Shown here: positions 1 through 64,000 of the stretch, piece by piece | How the letters are laid out: the number at the start of each line of letters is the position of its first letter | Position numbering within the stretch: the stretch's first letter is position 1 | DNA from: Escherichia phage teqhal | Sequence record: MN895435.1 | Reading direction: 5' to 3' (one strand) | Length of the DNA: 64,000 nucleotides | The notes under the pieces: generated by a model | Database searches by the model: none | Seen by the model: only the letters and a program-made list of their open reading frames with translations | Told to the model about the DNA's origin: nothing | Translations under genes and position numbers: made by a program

Positions 1-1
1 A

Positions 2-244
<243 letters not shown>

Positions 245-263
245 AATAACGCGTGGCGGAAAT

Positions 264-611
264 ATGAATTTTAATTATTACCCTATTCTATTAGAAAAAG
301 ATGAGAAACAGCCAAAGTGGCAGGGTCCTCAGTTTATTAAAGGCGTTTATCAATTAGTAGTTCCTAAAGACAAGATTTATAGTAGTTGTTTCACTGAATC
401 CGCTTGCAGTATTTTCGGTAATAGTTCTCCGTATTGGAATTTTGACATAAAGCTGGATAGAAATATTGATATTTGGTTGAAAGCTATGGATATTGGTAAT
501 ATCACGTTTGATGAGAATAATTATCATATTATTGGTCGTTTTTCCAAACGCGGTAAAGAATTATATTTCACACCTGAAATTGAGAGAAAATTTGATGCTA
601 AACCGTATTGA
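264..611 (+). CDS. hypothetical protein (115 aa) in an insertion between frd and td
   Basis: ATG-initiated ORF in the track; no motif I recognise; sits where T4 frd and td are recalled to overlap. Confidence 0.55.
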   Translation: MNFNYYPILLEKDEKQPKWQGPQFIKGVYQLVVPKDKIYSSCFTESACSIFGNSSPYWNFDIKLDRNIDIWLKAMDIGNITFDENNYHIIGRFSKRGKELYFTPEIERKFDAKPY

Positions 612-656
612 TTATTTAGCTTCATAAAATGTATTATAATTTATATAAGGTACTAA

Positions 657-1517
657 ATGAAACAATACCAAGATTTAATTAAAGACATTTTTGAAAATGG
701 CTATGAAACCGATGACCGAACGGGCACAGGAACAATTGCTCTGTTCGGTACTAAATTGCGTTGGGATTTAACCAAAGGTTTTCCTGCAGTAACAACTAAG
801 AAGCTCGCCTGGAATGCATGCATTGCTGAGCTAATATGGTTTTTATCAGGAAGCACAAATGTTAATGATTTACGATTAATTCAACACGATTCGTTAATCC
901 AAGGCAAAACAGTTTGGGATGAAAATTACGAAAATCAGGCAAAAGATTTAGGATACCATAGCGGTGAACTTGGTCCAATTTATGGAAAACAGTGGCGTGA
1001 TTTTGGCGGTGTAGACCAAATTATAGAAGTTGTTGATCGTATTAAAAAACTGCCAAATGATAGGCGTCAAATTGTTTCTGCGTGGAATCCAGCTGAACTT
1101 AAATATATGGCATTACCTCCTTGTCATATGTTCTATCAGTTTAATGTGCGTAATGGCTATTTAGATTTGCAGTGGTATCAACGTTCGGTAGATGTTTTCC
1201 TCGGTCTTCCATTTAATATTGCATCATATGCTACGTTAGTTCATATTGTAGCTAAGATGTGTAATCTTATTCCGGGAGATTTGATATTTTCTGGTGGTAA
1301 TACTCATATCTATATGAATCACGTAGAACAATGTAAAGAAATTTTGCGTCGTGAACCTATGGATTTATGCGAATTACAATTAAAATTTCCAGATGAATTT
1401 GATGAATGGGACACAGAATCGCAGGTATTTTGGTTGAGTCAATTTGCAAAGCCTCATAATTTTGTTCTTAACAACTATGTATCTCATCTGCCAATTAAAG
1501 GAAAAATGGCGGTATAA
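657..1517 (+). CDS. td: thymidylate synthase, uninterrupted (no group I intron)
   Basis: 286-aa continuous ORF MKQYQDLIKDIFENGYETDDRTGTGT...; classical TS motifs (PPCH, DLIFSGGNTHIY). Confidence 0.95.
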   Translation: MKQYQDLIKDIFENGYETDDRTGTGTIALFGTKLRWDLTKGFPAVTTKKLAWNACIAELIWFLSGSTNVNDLRLIQHDSLIQGKTVWDENYENQAKDLGYHSGELGPIYGKQWRDFGGVDQIIEVVDRIKKLPNDRRQIVSAWNPAELKYMALPPCHMFYQFNVRNGYLDLQWYQRSVDVFLGLPFNIASYATLVHIVAKMCNLIPGDLIFSGGNTHIYMNHVEQCKEILRREPMDLCELQLKFPDEFDEWDTESQVFWLSQFAKPHNFVLNNYVSHLPIKGKMAV

Positions 1518-1540
1518 TTTTAATTTAATTGAGAGGATAT

Positions 1541-1804
1541 ATGATTTTACGATTTAAAGATACTTCTGGTGTCGTTCTTTTTACACTTCCTAATCCAAGC
1601 GAGTTAGAAGTTCCAGGACCAGAACAGCCTATTACCATTTATGGTAAAAAATACTATACTCATAAAATGACTCGTGAGTATTTTGACAATAAAATTTCCA
1701 CAGTTAAAACTTCTTCTGACTGTTACTACGATATTACTGTTTTAACGGAAAAACAATATGAAGAATTATTACCAACCGGGCCGTCTATGCCGGGTAGTGA
1801 ATAA
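1541..1804 (+). CDS. hypothetical protein (87 aa from ATG 1541; track ORF starts at TTG 1529)
   Basis: SD gagagga 1531-1537 then ATG 1541; position matches T4 nrdA.x small ORFs. Confidence 0.55.
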
Positions 1805-2084
1805 ATACAAATCCGACTTTGATGTTAATATTCACCGCGGTACATTTTGGGGAAATTACGTCGGTAAAGATGCTGGCAGCCGGGAGGCTGCCATTGAATT
1901 ATTCAAAAAAGATTTTATACGTCGAATTAAATCCGGAGAAATAACTAAAGCACATTTAGAGCCTTTACGTGGAATGAGGCTAGGATGCACATGTAAACCA
2001 AAGCCGTGTCATGGTGATATAATAGCTCATATAGTTAACCGATTGTTTAAAGACGATTTTCAAGTTGAGGACTTATGCAATTAA
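1758..2084 (+). CDS. hypothetical protein with C-x-C-x-P-x-P-C-H-G-D motif (DUF4326-like, nrdA.1-like)
   Basis: 108-aa ORF; motif [12 protein letters not shown]; stop overlaps nrdA start. Confidence 0.6.
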
Positions 2085-4339
2085 TTAATGTTATCAAAAG
2101 TAGTGGTGTTTCTCAGAGCTTTGACCCACAAAAAATTATTAAAGTTTTATCTTGGGCAGCTGAAGGAACATCGGTAGATCCTTATGAATTATATGAAAAT
2201 ATTAAATCTTATCTCCGTGATGGAATGACAACTGATGATATTCAGACTATTGTCATTAAGGCCGCTGCGAATTCTATTTCGGTTGAAGAGCCTGATTATC
2301 AATATGTAGCTGCACGTTGTCTAATGTTCGCTCTTCGTAAGCATGTTTATGGGCAGTATGAACCACGTTCATTTATTGACCATATTTCTTACTGTGTAAA
2401 TGAAGGTAAATACGACCCTGAATTATTGTCAAAATATTCAGCAGAAGAAATTACATTTTTAGAATCAAAAATTAAGCACGAGCGGGATATGGAATTTACT
2501 TATTCCGGGGCGATGCAATTAAAAGAAAAATATCTAGTTAAAGATAAAACCACTGGTCAAATTTATGAAACTCCACAGTTTGCATTTATGACTATTGGAA
2601 TGGCATTGCATCAAGATGAACCTGTTGATAGATTAAAACACGTTATCCGTTTTTATGAAGCAGTATCTACTCGACAGATTTCATTGCCAACTCCTATTAT
2701 GGCTGGTTGCCGTACTCCGACTCGACAGTTTAGTTCATGTGTTGTTATTGAGGCAGGTGATTCATTAAAGTCTATCAATAAGGCTTCCGCTTCAATTGTT
2801 GAATATATCTCTAAACGCGCTGGAATTGGTATTAACGTTGGTATGATTCGTGCTGAAGGTTCTAAGATTGGCATGGGTGAAGTACGCCATACCGGTGTTA
2901 TTCCTTTTTGGAAACATTTTCAGACTGCTGTTAAATCATGCTCACAGGGTGGAATTCGTGGCGGCGCTGCTACTGCTTATTATCCTATTTGGCATTTGGA
3001 AGTTGAAAATCTTCTCGTTTTGAAAAATAACAAAGGTGTAGAAGAAAACCGCATTCGTCATATGGATTATGGTGTTCAACTGAATGATCTAATGATGGAA
3101 CGTTTTGGAAAGAACGATTACATTACTTTGTTCAGTCCACATGAAATGGGTGGAGAGCTTTATTATTCTTATTTTAAAGACCAAGACCGTTTCCGTGAAT
3201 TATACGAAGCAGCAGAAAAAGACCCTAATATTCGTAAAAAGCGCATTAAAGCCCGTGAACTATTTGAATTGCTCATGACTGAACGCTCAGGAACAGCAAG
3301 GATTTATGTGCAGTTCATTGATAATACGAATAACTATACTCCGTTTATTCGTGAAAAGGCACCTATTCGTCAGAGTAACTTGTGCTGTGAAATTGCTATT
3401 CCAACAAATGATGTGAATAGCCCTGATGCTGAAATTGGATTGTGCACGTTATCTGCATTTGTGTTGGATAACTTCGATTGGCAAGACCAAGATAAAATTA
3501 ATGAATTAGCAGAAGTTCAAGTTCGTGCTCTTGATAATCTTTTGGATTACCAAGGATATCCAGTTCCTGAAGCAGAAAAAGCTAAAAAGCGTCGAAACCT
3601 TGGTGTAGGTGTTACTAACTATGCAGCTTGGCTGGCAAGTAACTTTGCTTCTTATGAAGATGCTAACGATTTAACACATGAACTATTTGAGAGATTACAG
3701 TATGGACTCATTAAAGCATCCATTAAGCTCGCCAAAGAAAAAGGACCTTGTGAATATTATTCAGACACTCGTTGGTCTCGAGGCGAATTACCTATCGACT
3801 GGTACAATAAAAAGATTGACCAAATCGCAGCTCCAAAATACGTTTGTGACTGGTCGTCGCTGCGGGAAGACCTTAAGCTCTTTGGCATCCGTAATAGCAC
3901 ATTATCAGCACTTATGCCATGTGAGTCATCTTCCCAAGTTTCTAACAGTACAAACGGTATCGAGCCTCCACGTGGACCAGTCTCTGTTAAAGAATCAAAA
4001 GAGGGCTCCTTTAATCAAGTCGTGCCCAATATTGAGCATAACATAGACCTCTATGATTATACATGGAAATTAGCTAAGAAAGGTAATAAACCTTATCTTA
4101 CGCAGGTAGCTATTATGCTGAAATGGGTATGTCAATCAGCTTCAGCGAATACATATTATGACCCACAGATTTTTCCAAAAGGAAAGGTTCCAATGTCAAT
4201 AATGATTGATGACCTTTTGTATTTTTGGTATTTTGGCGGAAAAAATTTCTATTATCATAATACCCGTGATGGTTCTGGTACTGATGATTATGAAATAGAA
4301 ACTCCAAAAGCTGAAGATTGTTCATCCTGTAAATTATGA
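2075..4339 (+). CDS. nrdA: aerobic ribonucleoside-diphosphate reductase large subunit
   Basis: 754-aa ORF with ATP-cone N-terminus and class I RNR catalytic core (NLCCEIA..., C-terminal CSSCKL). Confidence 0.95.
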   Translation: MQLINVIKSSGVSQSFDPQKIIKVLSWAAEGTSVDPYELYENIKSYLRDGMTTDDIQTIVIKAAANSISVEEPDYQYVAARCLMFALRKHVYGQYEPRSFIDHISYCVNEGKYDPELLSKYSAEEITFLESKIKHERDMEFTYSGAMQLKEKYLVKDKTTGQIYETPQFAFMTIGMALHQDEPVDRLKHVIRFYEAVSTRQISLPTPIMAGCRTPTRQFSSCVVIEAGDSLKSINKASASIVEYISKRAGIGINVGMIRAEGSKIGMGEVRHTGVIPFWKHFQTAVKSCSQGGIRGGAATAYYPIWHLEVENLLVLKNNKGVEENRIRHMDYGVQLNDLMMERFGKNDYITLFSPHEMGGELYYSYFKDQDRFRELYEAAEKDPNIRKKRIKARELFELLMTERSGTARIYVQFIDNTNNYTPFIREKAPIRQSNLCCEIAIPTNDVNSPDAEIGLCTLSAFVLDNFDWQDQDKINELAEVQVRALDNLLDYQGYPVPEAEKAKKRRNLGVGVTNYAAWLASNFASYEDANDLTHELFERLQYGLIKASIKLAKEKGPCEYYSDTRWSRGELPIDWYNKKIDQIAAPKYVCDWSSLREDLKLFGIRNSTLSALMPCESSSQVSNSTNGIEPPRGPVSVKESKEGSFNQVVPNIEHNIDLYDYTWKLAKKGNKPYLTQVAIMLKWVCQSASANTYYDPQIFPKGKVPMSIMIDDLLYFWYFGGKNFYYHNTRDGSGTDDYEIETPKAEDCSSCKL

Positions 4340-4390
4340 TATAATTTGACTCACGGACGAGTCACCAACTATTAACTAAGCGGAAAATTT

Positions 4391-5569
4391 ATGAGCACAG
4401 TTTTTAATACAAATCCAGTTGATGTTTTAAAAGAACCTATGTTTTTTGGTTCAGGTCTTGGTATTGCGCGTTATGATATTCAACGCCATAAAGTTTTTGA
4501 AGATTTAACCGAAAAGCAATTATCATTTTTCTGGCGTCCTGAAGAAGTAAACTTAATGATGGATGCTGCACAGTTTAATAAGATTCCTCAGTATCAGCAA
4601 AATATTTTTACTAATAATCTGAAGTATCAATCACTTTTGGATAGCATTCAGGGTCGTGCGCCGTCTGCTGTACTTATGTCATTAATTTCAGACCCAAGCC
4701 TTGATACATGGGTTGCTACGTGGACTTTTAGTGAAACTATTCACTCTCGTTCATATACACATATCATGCGAAATCTTTATACTGATCCATCGAAGGTATT
4801 TGATGAGATTGTATTAGATGAAGCTATTATGAAACGTGCTGAATCCATTGGACGTTATTATGATGATGTTCTGACTAAAACTCGTTATTGGGAAAACGCT
4901 AAAGCTGATATCGAATACCAAAAAGAAATTAATGCAGACGAAGATGTTATTGAAGATGCTATTGAGCATGAGACATATTGGAAGCGTGAGCTAATGAAAT
5001 CTCTTTACCTCTGTTTGCATGTAATCAACGCATTGGAAGCTATTCGTTTTTATGTATCTTTCGCATGTACCTTTAACTTCCATAAGAACATGGAAATTAT
5101 GGAAGGCAATGCAAAGATTATGAAGTTCATTGCACGTGATGAGCAGCTTCATCTTAAAGGTACACAATATATTATTCGTCAACTTCAATCTGGTACTGAT
5201 GGCGATGAATGGGTTAAAATTGCTCAAGAGTGTGAACAAGAAGCAGTTGATATTTTCATGGAAGTTAACCGCCAAGAAAAAGATTGGGCAGTTCATTTAT
5301 TTAAAGATGGCGATGTTCCTGGATTAAATACAAATAGCATGTGGAGCTTTATTGATTACTTAACTGTATCTCGTATGAAACAGTGTGGTCTTCCATGCCC
5401 AATTACCGATGCTCCGGTTAAACATCCATATCCTTGGATTCGTGAATATCTTAATTCTGATAATGTTCAATCCGCGCCACAAGAAGTAGAACTGTCATCT
5501 TATCTTGTTGCACAGATTGATAATGATGTTGATGATAAAGTTATGATGAGTTTTAAAAAATACTTTTAA
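4391..5569 (+). CDS. nrdB: ribonucleoside-diphosphate reductase small subunit, uninterrupted (no intron)
   Basis: 392-aa continuous ORF; di-iron R2 fold; only 51 bp after nrdA. Confidence 0.95.
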   Translation: MSTVFNTNPVDVLKEPMFFGSGLGIARYDIQRHKVFEDLTEKQLSFFWRPEEVNLMMDAAQFNKIPQYQQNIFTNNLKYQSLLDSIQGRAPSAVLMSLISDPSLDTWVATWTFSETIHSRSYTHIMRNLYTDPSKVFDEIVLDEAIMKRAESIGRYYDDVLTKTRYWENAKADIEYQKEINADEDVIEDAIEHETYWKRELMKSLYLCLHVINALEAIRFYVSFACTFNFHKNMEIMEGNAKIMKFIARDEQLHLKGTQYIIRQLQSGTDGDEWVKIAQECEQEAVDIFMEVNRQEKDWAVHLFKDGDVPGLNTNSMWSFIDYLTVSRMKQCGLPCPITDAPVKHPYPWIREYLNSDNVQSAPQEVELSSYLVAQIDNDVDDKVMMSFKKYF

Positions 5570-5573
5570 GGAG

Positions 5574-5589
5574 TGGGCCGCAAGGCCCA
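5574..5589 (+). promoter_or_regulatory. hairpin between the Shine-Dalgarno (taaggag 5567-5573) and the denA start codon (split ribosome-binding site)
   Basis: tgggcc-gcaa-ggccca stem-loop followed by ttttatt then ATG 5597. Confidence 0.5.
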
Positions 5590-5596
5590 TTTTATT

Positions 5597-7184
<1,588 letters not shown>

Positions 7185-7187
7185 GCT

Positions 7188-7217
7188 GTTTACAAGTCCC
7201 TCATGTTGTGTTACAGT
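7188..7217 (+). promoter_or_regulatory. early (sigma70-dependent T4-type) promoter, copy A of a duplicated ~60-bp element
   Basis: GTTTAC 7188-7193, spacer, TG-n-TACAGT extended -10; upstream of alc. Confidence 0.6.
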
Positions 7218-7248
7218 AGTCTTACTGACATAACATGAGGACTTTATG

Positions 7249-7752
7249 ATGGATTTACAGCTTATTACTACTGAAATGGTCGTTGAAGCATACGGTGATA
7301 CTACAGATGGGATTTCTGTATTCAAAGGAAATCGTCGAGTTGGATATATCACCGATCTTAAGAAAGATTTAGCTAAGCAAGTCAAGCGGAAAACGACCAT
7401 TAAAGAATATCGAAATCGTCGTCTTGAGCAAGCCCGTGATATGCTTCCTGATGCGGTTGGGGAGATGAAAGTCTTTTTAGAAAATCAACTCGCTAAGTAT
7501 GATTGTGAAGTGTTCATTAATCAGACTCAACCTAATGTTCATATTAACAACTGTAAATGCTATATCATCGTTAATCCTTTGACGGGAAAACATCGTCTTG
7601 GAATTAGTAATCCAAATCGTAGTGCATCGGATATGGCAGAAGATGTTGAGGCATGCTTTAAAATTTCTAAATCTCCAGCTGAACATCATATTTTAATTAA
7701 CGGTCTTTCTCAAGACGATATTATAGAGGTTATTAAAACTTTATGCAATTAA
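7249..7752 (+). CDS. alc: Alc, inhibitor of host transcription on cytosine-containing DNA
   Basis: 167 aa from second ATG (MDLQLITTEM...); position between rnlA and pseT as in T4. Confidence 0.8.
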   Translation: MDLQLITTEMVVEAYGDTTDGISVFKGNRRVGYITDLKKDLAKQVKRKTTIKEYRNRRLEQARDMLPDAVGEMKVFLENQLAKYDCEVFINQTQPNVHINNCKCYIIVNPLTGKHRLGISNPNRSASDMAEDVEACFKISKSPAEHHILINGLSQDDIIEVIKTLCN

Positions 7753-8096
7753 GTAATACGACAGCAGGCTTGTTATTAATTGTAATTGCATTGGGCGGAA
7801 CTTCTTTAATTTTAAAAAATAAAATTGAAAGATTAGAAACGTCTGTTGTAGAAATTACAAAAACGGCCAATGAAAACGCTTTAGCATTAGATAATTTGCG
7901 AATTCAGTATAATTATATTGATGCGATGAATAATAAAAATCGTGAGGCAATTGCTGCTATTGAGCGTGAAAATGAAAAACTGCGCAAAGACGCAAAGAAG
8001 GCGGATGTGGTGGCTCATAAGCCAGGATTGGTTGAAAAACAAATCAACAACTCCTTCAACAAGTTCGCAGAAGACATCCAGGACCTTTCTAAATGA
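7743..8096 (+). CDS. pseT.3: i-spanin-like inner-membrane protein (T4 pseT.3 position)
   Basis: N-terminal TM helix TAGLLLIVIALGGTSLIL then coiled-coil-like region; stop overlaps next ORF start. Confidence 0.7.
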   Translation: MQLSNTTAGLLLIVIALGGTSLILKNKIERLETSVVEITKTANENALALDNLRIQYNYIDAMNNKNREAIAAIERENEKLRKDAKKADVVAHKPGLVEKQINNSFNKFAEDIQDLSK

Positions 8097-8392
8097 TTAG
8101 ACTATCAGCAGTAATATTATCTATTGGTCTTCTAGTTGGTTGTTCGACAAAGCCTCTAGAAGTAAAGAAAGAAACAGTTCATCCTAATTGGCCTGTGCAA
8201 ATAAAGTCATATGACGAAGCTAAACTATCTTGGCAAGTTAAAGTTATCGATGGTAAAGCTTGGGTCGGTATGCCATTTGAAGATTCTCAGGAATTTCGTA
8301 TTTGGCTTAATGATGTAAAACGATATGTACATGATCAGAAAACTATGATATGTTATTATCGCCAAGAGTTAAAAGAGGATAAATGCAAATGA
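8093..8392 (+). CDS. pseT.2: o-spanin-like outer-membrane lipoprotein (T4 pseT.2 position)
   Basis: Signal peptide with lipobox MIRLSAVILSIGLLVGC; 99 aa. Confidence 0.7.
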   Translation: MIRLSAVILSIGLLVGCSTKPLEVKKETVHPNWPVQIKSYDEAKLSWQVKVIDGKAWVGMPFEDSQEFRIWLNDVKRYVHDQKTMICYYRQELKEDKCK

Positions 8393-8613
8393 TTTCATGG
8401 CATCAATTTGAACATCTCAAAGGATTGATTTATGAATCCGAGATGGCTGCAATGATTTATGGACGCCAGATTCAACGATTAGAATCTTTACCTCCAACTA
8501 ATGATGTTTTATTAGCTCAATCACGTGCTAATCTTAAAAATGAATACCAAAATAAGTGGGGTAAAGCATCTAAAGACCTGCATGATTATATTCAATCATT
8601 GGTTGAGAAATAA
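8383..8613 (+). CDS. hypothetical protein (76 aa)
   Basis: ORF with SD aagagga; compact operon spacing. Confidence 0.55.
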   Translation: MQMISWHQFEHLKGLIYESEMAAMIYGRQIQRLESLPPTNDVLLAQSRANLKNEYQNKWGKASKDLHDYIQSLVEK

Positions 8614-8616
8614 TAA

Positions 8617-9841
<1,225 letters not shown>

Positions 9842-9842
<1 letters not shown>

Positions 9843-10039
9843 TGGCGTGGCATCATGAAACTTGGGCTATTATTATTGTAAATAGTGGTTTAGTCGGTAC
9901 TAGTAATGGGCAATTTTGTGTATTCACTAGTGAAATCAGAGCTTGGGAGGAATGTCTTAAATTGAGAGAAAAGAATCCTGATGTTGAACTAACAGTAAAG
10001 AAAACTAAACTGCCTTTACCATGGAAAACTTATGAATAA
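9842..10039 (+). CDS. hypothetical protein (65 aa from ATG 9842; TAATG overlap with pseT)
   Basis: ORF; track start 9812 would overlap pseT by 31 nt. Confidence 0.45.
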
Positions 10040-10232
10040 CATAGAAAAGATTTATCGTCTTTGTGATAAAATTGAAAAAGAAAAGAAATATCTATTTTGT
10101 TTATGGCCTATTGTTGACGGAAGAGTAGGCTTAGATGTTCTTGATTATGAAACAGAAGACAAAGTAGATGGTTCAACTTTTGATAACGCTTTGGATGTTA
10201 TTGATTGGCTTGAAGAAAATTATGTGAGGTAA
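10032..10232 (+). CDS. hypothetical protein (66 aa)
   Basis: ORF in cd-proximal early cluster. Confidence 0.5.
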   Translation: MNNIEKIYRLCDKIEKEKKYLFCLWPIVDGRVGLDVLDYETEDKVDGSTFDNALDVIDWLEENYVR

Positions 10233-10234
10233 AT

Positions 10235-10510
10235 ATGTTTCCGACTTATTCTAAAATCGTAGAAGTAGTGTTTAGTCAAATTATCGCTAATAATATGTTT
10301 GAAAAGCTTGATAACGCAGCCGAACTTCGAATCCATGCTCAAGTGACTCATGTATTAAACACTTTGCTTCCAGACCAGGTGGATTCTGTTGCCATTACGC
10401 TGTATCCAGGTTCCGCGCATATCATTGTCGTATTCGGTCTTGATGCTGAGTTAGTTATCAAAGGCGACATTCGCTTTGAATCTCAAACTGCGGAATTCAA
10501 AGCGATTTAA
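10235..10510 (+). CDS. hypothetical protein (91 aa)
   Basis: ORF with SD gaggt. Confidence 0.55.
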   Translation: MFPTYSKIVEVVFSQIIANNMFEKLDNAAELRIHAQVTHVLNTLLPDQVDSVAITLYPGSAHIIVVFGLDAELVIKGDIRFESQTAEFKAI

Positions 10511-10512
10511 TA

Positions 10513-10542
10513 GTTTACTTTACAGTAGAGTTGTGATATTAT
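10513..10542 (+). promoter_or_regulatory. early promoter
   Basis: GTTTAC 10513-10518, 18-nt spacer, TG-a-TATTAT. Confidence 0.6.
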
Positions 10543-10572
10543 GGCTCTACCAAACAAATGAGGAAATTGAAA

Positions 10573-11100
10573 ATGAGCGAATGGTTTGAAGAAGATAAGG
10601 TTTATCGCTTTAAAGCTGGATATAAAGATATTTTTAATGAAACTTGCGGGGCTAATAAACGAATTGCTCAGTTTATTGGGGAAAATTCATTTAAAGTAAA
10701 AATTGATCCCGCGAAAAATGTTATTAGCATTAAACGTGAAATTGACGATTACTGGTATAAAGCTGTTGATGTAATGGGTGAATGCTATAAAGATAGCCCA
10801 TTATTTTCAATTACTTATATGTCAGAATATTATTTTTTCGAAGAAGTTCAAAAAGATGATTCTGTCAGTAAATTTGAAATTAAAACTGATAAAGAAATTA
10901 AATGGAAAGTAGTAGGTATTACTGGTTGTATGTTTTATATCTATGCTCAAACTGATACGAAGGAAGAAGCTAAAAAGAAAGCTCTAGAATATCTTGAAGA
11001 GTATGAAGAAGGCCCGGTAATGATTACTCAAGATGCTGAATTAGTTTCTGTCAAATTAGTTAAAAACGTTGAAAGTAAGGAGCTGGGATCAACATGCTAA
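10573..11100 (+). CDS. hypothetical protein (175 aa from ATG 10573)
   Basis: SD gaggaaa 10560-10566 then ATG; ORF. Confidence 0.6.
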   Translation: MSEWFEEDKVYRFKAGYKDIFNETCGANKRIAQFIGENSFKVKIDPAKNVISIKREIDDYWYKAVDVMGECYKDSPLFSITYMSEYYFFEEVQKDDSVSKFEIKTDKEIKWKVVGITGCMFYIYAQTDTKEEAKKKALEYLEEYEEGPVMITQDAELVSVKLVKNVESKELGSTC

Positions 11101-11330
11101 GTGAAAAACCGATTACTGTTAAAGAATTCCAAGAAAAAGTTAAGCTATTTGCACAGGAATTGGTAAATAAGGTTTCTGAACGATTTCCTGAAACATCGGT
11201 TCGTGTTATTACCGAAACTCCTCGTTCAGTATTAGTAATTGTGAATCCAGGTGATGGTGATCAAATAACACATCTTAAATTGGATTTTGATGGATTAGTT
11301 GAAGCACAAAGGGTGTATGGCGTACTATGA
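11094..11330 (+). CDS. hypothetical protein (78 aa)
   Basis: ORF, overlapping stop/start junctions. Confidence 0.55.
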   Translation: MLSEKPITVKEFQEKVKLFAQELVNKVSERFPETSVRVITETPRSVLVIVNPGDGDQITHLKLDFDGLVEAQRVYGVL

Positions 11331-11665
11331 TGAATTTAACTGATATAATTGATAATTGTCTTGAAAATGATACTGGCGATCATAGAGCGCTTGACTCTGA
11401 AACAGCACAGTTCATTAGAATAACTTTAATGAATGACACTCTAGTAAATAGTATTCATCCTTCTGTATATGATGCTATTATTGTGACGAAGTATCCAGTT
11501 GAGCTTCACAAAAAGATGGTTGGCGCAATTTTTATTGATAAGAAAAACCGCTTTAAAGACGGACAGAATATAATTAGTTCTGTTATTAAAAGTATAACTA
11601 AACTTCGCCATGAAATTTATCGTGTTGAAACTGCTAAATCTGCTTATCTGGTGATTATGAAATGA
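11327..11665 (+). CDS. hypothetical protein (112 aa)
   Basis: ORF, ATGA-type overlap with cd. Confidence 0.55.
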   Translation: MMNLTDIIDNCLENDTGDHRALDSETAQFIRITLMNDTLVNSIHPSVYDAIIVTKYPVELHKKMVGAIFIDKKNRFKDGQNIISSVIKSITKLRHEIYRVETAKSAYLVIMK

Positions 11666-12243
11666 AAGCGAGTACAGTACTTCAAATTGCATATTTAGTA
11701 TCACAAGAATCAAAATGTTGCTCCTGGAAGGTAGGAGCAGTAATTGAAAAGAATGGACGTATTATTTCTACTGGGTATAATGGTTCACCCGCAGGAGGTG
11801 TGAACTGTTGTGATTATGCCGCTGAGCAAGGTTGGTTGCTGAATAAACCTAAACATACTATCATCCAAGGCCATAAGCCTGAATGCGTATCATTTGGTTC
11901 AACTGATCGCTTTGTCTTGGCGAAAGAACATCGTAGTGCTCACTCGGAATGGTCATCTAAAAATGAAATTCATGCTGAACTAAATGCAATTTTGTTTGCT
12001 GCACGAAATGGTTCTTCTATTGAAGGTGCTACTATGTATGTAACACTTTCTCCATGTCCGGATTGCGCAAAAGCGATAGCTCAATCTGGTATTAAAAAGC
12101 TGGTTTATTGCGAAACATACGATAAAAATAAACCTGGCTGGGATGATATTCTGCGAAATGCAGGTATTGAAGTGTTTAATGTTCCTAAGAAAAACTTGAA
12201 TAAGTTAAACTGGGAAAATATCAACGAATTCTGTGGTGAATAA
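11662..12243 (+). CDS. cd: dCMP deaminase
   Basis: 193 aa; cytidine/dCMP deaminase zinc motifs (HAE...PCxxC: HAELNAILFA, SPCPDCAKAI). Confidence 0.93.
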   Translation: MKASTVLQIAYLVSQESKCCSWKVGAVIEKNGRIISTGYNGSPAGGVNCCDYAAEQGWLLNKPKHTIIQGHKPECVSFGSTDRFVLAKEHRSAHSEWSSKNEIHAELNAILFAARNGSSIEGATMYVTLSPCPDCAKAIAQSGIKKLVYCETYDKNKPGWDDILRNAGIEVFNVPKKNLNKLNWENINEFCGE

Positions 12244-12479
12244 TGAAATTTCGTTTGGTAAAGCTCACAGCAATTAGTTCTTATTCTAACGAGAACATCT
12301 CATTTGCTGTAGAGTATAAGAAATATTTTTTCTCTAAATGGAAACAGTATTATAAAACTGATTGGACTAGTATTGATAGACCATATAGTTGGAAATCTGA
12401 TTTAGAAAAATGCCAAAAATTACTTTCCACCCTTAAAGAACGTGGAACAACTCATATTAAAACTGTGATAGGTAAATAA
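12243..12479 (+). CDS. hypothetical protein (78 aa)
   Basis: ORF. Confidence 0.5.
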   Translation: MKFRLVKLTAISSYSNENISFAVEYKKYFFSKWKQYYKTDWTSIDRPYSWKSDLEKCQKLLSTLKERGTTHIKTVIGK

Positions 12480-12788
12480 ATGAAACTGACAACTGAGCAG
12501 AAAGTAGCAATTCGCGAAATTTTGAAAACTAAATTGTCCATGGGTGTTTCAAACGTAGTTTTTGAAAAGTCTGATGGTACTATTCGTACTATGAAAGGTA
12601 CTCGTGATGCAGACTTTATGCCAACCATGCAAACTGGTAAATTGACTGAATCTACTCGGAAAGAATCTACTGACATGATTCCAGTATTTGATGTTGAACT
12701 TGGTGCATGGCGAGGTTTTTCTATTGACAAATTGATTTCCGTTAATGGTATGAAAGTTGAGCATTTACTCCAATTTATTGGTAAATAA
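12480..12788 (+). CDS. hypothetical protein (102 aa)
   Basis: ORF. Confidence 0.55.
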   Translation: MKLTTEQKVAIREILKTKLSMGVSNVVFEKSDGTIRTMKGTRDADFMPTMQTGKLTESTRKESTDMIPVFDVELGAWRGFSIDKLISVNGMKVEHLLQFIGK

Positions 12789-12814
12789 ATGCTTTAAGAA
12801 TTATTTGTTATTAT
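12788..12814 (+). promoter_or_regulatory. middle promoter (MotA box AATGCTTTA plus -10 TATTAT) upstream of gene 31
   Basis: MotA box 12788-12796, -10-like 12809-12814. Confidence 0.55.
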
Positions 12815-12844
12815 TAATTCATCTGTTAACAAAAAGGAAAAACA

Positions 12845-13180
12845 ATGTCTGAAGTACAACAGCTACCAATTCGTGCTGTCGGTGAATATGTTATTTTAGT
12901 TTCTGAACCTGCACAAGCCGGTGATGAAGAAGTTACAGAATCAGGACTTATTATCGGTAAACGTGTCCAAGGTGAAGTTCCTGAACTGTGTGTAATTCAC
13001 TCTGTCGGTCCTGATGTTCCTGAAGGTTTTTGTGAAGTTGGTGATTTGACTTCTCTTCCAGTTGGTCAAATTCGAAACGTTCCGCATCCTTTTGTAGCTC
13101 TGGGTCTTAAGCAGCCAAAAGAAATTAAACAAAAATTCGTTACCTGTCATTATAAAGCTATTCCGTGTCTTTATAAGTGA
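12845..13180 (+). CDS. 31: co-chaperonin (GroES analogue) for capsid folding
   Basis: 111 aa [22 protein letters not shown]...; matches recalled T4 gp31. Confidence 0.92.
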
Positions 13181-13188
13181 TATAAATA
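13181..13188 (+). promoter_or_regulatory. late promoter motif TATAAATA
   Basis: Exact TATAAATA immediately after gene 31 stop, ~140 bp upstream of rIII. Confidence 0.45.
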
Positions 13189-13327
13189 ATAATATGAATT
13201 GGGTGTCGGAATAATAAGTTAACCGAACAATTCTATGTGGTAGTCTACAACTGAGAGATCTGTCGAAAGAAGATGAAATTCAGAAGAACGTGACTACCGA
13301 GTTTTAATCTCTAACGAGAATTTTTAA

Positions 13328-13576
13328 ATGATTAAACAATTACAACACGCTCTTGAACTGCAACGAAACGCATGGAATAATGGTCACGAAAACTATGGCG
13401 CATCTATTGATGTTGAAGCCGAAGCTCTTGAAATCCTGCGTTATTTCAAACATCTGAATCCTGCTCAAACTGCATTAGCTGCTGAGCTTCAGGAAAAAGA
13501 TGAACTTAAATATGCTAAGCCTTTGGCTTCTGCTGCACGAAAAGCAGTTCGTCACTTTGTGGTAACACTGAAGTAA
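13328..13576 (+). CDS. rIII: lysis inhibition accessory protein rIII
   Basis: 82 aa MIKQLQHALELQRNAWNNGHENYG...; matches recalled T4 RIII. Confidence 0.9.
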   Translation: MIKQLQHALELQRNAWNNGHENYGASIDVEAEALEILRYFKHLNPAQTALAAELQEKDELKYAKPLASAARKAVRHFVVTLK

Positions 13577-13821
13577 TTTATTGGAGATTCACTGCCTTAG
13601 TGTGAGCTAAAATCGAGGAGCCATCGAACTGTCTGATTAATGATTTGCGAATCATTATAGTTTTAAGACCCCGGCAGTTTTATGGTGTACCTCTTGAATG
13701 TGAATGATGACGGGTTTATGGTTATCCTGGTCGTTAAATATTCAAAAACCTATGTTCCCCTTGAGGGCTTGCGCAGGCAATGCCAATAAGTCCTGCATTT
13801 TCATTTAAAAGAGAATTTATA

Positions 13822-13998
13822 ATGGCAAAACAAGCTAAAGCAAAGAAAGCAGTTGAAAAGAAAGTTGGTGATTCTAAACGCGCTGGTTACAAGCGTGGGT
13901 CGAACTCTCGTATCAATCAAACTGTTGAGAAGATCATGCGCCGAGCACGTGCGGTTCTTCGAGATGATGCTTCTCGTTTTGGTAAGCAGAAAGCATAA
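13822..13998 (+). CDS. small lysine/arginine-rich basic protein (58 aa; T4 30.9 position)
   Basis: MAKQAKAKKAVEKKVGDSKRAGYKRGSNSR...; followed directly by a strong terminator. Confidence 0.55.
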   Translation: MAKQAKAKKAVEKKVGDSKRAGYKRGSNSRINQTVEKIMRRARAVLRDDASRFGKQKA

Positions 13999-14002
13999 GT
14001 TG

Positions 14003-14032
14003 AGGACTCCTTCGGGAGTCCTTTTTTATTTT
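14003..14032 (+). terminator. rho-independent terminator
   Basis: aggactcc-ttcg-ggagtcct stem-loop followed by ttttttatttt. Confidence 0.8.
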
Positions 14033-14051
14033 CCAAAGATTGCACAAAGTT

Positions 14052-14081
14052 GTTTACAGTATGGTTCCTTTGTGATAGTAT
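14052..14081 (+). promoter_or_regulatory. early promoter
   Basis: GTTTAC 14052-14057, spacer, TG-a-TAGTAT. Confidence 0.6.
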
Positions 14082-14108
14082 TATCTTACACAAACAAAGG
14101 AGAATAAA

Positions 14109-14441
14109 ATGAAAACGATTAATCTGAACGCTACAGTTAAAACTAAATGCTTCAACGGTAAATATGATGAAACTATGTGGTTCTTAATGGCAGTTGAAGG
14201 TGATATTATTGAAGTAGAAACAACAGAAGGTATGGGAACAGATTTCACCTTTACAATTCAAGTTCATAATTTCTTTACTGGTTGGATTTATGAATTGAAT
14301 ACAGTAATCGTTGGAAAAATTGAACAAAATGAATTAGGCGAATGGCATTATGTTACAGCTCGCCAACGTGCCGAACGCTTAATTGAGAAGATGAAAAAAG
14401 TTGGTAAACTTGACATGCAGCATTGGAAAGTAGTAAAATAA
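14109..14441 (+). CDS. hypothetical protein (110 aa)
   Basis: ORF with SD aaggag. Confidence 0.65.
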   Translation: MKTINLNATVKTKCFNGKYDETMWFLMAVEGDIIEVETTEGMGTDFTFTIQVHNFFTGWIYELNTVIVGKIEQNELGEWHYVTARQRAERLIEKMKKVGKLDMQHWKVVK

Positions 14442-14443
14442 TT

Positions 14444-14472
14444 GTTTACTTTGGTACAGGATATGATATTAT
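14444..14472 (+). promoter_or_regulatory. early promoter overlapping a GGTACAGG/CCTGTACC inverted repeat
   Basis: GTTTAC 14444-14449, spacer, TG-a-TATTAT; inverted repeat 14453-14460 / 14476-14483. Confidence 0.6.
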
Positions 14473-14509
14473 ATACCTGTACCGCAATTAAACATCTCGG
14501 AGAATAAAA

Positions 14510-14875
14510 ATGAACTACATCAACTTTGAACGTAAATATGTTTCTAATGGTATTGCAGGTTCTATTGATACTATTTGCCTTTGGAAACATCAAAATGGAT
14601 CAGTATGCGAAATTGAACAGTATATGACTCCTAACTACGTTTATATGCGATTTGAAAACGGTATCACGGTTTCAATCACGATGGAAGGTTCCAACTTTAA
14701 AATCGCTCTGGATGATGATTTCCGTCAACGCGATTTAGGGACTCATCCTTGCTGGAATGGTGTTAATCGTAAACTCTTAGTTAAAACTTGGATTCGTCAT
14801 ATTCTGAGTAACAAAGCCAAACCTGAGCATCTTGAAGCAATCTTTGATGTAGTTCTTAATGAATTTGATATTTAA
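14510..14875 (+). CDS. hypothetical protein (121 aa)
   Basis: ORF with SD ggag. Confidence 0.65.
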   Translation: MNYINFERKYVSNGIAGSIDTICLWKHQNGSVCEIEQYMTPNYVYMRFENGITVSITMEGSNFKIALDDDFRQRDLGTHPCWNGVNRKLLVKTWIRHILSNKAKPEHLEAIFDVVLNEFDI

Positions 14876-14884
14876 AATAAAATG

Positions 14885-14900
14885 AGGGGCTTTGGCCCCT
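14885..14900 (+). other. intergenic hairpin (aggggc-tttg-gcccct) without U-run
   Basis: Stem-loop directly before SD gagga of the next ORF. Confidence 0.4.
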
Positions 14901-14916
14901 TACTGAGGAAAATGTT

Positions 14917-15204
14917 ATGTTTATGACTACTTATTTTGATACCCGTAAAAACTTCTGCGAAGTAGTTTTCTCAAAGTCGCCTAAAGACCTTCCTGCACAT
15001 TTGCAACCTACTAGCGAATCGATTAAAAACTACGTTGATGTGGTTTGTCCTTTAGAGTTTCGTACTGTAAATGGGCATGATACTTTAGCTATCACTAAAC
15101 TCAATCGCGAAATTGACATTGACCCTTCAATTGCGCGTGAAATTAACATTTCTGATATTGGCGGCGGTAATGTTAAATCGCACGGTTTTCAGATGAGGTT
15201 CTAA
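14917..15204 (+). CDS. hypothetical protein (95 aa)
   Basis: ORF with SD gagga 14905-14909. Confidence 0.6.
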   Translation: MFMTTYFDTRKNFCEVVFSKSPKDLPAHLQPTSESIKNYVDVVCPLEFRTVNGHDTLAITKLNREIDIDPSIAREINISDIGGGNVKSHGFQMRF

Positions 15205-15401
15205 TGAAATTCTTTTTAGGTCAAACTGTTGAATTAAAGGGAGTTGGTATACCTGGATTAATTTCTAAGGTTCTACCTCCATTTAAATGGAGTGGTATTC
15301 AAATAAAAGAGGCTTATATTGTTTCCTGGGTAGATGGAAATGAAGACCTTCGTATGGGTGATGAATTATCTCCTATTTACGGATTAAAGGAACTAGTATG
15401 A
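15204..15401 (+). CDS. hypothetical protein (65 aa)
   Basis: ORF, overlapping junctions. Confidence 0.5.
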   Translation: MKFFLGQTVELKGVGIPGLISKVLPPFKWSGIQIKEAYIVSWVDGNEDLRMGDELSPIYGLKELV

Positions 15402-15604
15402 ATATAATTAATAAGATTTTTGGAATTCAGTACATTAAGGTCACATATAAAGTAACAGATAAAAATCCATATACTGATGAACATGAAGAACCACAAGTTG
15501 AGTCTATTATATTAGAAAAGGACCCTAACTGGCCAGTTGAATTTCGTCTTCCTTGCTATGGTCATTGGGCTGATGTTGAAATTATAAGTATTGAAAATGT
15601 CTGA
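15398..15604 (+). CDS. hypothetical protein (68 aa)
   Basis: ORF. Confidence 0.5.
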   Translation: MNIINKIFGIQYIKVTYKVTDKNPYTDEHEEPQVESIILEKDPNWPVEFRLPCYGHWADVEIISIENV

Positions 15605-16055
15605 GTTAGAGATTAGAAGCAATTTTAGGTGGCCATCATGTGCATTAAGTAATTTCGCCCATTGGCCTTTCGTTATGGATGGTATTCAATTTGGAGGTCT
15701 CGAAGGATTCCTTCAAGGGTGTAAGGTGAAAAATGTTGAACAACAACGTCGTATATTTGGGTTATCCGGTCTTGCCGCCCAACAAGCTGGAAGGTCTTAT
15801 GCAAGAGCTCAGGACCGTGGGACCCTCTTCTGGCTTGGAGTTCCGTTTTCAAGATACTCCCCAGCGTGGAAAGAATTATACACAAATGCATATTTTGAAG
15901 CAGCGATCCAAAACAGGGGCTTTCGTGATGCATTACAAGCCTCGAAAGGAAAAGTTTTGAAGCACAGCATGGCTAGTGGTCTAACAAAAGATGATACAAT
16001 ACTAACCGAAGCTGAATTTATTGATGTGTTAAACCTATTAAGAGACTCTCTATGA
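15597..16055 (+). CDS. 30.3: NADAR / YbiA-like (DUF1768) domain protein, T4 30.3 position
   Basis: 152 aa from ATG 15597; family assignment by recall of the T4 30.3 annotation and sequence resemblance, not verified. Confidence 0.6.
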   Translation: MSELEIRSNFRWPSCALSNFAHWPFVMDGIQFGGLEGFLQGCKVKNVEQQRRIFGLSGLAAQQAGRSYARAQDRGTLFWLGVPFSRYSPAWKELYTNAYFEAAIQNRGFRDALQASKGKVLKHSMASGLTKDDTILTEAEFIDVLNLLRDSL

Positions 16056-16888
16056 AGCCTACTATTTTAACTGATATTGATGGAGTATGTTTAAGCTGGC
16101 AATCAGGACTTCCTTATTTTGCCCAGAAATATAATCTTCCGTTGGAACATATTTTAAAAATGATCCAAGATGAGAAATTTATTTCTCCAGGTAAACTTTT
16201 TAATTGTGATGAAGAACTTGGCGTCAAGTTAATTGAAAAATACAATCGTTCAGATTTTATTCGTTACTTGTCTCCATATAAAGATGCCCTGTGTGTAATT
16301 AACAAATTAAAAGAAGATTATAATTTTGTAGCTGTTACAGCATTGGGTGATTCTATTGACGCTCTGCTGAATCGTCAATTTAATTTGAATGCTCTTTTTC
16401 CTGGTGCCTTCTCAGAAGTATTGATGTGTGGTCATGATTCTTCAAAAGAAGAGTTGTTTAAAAAGGCAAAAGAGAAATATAACGTAATTTGTTATATTGA
16501 CGATCTCGCTCACCACTGCGATCATGCGAGTGAAATATTACGTGTTCCTGTGTATTGGATGGCTCGAGGGGAACGTGACAGTATTCCAAAAACCGCTCAG
16601 CGAGTTTATACATGGAACGATGTAGAGAATAAGCTTTTTTCACCAAAGGAAAATAAAGAAAGTTTTGATAGTGAAAAAGCTATAAAAGATGTAATTGAAA
16701 AGATGATTAAAAATGATTCTTTTCGTTGGAACACTACCTGGAGAACTCCTGGATTTAATCCTTATAATCCATATCATCCATATCAGACACATCCGTTTCA
16801 GACATGGAACTATATTAAACCTGGTGGCATAGAGTATTTGTATAATAGACCTACTAGTGGTGATAATATTTTCCAAGGAGCATTCTAA
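16052..16888 (+). CDS. 30.2: HAD-superfamily nucleotidase-like protein (T4 30.2 position)
   Basis: 278 aa; N-terminal HAD motif I LTDIDGV. Confidence 0.65.
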   Translation: MKPTILTDIDGVCLSWQSGLPYFAQKYNLPLEHILKMIQDEKFISPGKLFNCDEELGVKLIEKYNRSDFIRYLSPYKDALCVINKLKEDYNFVAVTALGDSIDALLNRQFNLNALFPGAFSEVLMCGHDSSKEELFKKAKEKYNVICYIDDLAHHCDHASEILRVPVYWMARGERDSIPKTAQRVYTWNDVENKLFSPKENKESFDSEKAIKDVIEKMIKNDSFRWNTTWRTPGFNPYNPYHPYQTHPFQTWNYIKPGGIEYLYNRPTSGDNIFQGAF

Positions 16889-17157
16889 TGTTTGTTGTTC
16901 ACACTATTTATGAAAATGAAGGTAATACTACACGTGATTACGGTCACGTAAATCAATTTTTTAGATGCAATCCAGAATTCCGAGCTCAAAAAGACGAACG
17001 AATTTTTAAAAAATGTGTAGAGCAAGGTTTCATTTACGTCAAACACTGGATGCAAGGAAATAAAGTTAGAACCACGTACCACAGGTCTTTGACTGAGCTT
17101 AATGATGAATTGATTTATAATAGAGCTGTAAACCAAACTCTAAAGGATGAACAATGA
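16888..17157 (+). CDS. hypothetical protein (89 aa, T4 30.1 position)
   Basis: ORF. Confidence 0.55.
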   Translation: MFVVHTIYENEGNTTRDYGHVNQFFRCNPEFRAQKDERIFKKCVEQGFIYVKHWMQGNKVRTTYHRSLTELNDELIYNRAVNQTLKDEQ

Positions 17158-18617
17158 TTCTTAAAATTCTGAACGAAATAGCATCTATTGGTTCAACTAA
17201 GCAGAAGCAAGCAATTCTTGAAAAGAATAAAGATAATGAATTGCTTAAACGAGTATATCGTCTGACTTATTCTCGTGGGTTGCAGTATTATATCAAGAAA
17301 TGGCCTAAATCTGGTATTGCTACCCAGAGTTTTGGAATGTTGACTCTTACCGATATGCTTGACTTCATTGAATTCACGTTAGCTACTCGGAAATTGACCG
17401 GAAATGCGGCAATTGAGGAATTAACTGGATATATTGCTGACGGTAAAAAAGATGATGTTGAAGTTTTGCGTCGGGTGATGATGCGAGACCTTGAATGCGG
17501 TGCTTCAGTATCTATTGCAAACAAAGTTTGGCCAGGTTTAATTCCTGAACAACCTCAAATGCTTGCAAGTTCTTATGATGAAAAAGGCATTAATAAGAAT
17601 ATCAAATTTCCAGCTTTTGCCCAGTTAAAAGCTGATGGAGCTCGGTGTTTTGCTGAAGTTAGAGGTGATGAATTAGATGATGTTCGTCTTTTATCACGAG
17701 CTGGTAATGAATATCTAGGATTAGACCTTCTCAAAGAAGAGTTAATCAAAATGACCGCTGAAGCCCGCCAGATTCATCCAGAAGGTGTGTTAATTGATGG
17801 CGAATTGGTATACCATGAGCAAGTTAAAAAGGAGCCAGAAGGCCTAGATTTTCTTTTTGATGCTTATCCTGAAATTAGTAAAGCTAAAGAATTCGCCGAA
17901 GTAGCTGAATCACGTACTGCATCTAATGGCATCGCCAATAAATCTTTAAAGGGAACCATTTCTGAAAAAGAAGCACAATGCATGAAGTTTCAGGTCTGGG
18001 ATTATGTCCCGTTGGTAGAAGTATACGGTCTTCCAGCATTTCGCTTGAAATATGATGTACGTTTTTCTAAATTAGAACAAATGACATCAGGCTATGATAA
18101 AGTAATTTTAATTGAAAACCAGGTAGTAAATAACCTAGATGAAGCTAAGGTAATTTATAAAAAGTATATTGACCAAGGTCTTGAAGGTATTATTCTCAAA
18201 AATATCGATGGATTATGGGAAAATGCTCGTTCGAAAAATCTCTATAAATTTAAAGAAGTAATTGATGTTGATTTAAAAATTGTAGGAATTTATCCTCACC
18301 GTAAAGACCCTACTAAAGCAGGTGGATTTATTCTTGAGTCAGAGTGTGGAAAAATTAAGGTAAATGCTGGTTCAGGCTTAAAAGATAAAGCCGGCGTAAA
18401 ATCACATGAACTTGACCGTACTCGCATTATGGAAAACCAAAATTATTATATTGGAAAAATTCTAGAGTGCGAATGCAACGGTTGGTTAAAATCTGATGGC
18501 CGCACTGATTACGTTAAATTATTTCTTCCAATTGCGATTCGTTTGCGTGAAGATAAAACTAAAGCTAATACATTCGAAGATGTATTTGGTGATTTTCATG
18601 AGGTAACTGGTTTATGA
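17154..18617 (+). CDS. 30: ATP-dependent DNA ligase
   Basis: 487 aa MILKILNEIASIGSTKQKQAIL...; adenylation lysine motif KADGAR; matches recalled T4 DNA ligase. Confidence 0.96.
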   Translation: MILKILNEIASIGSTKQKQAILEKNKDNELLKRVYRLTYSRGLQYYIKKWPKSGIATQSFGMLTLTDMLDFIEFTLATRKLTGNAAIEELTGYIADGKKDDVEVLRRVMMRDLECGASVSIANKVWPGLIPEQPQMLASSYDEKGINKNIKFPAFAQLKADGARCFAEVRGDELDDVRLLSRAGNEYLGLDLLKEELIKMTAEARQIHPEGVLIDGELVYHEQVKKEPEGLDFLFDAYPEISKAKEFAEVAESRTASNGIANKSLKGTISEKEAQCMKFQVWDYVPLVEVYGLPAFRLKYDVRFSKLEQMTSGYDKVILIENQVVNNLDEAKVIYKKYIDQGLEGIILKNIDGLWENARSKNLYKFKEVIDVDLKIVGIYPHRKDPTKAGGFILESECGKIKVNAGSGLKDKAGVKSHELDRTRIMENQNYYIGKILECECNGWLKSDGRTDYVKLFLPIAIRLREDKTKANTFEDVFGDFHEVTGL

Positions 18618-18802
18618 AAGCTTACTTAGAAACAGTTGTCGTAGCTCAAAAAGAAGGTGGAGATGTTTCTACTTCTGTATCACAAGTCGTTCTCGAATTT
18701 GTAGATGCATATGCTTATAATAAATTTACAGAAACATTTGATGCCTATGAAAAAGGTCCAAAGTTTGAAATATACCGTACTCTCTTACCACTAGATTATT
18801 AA
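18614..18802 (+). CDS. hypothetical protein (62 aa)
   Basis: ORF overlapping ligase stop. Confidence 0.5.
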   Translation: MKAYLETVVVAQKEGGDVSTSVSQVVLEFVDAYAYNKFTETFDAYEKGPKFEIYRTLLPLDY

Positions 18803-18824
18803 AGGCCTTCGGGCCTTTAATTTT
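18801..18824 (+). terminator. rho-independent terminator-like hairpin
   Basis: aaaggcc-ttcg-ggccttt followed by aatttta. Confidence 0.65.
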
Positions 18825-18831
18825 ATAAATA
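18824..18831 (+). promoter_or_regulatory. late promoter TATAAATA upstream of alt
   Basis: Exact TATAAATA ~22 bp before the alt start. Confidence 0.7.
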
Positions 18832-18854
18832 GAATAAACACTAGAGAGGATATG

Positions 18855-20948
18855 ATGGAACTCATTACAGAATTATTTGACGAAGATACTACTCTTCCGA
18901 TTACAAACTTAAATCCAAAGAAGAAAATACCACAAATTTTTTCAGTTCACGTTGATGATGCAATTGAACAACCAGGCTTTCGTTTATGTACCTATACATC
19001 TGGAGGTGATACTAATCGCGATTTAAAGATGGGCGATAAAATGATGCATATTGTTCCTTTTACATTAACTGCTAAAGGTTCAATTGCTAAATTGAAAGGT
19101 CTTGGTCCAAGCCCAATTAATTATATCAATTCAGTTTTTACTGTTGCAATGCAAACAATGCGTCAGTATAAAATTGATGCCTGTATGCTCCGTATTCTTA
19201 AGTCTAAAACTGCTGGTCAAGCTCGACAAATTCAAGTTATTGCTGATAGACTTATCCGTAGTCGTTCAGGTGGAAGATACGTCCTTCTTAAGGAACTCTG
19301 GGATTATGATAAAAAGTATGCATATATTCTTATACATCGCAAAAATGTATCACTAGAAGACATTCCAGGAGTTCCGGAAATTAGTACCGAGCTCTTTACT
19401 AAGGTTGAATCGAAGGTCGGTGATGTTTATATCAATAAAGATACTGGAGCTCAAGTAACTAAAAATGAGGCAATTGCAGCATCTATTGCACAAGAAAATG
19501 ATAAACGTTCTGACCAAGCTGTAATCGTTAAAGTTAAAATTTCCCGTAGAGCAATTGCACAAAGTCAGTCATTGGAATCTTCTAGATTTGAAAGTGAATT
19601 ATTCCAGAAGTATGAATCTACCGCAGCTAATTTCAATAAACCTGCTACTGCTCCTTTAATTCCCGAAGCAGAAGAAATGAAGCTTGGAATTAATTCATTA
19701 GCTTCTAAAACTAAGGCAGCAAAAATTATTGCCGAAGGAACTGCGAATGAACTTCACTATGACTATAAATTCTTTTCAAAAAGTGAGGTTAATGAAGTTT
19801 CCGAAAAAATTAAAGATGTAATTCTTAATGCGATCAAAAATGAACCAACTACTTCAATAAAATGTTTAGAGAAATACGCAGCAGCTGTCAATCAATTCTT
19901 TGAAAAATATAAAGATAATTGGCTTGATAAACATAATAAAACTCGTAAAGGGCAGCCAGATGAAGTCTGGGAAGAAATAACTAAAAATTCCTGGAACGCA
20001 GCAAAAACTAAATTCCTCAAACGAATGATTTATAGTTTTTCTGGAATTGGTGCAGGCCCAATGATTGATATTACTATTGCCCGCGATGGTTCTAAATATA
20101 CTCCATCACAAAAGCGTGGCATTAGAGAATATTGCGGTTCAGGATATACTGACATCAATAATCTTCTTTTAGGTCGTTACAATCCAGAACGATATGATGT
20201 AATGAGTGAAAAAGAAATTGAATCTGCTATAAATAATTTAGATTCAGCTTTTGAAAATGGTGACCGTATACCAGAAGGCATTACAGTTTATCGTGCTCAA
20301 AGCATGACTGCTCCTATATACGAAGCACTAGTTAAAAATAAAGTGTTCTATTTCAGAAATTTTGTATCTACTTCTTTAACTCCTATCATTTTTGGACGTT
20401 TTGGAATTACACATGCTGGTATTGGTCTTTTAGAACCAGAAGCTCGTAACGAATTAACGGTTGATAAAAATGAAGAAGGAATAACTATTAATCCAAACGA
20501 AATAAGAGCGTATAAAGAAAATCCTGAATACGTTAAAGTTCAAATAGGATGGGCAATTGATGGAGCTCATAAAGTTAATGTTGTATATCCAGGAAGTCTC
20601 GGAATAGCAACAGAAGCTGAAGTTATTCTACCGCGCGGATTGATGGTTAAAGTTAATAAAATAACTGATGCTTCTAATAATGACGGAACCACGTCTAATA
20701 ATACAAAACTCATTCAAGCTGAAGTTATGACCACAGAAGAACTCACCGAATCGGTAATCTATGACGGAGACCATTTAATGGAAACCGGCGAAGTAGTTGC
20801 AATGACAGGTGATATTGAAATAGAAGACAGAGTTGACTTTGCATCATTTGTTTCATCAAATGTTAAACAGAAAGTAGAATCATCTCTTGGAATTATTGCG
20901 TCTTGCATAGATATTACAAACATGCCTTACAAGTTCGTTCAAGGATAA
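18855..20948 (+). CDS. alt: Alt-family ADP-ribosyltransferase (capsid-packaged), copy 1
   Basis: 697 aa from MELITELFDE...; C-terminal R-S-ExE motifs (YRAQ, VSTSL, EAEVILPRG). Confidence 0.85.
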   Translation: MELITELFDEDTTLPITNLNPKKKIPQIFSVHVDDAIEQPGFRLCTYTSGGDTNRDLKMGDKMMHIVPFTLTAKGSIAKLKGLGPSPINYINSVFTVAMQTMRQYKIDACMLRILKSKTAGQARQIQVIADRLIRSRSGGRYVLLKELWDYDKKYAYILIHRKNVSLEDIPGVPEISTELFTKVESKVGDVYINKDTGAQVTKNEAIAASIAQENDKRSDQAVIVKVKISRRAIAQSQSLESSRFESELFQKYESTAANFNKPATAPLIPEAEEMKLGINSLASKTKAAKIIAEGTANELHYDYKFFSKSEVNEVSEKIKDVILNAIKNEPTTSIKCLEKYAAAVNQFFEKYKDNWLDKHNKTRKGQPDEVWEEITKNSWNAAKTKFLKRMIYSFSGIGAGPMIDITIARDGSKYTPSQKRGIREYCGSGYTDINNLLLGRYNPERYDVMSEKEIESAINNLDSAFENGDRIPEGITVYRAQSMTAPIYEALVKNKVFYFRNFVSTSLTPIIFGRFGITHAGIGLLEPEARNELTVDKNEEGITINPNEIRAYKENPEYVKVQIGWAIDGAHKVNVVYPGSLGIATEAEVILPRGLMVKVNKITDASNNDGTTSNNTKLIQAEVMTTEELTESVIYDGDHLMETGEVVAMTGDIEIEDRVDFASFVSSNVKQKVESSLGIIASCIDITNMPYKFVQG

Positions 20949-20951
20949 ATC

Positions 20952-23009
20952 ATGGAACTTATTACAGAATTATTTGACGGCGCTTCGGCGCCGGTTGTTA
21001 ACTTAAATCCTAAGCATAAAATACCACAAATTTTTGCTATTCAAGCCGGCGAAGAAAGTGTGCTTCCTGGATTTAGATTTTGTACATACACCTCTGGCGG
21101 TGATACAAATAAAAACGTTAAGCCAGGCGATAAAATGATGCATATCGTAATGATAGGCGTCAACGAGAAATTATCGCTGGTTAAGCTTAGAAACTTGGGT
21201 GGAAATCCAATTGGCGTCATTAATGCGGTTTTTGATACTGCTCTTCAAACAATGAAGCAGTATAAAATCGACGCATGCTTATTCCGCGTACTAAAAAGTA
21301 AAACAAATGGCGCAGCTCGTCAAATGCAAGTTATTGCTGACCGTTTAGTACGTACTAAAGGAGCAGGTCGATATGTTCTTTTAAAGGAAATCTGGGATTA
21401 TGATAAAAAGTACGCATATATTATGGTTTACCGTAAAAATGCCAAATTAGAAGACATTCCAGGTGTACCTCCTATTTCAACTGAGTTATTCACAAAAGTT
21501 GAATCAAAGGTTGGTGATGTTTATGTAGACGTTAAAACAGGTAATGCTGTTCCTAAAGCTGTTGCTGTTGCTGCTTCTATTGCTTTAGAAAATGATAAGC
21601 GCACGGATCAAGCTGTTATTCAGAAAACTAAAATTAGTCGTCGATTAGCAGCGCAAGCTCAATATTCTACTGTTGATGCTTCACTTCAGGGTGATAGCTT
21701 CGCTGCTAAGAAATATCAAGAGTTTGAATCTAAAGTTCCGGTATATAAAGCAGAAGGACCAATGAACTCTGGCGTTATTCAGATTGGTTCAAACTTTAGC
21801 AAAGGAGCTATCGGTGGTATGAGAAGTGCTTCTCGTTTTAAATCTAGCGATTATGAACTAGAAAGTTTCCGAAATCATATTGCATTAGCCCATGCACGTT
21901 TACGTGATCCATCTATCAAGTTGCAGAGCGATATAACATATCAAGGTTCTCAAGAATATTTAAAGAATAAAGAATTCTTTGATTATAAAACTGATAAAAT
22001 TTTAAGCGATCTTGCTGATATTAATATTTCTAATAGCTTTGATGTTATTAAGAAAATTATCAATGATTTGGTTAAAGGTTCTAAAGCTACGCCAGATGAA
22101 AAGACAGCTATTATTCAATTTGTCATGAATGGCATTTATAAATTGATTAATGAATCTGCTGCTCAGGCATATGAATACGCAAGCACTGAAGTAACTCCAA
22201 AAGGACTGACTCAGGCTGAGTCTGATGTAATTGAAGATTATTGTGCAGATTCATATGTTGAAATGAACTCGTTCCTTTTGGGTAAACCAGATTCTACCCG
22301 TGAAGAATATATGGAACGAGCTATTAAGCACATTGAGACGTTGGATTCTGCATTCGCTAAAGGTTCAGTTCTTCCTCCAGGAACTACGCTTTATCGTGGA
22401 CAAGAAGTTACCTTTAAAACTTTGCGTCATAACATTGAAAACAAAATGTTCTATTTCAAGAACTTCGTATCGACATCGCTTAAACCAAATATCTTCGGTG
22501 AGCATGGTAAAAACTATATGGCTCTAGATGATTCCGGTGCAGTATTTTCTGGCGAAGGAGAAGGTTCTGTTGATGCAGAAGATTTAATGCATATGGGTAG
22601 TCATTCTGCATATGCTAATGAAGATGCTGAAACTAGCGTAGGTATGGTAATTAAAGGGGCTGAGCGAATCAAAGTTATCGTTCCAGGTCATTTATCAGGA
22701 TTTCCATCAGAAGCTGAAGTTATTCTACCACGTGGAATTTTGTTAAAGATTAATAAAGTAAGCACGTACATGATGAAAGAAACTGCTTATAACAAGTATC
22801 TAATCGAAGGCACAATCGTTCCTCCTTCTGACCAATTAGAAGAATCAGTATATGATGGCGACCATTTAATGGAAACTGGTGAAGTTCGTCCAATGGCTGG
22901 ATTTAATCAATTCCTTGTAGAAGAATCAAAAGAAGAGGAAAACGAAGTTTCTCAAATCTTGGCTTCTTTGGTTAACATCAACGGAATGTCTAAAAAGTTC
23001 AAAATGTAG
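20952..23009 (+). CDS. Alt-family ADP-ribosyltransferase paralogue, copy 2
   Basis: 685 aa, same N-terminus MELITELFD and conserved N-terminal ~230 aa; R-S-ExE motifs (YRGQ, VSTSL, EAEVILPRG); divergent middle region. Confidence 0.85.
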   Translation: MELITELFDGASAPVVNLNPKHKIPQIFAIQAGEESVLPGFRFCTYTSGGDTNKNVKPGDKMMHIVMIGVNEKLSLVKLRNLGGNPIGVINAVFDTALQTMKQYKIDACLFRVLKSKTNGAARQMQVIADRLVRTKGAGRYVLLKEIWDYDKKYAYIMVYRKNAKLEDIPGVPPISTELFTKVESKVGDVYVDVKTGNAVPKAVAVAASIALENDKRTDQAVIQKTKISRRLAAQAQYSTVDASLQGDSFAAKKYQEFESKVPVYKAEGPMNSGVIQIGSNFSKGAIGGMRSASRFKSSDYELESFRNHIALAHARLRDPSIKLQSDITYQGSQEYLKNKEFFDYKTDKILSDLADINISNSFDVIKKIINDLVKGSKATPDEKTAIIQFVMNGIYKLINESAAQAYEYASTEVTPKGLTQAESDVIEDYCADSYVEMNSFLLGKPDSTREEYMERAIKHIETLDSAFAKGSVLPPGTTLYRGQEVTFKTLRHNIENKMFYFKNFVSTSLKPNIFGEHGKNYMALDDSGAVFSGEGEGSVDAEDLMHMGSHSAYANEDAETSVGMVIKGAERIKVIVPGHLSGFPSEAEVILPRGILLKINKVSTYMMKETAYNKYLIEGTIVPPSDQLEESVYDGDHLMETGEVRPMAGFNQFLVEESKEEENEVSQILASLVNINGMSKKFKM

Positions 23010-23038
23010 TTTACAAGTTCCTTATGTTGTGTTATAGT
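23008..23038 (+). promoter_or_regulatory. early promoter, copy B of the duplicated ~60-bp element
   Basis: GTTTAC 23008-23013, spacer, TG-t-TATAGT; near-identical to 7188-7245. Confidence 0.6.
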
Positions 23039-23069
23039 AGTCTTACTGACATAACATGAGGAACACAAA

Positions 23070-23360
23070 ATGAAATCTTCTTTGCGCTTTTTAGGTCAAG
23101 AACTTGTAGTTGAAGGCGTTATTCCTGCTGATAACGCTTTTAATGAAGCAGTTTACGATGAATTTATTAAAATTTTTGGAACAGATAAAAAGTTCGGAAT
23201 TTTTCCTTCTGAAAATTTTTCAAAGTCAGAACAGACTGAAAGTATTTTTCAGGGTGTAGTAACAGGTAAATTTGAGTCAGAAGCTCCGGTAAAAATTGAA
23301 GTTTATATTGAAGACAGTTTAGTTGCTTCAGTTGCTGCTTTCATTTCATTCCGTAAATAA
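23070..23360 (+). CDS. hypothetical protein (96 aa)
   Basis: ORF with SD gagga downstream of the early promoter. Confidence 0.6.
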   Translation: MKSSLRFLGQELVVEGVIPADNAFNEAVYDEFIKIFGTDKKFGIFPSENFSKSEQTESIFQGVVTGKFESEAPVKIEVYIEDSLVASVAAFISFRK

Positions 23361-23364
23361 AAAT

Positions 23365-23386
23365 ATGGGGACCGAAAGGTCCCCAT
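23365..23386. terminator. bidirectional terminator hairpin between convergent genes
   Basis: atggggacc-gaaa-ggtccccat; U-run on the minus-strand side. Confidence 0.65.
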
Positions 23387-23388
23387 TG

Positions 23389-24354
23389 TTATATTGCTCC
23401 TAATATTTTACTTTGCGAATTGACAATTCCTGTCATAGTATTAATGTTTGAAATGCTTCCTGCAGTTCCACCTAATCTACTGAGTCGTGAAAGAGAATTA
23501 GATAGTCCAGTAACACCTCCACTATTTCCGAGAACGCTTTGAATACCATTTATAGCAGCAGATTCAAGCCATTCAAGCGCAGCTTGCCTATCAACTGCTC
23601 CAGCCTGCATGACTCTATACGCAAAAGTAACATCAAATGTAGTTATTTGGTTATCTCCATCATATGATAATTCAGGAGCGCTCACTGACATTGGAATGCA
23701 TCCGGTGAACATTACCGCAGTATGAGGTAATCCATTGCGAGAATGAAGATTAACCTGAATATCTGCCTCGACATCTTGTGGCAAAGCACGCAGTCCAGTT
23801 ACTGGGTCTTGAACAGCGTTAACCCAGTCTTGCATTGCACGATAGTTACAAGCTTCTGAATCCATTCTAAATGAAATAACCAAAGGGTCTAATTCTCTCC
23901 CAGTTATACGAATATTAGGAGAGTTGTAGTTCCAGTCAGTTTCATAGGATAATCTATTCTCTGGCATTTTTACAGAGTATATCATCAATCCAGATGAGTT
24001 ATATGCCATGTTAAAGAAGTCAATTAAATATGTACCAACTGTAAATGAGCCTAATAAACTTTGAACTGTACGTTGACTCATGGCACCAATAAGATATTTA
24101 CTAACCCCTGATTTTCTTATCAGTTTTTGTGTGCCAGCTGTAATTAGCGTGGTAATTCCCTGATTAATATCACCTTGAGTTAATCCTAGCCAATCTGAAT
24201 TTAGGCCCAAGTTATTATAAGAAAAGTTGCTAATTGAACTTATCAACGAAGAGCTTTTAGTTGATGGAGTTGTTGCAAAAACGCAGCTAAACATATTATT
24301 ACGTTGGAAATCTGCGTTTATTGCTTGATTATTAAATTCCTCTAAAGAATACAT
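23389..24354 (-). CDS. 54: baseplate tail-tube initiator
   Basis: 321-aa ORF; size and position as T4 gp54. Confidence 0.88.
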   Translation of the reverse strand: MYSLEEFNNQAINADFQRNNMFSCVFATTPSTKSSSLISSISNFSYNNLGLNSDWLGLTQGDINQGITTLITAGTQKLIRKSGVSKYLIGAMSQRTVQSLLGSFTVGTYLIDFFNMAYNSSGLMIYSVKMPENRLSYETDWNYNSPNIRITGRELDPLVISFRMDSEACNYRAMQDWVNAVQDPVTGLRALPQDVEADIQVNLHSRNGLPHTAVMFTGCIPMSVSAPELSYDGDNQITTFDVTFAYRVMQAGAVDRQAALEWLESAAINGIQSVLGNSGGVTGLSNSLSRLSRLGGTAGSISNINTMTGIVNSQSKILGAI

Positions 24355-25448
24355 TAAAAAGTCCCCGCATATAAAGAAGCACGGTTTAACGTGATAATTT
24401 CTCTCATAGTAATCTCGAGAGTAAATGTACTAGGGAGGTTTGGAGCAATAGCTAATCCGTTAAAGTTACCATTAGGTGTTTTGTCAAATCTGATACTCTG
24501 GATTTGACATGGGCCAAATATTTCCGTTTTTCCATCAAACTTAGATGTTGCACCAAAGTTTTTCACCATCCAAATTGTCGGGTTTGAAACTACTAGAACG
24601 TTAGTTAAACTCGATGTCATTTTCTCAAATAGTGTTTTATTTTTAGCTGCGTCTTCCGGAGATAAAGGTTCAATTAACGTAGAACGATACCAATCATCTA
24701 AATACCCCTTTATTTCAGCAGCATATTGAGATTTACCCGTTTCACCGTAAGAAAAATAGTTAAAATATTGATAGATATTAATAATAGCCATTAAATCTTC
24801 TGTTGAACGTGGAGTCAAATCCCATGTAAACACTTTAGTTCTATTTTCAGCACCACCATACATACTTCTGGCTGTCGTATAAATCTGTTCATTATTATCA
24901 GCCATTATACCTTGTGTTATACTTTCCAGTGCCCCAAATACTGCGGTTGAAGCAATATTACTTAGCACTCCAGTAGCAGTACCTCCGCCTCTACTGATAA
25001 GGCTTTCTTGAACATCATTAAATCTATGTGATGATGTATCAACATCAGATTTAGATCTCGGTAAAAGAATGTTTGCGATAGGAGCTTTACTTATTGTTCC
25101 TGAATTATTATTTGATATTAATCCATTTGATAGTTTTGACACTGTACTACTAATAGTGTTTCTGGCTGTACGTAAAATACTCGAAGATGAAGAAGAGTAG
25201 TTAGATCTCATCGATCTAAGACTTCCAGAATCCCTAGATGACATATTGTATGCAGTAAATAATAATCCATTCTTATACAGATCTGTTACCTGGAAGTCCC
25301 CTGTAGTGTCATTACCACTAGCACGCCCAGTTGGAAACTGGGCTGTGTATGTTTTAGTTCCTACTTCTGATTTAGTACTCTGTCCGGCTGAAATTTTCTC
25401 ACCGGACTTTTTAATTAAATCAGCAGTTATTTCTTTAACAATTGCCAT
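24354..25448 (-). CDS. 48: baseplate tail-tube cap
   Basis: 364-aa ORF; size and position as T4 gp48. Confidence 0.88.
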   Translation of the reverse strand: MAIVKEITADLIKKSGEKISAGQSTKSEVGTKTYTAQFPTGRASGNDTTGDFQVTDLYKNGLLFTAYNMSSRDSGSLRSMRSNYSSSSSSILRTARNTISSTVSKLSNGLISNNNSGTISKAPIANILLPRSKSDVDTSSHRFNDVQESLISRGGGTATGVLSNIASTAVFGALESITQGIMADNNEQIYTTARSMYGGAENRTKVFTWDLTPRSTEDLMAIINIYQYFNYFSYGETGKSQYAAEIKGYLDDWYRSTLIEPLSPEDAAKNKTLFEKMTSSLTNVLVVSNPTIWMVKNFGATSKFDGKTEIFGPCQIQSIRFDKTPNGNFNGLAIAPNLPSTFTLEITMREIITLNRASLYAGTF

Positions 25449-25456
25449 ATTATTCC

Positions 25457-27229
25457 TTAATTAACTCCAGTCGCATCAAATACACCAGGAGCAGTCGTGC
25501 TCGTTACGGGTGTCATATTATGAACGACAGTATTTTTCTTAATAACATTATTAGTATTATTGATCGAAGGAGATGCTTGTTGAACAGGAGCTTGCTGTGC
25601 TTTATTCTTTTCTATTACCTGGACTTGTTTTGCTTCTGGTGATTTAGCAGAAGTTTCAGGTTTGGCATTAGGCTGATTTTTCTTGAGCTCTTGATAAGTA
25701 GCATCAATTTTAGAAAATCTAGCAGCAAGTTCTTTTTTAACTGCCGGTGAATTATTTAAATCCGGGTCATCCATTCGTTTTTTAAGGTCTTCATAGGCAG
25801 CTTCAACTGATTTAACCGTTGAGTCTTTACTCATATCAGCTGAATCAGCATATTTTTCAAAACGAATCATCGCGGCACGTGCTTCATTAGCCTTCATTAA
25901 AGCATTTTTTCTTTCTTCAGGTGAAAGCTGCTTTAATTTTTCTTCTTCTGCTGCACGTTCTTCGTCGGTAGTTAGTGCTTCTTTATTATCAACCCCACGA
26001 ATCCAATTAGATGCACGAGTTTTCCAATTAGCAATTTTATCTAATCCTTTTGCTATCGGACCAAGGTCTCCATTCATTCGTTTATCTTGATAATTTGCAA
26101 CTTTTTCTTGGTCTTCTTTATTGAGAGATGCTCCAGTAGAATTTTGGAAATTTTCCAATGCTCTTCCTTCTACTTCATCAGCGGTATCCTTCATACCAGG
26201 AATGACTCGAAGAATTGCAGCAGATAATTTAGCCATACCTAATTGAATAAGCTCTCCTAAATTAAAAAGAACACTTCCGAGTCCTTCTACGATAGCTGCT
26301 GTCAATCCACCCCAATCTCCCGCTTCCCAAAGTTGTTTAATTTTATCAATAGAATCAAAGATGCTCTGTAATAAAGGACCCCAAGTTCCGGTTTCGCTAG
26401 AGAATTTAGTAAAGTCAGTATTAAATAAATCCCAGGCTTTTGAAAATTTATCTGACCAATATTTAAAGTGAACCATCAGCAGATCTATTCCAACAACAAC
26501 AGCCAATATCATTGCAGTCATTTTAGCGGCTTCAATAGCAGCACTGATGGTGTACTTAAATAACATGCTTGATATTTTATCACTAATTGAAATGGATTTC
26601 TTAAATCCAAAATCAACAGTCTTTGTTAATTTATCTAAAGCTTGAGATAATTTTAAGTTAAATGCTTCTTTTTTCTGTTTTTCTTCTGGCGATTCTTGTT
26701 TGGGTTCAACTGGTTGAGGGGTAGGGAAAAAATCAGCGTCAGGATCATTATTAACTGCTTCGGGAGCCGGTAATAAAGGACCCACAGATTCAGCGGTATC
26801 ATCCTCAACGACTTTAACAGGAATAGCGCTTTCAACCGTGGCTAAACTAGTTCCAGTCTGTTGAATTCCAGCTGTCTGAATTTTTTGCTCTAGTAAACTT
26901 GTTAATTTATCTAATTTGCTTCCGAGCGATTCGCCGATTTCTTTATTAATATTATTGCCAATTTCGACAGTTTCAGCAATTAACTCAGAACCAGCAGTAG
27001 TATCACTCACTGCGCTTTCTACATTGTCAATTGCTCCAATTATTTCATTCGATTTTTCTTCGACAGTTTGAGCAATTAATTCAGAAGCAGCTTGAGCATC
27101 ATCCAATTTCGTAGATATATCGTTAAGTCCAGATAAAGTATTAGAAGCGGATTTAGCCGCTTCCTGTGTTGGTTTATTATCTGAAATAACTTTTCTACGC
27201 ATCGTTTGCATTTCTTGTGGCTTTTTCAT
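25457..27229 (-). CDS. 29: baseplate hub / tail length determinator
   Basis: 590-aa ORF; size and position as T4 gp29. Confidence 0.88.
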   Translation of the reverse strand: MKKPQEMQTMRRKVISDNKPTQEAAKSASNTLSGLNDISTKLDDAQAASELIAQTVEEKSNEIIGAIDNVESAVSDTTAGSELIAETVEIGNNINKEIGESLGSKLDKLTSLLEQKIQTAGIQQTGTSLATVESAIPVKVVEDDTAESVGPLLPAPEAVNNDPDADFFPTPQPVEPKQESPEEKQKKEAFNLKLSQALDKLTKTVDFGFKKSISISDKISSMLFKYTISAAIEAAKMTAMILAVVVGIDLLMVHFKYWSDKFSKAWDLFNTDFTKFSSETGTWGPLLQSIFDSIDKIKQLWEAGDWGGLTAAIVEGLGSVLFNLGELIQLGMAKLSAAILRVIPGMKDTADEVEGRALENFQNSTGASLNKEDQEKVANYQDKRMNGDLGPIAKGLDKIANWKTRASNWIRGVDNKEALTTDEERAAEEEKLKQLSPEERKNALMKANEARAAMIRFEKYADSADMSKDSTVKSVEAAYEDLKKRMDDPDLNNSPAVKKELAARFSKIDATYQELKKNQPNAKPETSAKSPEAKQVQVIEKNKAQQAPVQQASPSINNTNNVIKKNTVVHNMTPVTSTTAPGVFDATGVN

Positions 27230-27759
27230 TCAAATAATCCAATAATATTGCCAATTCCAGTTATTGGACCATTAGGGCCAGGAATTGCTAAAGTTGTAAA
27301 AATATCATTTGCCCATTTTAAAACGAATGCTGGCATCTCAAGAAAATTAATTTCTTTAACTTCATCATTGACCTTAAGCAAGCATTTAGACAACATATCG
27401 CTCACCGTTAAAAATTGTTCAAATTTTCCAGGAGGTCTAAAATAAAATGTATTTCCTTGGTATTGAAATTCTAATCTTTGGCACACATAAACATCATTAA
27501 TGTCATAAGTATAGCCATCTATTTCTTTACGAGATTTAATCTTTCCATTAAATTCCAATAAATGAATAGAAACGAAATCAACTTCTGCCGGTGATAAATT
27601 CGGACAAATAGAATCAATAAGAAGTTTTAAATTTTCATCAGGACCTTTAACATCTTTTAAAATGTTATAATGCTTAAGACCCATTTTAGGAATAGAAACT
27701 TCTTTATTGCTTATTGGAAGAACTACTTTCTTCAGTGGTAGTATCAGATTTAAATTCAT
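27226..27759 (-). CDS. 28: baseplate hub distal subunit
   Basis: 177-aa ORF; overlaps the 3' end of gene 27 by 56 nt. Confidence 0.85.
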
Positions 27760-28879
27760 TTTTAACCTTAACTGGGTCTATTGTTTCCAGTTTCGTTGCA
27801 TTAGTGAACATATATAGATGAGTTACTGAATTATTATTGGATAATTCATGGATAACTTCATCAACGTAAAATTCTGTTTTAAATTGGTTTTTACTATCAT
27901 TAAAAATAATTTTAACGCCAGGAGTCAAGTTAAAATTACCGACAGTAGAACATTTAGCATAGCCGTCATATTGTGCCATAGTTTGAAGACGAATAGCTTC
28001 TTCATATCCATTCCTATAAGTCATTTCAGAATAAGCACCTGACCTTGACACTACAATAGAGTTTTCACCCTTTCCTGTAGTAATCATTGGTAATGAAGAA
28101 TCTAAAAATGAATGCGCATAGATAGTAGCGTTTTTCATTGGATCACGTTTGTGAGGATTCGATTTAGTCAACCAAACGAAATCATATGCTAATGGATATT
28201 TTAATTCTTGGACAAATTGACCTATTAAAGATGGCTCACCGACAATCATTGGATATGGTTCTTGATTTATCATCATATCATAGTCCATCATGTTAACTCC
28301 CATGATGTCTTGCCATACAAATACAAATTTGTCGCTTCCTACAGCTAGAGCAACTTCTCTTACATATGACAAATAGTTTTCAAATGTGCTAGTCCATGGA
28401 ATATCAGGAACATAAGCATTTATAGCATTTATTGCTGGAGTTAATAATGTACGGTCTTGATAAATGACACCAAGCATTTCTTTTATAGATTCACCTGCAT
28501 CAGGGAAAAATGGTCTACCAAATTTAAGATTTTCTATAGAATGAATAGTTCCCAATTCAATAGCAATGATGTTATCACCTTTTGAATCTACTGACACGGA
28601 AAAATGCTTACATCCATAAATTCGTGTTTTAACATTATTAATATCATTTGCATTAGCTACAGAAATCTGAATTATTTCATTTCCATCCATTTTTGTATGG
28701 ATGTTTTTAGAATCATAAAATTGCAGCATTCCTTCATTTCGGCCATAAAGAGAATCCCGCATAGTTAATGTAGTAATAGTAGCAGCTAATTCAACAAATC
28801 TATTATTACTCCAAGCGTCGTAGCTATCAAATAATTTAACGCTGAGATTTGGATATCCGGGGCGTTGCAACATACTCAT
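27704..28879 (-). CDS. 27: baseplate hub subunit
   Basis: 391-aa ORF; size and position as T4 gp27. Confidence 0.9.
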
Positions 28880-29628
28880 TATTGTTTATCCTTCTCAATC
28901 AGTTTTAATACGAATCCGCGCTCAGCAGGAATCATTTTCATTATTGAATTTAAGCTATAATTACTTTTTACGAGTGTGTGATTAATTTGATAAAAAGTAA
29001 ATATCTCATCTGGGTTAACTAATAGCTTAAACACGTCTACTATATCAGTGTATTTTTTAATGTACTTATTACAGCATGACATATGTAGAGTTAAATTAAT
29101 AGGATTCATTGCATCGAGAATTTTTTCTAATGTTTCTATCTCGATAGCATCAACAAGTTCTATTTGACTTGATTCACTAATTTCCTTCCAATCATACCAA
29201 ATTTCATCTACTTGGACGGAATGAATATTTTCAGTAATCATCTTTGCTTTATTTTCATAAAACTCAGAAGGAAACTTTAATTTAATTTTAACATTAGCTA
29301 CATCAAAAACAGGTTCCTTTAATTCTTTTTGATATATTTCAAATGGAACTGTCTTTTCTTTTTTACATTTTGGACATACAAATGTGACCGGTACTTTAGT
29401 TTTACCTATTGACCCTACAAATACCTGCAAAAATATAAATGGTTGCCAAGTCTTCGGATAGTCTCCAAAATAATCATCAATTAAATCAGTAATTATTTCT
29501 TTTTGTTCTTGTGGTGACCGATGCTCTATATCGTTTCGAACTAACAAAAAATCTCGATAATCTTCTACCGTAAATGGTTTAAAACGATGAACACCATCTG
29601 GTAATTTACAACGAATAATGTTTGCCAT
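28879..29628 (-). CDS. 51: baseplate hub assembly catalyst
   Basis: 249-aa ORF; size and position as T4 gp51. Confidence 0.88.
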
Positions 29629-29645
29629 AGATGCTCCTTTTATTC

Positions 29646-29653
29646 TATTTATA
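29646..29653 (-). promoter_or_regulatory. late promoter for gene 51 (TATAAATA on minus strand)
   Basis: TATTTATA on plus strand, 18 bp upstream of the gene 51 start. Confidence 0.7.
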
Positions 29654-29657
29654 AATA
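29650..29657 (+). promoter_or_regulatory. late promoter for gene 26 (TATAAATA), overlapping the divergent gene 51 promoter
   Basis: TATTTATAAATA contains both orientations; 21 bp upstream of the gene 26 ATG. Confidence 0.7.
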
Positions 29658-29678
29658 TGATAAATAAAGGAGCTAAAT

Positions 29679-30305
29679 ATGTATGAATACAAATTTGACG
29701 TGAGAGTTGGTTCTAAAATAATCAACTGTCGCGCATTTACTCTTAAAGAATATCTAGAACTTATTACTGCTAAAAAGAACGGTTCAGTAGAAGAGATCGT
29801 TAAAAAGCTAATTAAAGACTGTACAAATGCAAAAGATTTAAACCGCCAAGAATCAGAACTATTGTTGATTCATTTATGGGCGCATTCTCTTGGAGAAGTT
29901 AATCATGAAAACTCCTGGAAGTGCACCTGCGGAACTGAAATACCAACCCATATAAATCTATTACATACACAAATAGATGCACCAGAAGACCTCTGGTATA
30001 CACTGGGTGACATTAAAATTAAATTCCGATACCCTAAAATTTTTGATGATAAAAATATAGCCCACATGATAGTATCATGTATAGAAACGATTCACGCTAA
30101 CGGGGAAAGCATTCCAGTTGAAGACTTAAATGAAAAAGAGTTGGAAGATTTATATTCTATCATCACAGAGTCAGATATTGTAGCTATAAAAGATATGCTT
30201 TTAAAGCCTACTGTTTATTTGGCTGTTCCAATTAAGTGTCCAGAGTGTGGAAAAACTCACGCTCATGTAATAAGAGGGCTCAAAGAATTCTTTGAGCTAT
30301 TGTAA
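29679..30305 (+). CDS. 26: baseplate hub subunit
   Basis: 208-aa ORF; size and position as T4 gp26. Confidence 0.85.
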
Positions 30306-30703
30306 TGGCAAATATTAATAAGCTTTATTCTGACATTGACCCAGAAATGAAAATGGATTGGGACAAAGATGTTTCAAGATCTCTTGGATTAAGGTCAATT
30401 AAAAATAGCCTTTTAGGAATTATTACAACCAGGAAAGGGTCAAGGCCATTTGACCCAGAATTTGGATGCGATTTATCTGATCAGCTTTTTGAGAATATGA
30501 CTCCTCTTACTGCTGATACTGTTGAGCGTAACATTGAAAGCGCAGTAAGAAACTACGAGCCACGTATTGATAAATTAGCAGTTAATGTAATACCGGTTTA
30601 TGATGATTATACTCTAATAGTAGAAATACGCTTTTCAGTCATCGATAACCCTGATGATATTGAGCAGATAAAACTGCAACTGGCTTCTAGTAACAGAGTA
30701 TAA
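30305..30703 (+). CDS. 25: baseplate wedge subunit (gp25, lysozyme-like fold)
   Basis: 132-aa ORF; size and position as T4 gp25. Confidence 0.88.
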   Translation: MANINKLYSDIDPEMKMDWDKDVSRSLGLRSIKNSLLGIITTRKGSRPFDPEFGCDLSDQLFENMTPLTADTVERNIESAVRNYEPRIDKLAVNVIPVYDDYTLIVEIRFSVIDNPDDIEQIKLQLASSNRV

Positions 30704-30729
30704 TGCTTCACGTATAAACGTGGTATAAT
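30702..30729 (+). promoter_or_regulatory. middle promoter (MotA box AATGCTTCA plus -10 TATAAT) upstream of uvsY
   Basis: MotA box 30702-30710, 13-nt gap, TATAAT 30724-30729. Confidence 0.65.
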
Positions 30730-30769
30730 GAATCTAAGTCCATCCAATAACAATTGAATAGAGAACAAT

Positions 30770-31183
30770 ATGAGATTAGAAGATCTTCAAGAAGAATTGA
30801 AGAAAGATGTGTTTATAGATTCGACTAAATTACAGTATGAAGCAGCTAATAATGTGATGTTATATAGTAAATGGCTCAATAAGCATTCAAGTATTAAAAA
30901 GGAAATGCTTAGAATTGAAGCACAGAAAAAAGTTGCTCTTAAAGCTAAATTAGACTACTACTCGGGACGAGGAGATGGTGATGAATTTAGTATGGACCGT
31001 TATGAGAAATCAGAAATGAAGACAGTTCTATCAGCTGATAAGGATGTTTTAAAAGTTGATACTTCATTACAATATTGGGGAATTTTATTGGATTTCTGTA
31101 GCGGAGCTCTTGATGCTATTAAATCACGCGGATTTGCTATTAAGCATATTCAAGACATGCGAGCATTTGAGGCTGGAAAATAA
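30770..31183 (+). CDS. uvsY: recombination mediator UvsY
   Basis: 137-aa ORF MRLEDLQEELKKDVFIDSTKLQYEAANN...; size and position as T4 UvsY. Confidence 0.9.
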   Translation: MRLEDLQEELKKDVFIDSTKLQYEAANNVMLYSKWLNKHSSIKKEMLRIEAQKKVALKAKLDYYSGRGDGDEFSMDRYEKSEMKTVLSADKDVLKVDTSLQYWGILLDFCSGALDAIKSRGFAIKHIQDMRAFEAGK

Positions 31184-31407
31184 TGAAATATAGCATTGAT
31201 GATGCTTTTAATTATGAAGAAGAATTCGAAACGGAAATTCAATTCTTAATGAAAAAGTATAATCTCAAGCGTCAGGATATTCGTATCCTGGCCGACCACC
31301 CATGCGGTGAAGATGTACTTTATGTTAAAGGAAAATTTGCTGGATATCTTGATGAATATTTTTATTCTAAAGATATGGGTATTGATATGCATATGAGAGT
31401 TATATAA
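31183..31407 (+). CDS. hypothetical protein (74 aa, T4 uvsY.-1 position)
   Basis: ORF. Confidence 0.6.
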   Translation: MKYSIDDAFNYEEEFETEIQFLMKKYNLKRQDIRILADHPCGEDVLYVKGKFAGYLDEYFYSKDMGIDMHMRVI

Positions 31408-31410
31408 ATA
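31403..31410 (+). promoter_or_regulatory. late promoter motif TATAAATA
   Basis: Exact TATAAATA 25 bp upstream of the small ORF at 31436. Confidence 0.55.
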
Positions 31411-31435
31411 GATATATAATTTAGAGGAGACAATC

Positions 31436-31603
31436 ATGTCAGATAAGATTTGTGTTGTCTGTAAAACTCCAATCGATTCTGCATTGGTTGTTGAAACAGA
31501 CAAAGGTCCTGTACATCCTGGGCCTTGTTATAATTACATTAAAGAACTACCAGTTTCAGAAAGTTCGGAAGAACAATTAAATGAAACACAACTTTTGCTA
31601 TAG
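31436..31603 (+). CDS. small Cys-rich protein (55 aa, CxxC...PGPC; T4 uvsY.-2 position)
   Basis: Hand-translated MSDKICVVCKTPIDSALVVETDKGPVHPGPCYNY...; SD agaggag 31423-31429; below ORF-track length cut-off. Confidence 0.6.
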   Translation: MSDKICVVCKTPIDSALVVETDKGPVHPGPCYNYIKELPVSESSEEQLNETQLLL

Positions 31604-31626
31604 TGTGACCTTTAGTCTATAGTTTT

Positions 31627-31655
31627 GGCCCTTCCTTTTGGTTGGGCCTTTTTTA
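31627..31655 (+). terminator. rho-independent terminator
   Basis: ggccc...gggcc stem followed by ttttttt. Confidence 0.7.
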
Positions 31656-31657
31656 AT

Positions 31658-31888
31658 TTAAAAGCTTTCTTCTACTTCATCGTCTGAATCTTCTAATTCA
31701 GCTCTTTTTCCTGCCAAAGCATCTCTCACAGAGATGTCATCAGTATCTTTTAATTCAGTTTCTTTAACTCTTTTCTTATAATAAGCTTCAAGTTCTTCTA
31801 GACCTTCTATCGTTTGACAAGAGGCAATTTTACCCATAAATTCATCAATAGAAGCTTCATAAAGAAATTGTTTAAATTCTAGTAACAT
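31658..31888 (-). CDS. uvsW.1: UvsW.1 (76 aa from ATG; track ORF starts at upstream TTG)
   Basis: MLLEFKQFLYEASIDEF...; acidic C-terminus; immediately downstream of uvsW. Confidence 0.8.
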   Translation of the reverse strand: MLLEFKQFLYEASIDEFMGKIASCQTIEGLEELEAYYKKRVKETELKDTDDISVRDALAGKRAELEDSDDEVEESF

Positions 31889-31900
31889 CTTTTTCTCCAA

Positions 31901-31914
31901 AGGGCCGAAGCCCT
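31901..31914 (-). other. hairpin between uvsW stop and uvsW.1 ribosome-binding site
   Basis: agggc-cgaa-gccct. Confidence 0.4.
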
Positions 31915-33422
31915 TATAAATTAACTGTTTTCATTACGTAATTAAATTTTTCATCTGCGTAGCGCTGAATACGATCAATGCCGTGTTTTAAAAGATAGTT
32001 CAAATGAACATATTTCTTTTTCGTATTAGCAGATTTTGGCTTAACACCACAATCATCTATGAGGTCCCAGACTGTTGCTATTGTCTTAGAACCATGCTTA
32101 CGTAATACACGACCGATTGTTTGTAATACAATGATTTTTGATTTAACACCGTGCGCTAAAACAACGTGATGTAGATTTTTAACTGAAATACCAGTAGAAA
32201 ATACACCATAACTAGCTACTATAATTATTCCTTTACCGTTTTCAGCTAAGGTTTTCATTACATTGCGGGTTTCGGTATCAACTTCCCCTGATACGTAATA
32301 AACTTTATCATATTCATTTTTAATTAAATCGAAAATAGCTTTACCATGTGATACATGCTTAAACATGACAAAAGCGTTTTCATCTTTTTGTGCAAGCCTA
32401 ATAGCTAATTTAGCGATCCATTTATTTCTTTTACTGAGCCCAGTAATAATTTTTATTTCTTCTTGGTAAGTTTTTCCCTTTAATTTAGTAGTGAACTCAT
32501 CGGGATAGCGAAGAAAAATACTATTAATTTTTAACTCAGTTACTTGTCCATCTTCCATTAATTTAGAAGTCGTTACTGGCTTAAATATTTCGCCAAACAT
32601 TCCAACATACTGCATGATATTAGCTTTGCCATCACGTAATGAACCAGACAAACCAAATTTAAACATGCAGTTATTTAAACCTGATATGATAGATGAAATA
32701 CTTTTTCCTGTAGCAAGATGACATTCATCATTCATCATCATTCCAAACTGTGAGAACCATTCTTTTGGTTGTTTTACTACAGTTTGCCATGTACCAACAA
32801 CGACTGGTGCATCATTTTTATATTTATCATCTTTTGATGCTCCACCGCCGATTTTCTTTATCATTGCATGACTGAATAAACGATAGTCAACAAAGTCATC
32901 AGCCATCTGAGTTGTCAGAGCAGTTGTTGGAACAATGATAAGAATTTTACCTTCATAATTTTCCAAATAATATCGCGCAAGCAAAGCTTGAATTAAAGAT
33001 TTACCTGCAGATGTTGGAAGATTAAGAATTCTACGACGATTAACTAATCCTTCGAACACTGCATCTTTTTGATACCAGTGTGGTTCAATTCTTTTATTTC
33101 CTGAATAGATTTCTAATTTAGAAAGCCATTCATCAAAATCTTTTCTTGATAATTCTTCTTTTTCGTTAATTTGCGGGTCAATCCAGGCTTTATAGCCAAA
33201 GTTATCACAGAACTTTTTAATTTGCCCGACTAAGCCGAATGGAAGAAGACGATTATAATCTAAAAGACGGATTCGTCCATCCCAGTTGCCATATCTGAAG
33301 CGAGGATTAAACCTATATCCATCGGCCTCAAACGAAAAGAAATCTCTTAATTCGTGGAACGTGCTCTCTTCACAATCGATGCGTACATGGCTGAAGTCGT
33401 GAAAATGTACTTTAATATCCAT
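31914..33422 (-). CDS. uvsW: UvsW DNA/RNA helicase (SF2)
   Basis: 502-aa ORF; Walker A TSAGKS, DECH box (NDECHLATG); matches recalled T4 UvsW. Confidence 0.93.
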   Translation of the reverse strand: MDIKVHFHDFSHVRIDCEESTFHELRDFFSFEADGYRFNPRFRYGNWDGRIRLLDYNRLLPFGLVGQIKKFCDNFGYKAWIDPQINEKEELSRKDFDEWLSKLEIYSGNKRIEPHWYQKDAVFEGLVNRRRILNLPTSAGKSLIQALLARYYLENYEGKILIIVPTTALTTQMADDFVDYRLFSHAMIKKIGGGASKDDKYKNDAPVVVGTWQTVVKQPKEWFSQFGMMMNDECHLATGKSISSIISGLNNCMFKFGLSGSLRDGKANIMQYVGMFGEIFKPVTTSKLMEDGQVTELKINSIFLRYPDEFTTKLKGKTYQEEIKIITGLSKRNKWIAKLAIRLAQKDENAFVMFKHVSHGKAIFDLIKNEYDKVYYVSGEVDTETRNVMKTLAENGKGIIIVASYGVFSTGISVKNLHHVVLAHGVKSKIIVLQTIGRVLRKHGSKTIATVWDLIDDCGVKPKSANTKKKYVHLNYLLKHGIDRIQRYADEKFNYVMKTVNL

Positions 33423-33424
33423 AA

Positions 33425-34042
33425 TTATGCCTTACTAAATTTGCCTTTAGAATCTCTTTTCATGAGACGACCTTTAATAAATCCGTCGGGAATAATACCG
33501 TCTGGTTGTATTAATTTATTTATTGCACCGTTATTGACCCAAAAAGTTCCTGTGGTAGTCGGTTTGACTTTACATCCTTTTCTGGACTTTCTATTAGGAT
33601 GAACCATTCCTTTTACAAATCCTTCTGGAACAAGTTCTCCAGGTTTAATAAAAATATTTTTAGTTCCATTGGTGTAACAAGTTGTACCTAATACCGTGCC
33701 CGGTGAGTTTTCAAATCTCTTAGCGGAAGATTCTTTCATCTTTGCTATAACCTCTGTAGTCATAACAATTCCACCAATTCCACCAGGTTTCATATTATAA
33801 TAATTTTTGCTTTTTATTATTTCAGGAGTTATAATTTCTTCTTCATACATGTACGCTTCTTCGGAAGTTTTAAACTCTTTTAGTATTGTTCTAGAGAAAT
33901 TGTTTTCACCATATTTCTTTATAGCCTGCTGAATTGCCTTACCGGAACCAAGGTAACCATCATTCAAGTCATCAGTAGAGTGTTTTCCTATATACTTTTT
34001 ACCGTTTATTAGATTTGTTGTTTCATATACAAAGTGGTACAT
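33425..34042 (-). CDS. GIY-YIG homing-endonuclease-like protein (seg-like)
   Basis: 205-aa ORF; N-terminal HFVYETTNLINGKKYIGKH matches GIY-(10-11)-YIG spacing. Confidence 0.75.
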   Translation of the reverse strand: MYHFVYETTNLINGKKYIGKHSTDDLNDGYLGSGKAIQQAIKKYGENNFSRTILKEFKTSEEAYMYEEEIITPEIIKSKNYYNMKPGGIGGIVMTTEVIAKMKESSAKRFENSPGTVLGTTCYTNGTKNIFIKPGELVPEGFVKGMVHPNRKSRKGCKVKPTTTGTFWVNNGAINKLIQPDGIIPDGFIKGRLMKRDSKGKFSKA

Positions 34043-34070
34043 ACTATTTTCCGAGTAATAAATATATCTA

Positions 34071-34078
34071 TATTTATA
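34071..34078 (-). promoter_or_regulatory. late promoter (TATAAATA on minus strand) upstream of the seg-like gene
   Basis: TATTTATA on plus strand 29 bp upstream of the minus-strand start. Confidence 0.55.
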
Positions 34079-34091
34079 CTGAGGAAATATT

Positions 34092-34772
34092 ATGATAGAT
34101 AAAGATTATATTGCAGAGCTGAAGGCTCTTGATGATAACAAAGAAGCTAAAGCTAAATTAGCTGAATATGCTGAACAGTTTGGTATAAAGGTCAAAAAGA
34201 ATAAATCTTTTGATAATATCGTTGTTGATATTGAAGAAGCCCTCCAGAAGCTCGCTAGTGAACCTATGCCGGAGACTGATGGGTTATCTATTAAAGACTT
34301 AATTGATGCTGCTGATGCTGCAGAGGGGTTAAAATATGACGATGAAGAAGTCAATCCAGAGGCAGCACTTCTGATTGATTCTCCGGTTAAATCTGACATT
34401 AAAATTGAAGTAGTAGAAATGGATAAAATTCCTGAAAATACCGATGTTTTGATTGAAGATACTCCTTTTGTTGAAGAAAAATTCGAGCAGGCTGTAGCTG
34501 AGATTATTGAATCTGAAAAGCCGTCTGTATTTACTCTTCCGGAAAACTTTAGTCCGAATCTTCAGCTGATTGGAAAAAATCCAGGATTCTGTACCGTTCC
34601 TTGGTGGATTTACCAGTGGATTGCTGAAACTCCGGATTGGAAATCTCACCCAACTAGTTTTGAACACGCGTCGGCGCACCAAACTTTATTTAGCTTAATT
34701 TATTACATTAATCGCGACGGATCAGTTCTAATTCGTGAAACACGTAATTCTTCTTTCGTAACATTAAAATAA
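34092..34772 (+). CDS. inh: Inh, inhibitor of prohead protease gp21
   Basis: 226-aa ORF; size and position (before hoc) as T4 Inh. Confidence 0.8.
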   Translation: MIDKDYIAELKALDDNKEAKAKLAEYAEQFGIKVKKNKSFDNIVVDIEEALQKLASEPMPETDGLSIKDLIDAADAAEGLKYDDEEVNPEAALLIDSPVKSDIKIEVVEMDKIPENTDVLIEDTPFVEEKFEQAVAEIIESEKPSVFTLPENFSPNLQLIGKNPGFCTVPWWIYQWIAETPDWKSHPTSFEHASAHQTLFSLIYYINRDGSVLIRETRNSSFVTLK

Positions 34773-34781
34773 GGATAACTT

Positions 34782-36200
34782 ATGGCTTTTACAGTTGATA
34801 TAACTCCTAAAACACCTACTGGAGTTATAGATCAGACTCAGCAGTTTACTGCTACACCCAGTGGTCAAACTGGAGATGGACCTATTACATATGCTTGGAC
34901 TGTAGACGACGCTCCACAGGAAGAAACGTCAGCAACTTTTAGTTATGTATTAAAAGGACCTGCCGGTCAAAAGACTATTAAAGTAGTTGCAACAAATCAA
35001 GTTGCCGATAGTAGTCCCGAAACAGCTGAAATTAGTACAACTATCACAGTTCAAAATAAGACACAAACGACTACCTTAGCTGTAACTCCTAATAGTCCTC
35101 CGGAAGGAGTAATCGGAACAGCTGTTGAATTTACCGCTGCTTTGGCTTCGCAGCCATCAGGCGCATCTGCTACGTATCAATGGTACGTTGACGGTTCTCC
35201 TGTGAGCGAAGCGACTAGCGCTACATTCAATTACACTCCTGACACAAGCGGAGTTAAAACAATCAAGTGTGTGGCTCAAGTAACCGCGACAGATTATGAT
35301 GCAAAAGAAGTTACTTCTAATGAAGTGTCATTGACTGTTAATAAAAAGACACAGATAACTACTTTGGCAGTAACTCCCGATAGTCCTTCAGCTGGAGTAA
35401 TTGGAACACCAGTTCAATTTACTGCTGCCTTAGCTTCTCAACCTGATGGAGCATCTGCTACGTATCAGTGGTATGTAGATGATTCACAAGTTGGTGGAGA
35501 AACTAACTCTACATTTAGCTATACTCCAACTACAAGTGGAGTAAAAAGAATTAAATGCGTAGCCCAAGTAACTGCTGAAAATTACAATGAAAAGGAAGTT
35601 ACTTCGAATGAAGTATCATTAACAGTTAATAAGAAGACAATGAATCCACAGGTTACATTGACTCCTCCTTCTATTAACGTTCAACAAGATGCTTCGGCTA
35701 CATTTACTGCTAATGTCACTGATGCTCCAGAAGAAGCGCAAATTGCGTATTCATGGAAGAAAGATTCTTCTCCTGTAGAAGGGTCAACTAATGTATATAC
35801 CGTTGATACCTCATCTATTGGAAGTCAAACTATTGAAGTTACTGCAACTGTTACTGCTGCTGATTATGATAGCAAAACTATTACGGCGGAAGGTCAAGTT
35901 CAGGTAACTGGTAAAGTTGCTCCAGAGCCAGAAGGTGAATTACCTTATGTTCATCCTCTTCCACATCGTACTTCAGCTTACATCTGGTGTGGTTGGTGGG
36001 TTATGGATGAAATCCAAAAAATGACCGAAGAAGGTAAAGATTGGAAAACTGACGATCCAGATAGTAAGTACTACTTGCATCGTTACACTCTCCAGAAGAT
36101 GATGAAAGACTATCCAGAAGTTGATGTTCAAGAATCACGTAATGGATACATCATTCATAAAACTGCTTTAGAAACTGGTATCATCTATACCTATCCATAA
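34782..36200 (+). CDS. hoc: Hoc outer capsid decoration protein with four tandem Ig-like domains
   Basis: 472 aa; N- and C-terminal regions match recalled T4 Hoc (376 aa); extra 96-aa Ig-like domain from internal tandem repeat. Confidence 0.9.
   Translation: MAFTVDITPKTPTGVIDQTQQFTATPSGQTGDGPITYAWTVDDAPQEETSATFSYVLKGPAGQKTIKVVATNQVADSSPETAEISTTITVQNKTQTTTLAVTPNSPPEGVIGTAVEFTAALASQPSGASATYQWYVDGSPVSEATSATFNYTPDTSGVKTIKCVAQVTATDYDAKEVTSNEVSLTVNKKTQITTLAVTPDSPSAGVIGTPVQFTAALASQPDGASATYQWYVDDSQVGGETNSTFSYTPTTSGVKRIKCVAQVTAENYNEKEVTSNEVSLTVNKKTMNPQVTLTPPSINVQQDASATFTANVTDAPEEAQIAYSWKKDSSPVEGSTNVYTVDTSSIGSQTIEVTATVTAADYDSKTITAEGQVQVTGKVAPEPEGELPYVHPLPHRTSAYIWCGWWVMDEIQKMTEEGKDWKTDDPDSKYYLHRYTLQKMMKDYPEVDVQESRNGYIIHKTALETGIIYTYP
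35061..35636 (+). repeat. in-frame tandem duplication (2 x 288 bp) encoding two Ig-like domains within hoc
   Basis: aa 94-189 and 190-285 align end to end (TQ[T/I]TTLAVTP...EVSLTVNKK), ~80% aa identity. Confidence 0.85.
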
Positions 36201-36204
36201 TCAT

Positions 36205-36232
36205 AAGGGGCTTCGGCCCCTTTCTTCATTTT
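36205..36232 (+). terminator. rho-independent terminator after hoc
   Basis: ggggc-ttcg-gcccc followed by tttcttcatttt. Confidence 0.75.
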
Positions 36233-36289
36233 GAAAGCACACAAAACACAATCAGAAAATGATGTATATAATGGCACCAACTCGATAAC

Positions 36290-36505
36290 ATGAGATTGAT
36301 TATGAGAACTGAGGTTGTGGTGTTTACTCTTCATGAGTCTGGAAAGTCATTCATTGAAATTGCTCGTGAATTAAACTTACAGGCAAAAGAAGTGGCTGTA
36401 TTATGGGCTCGAGCTATGACTGCTAAGAATAAATTTGAAACTCGAGAAAAAGTTGTCTATAGAAAAAGACATATCAATAAAAAGGTGAAAAATGGAACAG
36501 TATGA
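36290..36505 (+). CDS. hypothetical protein (71 aa, T4 24.3 position)
   Basis: ORF. Confidence 0.55.
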   Translation: MRLIMRTEVVVFTLHESGKSFIEIARELNLQAKEVAVLWARAMTAKNKFETREKVVYRKRHINKKVKNGTV

Positions 36506-36770
36506 TCTTTATGAAAATGAATCTTTTGCTAATCAATTACGTGAAAAAGCATTAAAAAGTAAACAGTTTAAGCTAGAGTGTTTTATTAAAGATTTTTCAG
36601 AACTTGCTAATAAAGCAGCTGAACAAGGTAAAACATATTTTAGTTATTATTGTACTGCTCGCGATAAATTGATTACTGAGGAAATTGGTGATTGGCTGAG
36701 AAAAGAAGGATTTAATTTTAAAGTCAATAGTGATCAGCGTGATGGTGATTGGTTAGAAATTACATTTTGA
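36492..36770 (+). CDS. hypothetical protein (92 aa, T4 24.2 position)
   Basis: ORF. Confidence 0.6.
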   Translation: MEQYDLYENESFANQLREKALKSKQFKLECFIKDFSELANKAAEQGKTYFSYYCTARDKLITEEIGDWLRKEGFNFKVNSDQRDGDWLEITF

Positions 36771-36779
36771 GGATTAATT

Positions 36780-37784
36780 ATGTTTAAAAAGTATAGCAGT
36801 CTTGAAAATCATTACAACTCTAAATTTATTGAAAAACTTTATAGCTTAGGATTGACTGGCGGCGAATGGGTAGCTCGTGAAAAGATTCACGGCACAAATT
36901 TCTCATTGATTATTGAGCGTGATAAAGTAACTTGCGCTAAACGTACTGGACCGATTCTTCCTTCTGAAGATTTCTTCGGTTATGAAATTATTTTAAAGAA
37001 TTACGAAGATTCTATTAAAGCTGTCCAAGAAATTATGGAAACTTCAGCTGTTGTGACTTATCAAGTTTTTGGCGAATTCGCTGGACCTGGCATTCAGAAG
37101 AATGTTGATTATGGCGATAAAGATTTTTATGTATTTGACATTATTGTCACTACCGAAAGTGGTGATGTAACTTATGTTGATGATTACATGATGGAATCGT
37201 TTTGTAATTCATTTGGGTTTAAAATCGCTCCACTTTTGGGTCGTGGTAAATTTGAAGATCTTATTAAACTTCCAAATGATTTGGATTCTGTTATTCCGTC
37301 TTATAATTTTACCGTAGATAATGCAGGTTTAATTGACGCTAACAAATGTGTTTGGAAAGCTGAAGCCAAAGGCGAAGTATTTACCGCTGAAGGATATGTA
37401 TTGAAACCTTGTTATCCTTCTTGGCTGCCTAATCGCAATCGTGTAGCCATCAAATGCAAGAATTCTAAATTTAGTGAAAAGAAAAAGTCTGATAAGCCTA
37501 TTAAAGCTAAAGTTGAACTGTCAGAAGCTGATAACAAATTGGTGGGGATTTTAGCTTGTTACGTTACACTGAACCGAGTAAATAACGTTATTTCTAAAAT
37601 TGGCGAAATTGGTCCAAAGGATTTTGGAAAGGTGATGGGGCTAACTGTTCAAGATATTTTGGAAGAAACTTCTCGTGAAGGTATTACTCTAACTCAAGCG
37701 GATAATCCTTCTTTGATTAAAAAGGAATTAGTTAAAATGGTACAAGATGTACTTCGTCCAGCTTGGATTGAGTTGGTGAGCTAA
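36780..37784 (+). CDS. rnlB: RNA ligase 2
   Basis: 334 aa [24 protein letters not shown]...; adenylation lysine in [10 protein letters not shown]; matches recalled T4 Rnl2. Confidence 0.93.
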
Positions 37785-37787
37785 ATA

Positions 37788-37811
37788 AAAAGGGACCTTT
37801 CGGTCCCTTTG
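37788..37811. terminator. bidirectional terminator between convergent rnlB and gene 24
   Basis: aagggacc-tttc-ggtccctt; U-run on the minus-strand side. Confidence 0.7.
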
Positions 37812-37813
37812 CT

Positions 37814-39097
37814 TTATTCATCAATGATAATTTTTGGTAATTTAACACCTAATAAAACAGACAAATCTGAACGACCCGCCATTTTATCCATGTCTCCACC
37901 ATCAATTATTCTTGCTTCTTTTTCATCTTTTGCTACGGTATAAGGATTTGCTGATAAAGCATATCTAACTAATAAACCGATAGACGGCTGTAAGCTTTCT
38001 GGATCAACAACAACTTTAAATGCACCTACATGTTCAGGGTCATCTAAGTCGAGACCTTCTGTATACGGAGCATAGAAAATTGATCCAACAATTTCTTTTT
38101 CACCGATATTTTCTACTACGCCAACGATTACATAATCTAATGGGCTGTTAGTATCGCAATAAAGTGGTAAACCATTAGCTAAAAACCCATAGGCATTTTG
38201 TGAAAGATATTTATCATCTTCTGGTTTATGTTTTAACCAACCTGATGCAGCAAGAATCGCAGCAGCACGAGCTGAAGCAACACAGAACGTTGCTGTATAA
38301 GTTGATTCTTTTTGGATATGTGAAACCATTTCACATACCATTCGATATAATGAACGACCAGCTTCAGGTGCAGATGCATAACTCAAATCAATGAATCCAG
38401 TATCAGTAATTCCTGTAACTTTATAACGTTTTGATACTGTAATCAAAGACTGCAGAATATCTTTATTGATTTCATCTGCCATTTCAGTTGCAAGCAAATC
38501 TTCCAAGAAATTAGGAGCATCGAATCCATTTGCTTCTAAATCTTGTGCTAATTCAACTGTGATACCAGTTTTAAGTTTGCGAGATTTAACTGCGGTTTGC
38601 CATTTATTAATCTGGAATCTAGCATCCGCAATTTCACTATCAGAACTTTCAAATTTGCTTGTTGACGCTGCGTCAGAAAATAGACGAACCTTTAAAAGAA
38701 CAATTGCAATCTGAAGAGCTAATTCTAAATCGCTTTCTTCAATATCAGCAAATGGAGTATCTTCTAATACTTTATAAACGATATTATTATATTTGAATAA
38801 ATCGCCTTTATTGAGAGTTAATTTAGACTCTTCTGTTAATTCTGTGATTTGTTCTCGGTCTACATATCCAGCTTCGCCAGCATAAGTAGCACCAGTTTTA
38901 AATGTAAATTCGTTGTCTGGGTTAAGGTATTTGATACCATAAAAAGCAGCAACAGGTTGATTAGTTCTTTGCGTTGCTACAATGTCAGAATATATTAATT
39001 TAGTGGTAGCGCGAGTCAAAGCAACGAGATTTGGGCGACCGATTGAGTTGCTATTCGTTGTGGTTGATTCGCGCAGAAGTTCGTTGATTTTAGCCAT
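37814..39097 (-). CDS. 24: head vertex protein
   Basis: 427-aa ORF, paralogous to gp23; size and position as T4 gp24. Confidence 0.92.
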   Translation of the reverse strand: MAKINELLRESTTTNSNSIGRPNLVALTRATTKLIYSDIVATQRTNQPVAAFYGIKYLNPDNEFTFKTGATYAGEAGYVDREQITELTEESKLTLNKGDLFKYNNIVYKVLEDTPFADIEESDLELALQIAIVLLKVRLFSDAASTSKFESSDSEIADARFQINKWQTAVKSRKLKTGITVELAQDLEANGFDAPNFLEDLLATEMADEINKDILQSLITVSKRYKVTGITDTGFIDLSYASAPEAGRSLYRMVCEMVSHIQKESTYTATFCVASARAAAILAASGWLKHKPEDDKYLSQNAYGFLANGLPLYCDTNSPLDYVIVGVVENIGEKEIVGSIFYAPYTEGLDLDDPEHVGAFKVVVDPESLQPSIGLLVRYALSANPYTVAKDEKEARIIDGGDMDKMAGRSDLSVLLGVKLPKIIIDE

Positions 39098-39124
39098 TGC
39101 GCTTTCCTTTTGGTTTATATGATT

Positions 39125-39132
39125 TATTTATA
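39125..39132 (-). promoter_or_regulatory. late promoter for gene 24
   Basis: TATTTATA on plus strand 28 bp upstream of the start. Confidence 0.7.
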
Positions 39133-39148
39133 CCATAAAAACAACTAA

Positions 39149-39167
39149 AGGGACCCGAAGGTCCCTT
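39149..39167 (-). terminator. terminator-like hairpin after gene 23
   Basis: gggacc-cgaa-ggtccc, U-rich tract follows on the minus strand. Confidence 0.6.
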
Positions 39168-39180
39168 AAATCGTCAAAGA

Positions 39181-40746
39181 TTAGATACCTTTAACATATA
39201 CACGGCGGAAGTAAGCGTTTTTACCAAGGCTATTCAGAATAGAAGGCATACCGCTCTGGATGCGAGAAGCCGGAGCCTGAGCAGCGGCTTCTGCAAATGG
39301 GTTGATACCGATACCGTAACGAGTTTTGAATCCCATTACCGGTTGGAAGTTCTTCGGATCGGAACCACGCAGCGGAGTCAGAGCTACATATGGAGCATAG
39401 TAAATACCAGCATCCATTTCGTTCGGACCTTTATAACCTACAGTGAAATAATCCTGTTTAGCATACTGGTCGATATATACACGGTATTTACCACCCAGAA
39501 CACCAGCAAATACTGACTTGGTAGTATCAGTGTTAAAGCCGGTAGCCAGACCTTGTGCAGCATAAGAAATGCCGGTATCAACTGAAGCCAGAACGTTAAC
39601 TACGTTACGGGAAGCGATAATGAAGTTACCTTCACCACGACCGGTCTGACGAGCAATTTCAACTGCTTCTTTGTCAATCTGGAACAACAGAGCTTTAAAG
39701 GATTCACCCGCCCAGCGAGCACCACGAATATCGATTGGGTCCTGGAAGTCAAATACACCAGCTTTAGAACCCGGAGTCAGGGTCATACCAGATTTACCAA
39801 CCTGAGCAGAGTAGTTAATCCAATCAACAACTTCACGGTTGATTTCCAGCATAATTTCGGTAGCCAGAATACCAGACAGTTCAGCATCAGCATCCATACC
39901 ATGAACAGCGCGGAGGTCTTGTGCTAATTCAATAGAGTAAGCAGCTTTCAGCTGGCGAGATTTAGCTTCGATAACTTGTTTATCGATACGGAAGCCCATT
40001 TCATTCCATGGGTTATCGGTAGAACCGTTAAAACCTTCCTGAAGTTCGGCGATAGAAGTAGCCATGCCTTCAGCGATTTCTACCAGTGCACCTGCTTCCA
40101 TTTGTTTCTTAATTTCAGCATCTAATTTAGCTGCATCAGTTGCACCTGAATCAAGTGTTACTTGAGCAGAAGCTTGCAGATATACAGTACCAGTTTCCTG
40201 GAAGAAGTGAGTATAGATATCACCTACTGTAGTTTGTGTGTCAGCAGCCAGAGCCGGGAATTTCTTAGCAGCACCCTGACCAGAGAACATTGCATCTGGA
40301 CCATACATTGGGTGGAATGCTTCTTTAGCGCCGGAAGCGATTGGGTCTTTACCATATACCGCACGAAGTGCGAATACCTGACCAGTCGGGCTGTTCATCG
40401 GCTGAACACCGCAAATATCGAAAGCAATCAGGTTAGGAATAGCACGACGTACCATACCCATAACAGCCGGGCCAATCTGGGTTACTGCGCCAGAAGTCTG
40501 ACCTGCAGCGATGTTGGTAGCATTGTAACCATGGTCACCACCAATTTCAGCTTCTGTTAAGAAAGAACCGAATGCCTGAGCAATTTTTTCGTCTTTATAT
40601 TCCGGAGCTGTCTGGAAATCTTTTTCCTGGTTTTCAAAGATTTTAGCGATAATCGCTTGTTTGCTATTAGCAATTTCCGGTAAACCTTCACCTTCCAGTA
40701 ATGGCTTCCATTTGTTCAAAAGTTCAGCTTTAGTTTTGATAGTCAT
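39181..40746 (-). CDS. 23: major capsid protein
   Basis: 521-aa ORF MTIKTKAELLNKWKPLLEGEGLPEIANSK...; matches recalled T4 gp23. Confidence 0.97.
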   Translation of the reverse strand: MTIKTKAELLNKWKPLLEGEGLPEIANSKQAIIAKIFENQEKDFQTAPEYKDEKIAQAFGSFLTEAEIGGDHGYNATNIAAGQTSGAVTQIGPAVMGMVRRAIPNLIAFDICGVQPMNSPTGQVFALRAVYGKDPIASGAKEAFHPMYGPDAMFSGQGAAKKFPALAADTQTTVGDIYTHFFQETGTVYLQASAQVTLDSGATDAAKLDAEIKKQMEAGALVEIAEGMATSIAELQEGFNGSTDNPWNEMGFRIDKQVIEAKSRQLKAAYSIELAQDLRAVHGMDADAELSGILATEIMLEINREVVDWINYSAQVGKSGMTLTPGSKAGVFDFQDPIDIRGARWAGESFKALLFQIDKEAVEIARQTGRGEGNFIIASRNVVNVLASVDTGISYAAQGLATGFNTDTTKSVFAGVLGGKYRVYIDQYAKQDYFTVGYKGPNEMDAGIYYAPYVALTPLRGSDPKNFQPVMGFKTRYGIGINPFAEAAAQAPASRIQSGMPSILNSLGKNAYFRRVYVKGI

Positions 40747-40764
40747 TTGTGTTAACCTTTAAAA

Positions 40765-41574
40765 TTAGAAACGAGATGCGACTTTCGCATATACACTTAC
40801 AATATCTTCTGCACCTTGTGCAGATTTATCTTCTACAGCTTCAGTGACGAAATTCAGTCCGGCTGCTTCAGTATCAGGAGTATTTATACTCTCAGTAATA
40901 GTGCTTTCATCTTTATTAGATTTCTTCACCATTTCTACGATTGCACTCAATTTACTTGAGAATGCATCTGAATAATCCATACCTTCGACCAGAGCAGAGA
41001 CTTTTTCTTTTTGAGACTCAGTCAGATCTTTAGTACTTTCGCTCAATGCCACTTCACGCTGCACATAATTGATATATGCGTCACGCTTATTGAGTTCTTC
41101 GAACAGACGAGCTGATTCTTCTTTATGTTCTTGCAGCTCTTCTTCCATTTCAGCTACAACATCAACTGATTCTTCTGGAACAACAACGTTGTGTTCAACA
41201 AAGAGCTCTTTTAATCCACCAAGCATGGATTCAAACAGTTCGGCTTTGATGCCTTTATCTACTGCTAATTTATTTTCAGTGAGCCATTCTTTTGCAAGAT
41301 GGTCAAGGAATTTAGAAGCTTGCTCAGCGATTTTCTTCTCAGCTTTTTCTTCTGCTTCTTCTTTATTTTTTTCTACTTCTTCTTCTGCTTTTTCAGCAAT
41401 TTTAGCGATATGAGATTCAGCTAATTTAACGGCGTGCTGCTTGACGGTAGCTTCGAATACAGTGCCGAAAGTTTCTTTTGCTTCCGGAGAAATATTAACT
41501 GATTCGAAAATACTATCAAGAGCAACGGAAGCATCAATTTTCTGCGCTTCGGCAATCAGTTGTTCTTTAAGCAT
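40765..41574 (-). CDS. 22: prohead core scaffold protein
   Basis: 269-aa acidic, helical ORF; size and position as T4 gp22. Confidence 0.92.
   Translation of the reverse strand: MLKEQLIAEAQKIDASVALDSIFESVNISPEAKETFGTVFEATVKQHAVKLAESHIAKIAEKAEEEVEKNKEEAEEKAEKKIAEQASKFLDHLAKEWLTENKLAVDKGIKAELFESMLGGLKELFVEHNVVVPEESVDVVAEMEEELQEHKEESARLFEELNKRDAYINYVQREVALSESTKDLTESQKEKVSALVEGMDYSDAFSSKLSAIVEMVKKSNKDESTITESINTPDTEAAGLNFVTEAVEDKSAQGAEDIVSVYAKVASRF
40881..40888 (-). promoter_or_regulatory. late promoter P23 (inside gene 22, ~135 bp upstream of gene 23)
   Basis: Minus strand reads TATAAATACTCCTGATACTGAAG, matching the recalled T4 gene 23 late promoter. Confidence 0.8.
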
Positions 41575-41601
41575 TTTGTAGTCCTGTTGTTTAGATAATA
41601 A

Positions 41602-41609
41602 TATTTATA
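41602..41609 (-). promoter_or_regulatory. late promoter for gene 22
   Basis: TATTTATA on plus strand 28 bp upstream of gene 22 start, overlapping gene 21 stop. Confidence 0.65.
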
Positions 41610-42243
41610 ACGCTTTTTTCATGGCCTCTGCGAGAGCCATATAGGCGTCATCGGCACTTGTATCGGCTTCCGCCGTCTGTGATTCGGTAATTTCCTTAGG
41701 AGTTACCCATGCATCTGGAGCACTTGGACCCCATACTGCATCAACACCTACAGTTAATTTGAATCCTTCGTTTACGATACGATAACCTTTATTTGTGTCA
41801 GTCAATGAACCTAATCCACGAGAAGAAACTCCTGGAATCCATCCGGCACGAATATTAGCTGCTAATTTATCTCCAGGACCATGGTCACCTTCAATAACAC
41901 GAGCTCGTCCGTATACGTCATTTCCTTTCCACCACATATCTTCTATAATGATAGCGGCTTGCATCGGGTCAACATTAGCGCGTGGAGGATGATTTAATTC
42001 TCCGAGAGCTTGTTTAGTTAAAACTTGCTCATTAATATAGTCTTTTACCGCTTTTTCTAATATACGTTTTGGATAAAGACGTTTATTTCTATTGACGACT
42101 TCCGCTTGCATGAATATTCCTTCGATGTATAAACCAGGTTTTAAGCCTAAGTCTTTTCCATCATGAGATTCAAGCATTGGTACGCCATCAATAATTTCGC
42201 CAGGTTGACCCCAAGTTTCAATTAGTAATTGGGGTTCATTCAT
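41605..42243 (-). CDS. 21: prohead core protease
   Basis: 212-aa ORF; size and position as T4 gp21. Confidence 0.92.
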   Translation of the reverse strand: MNEPQLLIETWGQPGEIIDGVPMLESHDGKDLGLKPGLYIEGIFMQAEVVNRNKRLYPKRILEKAVKDYINEQVLTKQALGELNHPPRANVDPMQAAIIIEDMWWKGNDVYGRARVIEGDHGPGDKLAANIRAGWIPGVSSRGLGSLTDTNKGYRIVNEGFKLTVGVDAVWGPSAPDAWVTPKEITESQTAEADTSADDAYMALAEAMKKAL

Positions 42244-42668
42244 TAGCTTAATCCTAATGCTTTACGGCGTTTAAGAGCTTTTTTACGCTTACGCTGAGCA
42301 CGAGATTGACCTGCTGGATTGGCAATCTTCGTTTTGGTAGCTTTACGAGCAATTTGTCTACGTTTTGCTTTAGACAACCCGGTAGTTTGAAATGCATTAC
42401 GTTCGCGGGTTTTGCGATCTTTAGTGCGAGTAATTTCACCACGGGCAGAAACATGTTTAACGATAAATTCATTTAACGGCATATTTTCATTAATAGAAGC
42501 TAATGCAACCGCTAAATCAGTTTCATCATCAAGCATATTCTCGACAATTGTATTTATATCGTCTTTATTTAAAGCAGAAGACAATTCGTCAAAGCGACCC
42601 TGTGCTTCAGGAATAAGTGCTTCGACATTCTCGAGAACTAATTCATGAGTTTCAGGGATCAGAAGCAT
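42243..42668 (-). CDS. 68: prohead core protein
   Basis: 141-aa ORF; position as T4 gp68. Confidence 0.85.
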
Positions 42669-42906
42669 TATTCATCATCCTCGTCTTCGTCAGAGTCTTT
42701 GTCTTTTTTGTCGTCTTTATCATCACTATCTTCGTCTTCGTCATCATCCTCGTCATCAGGTTCTTCACCTTCGATTAAGAAATTACGAGCGATAGCGATT
42801 TTTTCTTCTTTAATTAAATCAGTCGTTCTTGCAGCCATGGCTTCAGCAAATAATTTACGAGCGGCTACGAGGTCGTTTGATTTAATAGCTTCAATTAAAC
42901 CTTCCA

Positions 42907-42907
<1 letters not shown>
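42668..42907 (-). CDS. 67: prohead core protein (acidic)
   Basis: 79-aa ORF with poly-acidic C-terminus ([16 protein letters not shown]...). Confidence 0.85.
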
Positions 42908-44532
<1,625 letters not shown>

Positions 44533-44541
44533 TTAAGCAGG

Positions 44542-44559
44542 ATGGGGATTTCTCCCCAT
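44542..44559 (-). other. hairpin just downstream of the gene 19 stop
   Basis: atgggga-tttc-tccccat. Confidence 0.5.
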
Positions 44560-44564
44560 TCATT

Positions 44565-45056
44565 TTATTCCCAATAATCGAGAGCAAGAGTTACTTCAAA
44601 GGTTTGGATTTCATTGTTTGAATCCCAATCTAATTGAAGTTCACCCACGTTAGTAGGCCACAGACCTTTAATTTCAATTTCTTTTGTTACTGTTTTAGCG
44701 TCACGAGCATATTGACGAACGATAGCGCTCTTTTTATACTCTGCAGGTTTTCCACCAGTAATTTCGTTTCCTTGACCAGCAGCAATGCTTTGCCAATCAA
44801 CGAACTTCTGGCGAGCATCATGTGCCTCATCGTTCATTACTGTAACAGTCCAGTCATCGAATGTACGATCGCCTGCTACGTTAATTTTACGGTTCATAAA
44901 TCCGACTGGAATTTTTTCTACAATACCAGCTGGTAAAGCAGTGGCTTTACATTGGAACGTAAAATTTTGTCCAAGATAAGAAATTTCTACTTGGAATAAG
45001 TTAGGTCGAGCAAAATCACCAGATTCAAACGCTCGTGTTACATCATCTACAAACAT
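44565..45056 (-). CDS. 19: tail tube protein
   Basis: 163-aa ORF; size and position as T4 gp19. Confidence 0.93.
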   Translation of the reverse strand: MFVDDVTRAFESGDFARPNLFQVEISYLGQNFTFQCKATALPAGIVEKIPVGFMNRKINVAGDRTFDDWTVTVMNDEAHDARQKFVDWQSIAAGQGNEITGGKPAEYKKSAIVRQYARDAKTVTKEIEIKGLWPTNVGELQLDWDSNNEIQTFEVTLALDYWE

Positions 45057-45069
45057 ATTAGCCTCTGTA

Positions 45070-45077
45070 GTATTTAT
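45070..45077 (-). promoter_or_regulatory. late promoter motif (proximal) for gene 19
   Basis: TATTTATA on plus strand, only 14 bp from start. Confidence 0.45.
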
Positions 45078-45129
45078 ATCCCTATGTTTAACCTAGGGCA
45101 TATAGAATTAAAGAATTAAGGATATAGTG

Positions 45130-45137
45130 TATTTATA
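45130..45137 (-). promoter_or_regulatory. late promoter (distal) for gene 19
   Basis: TATTTATA on plus strand directly after the gene 18 3' hairpin. Confidence 0.6.
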
Positions 45138-45138
45138 T

Positions 45139-45156
45139 GGCCTGCCGAAACAGGCC
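45139..45156 (-). other. hairpin after gene 18
   Basis: ggcctg-ccgaaa-caggcc. Confidence 0.5.
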
Positions 45157-45172
45157 TTTAGAATGCACCGTA

Positions 45173-47152
45173 TTAACCTGCAAGACCAGTTAACTCATCG
45201 AAGTCTGCACCAGTAGCAGTTGCGACGAAATTCAAAGTAATATAATTTATACTGCGCGCCGGTTGGATGTAGAATGTTGCAACAAACTCATTTCTATCAA
45301 TTACTGACGGAGTGTTATTTGTTGTATCGCAAACTACACGATATTCATAAATTCCACCGAGAGCTTTAATTCCCTGTAAGTACTGGGCAGTTTCTGTGCG
45401 GAATGATGAACGAGTAAACGCGTTGTTTAATTCGAACAAACGATATTTTGAACTACGTCCGATATTCGTTTTCAACATATTAAACAGACGACGAACGTTA
45501 ATACGATCAAACGGAGAAGGAACAGAAGTAGCTGTTTTATCACCATACAATACGTAACCATCACCACCTGTACCAGTTACCGGGTTGATAGCTTCTTGGT
45601 ATAAACGGTCGCGCTGAGCCTGGCGAGTTTCAATAGCAAGTTTAATAACGTTAAGAATCTGGCCACGATTATAACCAGCTGGAGACATCCAAGTCTGAGA
45701 AACGTTATCGGTTCTCGCGCATAAACCAGCAATATCAGCTGCTAATGGAACCCAACGATTCACATCATTATATTTGTCATACTGATATTTGTAGTTACCA
45801 TCAATTGCTGCATAGGTTGAACTGATATTAAAGTTATTATCAGTGTATGAACCTGCCGCAGTTCTCCAGTTAACTAAATTATCTACTGCACGAGTTACAG
45901 GAATTCCAACTACAGTTTCACGTGGTGGTGAGCACAATACTAAGCAATCTTGACGAGCATCCCCAATTGAAACGACGTGTTTTTGGACAGTAGATGCTGT
46001 TTCTAAAGATTCACCGGCACAAGAACCCGCAATAAACAGTTGAACGTCAACAGATTCACGGTCAGCAAAGAAGTCCCAAGCTTCCATCAAATCTCCTGCT
46101 GTTACTTCAGCATTTGATGATAATCCACCAGACAGAGTTAAAATTCCAGAGAATCCTTCTGGCCAGTTTTGCGCAGTTGCAAAAATATATTCTGAGCCAC
46201 CTTTTGCGAAAAAGTCATCGATATAGATGTTACTGTCGTAAATATCTTTTTCACCGCGCTTAGTTGAAAGAACAACACTTTGAACAATAGCATCATTACG
46301 ACGAACTATAATAGCGTACTGTGAATCAGTTTGTGGTCCATATCCAAACACTGCTTTAGCAGTAGATGCACGAGTACCACCACCTGGATAAATTGGGAGT
46401 AATGCAGAAGCTCCTTTTGCATAGTCAGCTTTAGATACAATTTCAATTTCAATTTTATCGCCTAATTCGCCTGGATAAAGAGCTACTACTCCTGGAATTC
46501 CGTATTTTTCGAGATTTGCTTGAAAGTCAACCGCTGTCATAGCAGCTTCAGCATTTTCAATTTCAGCTAATAAAATACCAGAATCAGTAATAATTTTTCC
46601 AAGAGTTATTACTGCGGCTAAACCAGAGGAAGACGAAGAAATTTCTGCAGTCCAGTTAGAACCTAATGTTGGGTATTCACCGACTTCTTTAGCTTTAGCG
46701 ATAATTTTTGCAGTAGGAATATTAATTTTCTTAATTTTTCCATCTGCGTCTACTTCAGTAATTTTACCTTCAGTTTCAATATCATCTGAAACATATTTGA
46801 CCGTGATTTTATCTCCAACTGCATAGTTACTACCTGGGGTAGAAATTGTGTATTCAATATTACCAGCAATCGGAGATGAGTTTTTAGCGGTATCTCTATC
46901 AACAGCACGAACTACTCGTAAGTCATTTCCGTACTGCAAGAAATTCATCGCAGACATAAAATAATCAGCAGTTTCAGCTGTTGGTTGACCAAAAGTATTA
47001 ACTAAATCTACTTCATTTGTAACCTGTTTAATCTGAAAAGCAGGACCCCACTGGAATTTACCGGCCAAAGCTGCTGTACCAGTAGAGTTATTAACCACGG
47101 TGCTTTGAACCGTAGTTTCTTTGAGCTCAATGCCCGGAGATAATAAAGTCAT
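45173..47152 (-). CDS. 18: tail sheath protein
   Basis: 659-aa ORF; size and position as T4 gp18. Confidence 0.95.
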   Translation of the reverse strand: MTLLSPGIELKETTVQSTVVNNSTGTAALAGKFQWGPAFQIKQVTNEVDLVNTFGQPTAETADYFMSAMNFLQYGNDLRVVRAVDRDTAKNSSPIAGNIEYTISTPGSNYAVGDKITVKYVSDDIETEGKITEVDADGKIKKINIPTAKIIAKAKEVGEYPTLGSNWTAEISSSSSGLAAVITLGKIITDSGILLAEIENAEAAMTAVDFQANLEKYGIPGVVALYPGELGDKIEIEIVSKADYAKGASALLPIYPGGGTRASTAKAVFGYGPQTDSQYAIIVRRNDAIVQSVVLSTKRGEKDIYDSNIYIDDFFAKGGSEYIFATAQNWPEGFSGILTLSGGLSSNAEVTAGDLMEAWDFFADRESVDVQLFIAGSCAGESLETASTVQKHVVSIGDARQDCLVLCSPPRETVVGIPVTRAVDNLVNWRTAAGSYTDNNFNISSTYAAIDGNYKYQYDKYNDVNRWVPLAADIAGLCARTDNVSQTWMSPAGYNRGQILNVIKLAIETRQAQRDRLYQEAINPVTGTGGDGYVLYGDKTATSVPSPFDRINVRRLFNMLKTNIGRSSKYRLFELNNAFTRSSFRTETAQYLQGIKALGGIYEYRVVCDTTNNTPSVIDRNEFVATFYIQPARSINYITLNFVATATGADFDELTGLAG

Positions 47153-47180
47153 TTTTAATCCTCTTTAATATGCTTTAATA

Positions 47181-50321
<3,141 letters not shown>

Positions 50322-50362
50322 GATTTCTCCTAATCTGGGCTTTAATTAGTTTATAATATTTA

Positions 50363-52064
<1,702 letters not shown>

Positions 52065-52076
52065 TTAAAATCCTTT

Positions 52077-52092
52077 GGGGCCTTGCGGCCCC
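52077..52092 (-). other. hairpin between wac stop and gene 13 ribosome-binding site
   Basis: ggggcc-ttgc-ggcccc, no U-run. Confidence 0.45.
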
Positions 52093-52095
52093 ATG

Positions 52096-53559
52096 TTATG
52101 CTGGTGATAAAAAGGTAGAAAGTAATACCCATTCGCCGTCTTTACGAACGTAAGCTTGACCATCTTTTGGAGCTTCAGGAATATAACCGGCTTCTTGGAG
52201 AGCTTGAACATCGTCTTGTAAAGAAGATATATTGCCTTTAGCTGTATTCACTTCTTGTGTAACTGATGCAATGTTAGTTTCGTTAGCTTTTATTGAATTG
52301 GTTAATCCGCGTTCTTCAACAGTTGAACCGTTTGGATTAGTTCCATTTACTAAAGTATTTAACGCTACAACTTGCCCTTTAATTCCTGTGCTGTTATTAC
52401 CAATCTCTACTTGTAGGTTTTGAACATCGTTATTCAAGCCTGAAACAGAAGTTTCAATTGTAGAAACTCGGTTTAAAAGAGACCCAGGAGGAGAAGGTTG
52501 TCCACCGCTAGAATCAGTTCCAACAATTTGGTTTAACCACGAAACATTCGCTCTTAAACCAGATGAAGTGTTTTCACCGACGATTCCATTTAAAGATTCG
52601 ATTGAAGTTGTATTATCTTTGATTTGGCCTTTAATACTCGAAGGAATATCATCTGAACCAATAGAAGTTTCAATAACGGTTAAACGCTGTTTAATACCTC
52701 CACTTTGATTTAGCTCTAAATTAATAGATGCAATATTATCAGTGTTTGTATTAACACTCGTAATAATCGAATTATTTCCTGGATATCCTATTGATGTCTT
52801 AATAGCACTAATGTCAGACTCAACTGTTGTCTGTTTAGTGTCAATTTCATTTAAGCGGCTGTAAATGTTTTGTGAAAAAGACGGTGGTTTCGGTCCAAGC
52901 TCTTCGCGAAGATTACCAACTTCAATGGTCAAAGAACCTACATCAGATTCAATAAATTTTGTTTCTAATTCACTTAAACGTATTCCCTGTGAAGTAATGA
53001 CATCAGTATTATTAATAATGCGATGCTTCATTCCACTACTAGGATTTCCTACAACAGGAAGACCATTAATATCTTGACCAGTGTATTGTCCAAGTTCACG
53101 CTTTATCCACAGTAAATCATTTCTGATCGTTCTGTATACAGAGTTGGCCTCGGAGTTAAATGGACCAATATCAGCAAGAATGTTGTCAACTGTACTATTA
53201 GTTCCATTTAATATTTCTGTATGTTCACTGGTTAGCGTTTTGAGGTCAGAAATATCCTTTTTATTGATACTTATTTGTGCTAAAGCTTCTATATCACCAG
53301 ATACATCTAAGATGCCCTGGATGGTTTTAATATCACTATTTGCGGTTTCTAAAGATGTTTTAAGTATTCCAATGTTTTTATCAAGAACTTCAACATTTCT
53401 TAGTACAGAAACTGTAGGTCTATTCATTGAACCTTCGCTTCCATACTGCGTGTCAGCTCCTAATATTTCTTCGCCGTTTTTAATCCAGGAAATGCGGCTC
53501 TGGCCCTCCGCAGGAGGGCCGTCAACGAATGGTAAGTCATTCAGTACAATATCTGTCAT
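52096..53559 (-). CDS. wac: fibritin (whisker) protein
   Basis: 487-aa ORF; C-terminal foldon [27 protein letters not shown]. Confidence 0.95.
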
Positions 53560-55139
53560 TCTTTTACCTTAATTATGTAGTTTAAAGAAATGTTCCATGG
53601 ACGTGTTTCATTTCCAATTAATTCAGGACGATTTAATGTATATTTGGAATTTCGTTGTGATGCCGGGTCAATTTCGTATCCGTCATTGGTGAAGTATGAA
53701 CGGTTATCCCAGTCAAGTCCTTTACGTGTACCAACAAAATTTGATCTACGGGTATTACCGAATGCTCCAGAATCATCATGCTCACCAAATCCGCCAGCAT
53801 GTTTATGATAAGACATCTGTTGTTTCTGTACTTCACCAACATATCCACCAGTACAACCTACACCTAATCTAGGCTTACCAAACTGGTCATTACCATTAAC
53901 ATTTGGATTTGTTAAGTGAGAGCCACGACCAGAGCCGCGAACAAAAAGACCACGCATATCAGGTAATCCAGGATTTGATGAACTTCCGCCATATCTTGTT
54001 CCAATTCTAGAAGCATATAATGGACAATCTGACGCTGAAACAGTTCCACCGTGGCAAAAACGCCAAGCATCACTAGGAAGACTATCAGCGGCCCACATCA
54101 TAATAGCTCCGACAGGAATAGTTCTATCAATTTCATTTTGTGTTACGACACGCTTACCTTGAATATAACCACCGGTCATGTTAACTGTTCCGGTAATATT
54201 TGCTCCACCTGAAGCTATTGTAAGCGTGTTATTAATGCGGAGTGTTCCATTAATAGTTTGACCGCCTCTTTGATGGATAACGTCAGCATTCCAAGCTAGT
54301 GCTGATGAAGCATCACCTCCACTCTGTGAGCCGGCAGTTGTAGTTAATTTAACTACGCCTCTCATTGACGTTGTAGAACCACGACCATTAAGAGTTGCGC
54401 CAGTAACCGCAACAGAAGCATTATTCGAGTTAACTTCTGATTGTGTTCCTAATTTAATTACGCCTTTATATTCTTCAGTAGCAGATGAATTCATAAACGT
54501 ATAAGGAGAAATTGCATAGCCTTCTCTCAAAGTTCCCTGACGAACCTGCGCTACTGTTGCTAATTGAACAACACCTTGGTCCGATTCAGTAGCTGTGGTT
54601 TCAGAAGGAGCAATTTGCGCAATTAATTTAATAGCTAACTGCTGTGTTTTTAATGGAGTCATTGCAGTAGTATCATCTGCACCAGCTAATGCTTGCGGTA
54701 GAGATGAAATTTTAATAACACCATTCGAGGATTCAGTTGAAACTCGTGTTTCAAACGCATTATTAAGAGCAACAGTAAATTTAGCTGGAGTTATAGAAGA
54801 TTCATTATTAACTCCGGCAATGGCTTCATCATTGGTTGAATATCTTGTTAATCCGTAAACAGTTTCAGTTGCGTTTGGATATGATAATCTTGTTGCCAAC
54901 GTTGCTGGTGTAACTGCTTTGGTATTATTAGTTCCATCTATAACTTCCTGTTCAGTGGCAAGAAATAAAATTCCCTTTGTTGTTGACGATGCATCAGGAA
55001 CTCCATTTACGCCAGCAGGAGAAATGGCTGCTATAGCAGCCTGAACATCAGTAATCTCTTCCGGAAAATTTGTACCAGTTGGATCAAATTTTACATAACG
55101 AGATTCATTAGAAACGTGTTGATATGTATTATTACTCAT
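53556..55139 (-). CDS. 12: short tail fibre
   Basis: 527-aa ORF; position as T4 gp12. Confidence 0.92.
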
Positions 55140-55795
55140 GCTGTTCTCTCAAAATGATAAAATACTGTAGGAGTCTGCTGATTATCTAAAGTTACAGTTT
55201 GTGCGCCTAATAAATTCCATGTACCGTAGCCAGGTTTAGACTCAGAAATAATTTCCTGTGAAATAGTTATTCCATATGTAGAATATGTGCTTAATACATG
55301 TTTTTGATTATCTAAATAAGTAACTTCTAATTTACTACCATCTGTTGGATGGTCTTTATATGAGTTAATAGCAGTAAATGACGCAATAGCTTCTTGAAGG
55401 GCAACACGAACTTTTGCAACAAACTCAATTGCCGTCATTCCAGTAGTTGCTGAAACTGGAAGACCAAATACTAATACCGTAACAGGAGAACCCGGAGGAA
55501 GAGAATCGTCTGTTACAGTTCCAGAAAATGCCCAATAATCGGTTTGAGAAACACCCTCAGGAGAAACACCAGTTTTATTAGTAATAATTGTACCAACGTC
55601 TTTTATAGAAAAATTATGAACATCATTAATAGCTGATTCTACGTTTGGTTCATAAAATCCTTTCGCTAATTGAGAAATTGTCACTGACCCAACTGATTGA
55701 CGATTCATTACATCTATATTACCAGCTTTAGGTCTAAAACCAAGAAAATCGGCTAAGCGGGAAATAACTCCCGCTTTATTATTAAGTAAACTCAT
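55136..55795 (-). CDS. 11: baseplate wedge / short tail fibre connector (219 aa from ATG; track ORF starts at TTG)
   Basis: [20 protein letters not shown]...; TAATG overlap with gene 10 stop. Confidence 0.9.
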
Positions 55796-57603
55796 TATGC
55801 AATCCTTATCCAACGATAAACTGTAATATATGGTTGAATGTTAGTTATTGATGTTGGCGGAGTGTGAGTAGAGTTAGTAGATGCTTTAGCTTCACGGTAT
55901 TTAGTGTAAATTGGACCGGATTCATCTGGATCGTATTGACACCCACCAACAATGACTGATCCATTTTCATCAACTATTAGAACTTCTTCATCTGTTTCAG
56001 TTGCAGGAAGATTAGCATTTTCCAATGTAACAGAAGTAGAACCACCTGTTCCACCTGCAGTATGTGAAGGATTTCCACCCGAATCTAAATCGTTGTTATT
56101 TAGAGCAAAGTTAGGGTCCGAAATATCTTCATTCCATCCAACTAAAACTTTTCCTTGCCCAAATAATTTCCATGAGCCGAATCCCATATATGTAACAGGG
56201 TTGTTTGGATTAACAGCGTTTTCATATATAGTTCCAATAGGATAAATCGTATCAAAGATATTTGAAACAGCATTAAATTCGCGTTGATAAGATTGAACTG
56301 CTTCTACATTTGGCCAACCAATTTTATCAAAGTCTGTTAAATTTACATCACCGGAAATATCTACTCCTGGTCCTTGCGATACATAGAGATTATCAGTTTC
56401 ATCAATAATCTCATCTTTCGTTAATAATGTACCCAAATCATTATTAAACCAGGTGATATTGATAATGTCACCATGCTCAAATACTCTATCGAAATGTAAA
56501 ATTTCCGGTATGCCGTTTTCATCAGTTTCAACTGAATAATCGGTATGAGATTGTTCCCAAGTTCCACCTAAAACAGAGCATTCTACTTCATCGTCTGAAT
56601 CGGCACCAACACAATGAAATAATGGCATTCCAACTGTGCCAGCTAATTCCTGCAAAATTCCATTAAAACGAACCTCAAGAGAGTTAGGATTAATAGGTTC
56701 TCCTGGAATTAATCCAAAAGCAGAAAATGGAATTGATTTCATTGTTGATAAATCAGTAACGTAAATGCTTCCTTCTAAAGAAGTTTTTGACGTTAATTTT
56801 GAATCTAACAATCTAATTTGACGTCTTGTATATGAACTTCTCCACTGCGATACACCATCCATAAATGTTTCAATTTGAACAGTGTCACCAATATTACAAG
56901 GCTGTCTTAATCGAATATTAAATCCATCAAGAGGAACTAGTTCTCCTTCATTTTCGCCCGGAGAGCCAAAATCACTGTTTTCGCTAAACACATCGCCATA
57001 ATACAATTCGTTACCACGATGTTTTACTCTGATGTTATTTACATTATAACTGGTTCCACGGAAAACATCTAAAAAGTCTGTTTGTCCTTGGACTTCGACT
57101 AAAAATTCTTTACGAGCTACATTACTAATGTCTGAACTGGTAATTTTGTCAATTTGTTTATTTTTGACATATTCCCAACGTCCTGGGGCACAATACACTA
57201 GTTCTAAATCGCTGAATTGAACATTAATTTCAACTGGTACTGCAGACCCTTTAATCGTATCTCCGGAAGCAGCTACTAGTGTAACTGGGTTGACGTTCCA
57301 TGTAGCAAATACGTCTCTAGCTCTAATTACCTTGTTGTAATCATTAACTGTGCCCTTTGGAAGATTTATAGTCACTCTTCCAGAAGATGTATTAATAGCG
57401 TACGATTTTCCCCATTCTGCTGTTAATGTTTGTCCTGATGAAGCATTATAAGTTTTCCAGGCACCGGCTGAATATGGAACATCACCATCACCGAGTTCAT
57501 AATAAAGCTCATCAAAGTTTTCATTTATTTTTATACCACCTTTACGCAGGTAGTCACCGGTACCATCATCTACAACATTACCGATATTAATATTTTGTTT
57601 CAT
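55795..57603 (-). CDS. 10: baseplate wedge subunit and tail pin
   Basis: 602-aa ORF; position as T4 gp10. Confidence 0.92.
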
Positions 57604-58469
57604 TATTGAGCCACCCCGATTTTCTGCGTAGCGATAACTTTAACTGCTGCTCTCATACCGACAGTTGAAGAACTTATAGTCGCCGTTACGTAATTTTCTT
57701 TAATACTAAATGCAATATTAGCGATTTCGTCTTCTTCGGTTTCATTCCCAACTCGCATGACAGCATATTCAGAAGAAATTACCTCTGAATTGACAGTATC
57801 CACAAGAATATTTATTTCTGCTGTTTTAATTTTTCTTCCATCTACCGATTGGCATGTAACTAGTAATTTAGCCATATTGTATTCAGTGCGATGAAATAGT
57901 GGAATATCAACTGATCCAGATGTAGAAATATTCCATGTACCTTCAGCTGGTGATTCCTTTTGTCCAAACATACTTTCAATAGAATAATTCCAAACCGACG
58001 TAGAATTATCAGATGAAATACAGCGTAAAGTAACTTTACTATATGGGCTAGTTACTACTAAATTACCTGAAACACCTTTAATTGAATCAATAGCTTGAAT
58101 TGTCAAAGGATTAGTAACTGATATTGATCCGTTAGAATTAATGAATTCAACACAATCGCCGAGTTCGCCTCTTTCAATGATAACTTTAACACCTACGGTA
58201 GAGGTATCAATATCATGCCTAGTGCCAACTTTTACTGGAGTTGCATACTCTGCAATAGAGTGTTTTTGATAATATCCAGTAGCATGGATAATTTGACCAT
58301 CTGCTCCGGTGCCATTTGCTACTGCCATTTTACGTTGATCGCCAAACGCATTATAAATTGCGTTAAAATCACTATTAATTTTATTACCACCGTCGAATAA
58401 GATATCACCAGTAGAAGCGTTACCAATTTCGCCGGTATCAATCAATTTCTTTGGTTCTTGAATGAACAT
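57603..58469 (-). CDS. 9: baseplate wedge, long tail fibre socket
   Basis: 288-aa ORF; position as T4 gp9. Confidence 0.92.
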   Translation of the reverse strand: MFIQEPKKLIDTGEIGNASTGDILFDGGNKINSDFNAIYNAFGDQRKMAVANGTGADGQIIHATGYYQKHSIAEYATPVKVGTRHDIDTSTVGVKVIIERGELGDCVEFINSNGSISVTNPLTIQAIDSIKGVSGNLVVTSPYSKVTLRCISSDNSTSVWNYSIESMFGQKESPAEGTWNISTSGSVDIPLFHRTEYNMAKLLVTCQSVDGRKIKTAEINILVDTVNSEVISSEYAVMRVGNETEEDEIANIAFSIKENYVTATISSSTVGMRAAVKVIATQKIGVAQ

Positions 58470-58493
58470 AGCGGTTTCCTTATGAGTTTATAG

Positions 58494-58501
58494 TATTTAT
58501 A
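58494..58501 (-). promoter_or_regulatory. late promoter for gene 9
   Basis: TATTTATA on plus strand 25 bp upstream of start. Confidence 0.7.
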
Positions 58502-58507
58502 AAGAAA

Positions 58508-58529
58508 AAGGGAGCCCATGGGCTCCCTT
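58508..58529 (-). terminator. rho-independent terminator after gene 8
   Basis: Perfect palindrome GGGAGCCCATGGGCTCCC with U-run on minus strand. Confidence 0.75.
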
Positions 58530-58532
58530 AAT

Positions 58533-59537
58533 TTAAAATGTAAACAGAATATTGATTTCTTCTGTCTGATCCATTGCCATAATAATAGGTGGCCTATTTT
58601 CCATATAAATCATTTCGCCCGAATGCCTCATTAAATCTTCCGGATCATAATAATCCTTTTCAGCTTTAACGTTTGGGTCATTTGGATGAGCTTTAGCTTC
58701 AAGAGGATTCGTGATTATTGATATTTGTCTAAATCCTTTATTTCCTGGCAATGCAGCTTCAGGAAAATAAACTGAATCTAAATATGCTTTAAAACGGATA
58801 GTATTTGCCTTAACACGGTAAATTAATCCAAAATCATCTTGCTGCCAAGTGAGATTATCTTCATATCCCCATCTAGTCGGGTCTTCTTTTAATTCCTCAG
58901 GCCAAGGAACCACGATATATTCATTCGTGCATCTATTTATAGATACATCAGGCGGAATCTCAAATAGATATTCCCAAACATATCCGTCCCCAGGTTCAAT
59001 TGTTCCTTCAGCATCTCCTCGACCTTCAGGAGGAGTCATTGACCTAGCAGAAGGAGTCCATTTTCCACCTAACTTAAGGCATTCATCCTTATCAGTTAAA
59101 GATGCGATTGAACACATTCCGGTATCAGGAACATCTAAACAACGATATACTAACCAGCCTGCGCCTGATTCAGTAGCGTTGTAAGGAGCTGAGTTACACA
59201 CTACAATATCGTTAATTCTAAATGTGTATGGATCCGGATATCTAGTATCTCCCCAATCTCTGCGAGGAATAACAGCATCAAGCATTGATGGAAGAACTTT
59301 TACTGTTCCCATCATATGAGTCCACATGTCAGTTACACCTAATACAGAATCGGTAGGATAAGGTGGGGCAAAGCCCACCTCATTTTCATTTGATGACCAC
59401 GGTTCTGATCTTCCAAATGTGATAAAGATAGTGTTTTTATCCGGACCACTTCCAATTGAATTATAAAAATTCAACATTTTTTCTGTTCTAAATTTTGAAG
59501 TAACTATCGCACGATAGATAACACTTGAATCATTCAT
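58533..59537 (-). CDS. 8: baseplate wedge subunit
   Basis: 334-aa ORF; position as T4 gp8. Confidence 0.92.
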   Translation of the reverse strand: MNDSSVIYRAIVTSKFRTEKMLNFYNSIGSGPDKNTIFITFGRSEPWSSNENEVGFAPPYPTDSVLGVTDMWTHMMGTVKVLPSMLDAVIPRRDWGDTRYPDPYTFRINDIVVCNSAPYNATESGAGWLVYRCLDVPDTGMCSIASLTDKDECLKLGGKWTPSARSMTPPEGRGDAEGTIEPGDGYVWEYLFEIPPDVSINRCTNEYIVVPWPEELKEDPTRWGYEDNLTWQQDDFGLIYRVKANTIRFKAYLDSVYFPEAALPGNKGFRQISIITNPLEAKAHPNDPNVKAEKDYYDPEDLMRHSGEMIYMENRPPIIMAMDQTEEINILFTF

Positions 59538-62500
59538 CTATTTTAACCTGTGTTGGATTTTCAGGGTCTCTTGGATTTCCTATATTATCTTTTAGACGTT
59601 TATTAACTAAATCTCTAAATTGCGCAAATGTTGTTCCAGATGCATCAAATAAAGGACTCATTAATTTACGTCGTTCAGACGGCAATTGACCTTGAAATAT
59701 TGAATTATTATTTTCAGCATTATAGTCATCAGGAAGAGGATATTCTACACCAGCCATTGGGCCAGGCTCATAAATTGCTTCGCCTGTTACCGAATCATGC
59801 TCAATTTCACCAGTTGGAGTCAATTTAGCTACTCTATCAGCATATTCAGTAGGCAATCCAGAATCCCATTTATAGTTTTTGTATTTATTAATTATAGTCT
59901 CTGTGTGTTTAAGAGTTAAACCAACATTAATAAACATCGTTAAAAGGGTAATTGCTATAAATCCAAATCCTACTGGATGAACAAAACGAATAACGTCAGA
60001 TTTCCAACGAGAAGAAGGTAAATTGGATTTAATTTTCATTACATAATATGATCGACTTCTATTAATATAGTCTATATTATTTTGAAGCAAATCCTTTCCT
60101 TTAACTCCACGAATAATTTCGCCTTCAAAACTAGGAAGTCTTTCTGCTTTAACTTCTTGGCCAGCAATTAATCGTCCCAAAAGATTATGAATAGTTACGG
60201 TCCATTGCAATTTACCATTAGAATAGCTTCTTTCTATATAAGTAACATTACATCTTCCTGTAGCTGTATAAATCGTTTGTCCTACTAAGTCTTCAGTCAA
60301 AGAATCAGATTGAACGATTATATCATATTCAGTACCAGCCCCAGATTCAATTTCAATTTCAACCTCTTCATTATAAAGAACTTTAAAAAGAAATTTGTAT
60401 GATGCTTCAATTCCTTTAGTAGAATAAAAATCATAGCTACGTGATTCGAAAAATCTTGCAACAGCATCACGTTTGTCAGCATTTAAATAAATGTTTCTTT
60501 TATATATCTCTGACCACAAATATTCCCATGCATGCTCTTCTCGTGGATATTTGTTACGAATTAAATTTCGTAAATTGTTATACTGAGTTCCATATCCATC
60601 AGAAAGATACTGAATATATGCTTCGCAAAATGCCTCAAAATTCGAATCCTGCAACAAATAAGAATCAGGCATCATTGTGCCAATCAATGGTCTTAAATCA
60701 GGGTCAGCCAATCCACGCTCTTCTTCAGGCGACCAAGGAGTTTCATGCTCTTGGTTTTGTAAAAATGCTTTTAAAAATACTTCAGTTGGCTTCCAAATAA
60801 TTTCGACGGTGTCTCTAACACGATAGTTAAAATCATAGTAAGAAATTATTTCACCGGAGGCTTTATAGAAAAGCATTCCTGATGCATATTTTTTAAATCC
60901 GGTGAACTTAACATTTGGCATTACTATAGTACAATCACCATCATCCCAGTATTCATGAACTAATCTATCTGGTGATGTTTCCGGAATATTTTCTATAACT
61001 TTAGTGTATTTTAAATCAGCATAAACTACTACAGCTCTATCAGAGTTGTTTATCCAACAACGTGTGTTAGATTTTTTAGACCAGTTAAAGAATGGTTCTG
61101 CGTAGTATTTCATTGGTTGAGGAGTAAAAGTCTCCCAATCAGATGTTTCATCTGCTATAAATGCCATCATATGATAATGCTTATCAGCTAGCCATTCACG
61201 AGGAAATTCATATTTGACAGCACCAATTAACTGATATTTTGCTGCAGTTTCAGGGTCATTAACAACATTATCACTTAAAAATTTAAAATTACTCGAAGAC
61301 AGAGAAACTAATTTACCGTCAGTTGACATATTCGCATATCCGGGTTGAATACGTCTTCTTTCTTCTTCGGTATTACCAAAAACTCTTTTCCATGTTTTTT
61401 CGTCATGATTTAAAACATATATTCCTTTATCAGCGGAATCAATTATTTTTGATGTTCTAGGATTAGCATTTAATGTTTCAACTTCACCAATAATAAGAGC
61501 AAAAACTTTATCACCGATAGAATCCATTTTATAACATACTGCTTTAGGATTTCCGGTTATAGTCATGGTATCAGGTTCAAAAAGTCTTTCCGAATATGTT
61601 GGAGATAATGGATCAGAATCTATAGGTGCATTACTCGTTTTTATGTATCTAACTTTGTCTCTGGCGACAACGTAAATGTAATCATCGGTGCAAGTAATAG
61701 CTTCTGCAATGCGGTATACATTCGCTGGCAAAGTCGCGTAAGTGGCAAAAATTTCTACATCAAATCCTAAATGTAACTGGTCGCCAAGTTTAGCAAATGT
61801 TATATCCTGAGAACTAAATCTGACATCATCGGCTGACCATCTAACATCAGTAGATTTGCGGCCATAGAAAATCTTGTCGTATCCTAGAACGTATGTTGTG
61901 TTCGCAGATTGGTAATATACTGTCTTAGATAAAGGATATCCTACACGGTCATTGAAGAGCTTTACAGCTTTCCAAGTTTGTCCTTTATCATTGGATACTT
62001 TAACTACAGGTTGATAGCGCTCAAAAAGATATAGAATTCCTTCTGATTCCATCAAATAAACTCGGTTAATATCCTTACATACTTGCTGAATAGAACCTTG
62101 TATTTCATGATACTCATTTTCACCAATAATAAAATTACTTATTGATGAAACATCAACATACGATGGGCTGAATTGAAATGATTCATTCATCAATGCAGCC
62201 ATTATAGTGTCATTATTAAAATTAACATAATCAGAATTATTAAGAGTAAATTTTTCCTGAATGAATTTATTGGCTAATTGCATTTCAATCATGTTTTGAA
62301 ATGTATAAGCATTTGTAGCAAAAGTTTCAAACTCTTCGGTATAAATCCAATCAGACTGCTCAAAATCTTGCGCAGCTGTAGCTACTCTGATAATGTATGA
62401 TGTCAATGGATCAGCATCATCAAAAAAGAAGCTGTTATTTGCAGTATATCCTAAGTTAATCCATCTGTATTGATTACTCGGGAGATTTTCCCCCGAGTTT

Positions 62501-62628
62501 GTTTTTGTCTCAGCGATTTCTACAAAATAGTAGAAATTAGCACCAACGTCATCCCAGCGTACTTGCACCTGATTTGCGGATAACTTGGAAATTCTGAGAC
62601 TAGTGACTGAAGGTGCTTTTACTGTCAT
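59530..62628 (-). CDS. 7: baseplate wedge initiator
   Basis: 1032-aa ORF; size and position as T4 gp7. Confidence 0.93.
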   Translation of the reverse strand: MTVKAPSVTSLRISKLSANQVQVRWDDVGANFYYFVEIAETKTNSGENLPSNQYRWINLGYTANNSFFFDDADPLTSYIIRVATAAQDFEQSDWIYTEEFETFATNAYTFQNMIEMQLANKFIQEKFTLNNSDYVNFNNDTIMAALMNESFQFSPSYVDVSSISNFIIGENEYHEIQGSIQQVCKDINRVYLMESEGILYLFERYQPVVKVSNDKGQTWKAVKLFNDRVGYPLSKTVYYQSANTTYVLGYDKIFYGRKSTDVRWSADDVRFSSQDITFAKLGDQLHLGFDVEIFATYATLPANVYRIAEAITCTDDYIYVVARDKVRYIKTSNAPIDSDPLSPTYSERLFEPDTMTITGNPKAVCYKMDSIGDKVFALIIGEVETLNANPRTSKIIDSADKGIYVLNHDEKTWKRVFGNTEEERRRIQPGYANMSTDGKLVSLSSSNFKFLSDNVVNDPETAAKYQLIGAVKYEFPREWLADKHYHMMAFIADETSDWETFTPQPMKYYAEPFFNWSKKSNTRCWINNSDRAVVVYADLKYTKVIENIPETSPDRLVHEYWDDGDCTIVMPNVKFTGFKKYASGMLFYKASGEIISYYDFNYRVRDTVEIIWKPTEVFLKAFLQNQEHETPWSPEEERGLADPDLRPLIGTMMPDSYLLQDSNFEAFCEAYIQYLSDGYGTQYNNLRNLIRNKYPREEHAWEYLWSEIYKRNIYLNADKRDAVARFFESRSYDFYSTKGIEASYKFLFKVLYNEEVEIEIESGAGTEYDIIVQSDSLTEDLVGQTIYTATGRCNVTYIERSYSNGKLQWTVTIHNLLGRLIAGQEVKAERLPSFEGEIIRGVKGKDLLQNNIDYINRSRSYYVMKIKSNLPSSRWKSDVIRFVHPVGFGFIAITLLTMFINVGLTLKHTETIINKYKNYKWDSGLPTEYADRVAKLTPTGEIEHDSVTGEAIYEPGPMAGVEYPLPDDYNAENNNSIFQGQLPSERRKLMSPLFDASGTTFAQFRDLVNKRLKDNIGNPRDPENPTQVKIDE

Positions 62629-64000
62629 TGTGATATAGGCTCCAAATCGATAGTTAAGTATTGTGGACGTAAGTCATTTTCAAATACAATCAGTGAACCA
62701 TCACGAGTAAAGATAACATCATCGGTTGGGTCAGAATATAATTCAATAGTCTGAACTTCAAATTTTTCAGATGTTAAATTAATTTTAGCGATATTCCAAT
62801 AAATCATGTCAGCTGGATAATTTATTTCACCGATAACATAGTATTTGTCGCGTCCATCAGAATTTGCTAATTTGTTAAAATCGTTTCCTGTATACGGCTG
62901 AATGTTTTCATTTTCTGTAACATCGCCAGAAGCAAATGGACCAATAATAACTTTACCAATTCCTTTAGAATCTCGGTCTGTTGATACTATACGAACGTCA
63001 TATAATACATCTTCTTCTAAACCAGTATCAGGATTTACAACCTTTCGTCCAGAATTAAATGAAAACGTATTAGATTCCATAGAACGATCTTTTATTTGAT
63101 TATTGTATTTAATACCTGCTTCAGGCGTTTTATAGAAGTTTTGTACTTCACGAACAATTTGAATTGTCGCTGATGAACCAATGATAGAATGATCTGCATC
63201 ATCTACATATGTCAACATCTTAGACTTGGCAAAAGACGAGTTAAAAATTTCTACATCTTCGGTATAATAACGATCAATTTTATCAATTATTTGACCTTCG
63301 AGCCACTGTTCGGATTCTTGCAGCTTATTTAAGGCATATGTGACTTTTAAATTAGTCTTAATAAAAAGATAATTAGGAGAAATAATTGATGGCGTAATAG
63401 GAGCTAAATTATAGTCTTTGAGATAATTTTTAATATCTTCACGTTGCACAGTAGTTAAATACAATCCTGATTTAGGTTTAGCAGCAATAAATGCATACCC
63501 AGGTTTAGTAGAATCAGTGAAAGTCTGAACAGCTTGAATAATAGAACCAAATCTCTCTGAAACGAATGTATCGTAGTCAGTCGCAGTTACGCAGCGTTGC
63601 TGGGTTTCGCGTTTAATAGTACCCAATTCGCGAATACGCTCAATATCTTCTGGATCACCGCCGCCATCTGCTCCGACAAAATCTGGGTCGTCGTTTGGAT
63701 TTTCATTAATATTGATGACAGTTATATTTGTTAATGTATCTGCATATGAAAATCCGACTGCGCCATTCGCATCTGCACCGTTAGTACTGATGTACTCAAT
63801 AACAATCGTAGAGTTCTGGGTAGGTTTAAGACCTCCGATATAATTAGCGGTCAAAGCTCCTTCAGAAGCATTAACAGAAATTTCACCTTCGCCAAAATAG
63901 AATTCAGTGTTTCCATCAATAGTTTCACGCATATAGTAAATCGTTGATGTTGAACCAGCATGAACCATTGACTTTCTCGTCCAGTTAATCCATTCCGCTC
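62625..64000 (-). CDS. 6: baseplate wedge subunit, 3' part (5' end outside window)
   Basis: Open minus-strand frame to window edge (at least 447 aa); position upstream of gene 7. Confidence 0.85.
   Translation of the reverse strand, partial: AEWINWTRKSMVHAGSTSTIYYMRETIDGNTEFYFGEGEISVNASEGALTANYIGGLKPTQNSTIVIEYISTNGADANGAVGFSYADTLTNITVININENPNDDPDFVGADGGGDPEDIERIRELGTIKRETQQRCVTATDYDTFVSERFGSIIQAVQTFTDSTKPGYAFIAAKPKSGLYLTTVQREDIKNYLKDYNLAPITPSIISPNYLFIKTNLKVTYALNKLQESEQWLEGQIIDKIDRYYTEDVEIFNSSFAKSKMLTYVDDADHSIIGSSATIQIVREVQNFYKTPEAGIKYNNQIKDRSMESNTFSFNSGRKVVNPDTGLEEDVLYDVRIVSTDRDSKGIGKVIIGPFASGDVTENENIQPYTGNDFNKLANSDGRDKYYVIGEINYPADMIYWNIAKINLTSEKFEVQTIELYSDPTDDVIFTRDGSLIVFENDLRPQYLTIDLEPISQ

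Follow-up and report, generated by a model that had tools for sequence, protein, structure and literature searches.

Two genes for the baseplate hub of Escherichia phage teqhal stand head to head in the stretch of record MN895435.1 analysed here (64,000 nucleotides, called the window below), and their start codons are separated by a spacer of only 50 bp. Gene 51 is read leftward and gene 26 rightward, and the spacer has the layout ...CATAGATGCTCCTTTTATTC TATTTATAAATA TGATAAATAAAGGAGCTAAAT ATG..., in which TATTTATAAATA is a perfect palindrome of 12 bp. The original prediction had called the two flanking genes 51 and 26, and both identities are borne out by their position and annotation in T4 and by PF12322 matches to both products. 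Pfam matches confirm gp26 and gp51 together with gp25 and gp27, and in the T4 gene order 25 and uvsY lie beyond the 26 side while 27, 28, and 29 lie beyond the 51 side. A region of 1.3 kb around the site is 95–99% identical to about 500 Tequatrovirus genomes and, in T4 itself, about 98% identical. The 50-bp spacer is 100% identical to that of T4, including the boxes described below, both Shine-Dalgarno sequences, and the start codons. The T4 copy of the palindrome is located at AF158101 116450–116461, and no promoter features are annotated at the 51–26 spacer in the T4 GenBank record. Coordinates of the features are collected in Table 1.

Table 1. Positions, in the window, of the features at and around the 51–26 spacer
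Feature	Position	Strand	Detail
Gene 51, baseplate hub assembly catalyst	28879..29628	-	249 aa; PF12322, E = 4e-55
Gene 26, baseplate hub subunit / assembly chaperone	29679..30305	+	208 aa; PF12322, E = 4e-64
Palindrome TATTTATAAATA	29646..29657	both	12 bp, perfect; two overlapping late-promoter boxes
Late promoter box TATAAATA, P26	29650..29657	+	-13 to -6; serves gene 26, with gene 25 downstream
Late promoter box TATAAATA, P51	29646..29653	-	-13 to -6; serves gene 51, with genes 27 and 28 downstream
Predicted late start, gene 26	29662..29664	+	+1 at about 29663, A; 16-nt leader; -13 to -6 rule applied to the sequence
Predicted late start, gene 51	29639..29641	-	+1 at about 29640, A; 12-nt leader; -13 to -6 rule applied to the sequence
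Shine-Dalgarno region AAAGGAGC, gene 26	29666..29673	+	right arm of a perfect 8-nt inverted repeat
Shine-Dalgarno region AAAGGAGC, gene 51	29633..29640	-	GCTCCTTT on the + strand; left arm of the same repeat
Second late box GATAAATA, one mismatch	29659..29666	+	gene 26 side, 1 nt past the palindrome
Imperfect 48-nt palindrome	29628..29675	both	nearly the whole intergenic region; 24-nt arms, 71% complementary
Position of the internal in-frame product 26'	30018-30305	+	begins with ATT (Ile); GGGTGA before it
MotA-box-type middle promoter	30702-30729	+	AATGCTTCA, 13 nt, TATAAT; upstream of uvsY (30770)
Exact TATAAATA in the uvsY region	31403-31410	+	25 nt upstream of the next ORF
55-aa ORF (uvsY.-2 in T4)	31436-31603
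80-aa ORF (uvsW.1)	31658-31900	-
502-aa ORF (uvsW)	31914-33422	-

The two gene products are related to each other. The gp51 and gp26 sequences share 20% identity over 161 aa (E = 9e-6) and are both members of PF12322 (T4_baseplate). Because they fall in the same Pfam family and align with each other, genes 51 and 26 are judged from their sequences to be distant paralogs placed head to head, an arrangement suggestive of either an inversion or an ancient inverted duplication. Slopekvirus 05F has genes 51 and 26 in tandem on a single strand.

Several other features are seen on the gene 26 side. At the position of the T4-annotated internal product 26', the window has ATT after GGGTGA, and the non-AUG internal start is therefore conserved here. 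The middle promoter upstream of uvsY corresponds to the oriF/uvsY region annotated in the T4 record AF158101. Further along, an exact late box precedes the 55-aa ORF, and it is likely, from its placement in the sequence, to be a late promoter for a small conserved gene within an otherwise early/middle unit. On the other strand, uvsW is represented by a 502-aa ORF and a separate 80-aa ORF. The gene is split in most annotated relatives, whereas in the T4 record it is a single CDS of 587 aa, annotated with a remark about discrepancies in the sequence.

Late boxes and predicted leaders in the 51–26 spacer

In the late transcription of T4, host RNA polymerase carrying the sigma-like protein gp55 reads an 8-bp box at positions -13 to -6, and initiation is activated by gp33 and by the sliding clamp gp45, which sits at the upstream end of the complex. 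The T4 late promoter is described as consisting solely of an 8-bp TATA box, which precedes the start by about one helical turn; a -35 element is lacking, and of the 50 sites listed for T4, 32 are perfect (PMC2988020). Published consensus sequences place the box at -13 to -6 and tolerate A at -13 (PMC1524935; PMC2988020).

The 12-mer was predicted to carry TATAAATA on both strands with an offset of 4 bp, and the motif search finds exactly this: the two copies share the bases 29650–29653 and point apart, each toward its own gene. The predicted distance of 21 nt from the box to the ATG of gene 26 also stands, while the distance to the ATG of gene 51, given as 18, is counted here as 17 nt, a difference of one base that comes from the counting convention. 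Both distances are inside the range of 14–28 nt found for the other late boxes of the window. Exact TATAAATA occurs 18 times in the window against 9.0 ± 2.9 expected, and 11 of these 18 are located 14–28 nt upstream of a Shine-Dalgarno sequence and ATG that open an ORF of at least 55 aa. For the exact 12-mer, a single occurrence in the window compares with 0.04 ± 0.20 in dinucleotide shuffles, of which 4 in 100 contained a copy. Furthermore, a window-wide search shows that each orientation of the palindrome is the only exact late box placed to serve its gene: the next exact box upstream of P26 on the + strand is at 20228, 9.4 kb off, and the next one upstream of P51 on the - strand is at 34071–34078, 4.4 kb off.

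When the -13 to -6 rule is applied to the site, the predicted starts fall 23 bp apart, at positions that correspond in T4 coordinates to 116444 (- strand) for gene 26 and 116467 (+ strand) for gene 51. Both predicted +1 positions are A, and the segments that follow the boxes, TGATAA on the + strand and GAATAA on the - strand, are each A/T at five of six positions. Both leaders begin just ahead of AAAGGAGC, and AAGGAG lies 6 nt before the ATG of gene 26 and 5 nt before that of gene 51. The site has the elements of a T4 late promoter, namely an 8-bp box, no sigma-70 match, and late genes with their own ribosome-binding sites close downstream. It also has the mark of an overlapping divergent pair, namely opposed cores that share base pairs.

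A second, one-mismatch box, GATAAATA, is present on the gene 26 side and is conserved in the T4 group only. It is probably not a productive promoter, judging from the sequence, as transcription from it would begin within the Shine-Dalgarno sequence of gene 26.

Other origins of the 12-mer were considered. Chance is rejected on account of the expectation of 0.04 in shuffles and the conservation of the 12-mer across genera. The promoter scan of the site returned no sigma-70-type match overlapping the palindrome, and a sigma-70 or MotA-type promoter at this place is rejected for lack of a match. A DNA cruciform or hairpin made from the 12-mer alone is not credible, as it would consist of six A/T pairs with no loop.

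Conservation of the palindrome and competing readings

The 51–26 spacers of other T4-like genera were compared in an alignment of 11 distinct sequences anchored on the palindrome. The exact 12-mer is found in 11 genus-level lineages: Tequatrovirus, Karamvirus, Gelderlandvirus, Mosigvirus (FL18 and RB69), Jiaodavirus, Marfavirus, Winklervirus, Dhakavirus, Kanagawavirus, Roskildevirus, and Lazarusvirus. In addition, the unclassified Acinetobacter phage LemonAid has a spacer identical to that of Lazarusvirus, with the 12-mer. The identity of gp26 among the carriers goes down to about 41%. All 12 columns of the palindrome are 100% identical in the 11 sequences, the adjoining columns are identical at 30–50%, and outside the 12-mer it is only over the two Shine-Dalgarno sequences that conservation recovers. 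A scan of IMG/VR with T4-type flanks around N12 gave five contigs, all with the exact 12-mer, from relatives too close to be informative. Nearly all of the spacers examined are 46–51 bp long, and those of Acinetobacter phages and Krischvirus are 67–70 bp.

More distant lineages have two opposed boxes in other arrangements. Gualtarvirus carries opposed late-type boxes as TATAAATATTTATA, the Aeromonas phages of Tulanevirus and Biquartavirus have a 10-mer palindrome, TATTTAAATA, and Krischvirus has an exact box facing gene 51 together with a noncanonical box facing gene 26, TATAAAATA, with ACTAAATA 6 bp on. Because the gene 26-facing box is noncanonical in Krischvirus, the exact overlap is not obligatory. 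In the Gualtarvirus member Morganella phage MP1 (1178–1191 of locus L012), the boxes are crossed, each being on the far side of the other, and the late RNAs from them would overlap over the first 26 nt or so. The 12-mer is absent from three lineages in which the gp26 homologue has no divergent neighbour, namely Slopekvirus, Ishigurovirus, and a Kyanoviridae phage.

These observations, taken with the identity to T4, support the original prediction that the 12-mer consists of two overlapping and opposed T4 late promoters, since all 12 positions are invariant in 11 genera. With a probability of roughly 0.9, we conclude that the 12-mer represents the overlapping divergent late promoters P26 (+) and P51 (-), at the same site as in phage T4. 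A one-way promoter constrains just 8 bp, and the conservation of 12 bp therefore fits two working orientations.

A very improbable alternative is that only one orientation works, the other copy of TATAAATA being a side effect of a nearly symmetrical motif, and that the gene on that side is transcribed from elsewhere. Indeed, TATAAATA is nearly self-complementary, so that a reverse copy costs only four more fixed bases. Krischvirus manages with an exact box only toward gene 51, and the list of Nolan et al. for RB49 has a single weak candidate near the region, Pl:106751(+), with a score of 6. However, the four bases that belong to the second orientation are invariant on both sides in the 11 genera, whereas the next bases are conserved at only 30–50%. 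The corresponding positions -17 to -14 are variable at the other late boxes of the window. Moreover, the nearest other exact late boxes that could serve these genes are as far off as 4.4 kb upstream of gene 51 and 9.4 kb upstream of gene 26.

The palindrome might instead be kept mainly as the site of a dimeric DNA-binding protein that regulates both operons, for example T4 DsbA. Operators bound by dimers are classically perfect palindromes, and DsbA is reported to bind A/T-rich sites over late promoters, its sites overlapping two late promoters with weak affinity (PMC2988020). On the other hand, dsbA is non-essential and its product binds at micromolar concentrations (PMC2988020), and the two copies of the late box explain the sequence fully. 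The comparison between lineages also speaks against an operator, as those with a different arrangement retain two boxes and not the 12-mer, and the opposed pair between genes 4 and 48 of Aeh1 is built from that phage's own motif, CTAAATA. We regard this possibility as even more remote than promoter activity in one direction.

Predicted spacer hairpin and proposed divergent initiation

The palindrome is part of a larger symmetrical structure, the imperfect 48-nt palindrome of Table 1, whose arms extend over 29628–29651 and 29652–29675 and within which the two ribosome-binding sites, GCTCCTTT and AAAGGAGC, make up a pair of perfect 8-nt arms. Two Shine-Dalgarno sequences that face in opposite directions are bound to give an inverted repeat, and some of the symmetry follows from this alone. 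A read-through RNA in the gene 26 sense is predicted to form a hairpin of -13.9 kcal/mol (z = -3.3), and one in the gene 51 sense a hairpin of -12.7 kcal/mol (z = -2.6), each with the Shine-Dalgarno sequence paired. RNAs from the predicted late starts give -2.6 and -1.2 kcal/mol and are predicted to be essentially unstructured, with the Shine-Dalgarno sequence free. Longer transcripts would in this way hide the ribosome-binding site, and the late RNAs, which would start within the hairpin, would stay open. A statement in PMC2988022, which cites Gruidl et al. (1991), gives such sequestration of the ribosome-binding site as shown for T4 genes 25 and 26. The hairpin modelled over the spacer matches the known T4 theme of a late promoter placed in a hairpin that sequesters a ribosome-binding site. 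Promoter scans found no convincing early or middle promoter just upstream of the site.

That the symmetry is there chiefly for this hairpin, the 12-mer being simply its top, is the least probable of the alternatives: the folding energies and the sequestration reported for gene 26 speak for it, but the apical A/U pairs contribute little stability, the 12-mer is invariant and not co-varying, the stem between the 12-mer and the Shine-Dalgarno sequences is unconserved, and the inverted repeat arises automatically from the opposed Shine-Dalgarno sequences. The hairpin is better seen as a layer added to the dual promoter than as a rival to it.

For the dual promoter, the following course of events can be proposed. 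Rightward, a polymerase on the P26 box would start RNA at the position given in Table 1, with a leader that carries the Shine-Dalgarno sequence of gene 26; leftward, the box read from 29653 to 29646 would give RNA with the still shorter leader and the Shine-Dalgarno sequence of gene 51. In the late open complex resolved by cryo-EM, the DNA is unwound from -12 to +2, gp33 is on the upstream duplex, and gp45 is at the upstream end (PMC7892883). Transferred to this site, the bubble would cover 29651–29664 on the + side and 29639–29652 on the - side, so that one melted region would end where the other begins. Either complex, through its upstream contacts, would cover the opposite promoter entirely. 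With 4 bp common to both boxes and adjoining melted regions, the site would accommodate a single polymerase at a time. From this geometry we infer that the two open complexes exclude each other and that initiation alternates between the two directions, which makes the competition put forward in the original prediction a reasonable assumption.

The orientation of the gp45 clamp sets the polarity of late-promoter activation (PMC2988020). Since a given clamp has one fixed orientation on the DNA and activates one polarity only, P26 and P51 would, on the basis of this literature, be fed by clamps of opposite orientation.

Most simply, the overlap is a matter of compaction, by which two promoters, their leaders, and their ribosome-binding sites are accommodated in about 50 bp, because nearly all of the spacers examined have a length of 46–51 bp. 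The original prediction had gone further and seen in the overlap a means of coupling or balancing the expression of both operons, which is speculation. It is also conceivable, though unlikely, that the site is a direction switch read by clamp orientation, so that, on any one DNA molecule, the ratio of 51-27-28 to 26-25 transcription depends on the strand in which nearby nicks or Okazaki ends are found. If so, the dosage of the hub genes would be tied to the local direction of the replication fork, oriF being about 1.1 kb away, and the deep conservation of the exact 4-bp overlap, as opposed to just any two neighbouring boxes, would mean that mutual exclusion had been selected for in addition to compactness.

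Comparison with known systems

The dual promoter between genes 51 and 26 is already known, being a classic promoter pair of T4. Overlapping late promoters for divergent transcription of the T4 baseplate cluster were reportedly mapped by Scarlato, Storlazzi, Gargano, and Cascino in 1989 (Virology 171:475). The T4 pair P51/P26 (Scarlato et al., 1989; Gruidl et al., 1991, Virology 184:359) has the same spacer and the same flanking genes as the pair in teqhal, and there is no difference at the site. As an illustration of how compact the T4 genome is, the 51/26 site is of textbook grade, with two promoters, leaders, and ribosome-binding sites in 50 bp. It is also useful as a positive control, as it shows that a reader of sequence alone can find real regulatory sites. 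The additions made by the present analysis are modest: the 12-mer is frozen in at least 11 T4-like genera, distant lineages have other symmetric arrangements, and the genes served are distant paralogs. By themselves, these additions open no new question.

Similar pairs have been listed in other phages. For example, two late promoters of RB69, Pl:118620(+) and Pl:118672(-), were predicted with scores of 12.7 and 11.2 (Nolan et al., 2006, PMC1524935, Additional file 5), and they are located on the RB69 palindrome (118641–118652) between genes 26 and 51. RB69 has the same 12-mer with both orientations scored, as computational predictions only. Together with the conservation of all 12 bases, these predictions lend indirect support to the view that RNA would start in both directions in vivo. 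RB69 differs from teqhal in the flanking spacer sequence, and the gp26 of a phage of its genus, Mosigvirus FL18, has about 62% identity.

A further case is the spacer between genes 4 and 48 of Aeh1, with Pl:122785(+) and Pl:122835(-). Here again opposed boxes form a palindrome in a spacer of about 50 bp between head-to-head late genes, and a Shine-Dalgarno sequence lies on each side, as at 51/26. The box in Aeh1 is CTAAATA, the two copies are back to back and abutting, as TATTTAGCTAAATA, with no 4-bp overlap, and the genes are different. In Aeh1 (AY266303), this 14-nt palindrome is found at 995–1008 of locus L022, and both copies of the motif are predicted late promoters (Nolan et al., 2006). 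Because the RB69 and Aeh1 pairs are both in the list of Nolan et al. (2006), divergent late promoters in the form of a palindrome are an arrangement that recurs and has been catalogued before.

With regard to the hairpin, the T4 genes e, soc, 49, and I-TevI are comparable. In these genes, an inverted repeat encloses the late start and has the Shine-Dalgarno sequence as its 3' arm, and long transcripts fold while late ones do not, as is predicted for the 51–26 spacer. Unlike in e, soc, 49, and I-TevI, the 5' arm of the hairpin is here the Shine-Dalgarno sequence of the opposite gene, so that the structure is symmetric and read-through RNA of both senses could be subject to it.

Bidirectional sigma-70 promoters, which were reportedly traced to the symmetry of the -10 element by Warman et al. 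in Nat Microbiol in 2021, are another parallel. They are alike in having overlapping and opposed elements, of the -10 type in their case, and divergent starts close to each other. Unlike those sigma-70 pairs, the 51/26 site uses the 8-bp gp55 box and activation by the sliding clamp, has no -35 element, and has its predicted starts 23 bp apart.

Follow-up and report, generated by a model that had tools for sequence, protein, structure and literature searches.

A segE-type homing endonuclease gene between inh and uvsW in Escherichia phage teqhal, preceded by a late-promoter motif shared with phages that lack the gene

The closest described counterpart of the gene analysed here is segE of bacteriophage T4. 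In Table 1 of the review PMC2988022, segE appears as a free-standing, active gene of the GIY-YIG type, inserted at inh/uvsW and with uvsW as its target; the same review gives SegA, SegB, SegC and SegE as active enzymes and refers, where it deals with segE, to Kadyrov, Shlyapnikov and Kryukov (1997, FEBS Lett 415:75). Summarizing Kadyrov 1997, PMC2330249 names RB30 and RB52 as phages without segE, and its passages on SegE state that in T4 × RB30 mixed infections the enzyme makes its own gene home at an efficiency of almost 100%, that this homing requires integrity of the gene and homology, and that flanking markers are co-converted. Site-specific double-strand cleavage by T4 SegE, and over-inheritance that depends on the endonuclease in mixed infections, have been reported (Kadyrov 1994, 1997, cited through PMC2330249 and PMC2988022). 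As to expression, PMC2988022 gives segE a promoter in the non-coding DNA that precedes its open reading frame (ORF), describes a promoter for the downstream gene as embedded within segE, and has most of the endonuclease-specific promoters of T4 as middle promoters.

T4 SegA–SegD share with SegE the signature Y..Y-x-G-x-H-x-T...D-x-Y-x-GSG...KYG...E...YN..GG-x-G (33–43% identity), and SegB also shares its C-terminal motif W-x-N..I..IP-x-G-[FW]-x-KGR. They differ from SegE in their insertion loci and targets (PMC2988022, Table 1), and their C-terminal regions are otherwise unrelated to that of SegE, which has a repeat of ∼32 aa twice. I-TevI, the td intron endonuclease (1MK0 and 1LN0), has an N-terminal GIY-YIG nuclease and a C-terminal DNA-binding region, as does SegE, and both proteins keep Y6, Y17, G19, the Glu and the Asn (SegE numbering). 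However, I-TevI is intron-encoded whereas SegE is free-standing, the two are only 19% identical, and the I-TevI segment with Arg27 and His31 comprises 20 residues where SegE has 11 and no aligned Arg.

The DNA analysed here, called the window below, is a stretch of 64,000 nucleotides from Escherichia phage teqhal (MN895435.1). The gene under study, its neighbours and the parts of its product are as follows.

33425..34042, minus strand: segE coding sequence, 205 aa, with an ATG start and a TAA stop at 33427..33425
31914..33422, minus strand: uvsW, gene of a 502-aa helicase, directly downstream of segE
34092..34772, plus strand: inh, 226 aa, divergent from segE
segE residues 1–90: GIY-YIG catalytic domain
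segE residues 116–147 and 161–192: two C-terminal repeats of ∼32 aa (41% identical, E = 1e-8)

An earlier note on this DNA, made from the letters alone, had placed a 205-aa protein on the minus strand between uvsW and inh, which is what the ORF and its T4-like flanks confirm, and had called it a seg-like GIY-YIG endonuclease. The description was apt, although the name was missed: the gene is segE itself, its product being 99% identical to T4 SegE. The window protein agrees with T4 SegE (NP_049795) at 202 of 205 residues, gap-free and at equal length, and the three substitutions (I75L, E97D and T120K) are all conservative, with none at an invariant position. The DNA of the locus differs from that of T4 at 14 nucleotides over the 751 bp compared; the upstream spacer is identical and the flanks are ∼97–100% identical. 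The two phages are thus alike in protein length, in the neighbours inh and uvsW, in the promoter motif and in a 29-bp sequence within uvsW, the putative SegE site, and unlike in these substitutions and nucleotide differences. The T4 reference annotation runs hoc, inh (minus) and, on the plus strand, segE (there also of 618 nt) and uvsW. The window gene occupies the same slot, with inh (hoc.1) in divergent orientation on one side and uvsW, oriented like segE, on the other. Among the family models, Pfam PF19835 (SegE_GIY-YIG) matches at 37.6 bits (cut-off 25) and PHROG 314 (homing endonuclease) at E = 9e-44, and the generic Pfam GIY-YIG model PF01541 gives 20.9 bits, slightly under its cut-off of 22.6. 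On the strength of the 99% protein identity, the T4 locus, the T4 upstream spacer and the family scores, we assign the ORF with high confidence as the orthologue of T4 segE, a free-standing GIY-YIG homing endonuclease gene. It is an already known, textbook T4 gene at its known locus; 100% identical proteins have been deposited from several phages, including ESh18, T4_ev151, G2540-3 and PYPS2T.

Other differences from T4 were observed around the locus. The hoc gene (34782..36200, plus strand) encodes 472 aa where its T4 counterpart, of 1131 nt, encodes 376 aa; a 288-bp tandem duplication (35046..35639, 2.1 copies, 76% matches) accounts for this by adding one Ig-like domain. Downstream, uvsW and a separate uvsW.1 ORF (31658..31900, minus strand) are consecutive, as in T2 and RB33. 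A single fused uvsW of 1764 nt stands in the T4 reference record, which has a note on sequence discrepancies, and mismatches to that record cluster within uvsW at 32042..32081 (eight in 40 nt). ORFs of 427 and 521 aa, whose size and order would make them genes 24 and 23, are separated by only ∼83 bp (39098..39180). Given this short gap and the absence of any segD-like sequence anywhere in the window, the phage is without segD, the gene found in T4 between genes 23 and 24. No other GIY-YIG gene and no T4-type HNH endonuclease gene (seg, mob) was found in the window.

The N-terminus of the protein reads MYHFVY-ETTNLINGKK-YIGKH, i.e. Y6, ten residues and then Y17-I18-G19. Of the GIY-(10–11 aa)-YIG motif described in the earlier note, the literal YIG and the ten-residue gap are present, while the first element is FVY and not GIY; its counterparts in other T4 Seg proteins are YTY, YLY and LIY. 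Aligning the protein with T4 SegA–SegG and I-TevI leaves Y17, G19, S33, N83 and G90 invariant. Within SegA–SegE plus two diverged SegE homologues (described below) the invariant set is larger: Y6, N10, K15, Y17, G19, H21, T23, D28 and Y30, then G32-S33-G34, K43-Y44-G45, F49 and I53, and finally E67, Y82-N83, G87-G88 and G90. Glu75 of I-TevI aligns with E67 or E68, i.e. within one residue, and N83, equivalent to Asn90 of I-TevI, is invariant in all nine aligned sequences including I-TevI. The loop after YIG has 11 residues in all of SegA–SegE compared with 20 in I-TevI, and in this loop, where the alignment is unreliable, no residue of any of SegA–SegE aligns with Arg27.

A single-sequence AlphaFold model of the protein has a mean pLDDT of 43, with residues 1–70 scoring 59–71. 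The strands and helices of this low-confidence model follow the order expected for a GIY-YIG fold. Used for a coarse fold comparison and not for positioning side chains, the model finds its top PDB match in the I-TevI catalytic domain (1mk0; TM 0.53 on the target, E = 2e-4). A SegA–SegE profile compared with the PDB ranked I-TevI first, weakly (E = 0.13); a single-sequence phmmer search of the PDB sequences gave no GIY-YIG protein, its top hits being chance matches. The motif of the C-terminal repeats recurs at the end of SegB and has a further match in the C-terminus of an HNH endonuclease PHROG, and the C-terminal half of SegE is presumably its DNA-binding part.

Loss of the catalytic Arg or Glu residues on alignment had been named in the earlier note as evidence against an endonuclease. 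The Glu is present as E67; the Arg half of this proposal is ill-posed and does not apply, since no residue of SegA–SegE aligns with Arg27 even though enzymes listed as active are among them. The same lack of an aligned Arg could be read as a mark of decay, in which case segE would be a decaying or domesticated remnant with an intact but inactive ORF, like T4 mobA and I-TevIII, a reading to which the slightly low generic Pfam score and the presence of the T4 site sequence in the genome's own uvsW would also lend themselves. Against this, SegA, SegB, SegC and SegE, all active according to PMC2988022, have the absence in common, so that it appears to be a trait of the subfamily rather than a sign of decay. 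The ORF is moreover full length and three conservative substitutions, none at an invariant position, away from the experimentally active T4 enzyme, and the protein is maintained at an identity of at least 95% in 158 genomes. We consider a remnant scarcely credible and treat the gene as coding for a SegE of the T4 kind.

Searching with 901 bp around segE gave matches in 500 T4-like phage records, full-length in 158, and under these full-length matches the annotation reads homing endonuclease or segE, with uvsW and inh on either side. The gene is present in about 158 of roughly 600 T4-like genomes, about a quarter. The uninterrupted T2-type allele is found at an identity of at least 95% in ∼357 records, and further, RB69-like records match at 80–90%. 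Presence or absence at a fixed locus with clean junctions is the polymorphism seen for free-standing homing endonuclease genes. One of the matching records is unexpected: GenBank entry MG010123.1, a 32-kb ‘Staphylococcus phage SAJK-IND’, has the inh–segE–uvsW stretch at 20685..21585 with 97.7% identity and is probably mislabelled or contaminated.

In two other genera this inh/uvsW slot is filled by a diverged SegE homologue, namely in Salmonella phage vB_SenM-AKM_NP4 (Gelderlandvirus; 64.7% identical by tblastn) and in Escherichia phage KAW3E185 (Mosigvirus; 47.7% identical by tblastn; region L010 2501..3232), which ties the SegE lineage to its uvsW target across genera. Both have the position, orientation and domain layout of SegE, including the C-terminal repeats; unlike the window protein, that of KAW3E185 has an extra insertion of ∼40 aa after the catalytic domain. 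In vB_SenM-AKM_NP4 (L009 2480..5612) the downstream helicase gene is annotated in pieces, and a ‘hypothetical protein’ ORF between these pieces (L009 4089..4964) may be another insertion.

The segE-less phages T2 and RB33 allow the insert to be delimited to the base. The elements of the region upstream of segE and at its downstream end are as follows.

34043..34091: divergent spacer of 49 bp from the segE to the inh start codon (sequence, and comparison with T2 and RB33)
34071..34078, minus strand: exact T4 late-promoter motif TATAAATA, with 28 nt between the motif and the segE ATG
34054..34055: inh-side (left) junction of the segE insert (end of BLAST matches at 34055, and direct comparison with T2 and RB33)
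within 34043..34054, minus strand: GGAA, Shine–Dalgarno-like element for segE, 6 nt before its ATG and part of the insert
33430..33433, minus strand: AAGG, Shine–Dalgarno-like element for uvsW, inside the last segE codons and 7 nt before the uvsW ATG

The short control region that the earlier note had segE share divergently with inh is the 49-bp spacer listed here. In T2 and RB33, 50 bp separate inh from its divergent neighbour uvsW, and the spacer runs straight into uvsW: these phages read ...CAGTATAAATATAGATATATTTATTAC/ATGGTATTTAGAC-ATG(uvsW), and the window and T4 read ...CAGTATAAATATAGATATATTTATTAC/TCGGAAAATAGT-ATG(segE), where the slash is the junction. The BLAST matches from segE-less phages stop at window position 34055. 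The part of the spacer at 34055..34091 is thus common to alleles with and without segE, while 34043..34054, which is TCGGAAAATAGT on the minus strand, belongs to the segE insert; the insert starts 12 nt ahead of its own ATG. At the other end only 2 nt separate the segE stop codon from the uvsW ATG. From the positions of the two Shine–Dalgarno-like elements, the insert would supply the ribosome-binding sites of both segE and uvsW. The two genes are probably co-transcribed.

The earlier note had also pointed to a late-promoter motif upstream of the gene and had called it the gene's own. The first part is correct, with an exact TATAAATA reading from 34078 to 34071 on the minus strand. The second part fails: the motif lies in the portion of the spacer that phages without segE have as well, and there it stands at a like distance ahead of uvsW (29 nt in T2 and RB33, compared with the 28 nt before segE); it is identical in T4, T2 and RB33. 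As the T2/RB33 spacer has the same motif before uvsW, TATAAATA is not segE's own in origin, and the late promoter of segE would appear to be a captured uvsW late promoter and not one brought by segE.

The window contains 18 exact copies of TATAAATA (9.0 ± 2.9 expected; one of 100 shuffles reaches 18), ten of which are followed, after 14–28 nt, by a long ORF in the same orientation. Gaps of 28 nt are found also before ORFs of 659 and 524 aa, and gaps of 27 nt before ORFs of 269 and 427 aa; by size and order these four are genes 18, 20, 22 and 24. The spacing before segE is canonical for this genome, and it is this position, rather than the ∼twofold enrichment of TATAAATA alone, that lifts the segE motif above chance. 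We infer late timing of segE transcription from the motif. It could be argued instead that TATAAATA is irrelevant to segE, which would use some other (middle or read-through) promoter, and that the motif serves uvsW or nothing: it pre-exists before uvsW in segE-less phages, about half of its exact copies are expected by chance at the composition of the window, and the endonuclease-specific promoters of T4 are mostly of the middle class, as noted above. However, segE sits between the motif and uvsW, so that a transcript starting at TATAAATA must traverse segE to reach uvsW. The 28-nt spacing equals that before two large ORFs of late-gene size, the upstream non-coding region in which PMC2988022 puts the segE promoter is here only 49 bp long, and a scan for sigma-70-type promoters, which returned fewer sites than chance in the window, found none in the segE–inh spacer. 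An irrelevant motif is therefore improbable in our view, and we retain the captured uvsW promoter as the likely source of late segE transcripts.

The promoter for the downstream gene that has been described within segE was sought here, and the search of segE gave just a one-mismatch motif, AATAAATA, at 33524..33517 (minus strand). One-mismatch motifs carry no weight, since the window has 203 of them with 197 expected, i.e. the class is at chance frequency. The same AATAAATA, again one mismatch from the late-promoter motif, occurs on the plus strand at 34057..34064, in the part of the spacer common to both alleles; the inh ATG follows 27 nt downstream, and the segE insertion junction is 2 nt away. 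It is only a candidate for an inh late promoter; a late promoter upstream of inh is mentioned in PMC2988022. Elsewhere in the window, two exact copies of TATAAATA on opposite strands overlap by 4 nt (29646..29657), 17 and 21 nt upstream of the divergent ORFs 28879..29628 (minus strand) and 29679..30305 (plus strand), and look like back-to-back late promoters.

The other feature linked to segE lies within the adjoining end of uvsW.

33283..33422, minus strand: divergent uvsW block linked to segE, the first 140 nt of the gene (comparison with T2 and RB33)
33283..33311, minus strand: the 29-bp sequence TTTAATCCTCGCTTCAGATATGGCAACTG, uvsW codons 38–47, matched exactly once in the window, where chance would give none

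TTTAATCCTCGCTTCAGATATGGCAACTG is the putative recognition sequence of SegE (F-TevII in the old homing-endonuclease nomenclature), reportedly the one listed in REBASE and by Belfort & Roberts 1997. It lies 112–140 nt from the uvsW ATG and is exact in T4, whereas T2 and RB33 differ at seven of the 29 positions. A 29/29 match at the location that the literature gives for the target corroborates this putative site. Alleles with and without segE diverge by ∼28% over the first 140 nt of uvsW and by ∼2% elsewhere; in comparison with T2 and RB33 there are 10–12 mismatches per 40 nt in the block and 0–3 elsewhere across inh and uvsW. The block ends within TTTAATCCTCGCTTCAGATATGGCAACTG, and the divergence reaches zero at 33281, just beyond the end of the 29-bp sequence. 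The divergent 5′ allele of uvsW is found at an identity of at least 95% in 157 records and segE in 158, a comparison of totals. We interpret 33283..33422 as a probable co-converted flank that carries a variant target: a divergent block that is bounded at the site and linked to segE would be the signature of one-sided gene conversion initiated by a break.

I-TevI is autorepressed, and the SegE locus differs from it in having no operator-like copy of the target overlapping the promoter. An I-TevI-like autorepression of SegE through such a target-like operator was considered and rejected: the best match at the promoter is 14/29, which 1296 of 2000 shuffles reach.

The earlier note had attributed marker exclusion in crosses to endonucleases of this kind, and for segE both homing and marker exclusion are in print for T4 × RB30, in the passages on this gene in PMC2330249 and PMC2988022. 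A course of events at the present locus can be proposed on this basis. The gene is inserted between the inh–uvsW spacer and the uvsW start codon. Late in infection, transcription from TATAAATA, ancestrally the uvsW late promoter, would run through segE and then uvsW. The 5′ end of uvsW would hold, ∼110–140 nt downstream of the segE insertion point, an extended site that SegE binds and that it cuts preferentially in a co-infecting genome without segE. The break would be resected and then repaired by T4 recombination with the segE-carrying genome as template, and segE together with the adjoining ∼140 bp of uvsW would be copied into the recipient, giving homing, co-conversion and local marker exclusion. 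The nuclease activity, the nearly 100% homing in T4 × RB30 and uvsW as the target come from the literature on T4 SegE; the gene identity, locus, motifs, polymorphism, junctions and linked divergent uvsW block, with its end inside the putative site, are those seen here.

T4's own site is reportedly still cleavable by SegE, though less efficiently, and this would suit a different reading, in which segE mainly benefits the phage, for example by stimulating recombination or amplification at uvsW or by keeping out competitors, and is not a selfish homing gene. Roles of this sort have some precedent nearby: by the account of SegB in PMC13096335 (2026), that enzyme promotes amplification of anti-defence loci, and T6 escapes the Shedu defence system via uvsW mutations (PMC12904381). 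The window, however, holds no pointer to such a role. The patchy distribution, with the gene in about a quarter of genomes, and the insertion scar suit a selfish element, and the promoter region has no similarity to the target site that would suggest a regulatory role. We judge a mainly phage-serving segE to be very improbable, and selfish homing remains our preferred explanation of the locus.

The divergent 5′ end of uvsW changes four UvsW residues (R-F-R..N for K-Y-K..H, residues 41–46). Tentatively, and with more doubt than conviction, a ∼770-bp cassette (34054..33283), composed of segE and a foreign uvsW 5′ end of ∼28% divergence, may be envisaged that came from a distant T4-like lineage by one-sided conversion to the cut site and became locked in through its place between the uvsW late promoter and uvsW and through providing the ribosome-binding site of uvsW. 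If this were true, expression of uvsW would be disturbed when segE is cleanly lost, and the variant N-terminus of UvsW would move through the population together with segE; phenotypes that depend on UvsW, for instance escape from Shedu defence, could in principle be affected.

The discovery value of the locus is small, and what is added to the description of segE is descriptive only: the apparent capture of the uvsW late promoter, the likely supply of both ribosome-binding sites by the cassette and the bounded divergent block at the 5′ end of uvsW. It provides a worked example, at base resolution, of an endonuclease gene slotting between a promoter and its gene, and the pattern is useful for annotating like cassettes in less-studied phages and for reading mosaic boundaries in T4-like genomes.

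Follow-up and report, generated by a model that had tools for sequence, protein, structure and literature searches.

A Hoc with two diverged tandem copies of Ig-like domain 2 in Escherichia phage teqhal, and the copy-number variation of this domain among Tequatrovirus alleles

The hoc locus and the domain layout of its product

The sequence analyzed here, referred to as the window, is a 64,000-nt stretch of Escherichia phage teqhal (record MN895435.1). The phage is a Tequatrovirus, and the 20 kb around hoc are 98.0% identical to Escherichia phage AdolfPortmann. The hoc gene is placed between inh and 24.3/24.2/rnlB, near genes 24 and 23, in an ORF order that agrees with the T4 annotation and with 12 related loci, and segE lies ~740 nt upstream of it. 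The protein encoded in the window is an exact match to GenBank QHR63771.1 (Escherichia phage teqhal) and was identified as Hoc through a phmmer match to the T4 Hoc chain 5vf3_Z (E 1.5e-213) and a match to PHROG 1149, annotated as 'Hoc-like head decoration' (E 2.4e-140), with its C-terminus covered by matches to PHROG 21694, 14282 and 1149. Its predicted mass and isoelectric point are 50.8 kDa and 4.47, as compared to 40.4 kDa and 4.74 for T4 Hoc. The coordinates of the gene, its domains and the adjacent signals are collected in Table 1. A search for the T4 late promoter TATAAATA on the plus strand before inh or hoc returned no instance. The sole nearby copy of this sequence spans 34071-34078 and, being on the minus strand, points towards segE.

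Table 1. Coordinates of hoc, of the domains that it encodes and of adjacent signals in the window, with the basis for each assignment and identities to T4.
Feature	Residues	Coordinates	Strand	Basis and remarks
Ribosome-binding region, Shine-Dalgarno-like (TAAGGATAACTT)		34768..34781	+	Direct sequence reading; abuts the hoc ATG, 9 nt past the inh stop codon
hoc		34782..36200	+	ORF list; 472-aa product
Ig-like domain 1	1-92	34782..35057	+	AlphaFold2 beta-sandwich; 84.8% nt and 77% aa identity to T4 domain 1
Repeat unit A (type A), first copy of Ig-like domain 2	93-188	35058..35345	+	Tandem Repeats Finder and second repeat search; ~78% nt identity (77.8%) to T4 domain 2
Repeat unit B (type B), second copy of Ig-like domain 2	189-284	35346..35633	+	90.6% nt identity to T4 domain 2, central 144 nt identical
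Last Ig-like domain, equivalent of T4 domain 3	285-376	35634..35909	+	Pfam Ig_3 and I-set at aa 289-373; 85.9% nt identity to T4 residues 189-280
C-terminal capsid-binding domain	377-472	35910..36197	+	97.9% aa (94/96) and 95.8% nt identity to T4 Hoc 281-376
Terminator-like GC-rich hairpin with UUCG loop, then T run		36206..36232	+	Direct sequence reading; 3' of hoc, identical in T4

Domain boundaries were set by the linker motif TVxNKKT, instances of which are found at aa 89, 185 and 281. The Pfam models PKD, Ig_3, PKD_4 and PKD_3 scored above their cut-offs, with matches distributed across both the repeat and the last Ig domain. In the AlphaFold2 model, which was based on 37 homologues, four beta-sandwich domains were obtained with block pLDDT values mostly of 88-96; the C-terminal domain was modelled with low confidence (pLDDT 40-65). 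The best Foldseek matches against the PDB are four-Ig ectodomains, namely those of Dscam1, Sidekick and ICAM-5 (D1-D4). The four Ig-like domains are mutually paralogous (26-39% identity, z 8-16). Units A and B (78% aa identity) are by far the closest pair, and domain 1 shares ~36% aa identity with both of them (z 12-15). The C-terminal domain is the one that contacts gp23* in the cryo-EM structures of T4 (PMC10385173).

The locus is therefore read, with a probability of roughly 90%, as an intact and expressed-looking hoc gene of the 472-aa class that encodes Ig-like domain 1, two diverged tandem copies of domain 2 (units A and B), the last Ig domain and a conserved capsid-binding domain; no observation runs counter to this layout. 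The original prediction, made from the sequence alone, had set the 472 aa of this protein against 376 aa for T4 and had attributed the 96 additional residues to a second copy of an Ig-like domain, and both statements hold. In the T4 reference genome (NC_000866) hoc spans 1131 nt and encodes 376 aa, the length also of PDB chain 5vf3_Z, so that T4 Hoc does not share the 472-aa length and four Ig-like domains of the window protein. Residues 1-106 align to T4 residues 1-106 and residues 193-472 to T4 residues 97-376, leaving over one 96-aa unit, the Ig-like nature of which is borne out by Pfam PKD/Ig matches on both copies and by the four beta-sandwich domains of the structural model.

Identity to T4 was also compared along the locus. 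It amounts to 98.2% nt in segE, 97.1% in inh and 100% in the hoc-24.3 spacer, as against ~85% in domain 1 and the last Ig domain of hoc (Table 1), and the Ig-coding part of the gene is thus a local island of divergence among better-matched neighbours. Between the window and T4, dN/dS is ~0.44, 0.30 and 0.22 in the Ig domains versus 0.04 in the capsid-binding domain.

Age of the tandem repeat and selection on its copies

The repeat was detected by Tandem Repeats Finder with a period of 288 nt and 2.1 copies (35046-35639, 76% matches, score 678), and a second repeat search paired 35046-35333 with 35334-35621 at 74%. Placed on the linkers, it consists of 2 x 288 nt at 35058-35633, in frame, with each copy amounting to one whole domain and its edges falling on TVxNKKT motifs. 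The interval first proposed, 35061-35636, is the same in-frame repeat taken in another phase, beginning at codon 94, and the two strings given as examples of its divergence, ttagctgtaactcct and ttggcagtaactccc, are found at ~35074 and ~35362. Units A and B are 75.0% identical at the nucleotide and 78.1% at the amino acid level (protein alignment score 374, z = 56 versus shuffles). As had been stated, synonymous differences are many, most synonymous sites differing between the copies (pS 0.66; dS ~1.57, saturated), with dN at 0.129 and dN/dS at ~0.08; for the flanking hoc domains, dS between the window and T4 is 0.2-0.4. The differences at the residue level fall in loops, outside predicted strands, in 17 of 21 cases (Fisher p 3e-4), and the two units have an equal strand pattern in the AlphaFold2 model. 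The fold is therefore retained in both copies, with their differences placed mostly on loops, and the in-frame duplication has been followed by purifying selection on both units.

The form of the repeat, with an exact 288-nt period, in tandem and in frame, would by itself suit a duplication by recent replication slippage, or an artefact of assembly, with no biological standing. Such an origin can be given practically no credence here. The divergence of the two units, with a longest identical run of 17 nt, and the loop bias of their differences rule out both recent slippage and assembly error, in agreement with the original prediction on the former, and the arrangement recurs in the independently sequenced phages RB30, PP01, wV7 and A2 and in the slur phages. 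In addition, each copy has nearer counterparts in other phages (85-100% nt) than in its own gene-mate (75%). Unit A is 98-99% identical at the nucleotide level to unit 1 of Shigella phage A2 and to the lone unit of a three-Ig allele (L003), and unit B matches a three-Ig allele of the B type (L004) at 97% and the second unit of phage A2 at 100%. The event is therefore old, and because the A-B arrangement is common, unit by unit, to many Tequatrovirus phages, it is older than the spread of these alleles.

Unit types, order and copy number across alleles

The hoc gene of the window, used as query, matched 684 phage records, and prevalence was estimated from two evenly spaced samples of 60 rows each. 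In the first, four-Ig genes (1419-1425 nt) accounted for 21 of 52 full-length T4-type genes and three-Ig genes (~1131 nt) for ~29; in the second, obtained with T4 hoc as query, ~20 of 54 genes were four-Ig, ~30 three-Ig and 4 two-Ig. A 472-aa Hoc is encoded in ~37-40% of the sampled Tequatrovirus records. Among the best 120 protein clusters, 81 have a length of ~376 aa, 30 of ~472 aa and 9 of ~568 aa, and the 90%-identity cluster that includes the window Hoc has 167 members, such as RB30 AAM52483.1 and the proteins of slur02, Sf23, NBG2 and IME340. Hoc lengths among relatives are 283, 376, 472 or 568 aa, corresponding to two to five Ig-like domains; RB32 Hoc has 376 aa, as in T4. The four-Ig Hoc is hence an ordinary, widespread allele. 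Domain-number variation of Hoc has also been published: the number of Ig-like domains in its homologues ranges from one to ten (Fokine et al. 2023, PMC10385173), and PNJ-9 Hoc is a published short variant matching the 283-aa form of EP01 (Fu 2024, PMC11853027). With the 472-aa allele deposited and variation in domain number on record, the feature is therefore already known, and a search of the open-access literature returned no paper naming the 472-aa Tequatrovirus allele or analyzing its duplication.

Typing of 171 domain-2 units from 121 alleles resolved three DNA types: A (unit 1 of the window), B (unit 2 of the window) and C (for instance unit 3 of UGKSEcP1). Nucleotide identity between types is 75% for A-B, 78% for A-C and 84% for B-C, and 85-100% for one unit type across phages. 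Alleles with one unit were of type A in 27 cases, B in 21 and C in 8, with 25 further alleles carrying A/B mosaics. Two-unit alleles were A-B (23), A-C (3) or B-C (1), and in 4 others a mosaic unit came after A. In alleles with three units, A comes first in 9/9 and the last unit is C or C-like in 6 and A-like or an A/B mosaic in 2, the remaining one (P0053) being divergent. The reversed orders B-A, C-A and C-B were not observed among the 121 alleles. The A-B-C order is not absolute, as two of the five-Ig alleles close with an A-like or A/B-mosaic unit.

Site-by-site painting of the units revealed that they are strongly mosaic, with type switches occurring in tracts inside units. Nine multi-unit genes were compared internally: identity between the units of one gene is 75-82%, and the longest stretch of matching bases spans 17-44 nt. 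Homogenized unit pairs, as would be produced by concerted evolution, were sought in these nine genes with none being found. Domain 2 of T4 is itself an A/B mosaic. Its 5' end and ~nt 227-245, encoding residues TATDYDA, are of type A, and the remainder is of type B; neither of the two copies in the window is hence simply the inserted one. The clearest cases of a difference in copy number come from alleles that are otherwise near-identical. The lone unit of the three-Ig allele L003 (P0114) is 98.3% identical at the nucleotide level to unit A of the window, its last ~15 nt being B-type, and the 240 nt past it are identical to the last Ig domain of the window; L003 is the window gene from which unit B is cleanly absent. 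An unequal crossover close to the 3' ends of A and B could have produced it, and it could equally be the parent of the array. A second allele, P0076, is A-type for ~80 nt and B-type thereafter. Copy number thus shifts by exact 288-nt steps between otherwise near-identical alleles (L003, P0076), and domain 2 is a copy-number-variable cassette. One, two or three copies of it, added to domain 1 and the last Ig domain, yield proteins of 376, 472 and 568 aa. Units are probably gained and lost through unequal homologous recombination, acting on the diverged units or on their linkers.

The direction of these changes was weighed on the same alleles. The original prediction had named two possible origins, an ancient event or recombination with a divergent hoc allele, and the present data would accommodate either. 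It is possible, if on balance doubtful, that the multi-unit array is ancestral and that the 376-aa Hoc of T4 is derived, an unequal crossover having deleted one or two units, so that the domain in the window would be 'retained'. On this view the difference in length may reflect the loss of a unit in T4 and not a gain in the window. The A/B mosaic in T4 domain 2, the simple 5'-A/3'-B chimeras of the three-Ig alleles P0076 and P0088, and the B-type tail of L003 are consistent with such deletions, and a fixed A-B-C order fits the subsets A-B, A-C, B-C, A, B and C. The same chimeras, however, arise via allelic recombination of single-unit genes, which suffices as a source of mosaic single-unit alleles just as unequal crossover does. 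Moreover, 5'-B/3'-A patterns, which simple deletion does not predict, are also frequent, and RB69, the outgroup, possesses a single domain of the A/B/C kind.

Another origin, which we regard as rather unlikely, would have A and B begin as once divergent alleles of a single domain 2, joined during co-infection by an unequal heteroallelic crossover at the linker; the divergence between A and B would then, on this same tentative footing, date the alleles and not the joining event. Three-Ig alleles of pure A type (98% nt to window unit A) and of pure B type (97% to window unit B) both exist, as this joining would call for, and the Ig-coding part of hoc is highly allelic, being 15% nt away from T4 in domains 1 and 3 while its flanks are 97-100% identical. 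T4-type phages also recombine readily, and segE, the homing of which is described in PMC2330249 as co-converting flanking DNA, is close at hand. Repeated independent joinings should nonetheless yield both orders, and the A-B order is present in 23 clusters, with none reversed, and extends to C. Within four-Ig alleles unit 1 has diversified to 85-90% and unit 2 to 92-94%, and any single joining would therefore itself be old. Finally, the loss of units from an array of A-B or A-B-C accounts equally well for the single-unit alleles.

A broader account can be sketched in which domain 2 of Tequatrovirus Hoc would constitute a cassette array of three types in near-fixed order and one to three copies, changing in 288-nt steps. 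Unequal recombination would expand and contract it, and recombination around the neighbouring segE may promote these changes. Niche-dependent selection on fibre length and on the number of glycan-binding modules might maintain the array, and identity among its copies might be held at 75-82%, without matching stretches longer than 44 nt, since repeats of greater similarity would be deleted in phages so proficient in recombination. Taken as a whole this account is speculative and somewhat improbable. Regarding segE, its homing into RB30 co-converts flanking DNA according to PMC2330249 (citing Kadyrov 1997), and the notion that it could promote allele exchange at hoc is put forward purely as an idea. 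The segE gene is present alongside both three-Ig and four-Ig hoc genes.

Functional implications and comparison with known systems

In T4, Hoc is located as one monomer at the centre of each gp23* hexamer, is dispensable for growth and forms a fibre of 18 nm. Given the T4 structures and the near-identity of the interacting partners (gp23 of the window is identical to T4 gp23 at 495/503 positions), the Hoc of the window would be expected to sit likewise at the centre of the gp23 hexamer, with one monomer in each. Its fibre would probably be ~4-5 nm longer than that of T4, the length of one Ig domain, and the extra unit would be predicted to display one further glycan- or surface-binding module. 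The motif NEVSLT is found at N180-T185 and again at N276-T281 of the window protein; the alignment shows no variation at S183, L184, S279, L280 and T281 and hardly any at T185. In PNJ-9 Hoc, NEVSLT is reported to bind MUC2 fucose, with S183, L184 and T185 needed for MUC2 binding (PMC11853027). The long allele, in which the motif is present twice, may therefore offer two putative MUC2-binding sites.

As regards Hoc, T4 is unrepresentative of its genus, with about 4 in 10 of the sequenced relatives encoding a protein that is one domain longer, and some a protein two domains longer or one shorter. This is relevant to phage display on Hoc, to generalizations on mucus adherence that are based on T4 and to the choice of T4-like phages for therapy. 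No new biological question is opened, as variation in the domain number of Hoc homologues was already published. The sole new point is the cassette pattern, in which units of distinct types follow a fixed order and vary in number by clean one-unit indels, a modest population-genetic observation for which no description at the population level was found in the open-access literature; Fokine et al. 2023 (PMC10385173) list domain-number variation without analyzing it as a cassette polymorphism inside a single genus.

T4 Hoc (NP_049793, 376 aa; PDB 5vf3, 8t1x) shares with the window protein the position of its gene between inh and 24.3, domain 1, the last Ig domain, the capsid-binding domain and its acidity, and differs in having domain 2 in one copy, an A/B mosaic, instead of two. 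The A-B architecture of the window is found in PP01 (472 aa), wV7 (474 aa), Shigella phage A2 (473 aa), RB30 and the slur phages, the Hoc proteins of which differ from that of the window by allelic substitutions and one- or two-codon indels only; hoc of phage A2 is 98.4% identical to the window at the nucleotide level. In 568-aa proteins, such as that of Escherichia phage UGKSEcP1, there are three units, typically A, B-like and then C. The 283-aa proteins (EP01; PNJ-9, PMC11853027) lack the last Ig domain and are made up of domain 1, a single unit of type A and the C-terminal domain. Unit boundaries and unit types are the same in both of these length classes. At a greater distance in sequence, the Hoc-like fibre of Serratia phage Muldoon has 10 Ig-like domains and follows the same plan of a conserved capsid-binding domain and a variable string of Ig domains (PMC10385173).

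RB69 Hoc (AAP76093, 471 aa, Mosigvirus) can be aligned collinearly with the window protein from end to end (59% identity) and has four Ig-like domains and a near-identical C-terminal domain. Some Tequatrovirus phages, for instance Yersinia phage PYps35T, carry an RB69-type hoc, in which only the last 276 nt match the window. The four-domain Hoc of RB69 was considered as proof that the duplication predates the genus, and rejected as such, since unit B does not correspond to RB69 domain 3 (39% identity) and is closer to RB69 domain 2 (52%). Across A, B and C, identity is 52-53% to RB69 domain 2 and 39-41% to RB69 domain 3. The four-Ig architectures of the window and RB69 therefore differ in origin, and, with all three types nearest to RB69 domain 2, the multiplication of A, B and C is specific to the T4-type hoc lineage, the A-B duplication being younger than the split from RB69-type hoc.

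Divergence of hoc from T4

In the comparison with T4, the stretch of hoc that encodes the Ig-like domains forms a divergence island. Across positions 34092-36290 of the window, segE, inh and the hoc-24.3 spacer share 97-100% identity with the T4 locus, hoc domains 1 and 3 share approximately 85%, and the C-terminal domain of hoc shares 96%.

Hoc architectures and labels in related records

Yersinia phage PYps35T (MT515754, 658-2073) is classed as a Tequatrovirus and carries a 471-aa hoc of the type found in RB69. The PYps35T gene matches that of the window only over its last ~276 nt, corresponding to the capsid-binding domain (96%), which suggests that its whole Ig string was exchanged and that the breakpoint lies where the C-terminal domain begins. 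A shorter form is encoded by Escherichia phage EP01 (OM135583, 601-1452), the 283-aa Hoc of which consists of domain 1, one A-type unit (a domain 2 copy of the same sequence type as window unit A) and the capsid-binding domain, and lacks the third Ig domain of T4. About 4 of 60 sampled records appear to share this architecture. In the T2 record (LC348380, 5374-6600) the hoc region is broken into two short ORFs labelled 'hypothetical', and the T6 record (MH550421, 2590-3849) presents a hoc-sized gap of 1260 nt with no annotated gene; Hoc may be disrupted in the laboratory strains behind both entries.

The names given to Hoc in public records are inconsistent, encompassing 'capsid whisker(s) protein', 'capsid and scaffold protein', 'PKD domain protein', 'endonuclease', 'baseplate wedge subunit' and 'capsid vertex protein'. 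A 32-kb record titled 'Staphylococcus phage SAJK-IND' (MG010123.1), probably a mislabelled or contaminated entry, carries a T4-type four-Ig hoc that is 94.3% identical to that of the window.

Genes on either side of hoc

Features near hoc in the window
Feature	Position	Strand	Context
segE, GIY-YIG homing endonuclease gene	33425-34042	-	flanked by uvsW and inh
Gene 24.3 ORF, 71 aa	36290-36505	+	downstream of hoc

The segE gene, 98.2% identical to T4 segE at the nucleotide level, is found among related phage loci in L004, T4 and T6, and is missing from most of the others compared (L002, L003 and L005-L013). Co-conversion of flanking DNA during segE homing is described in a published account (PMC2330249). 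The hoc gene lies within the DNA flanking segE.

The gene 24.3 product comprises 61, 67 or 71 aa in relatives. The 71-aa product of the window compares with 56 aa in T4, where the gene lacks 11 internal residues (AMTAKNKFETR) and its annotation begins at a later start.
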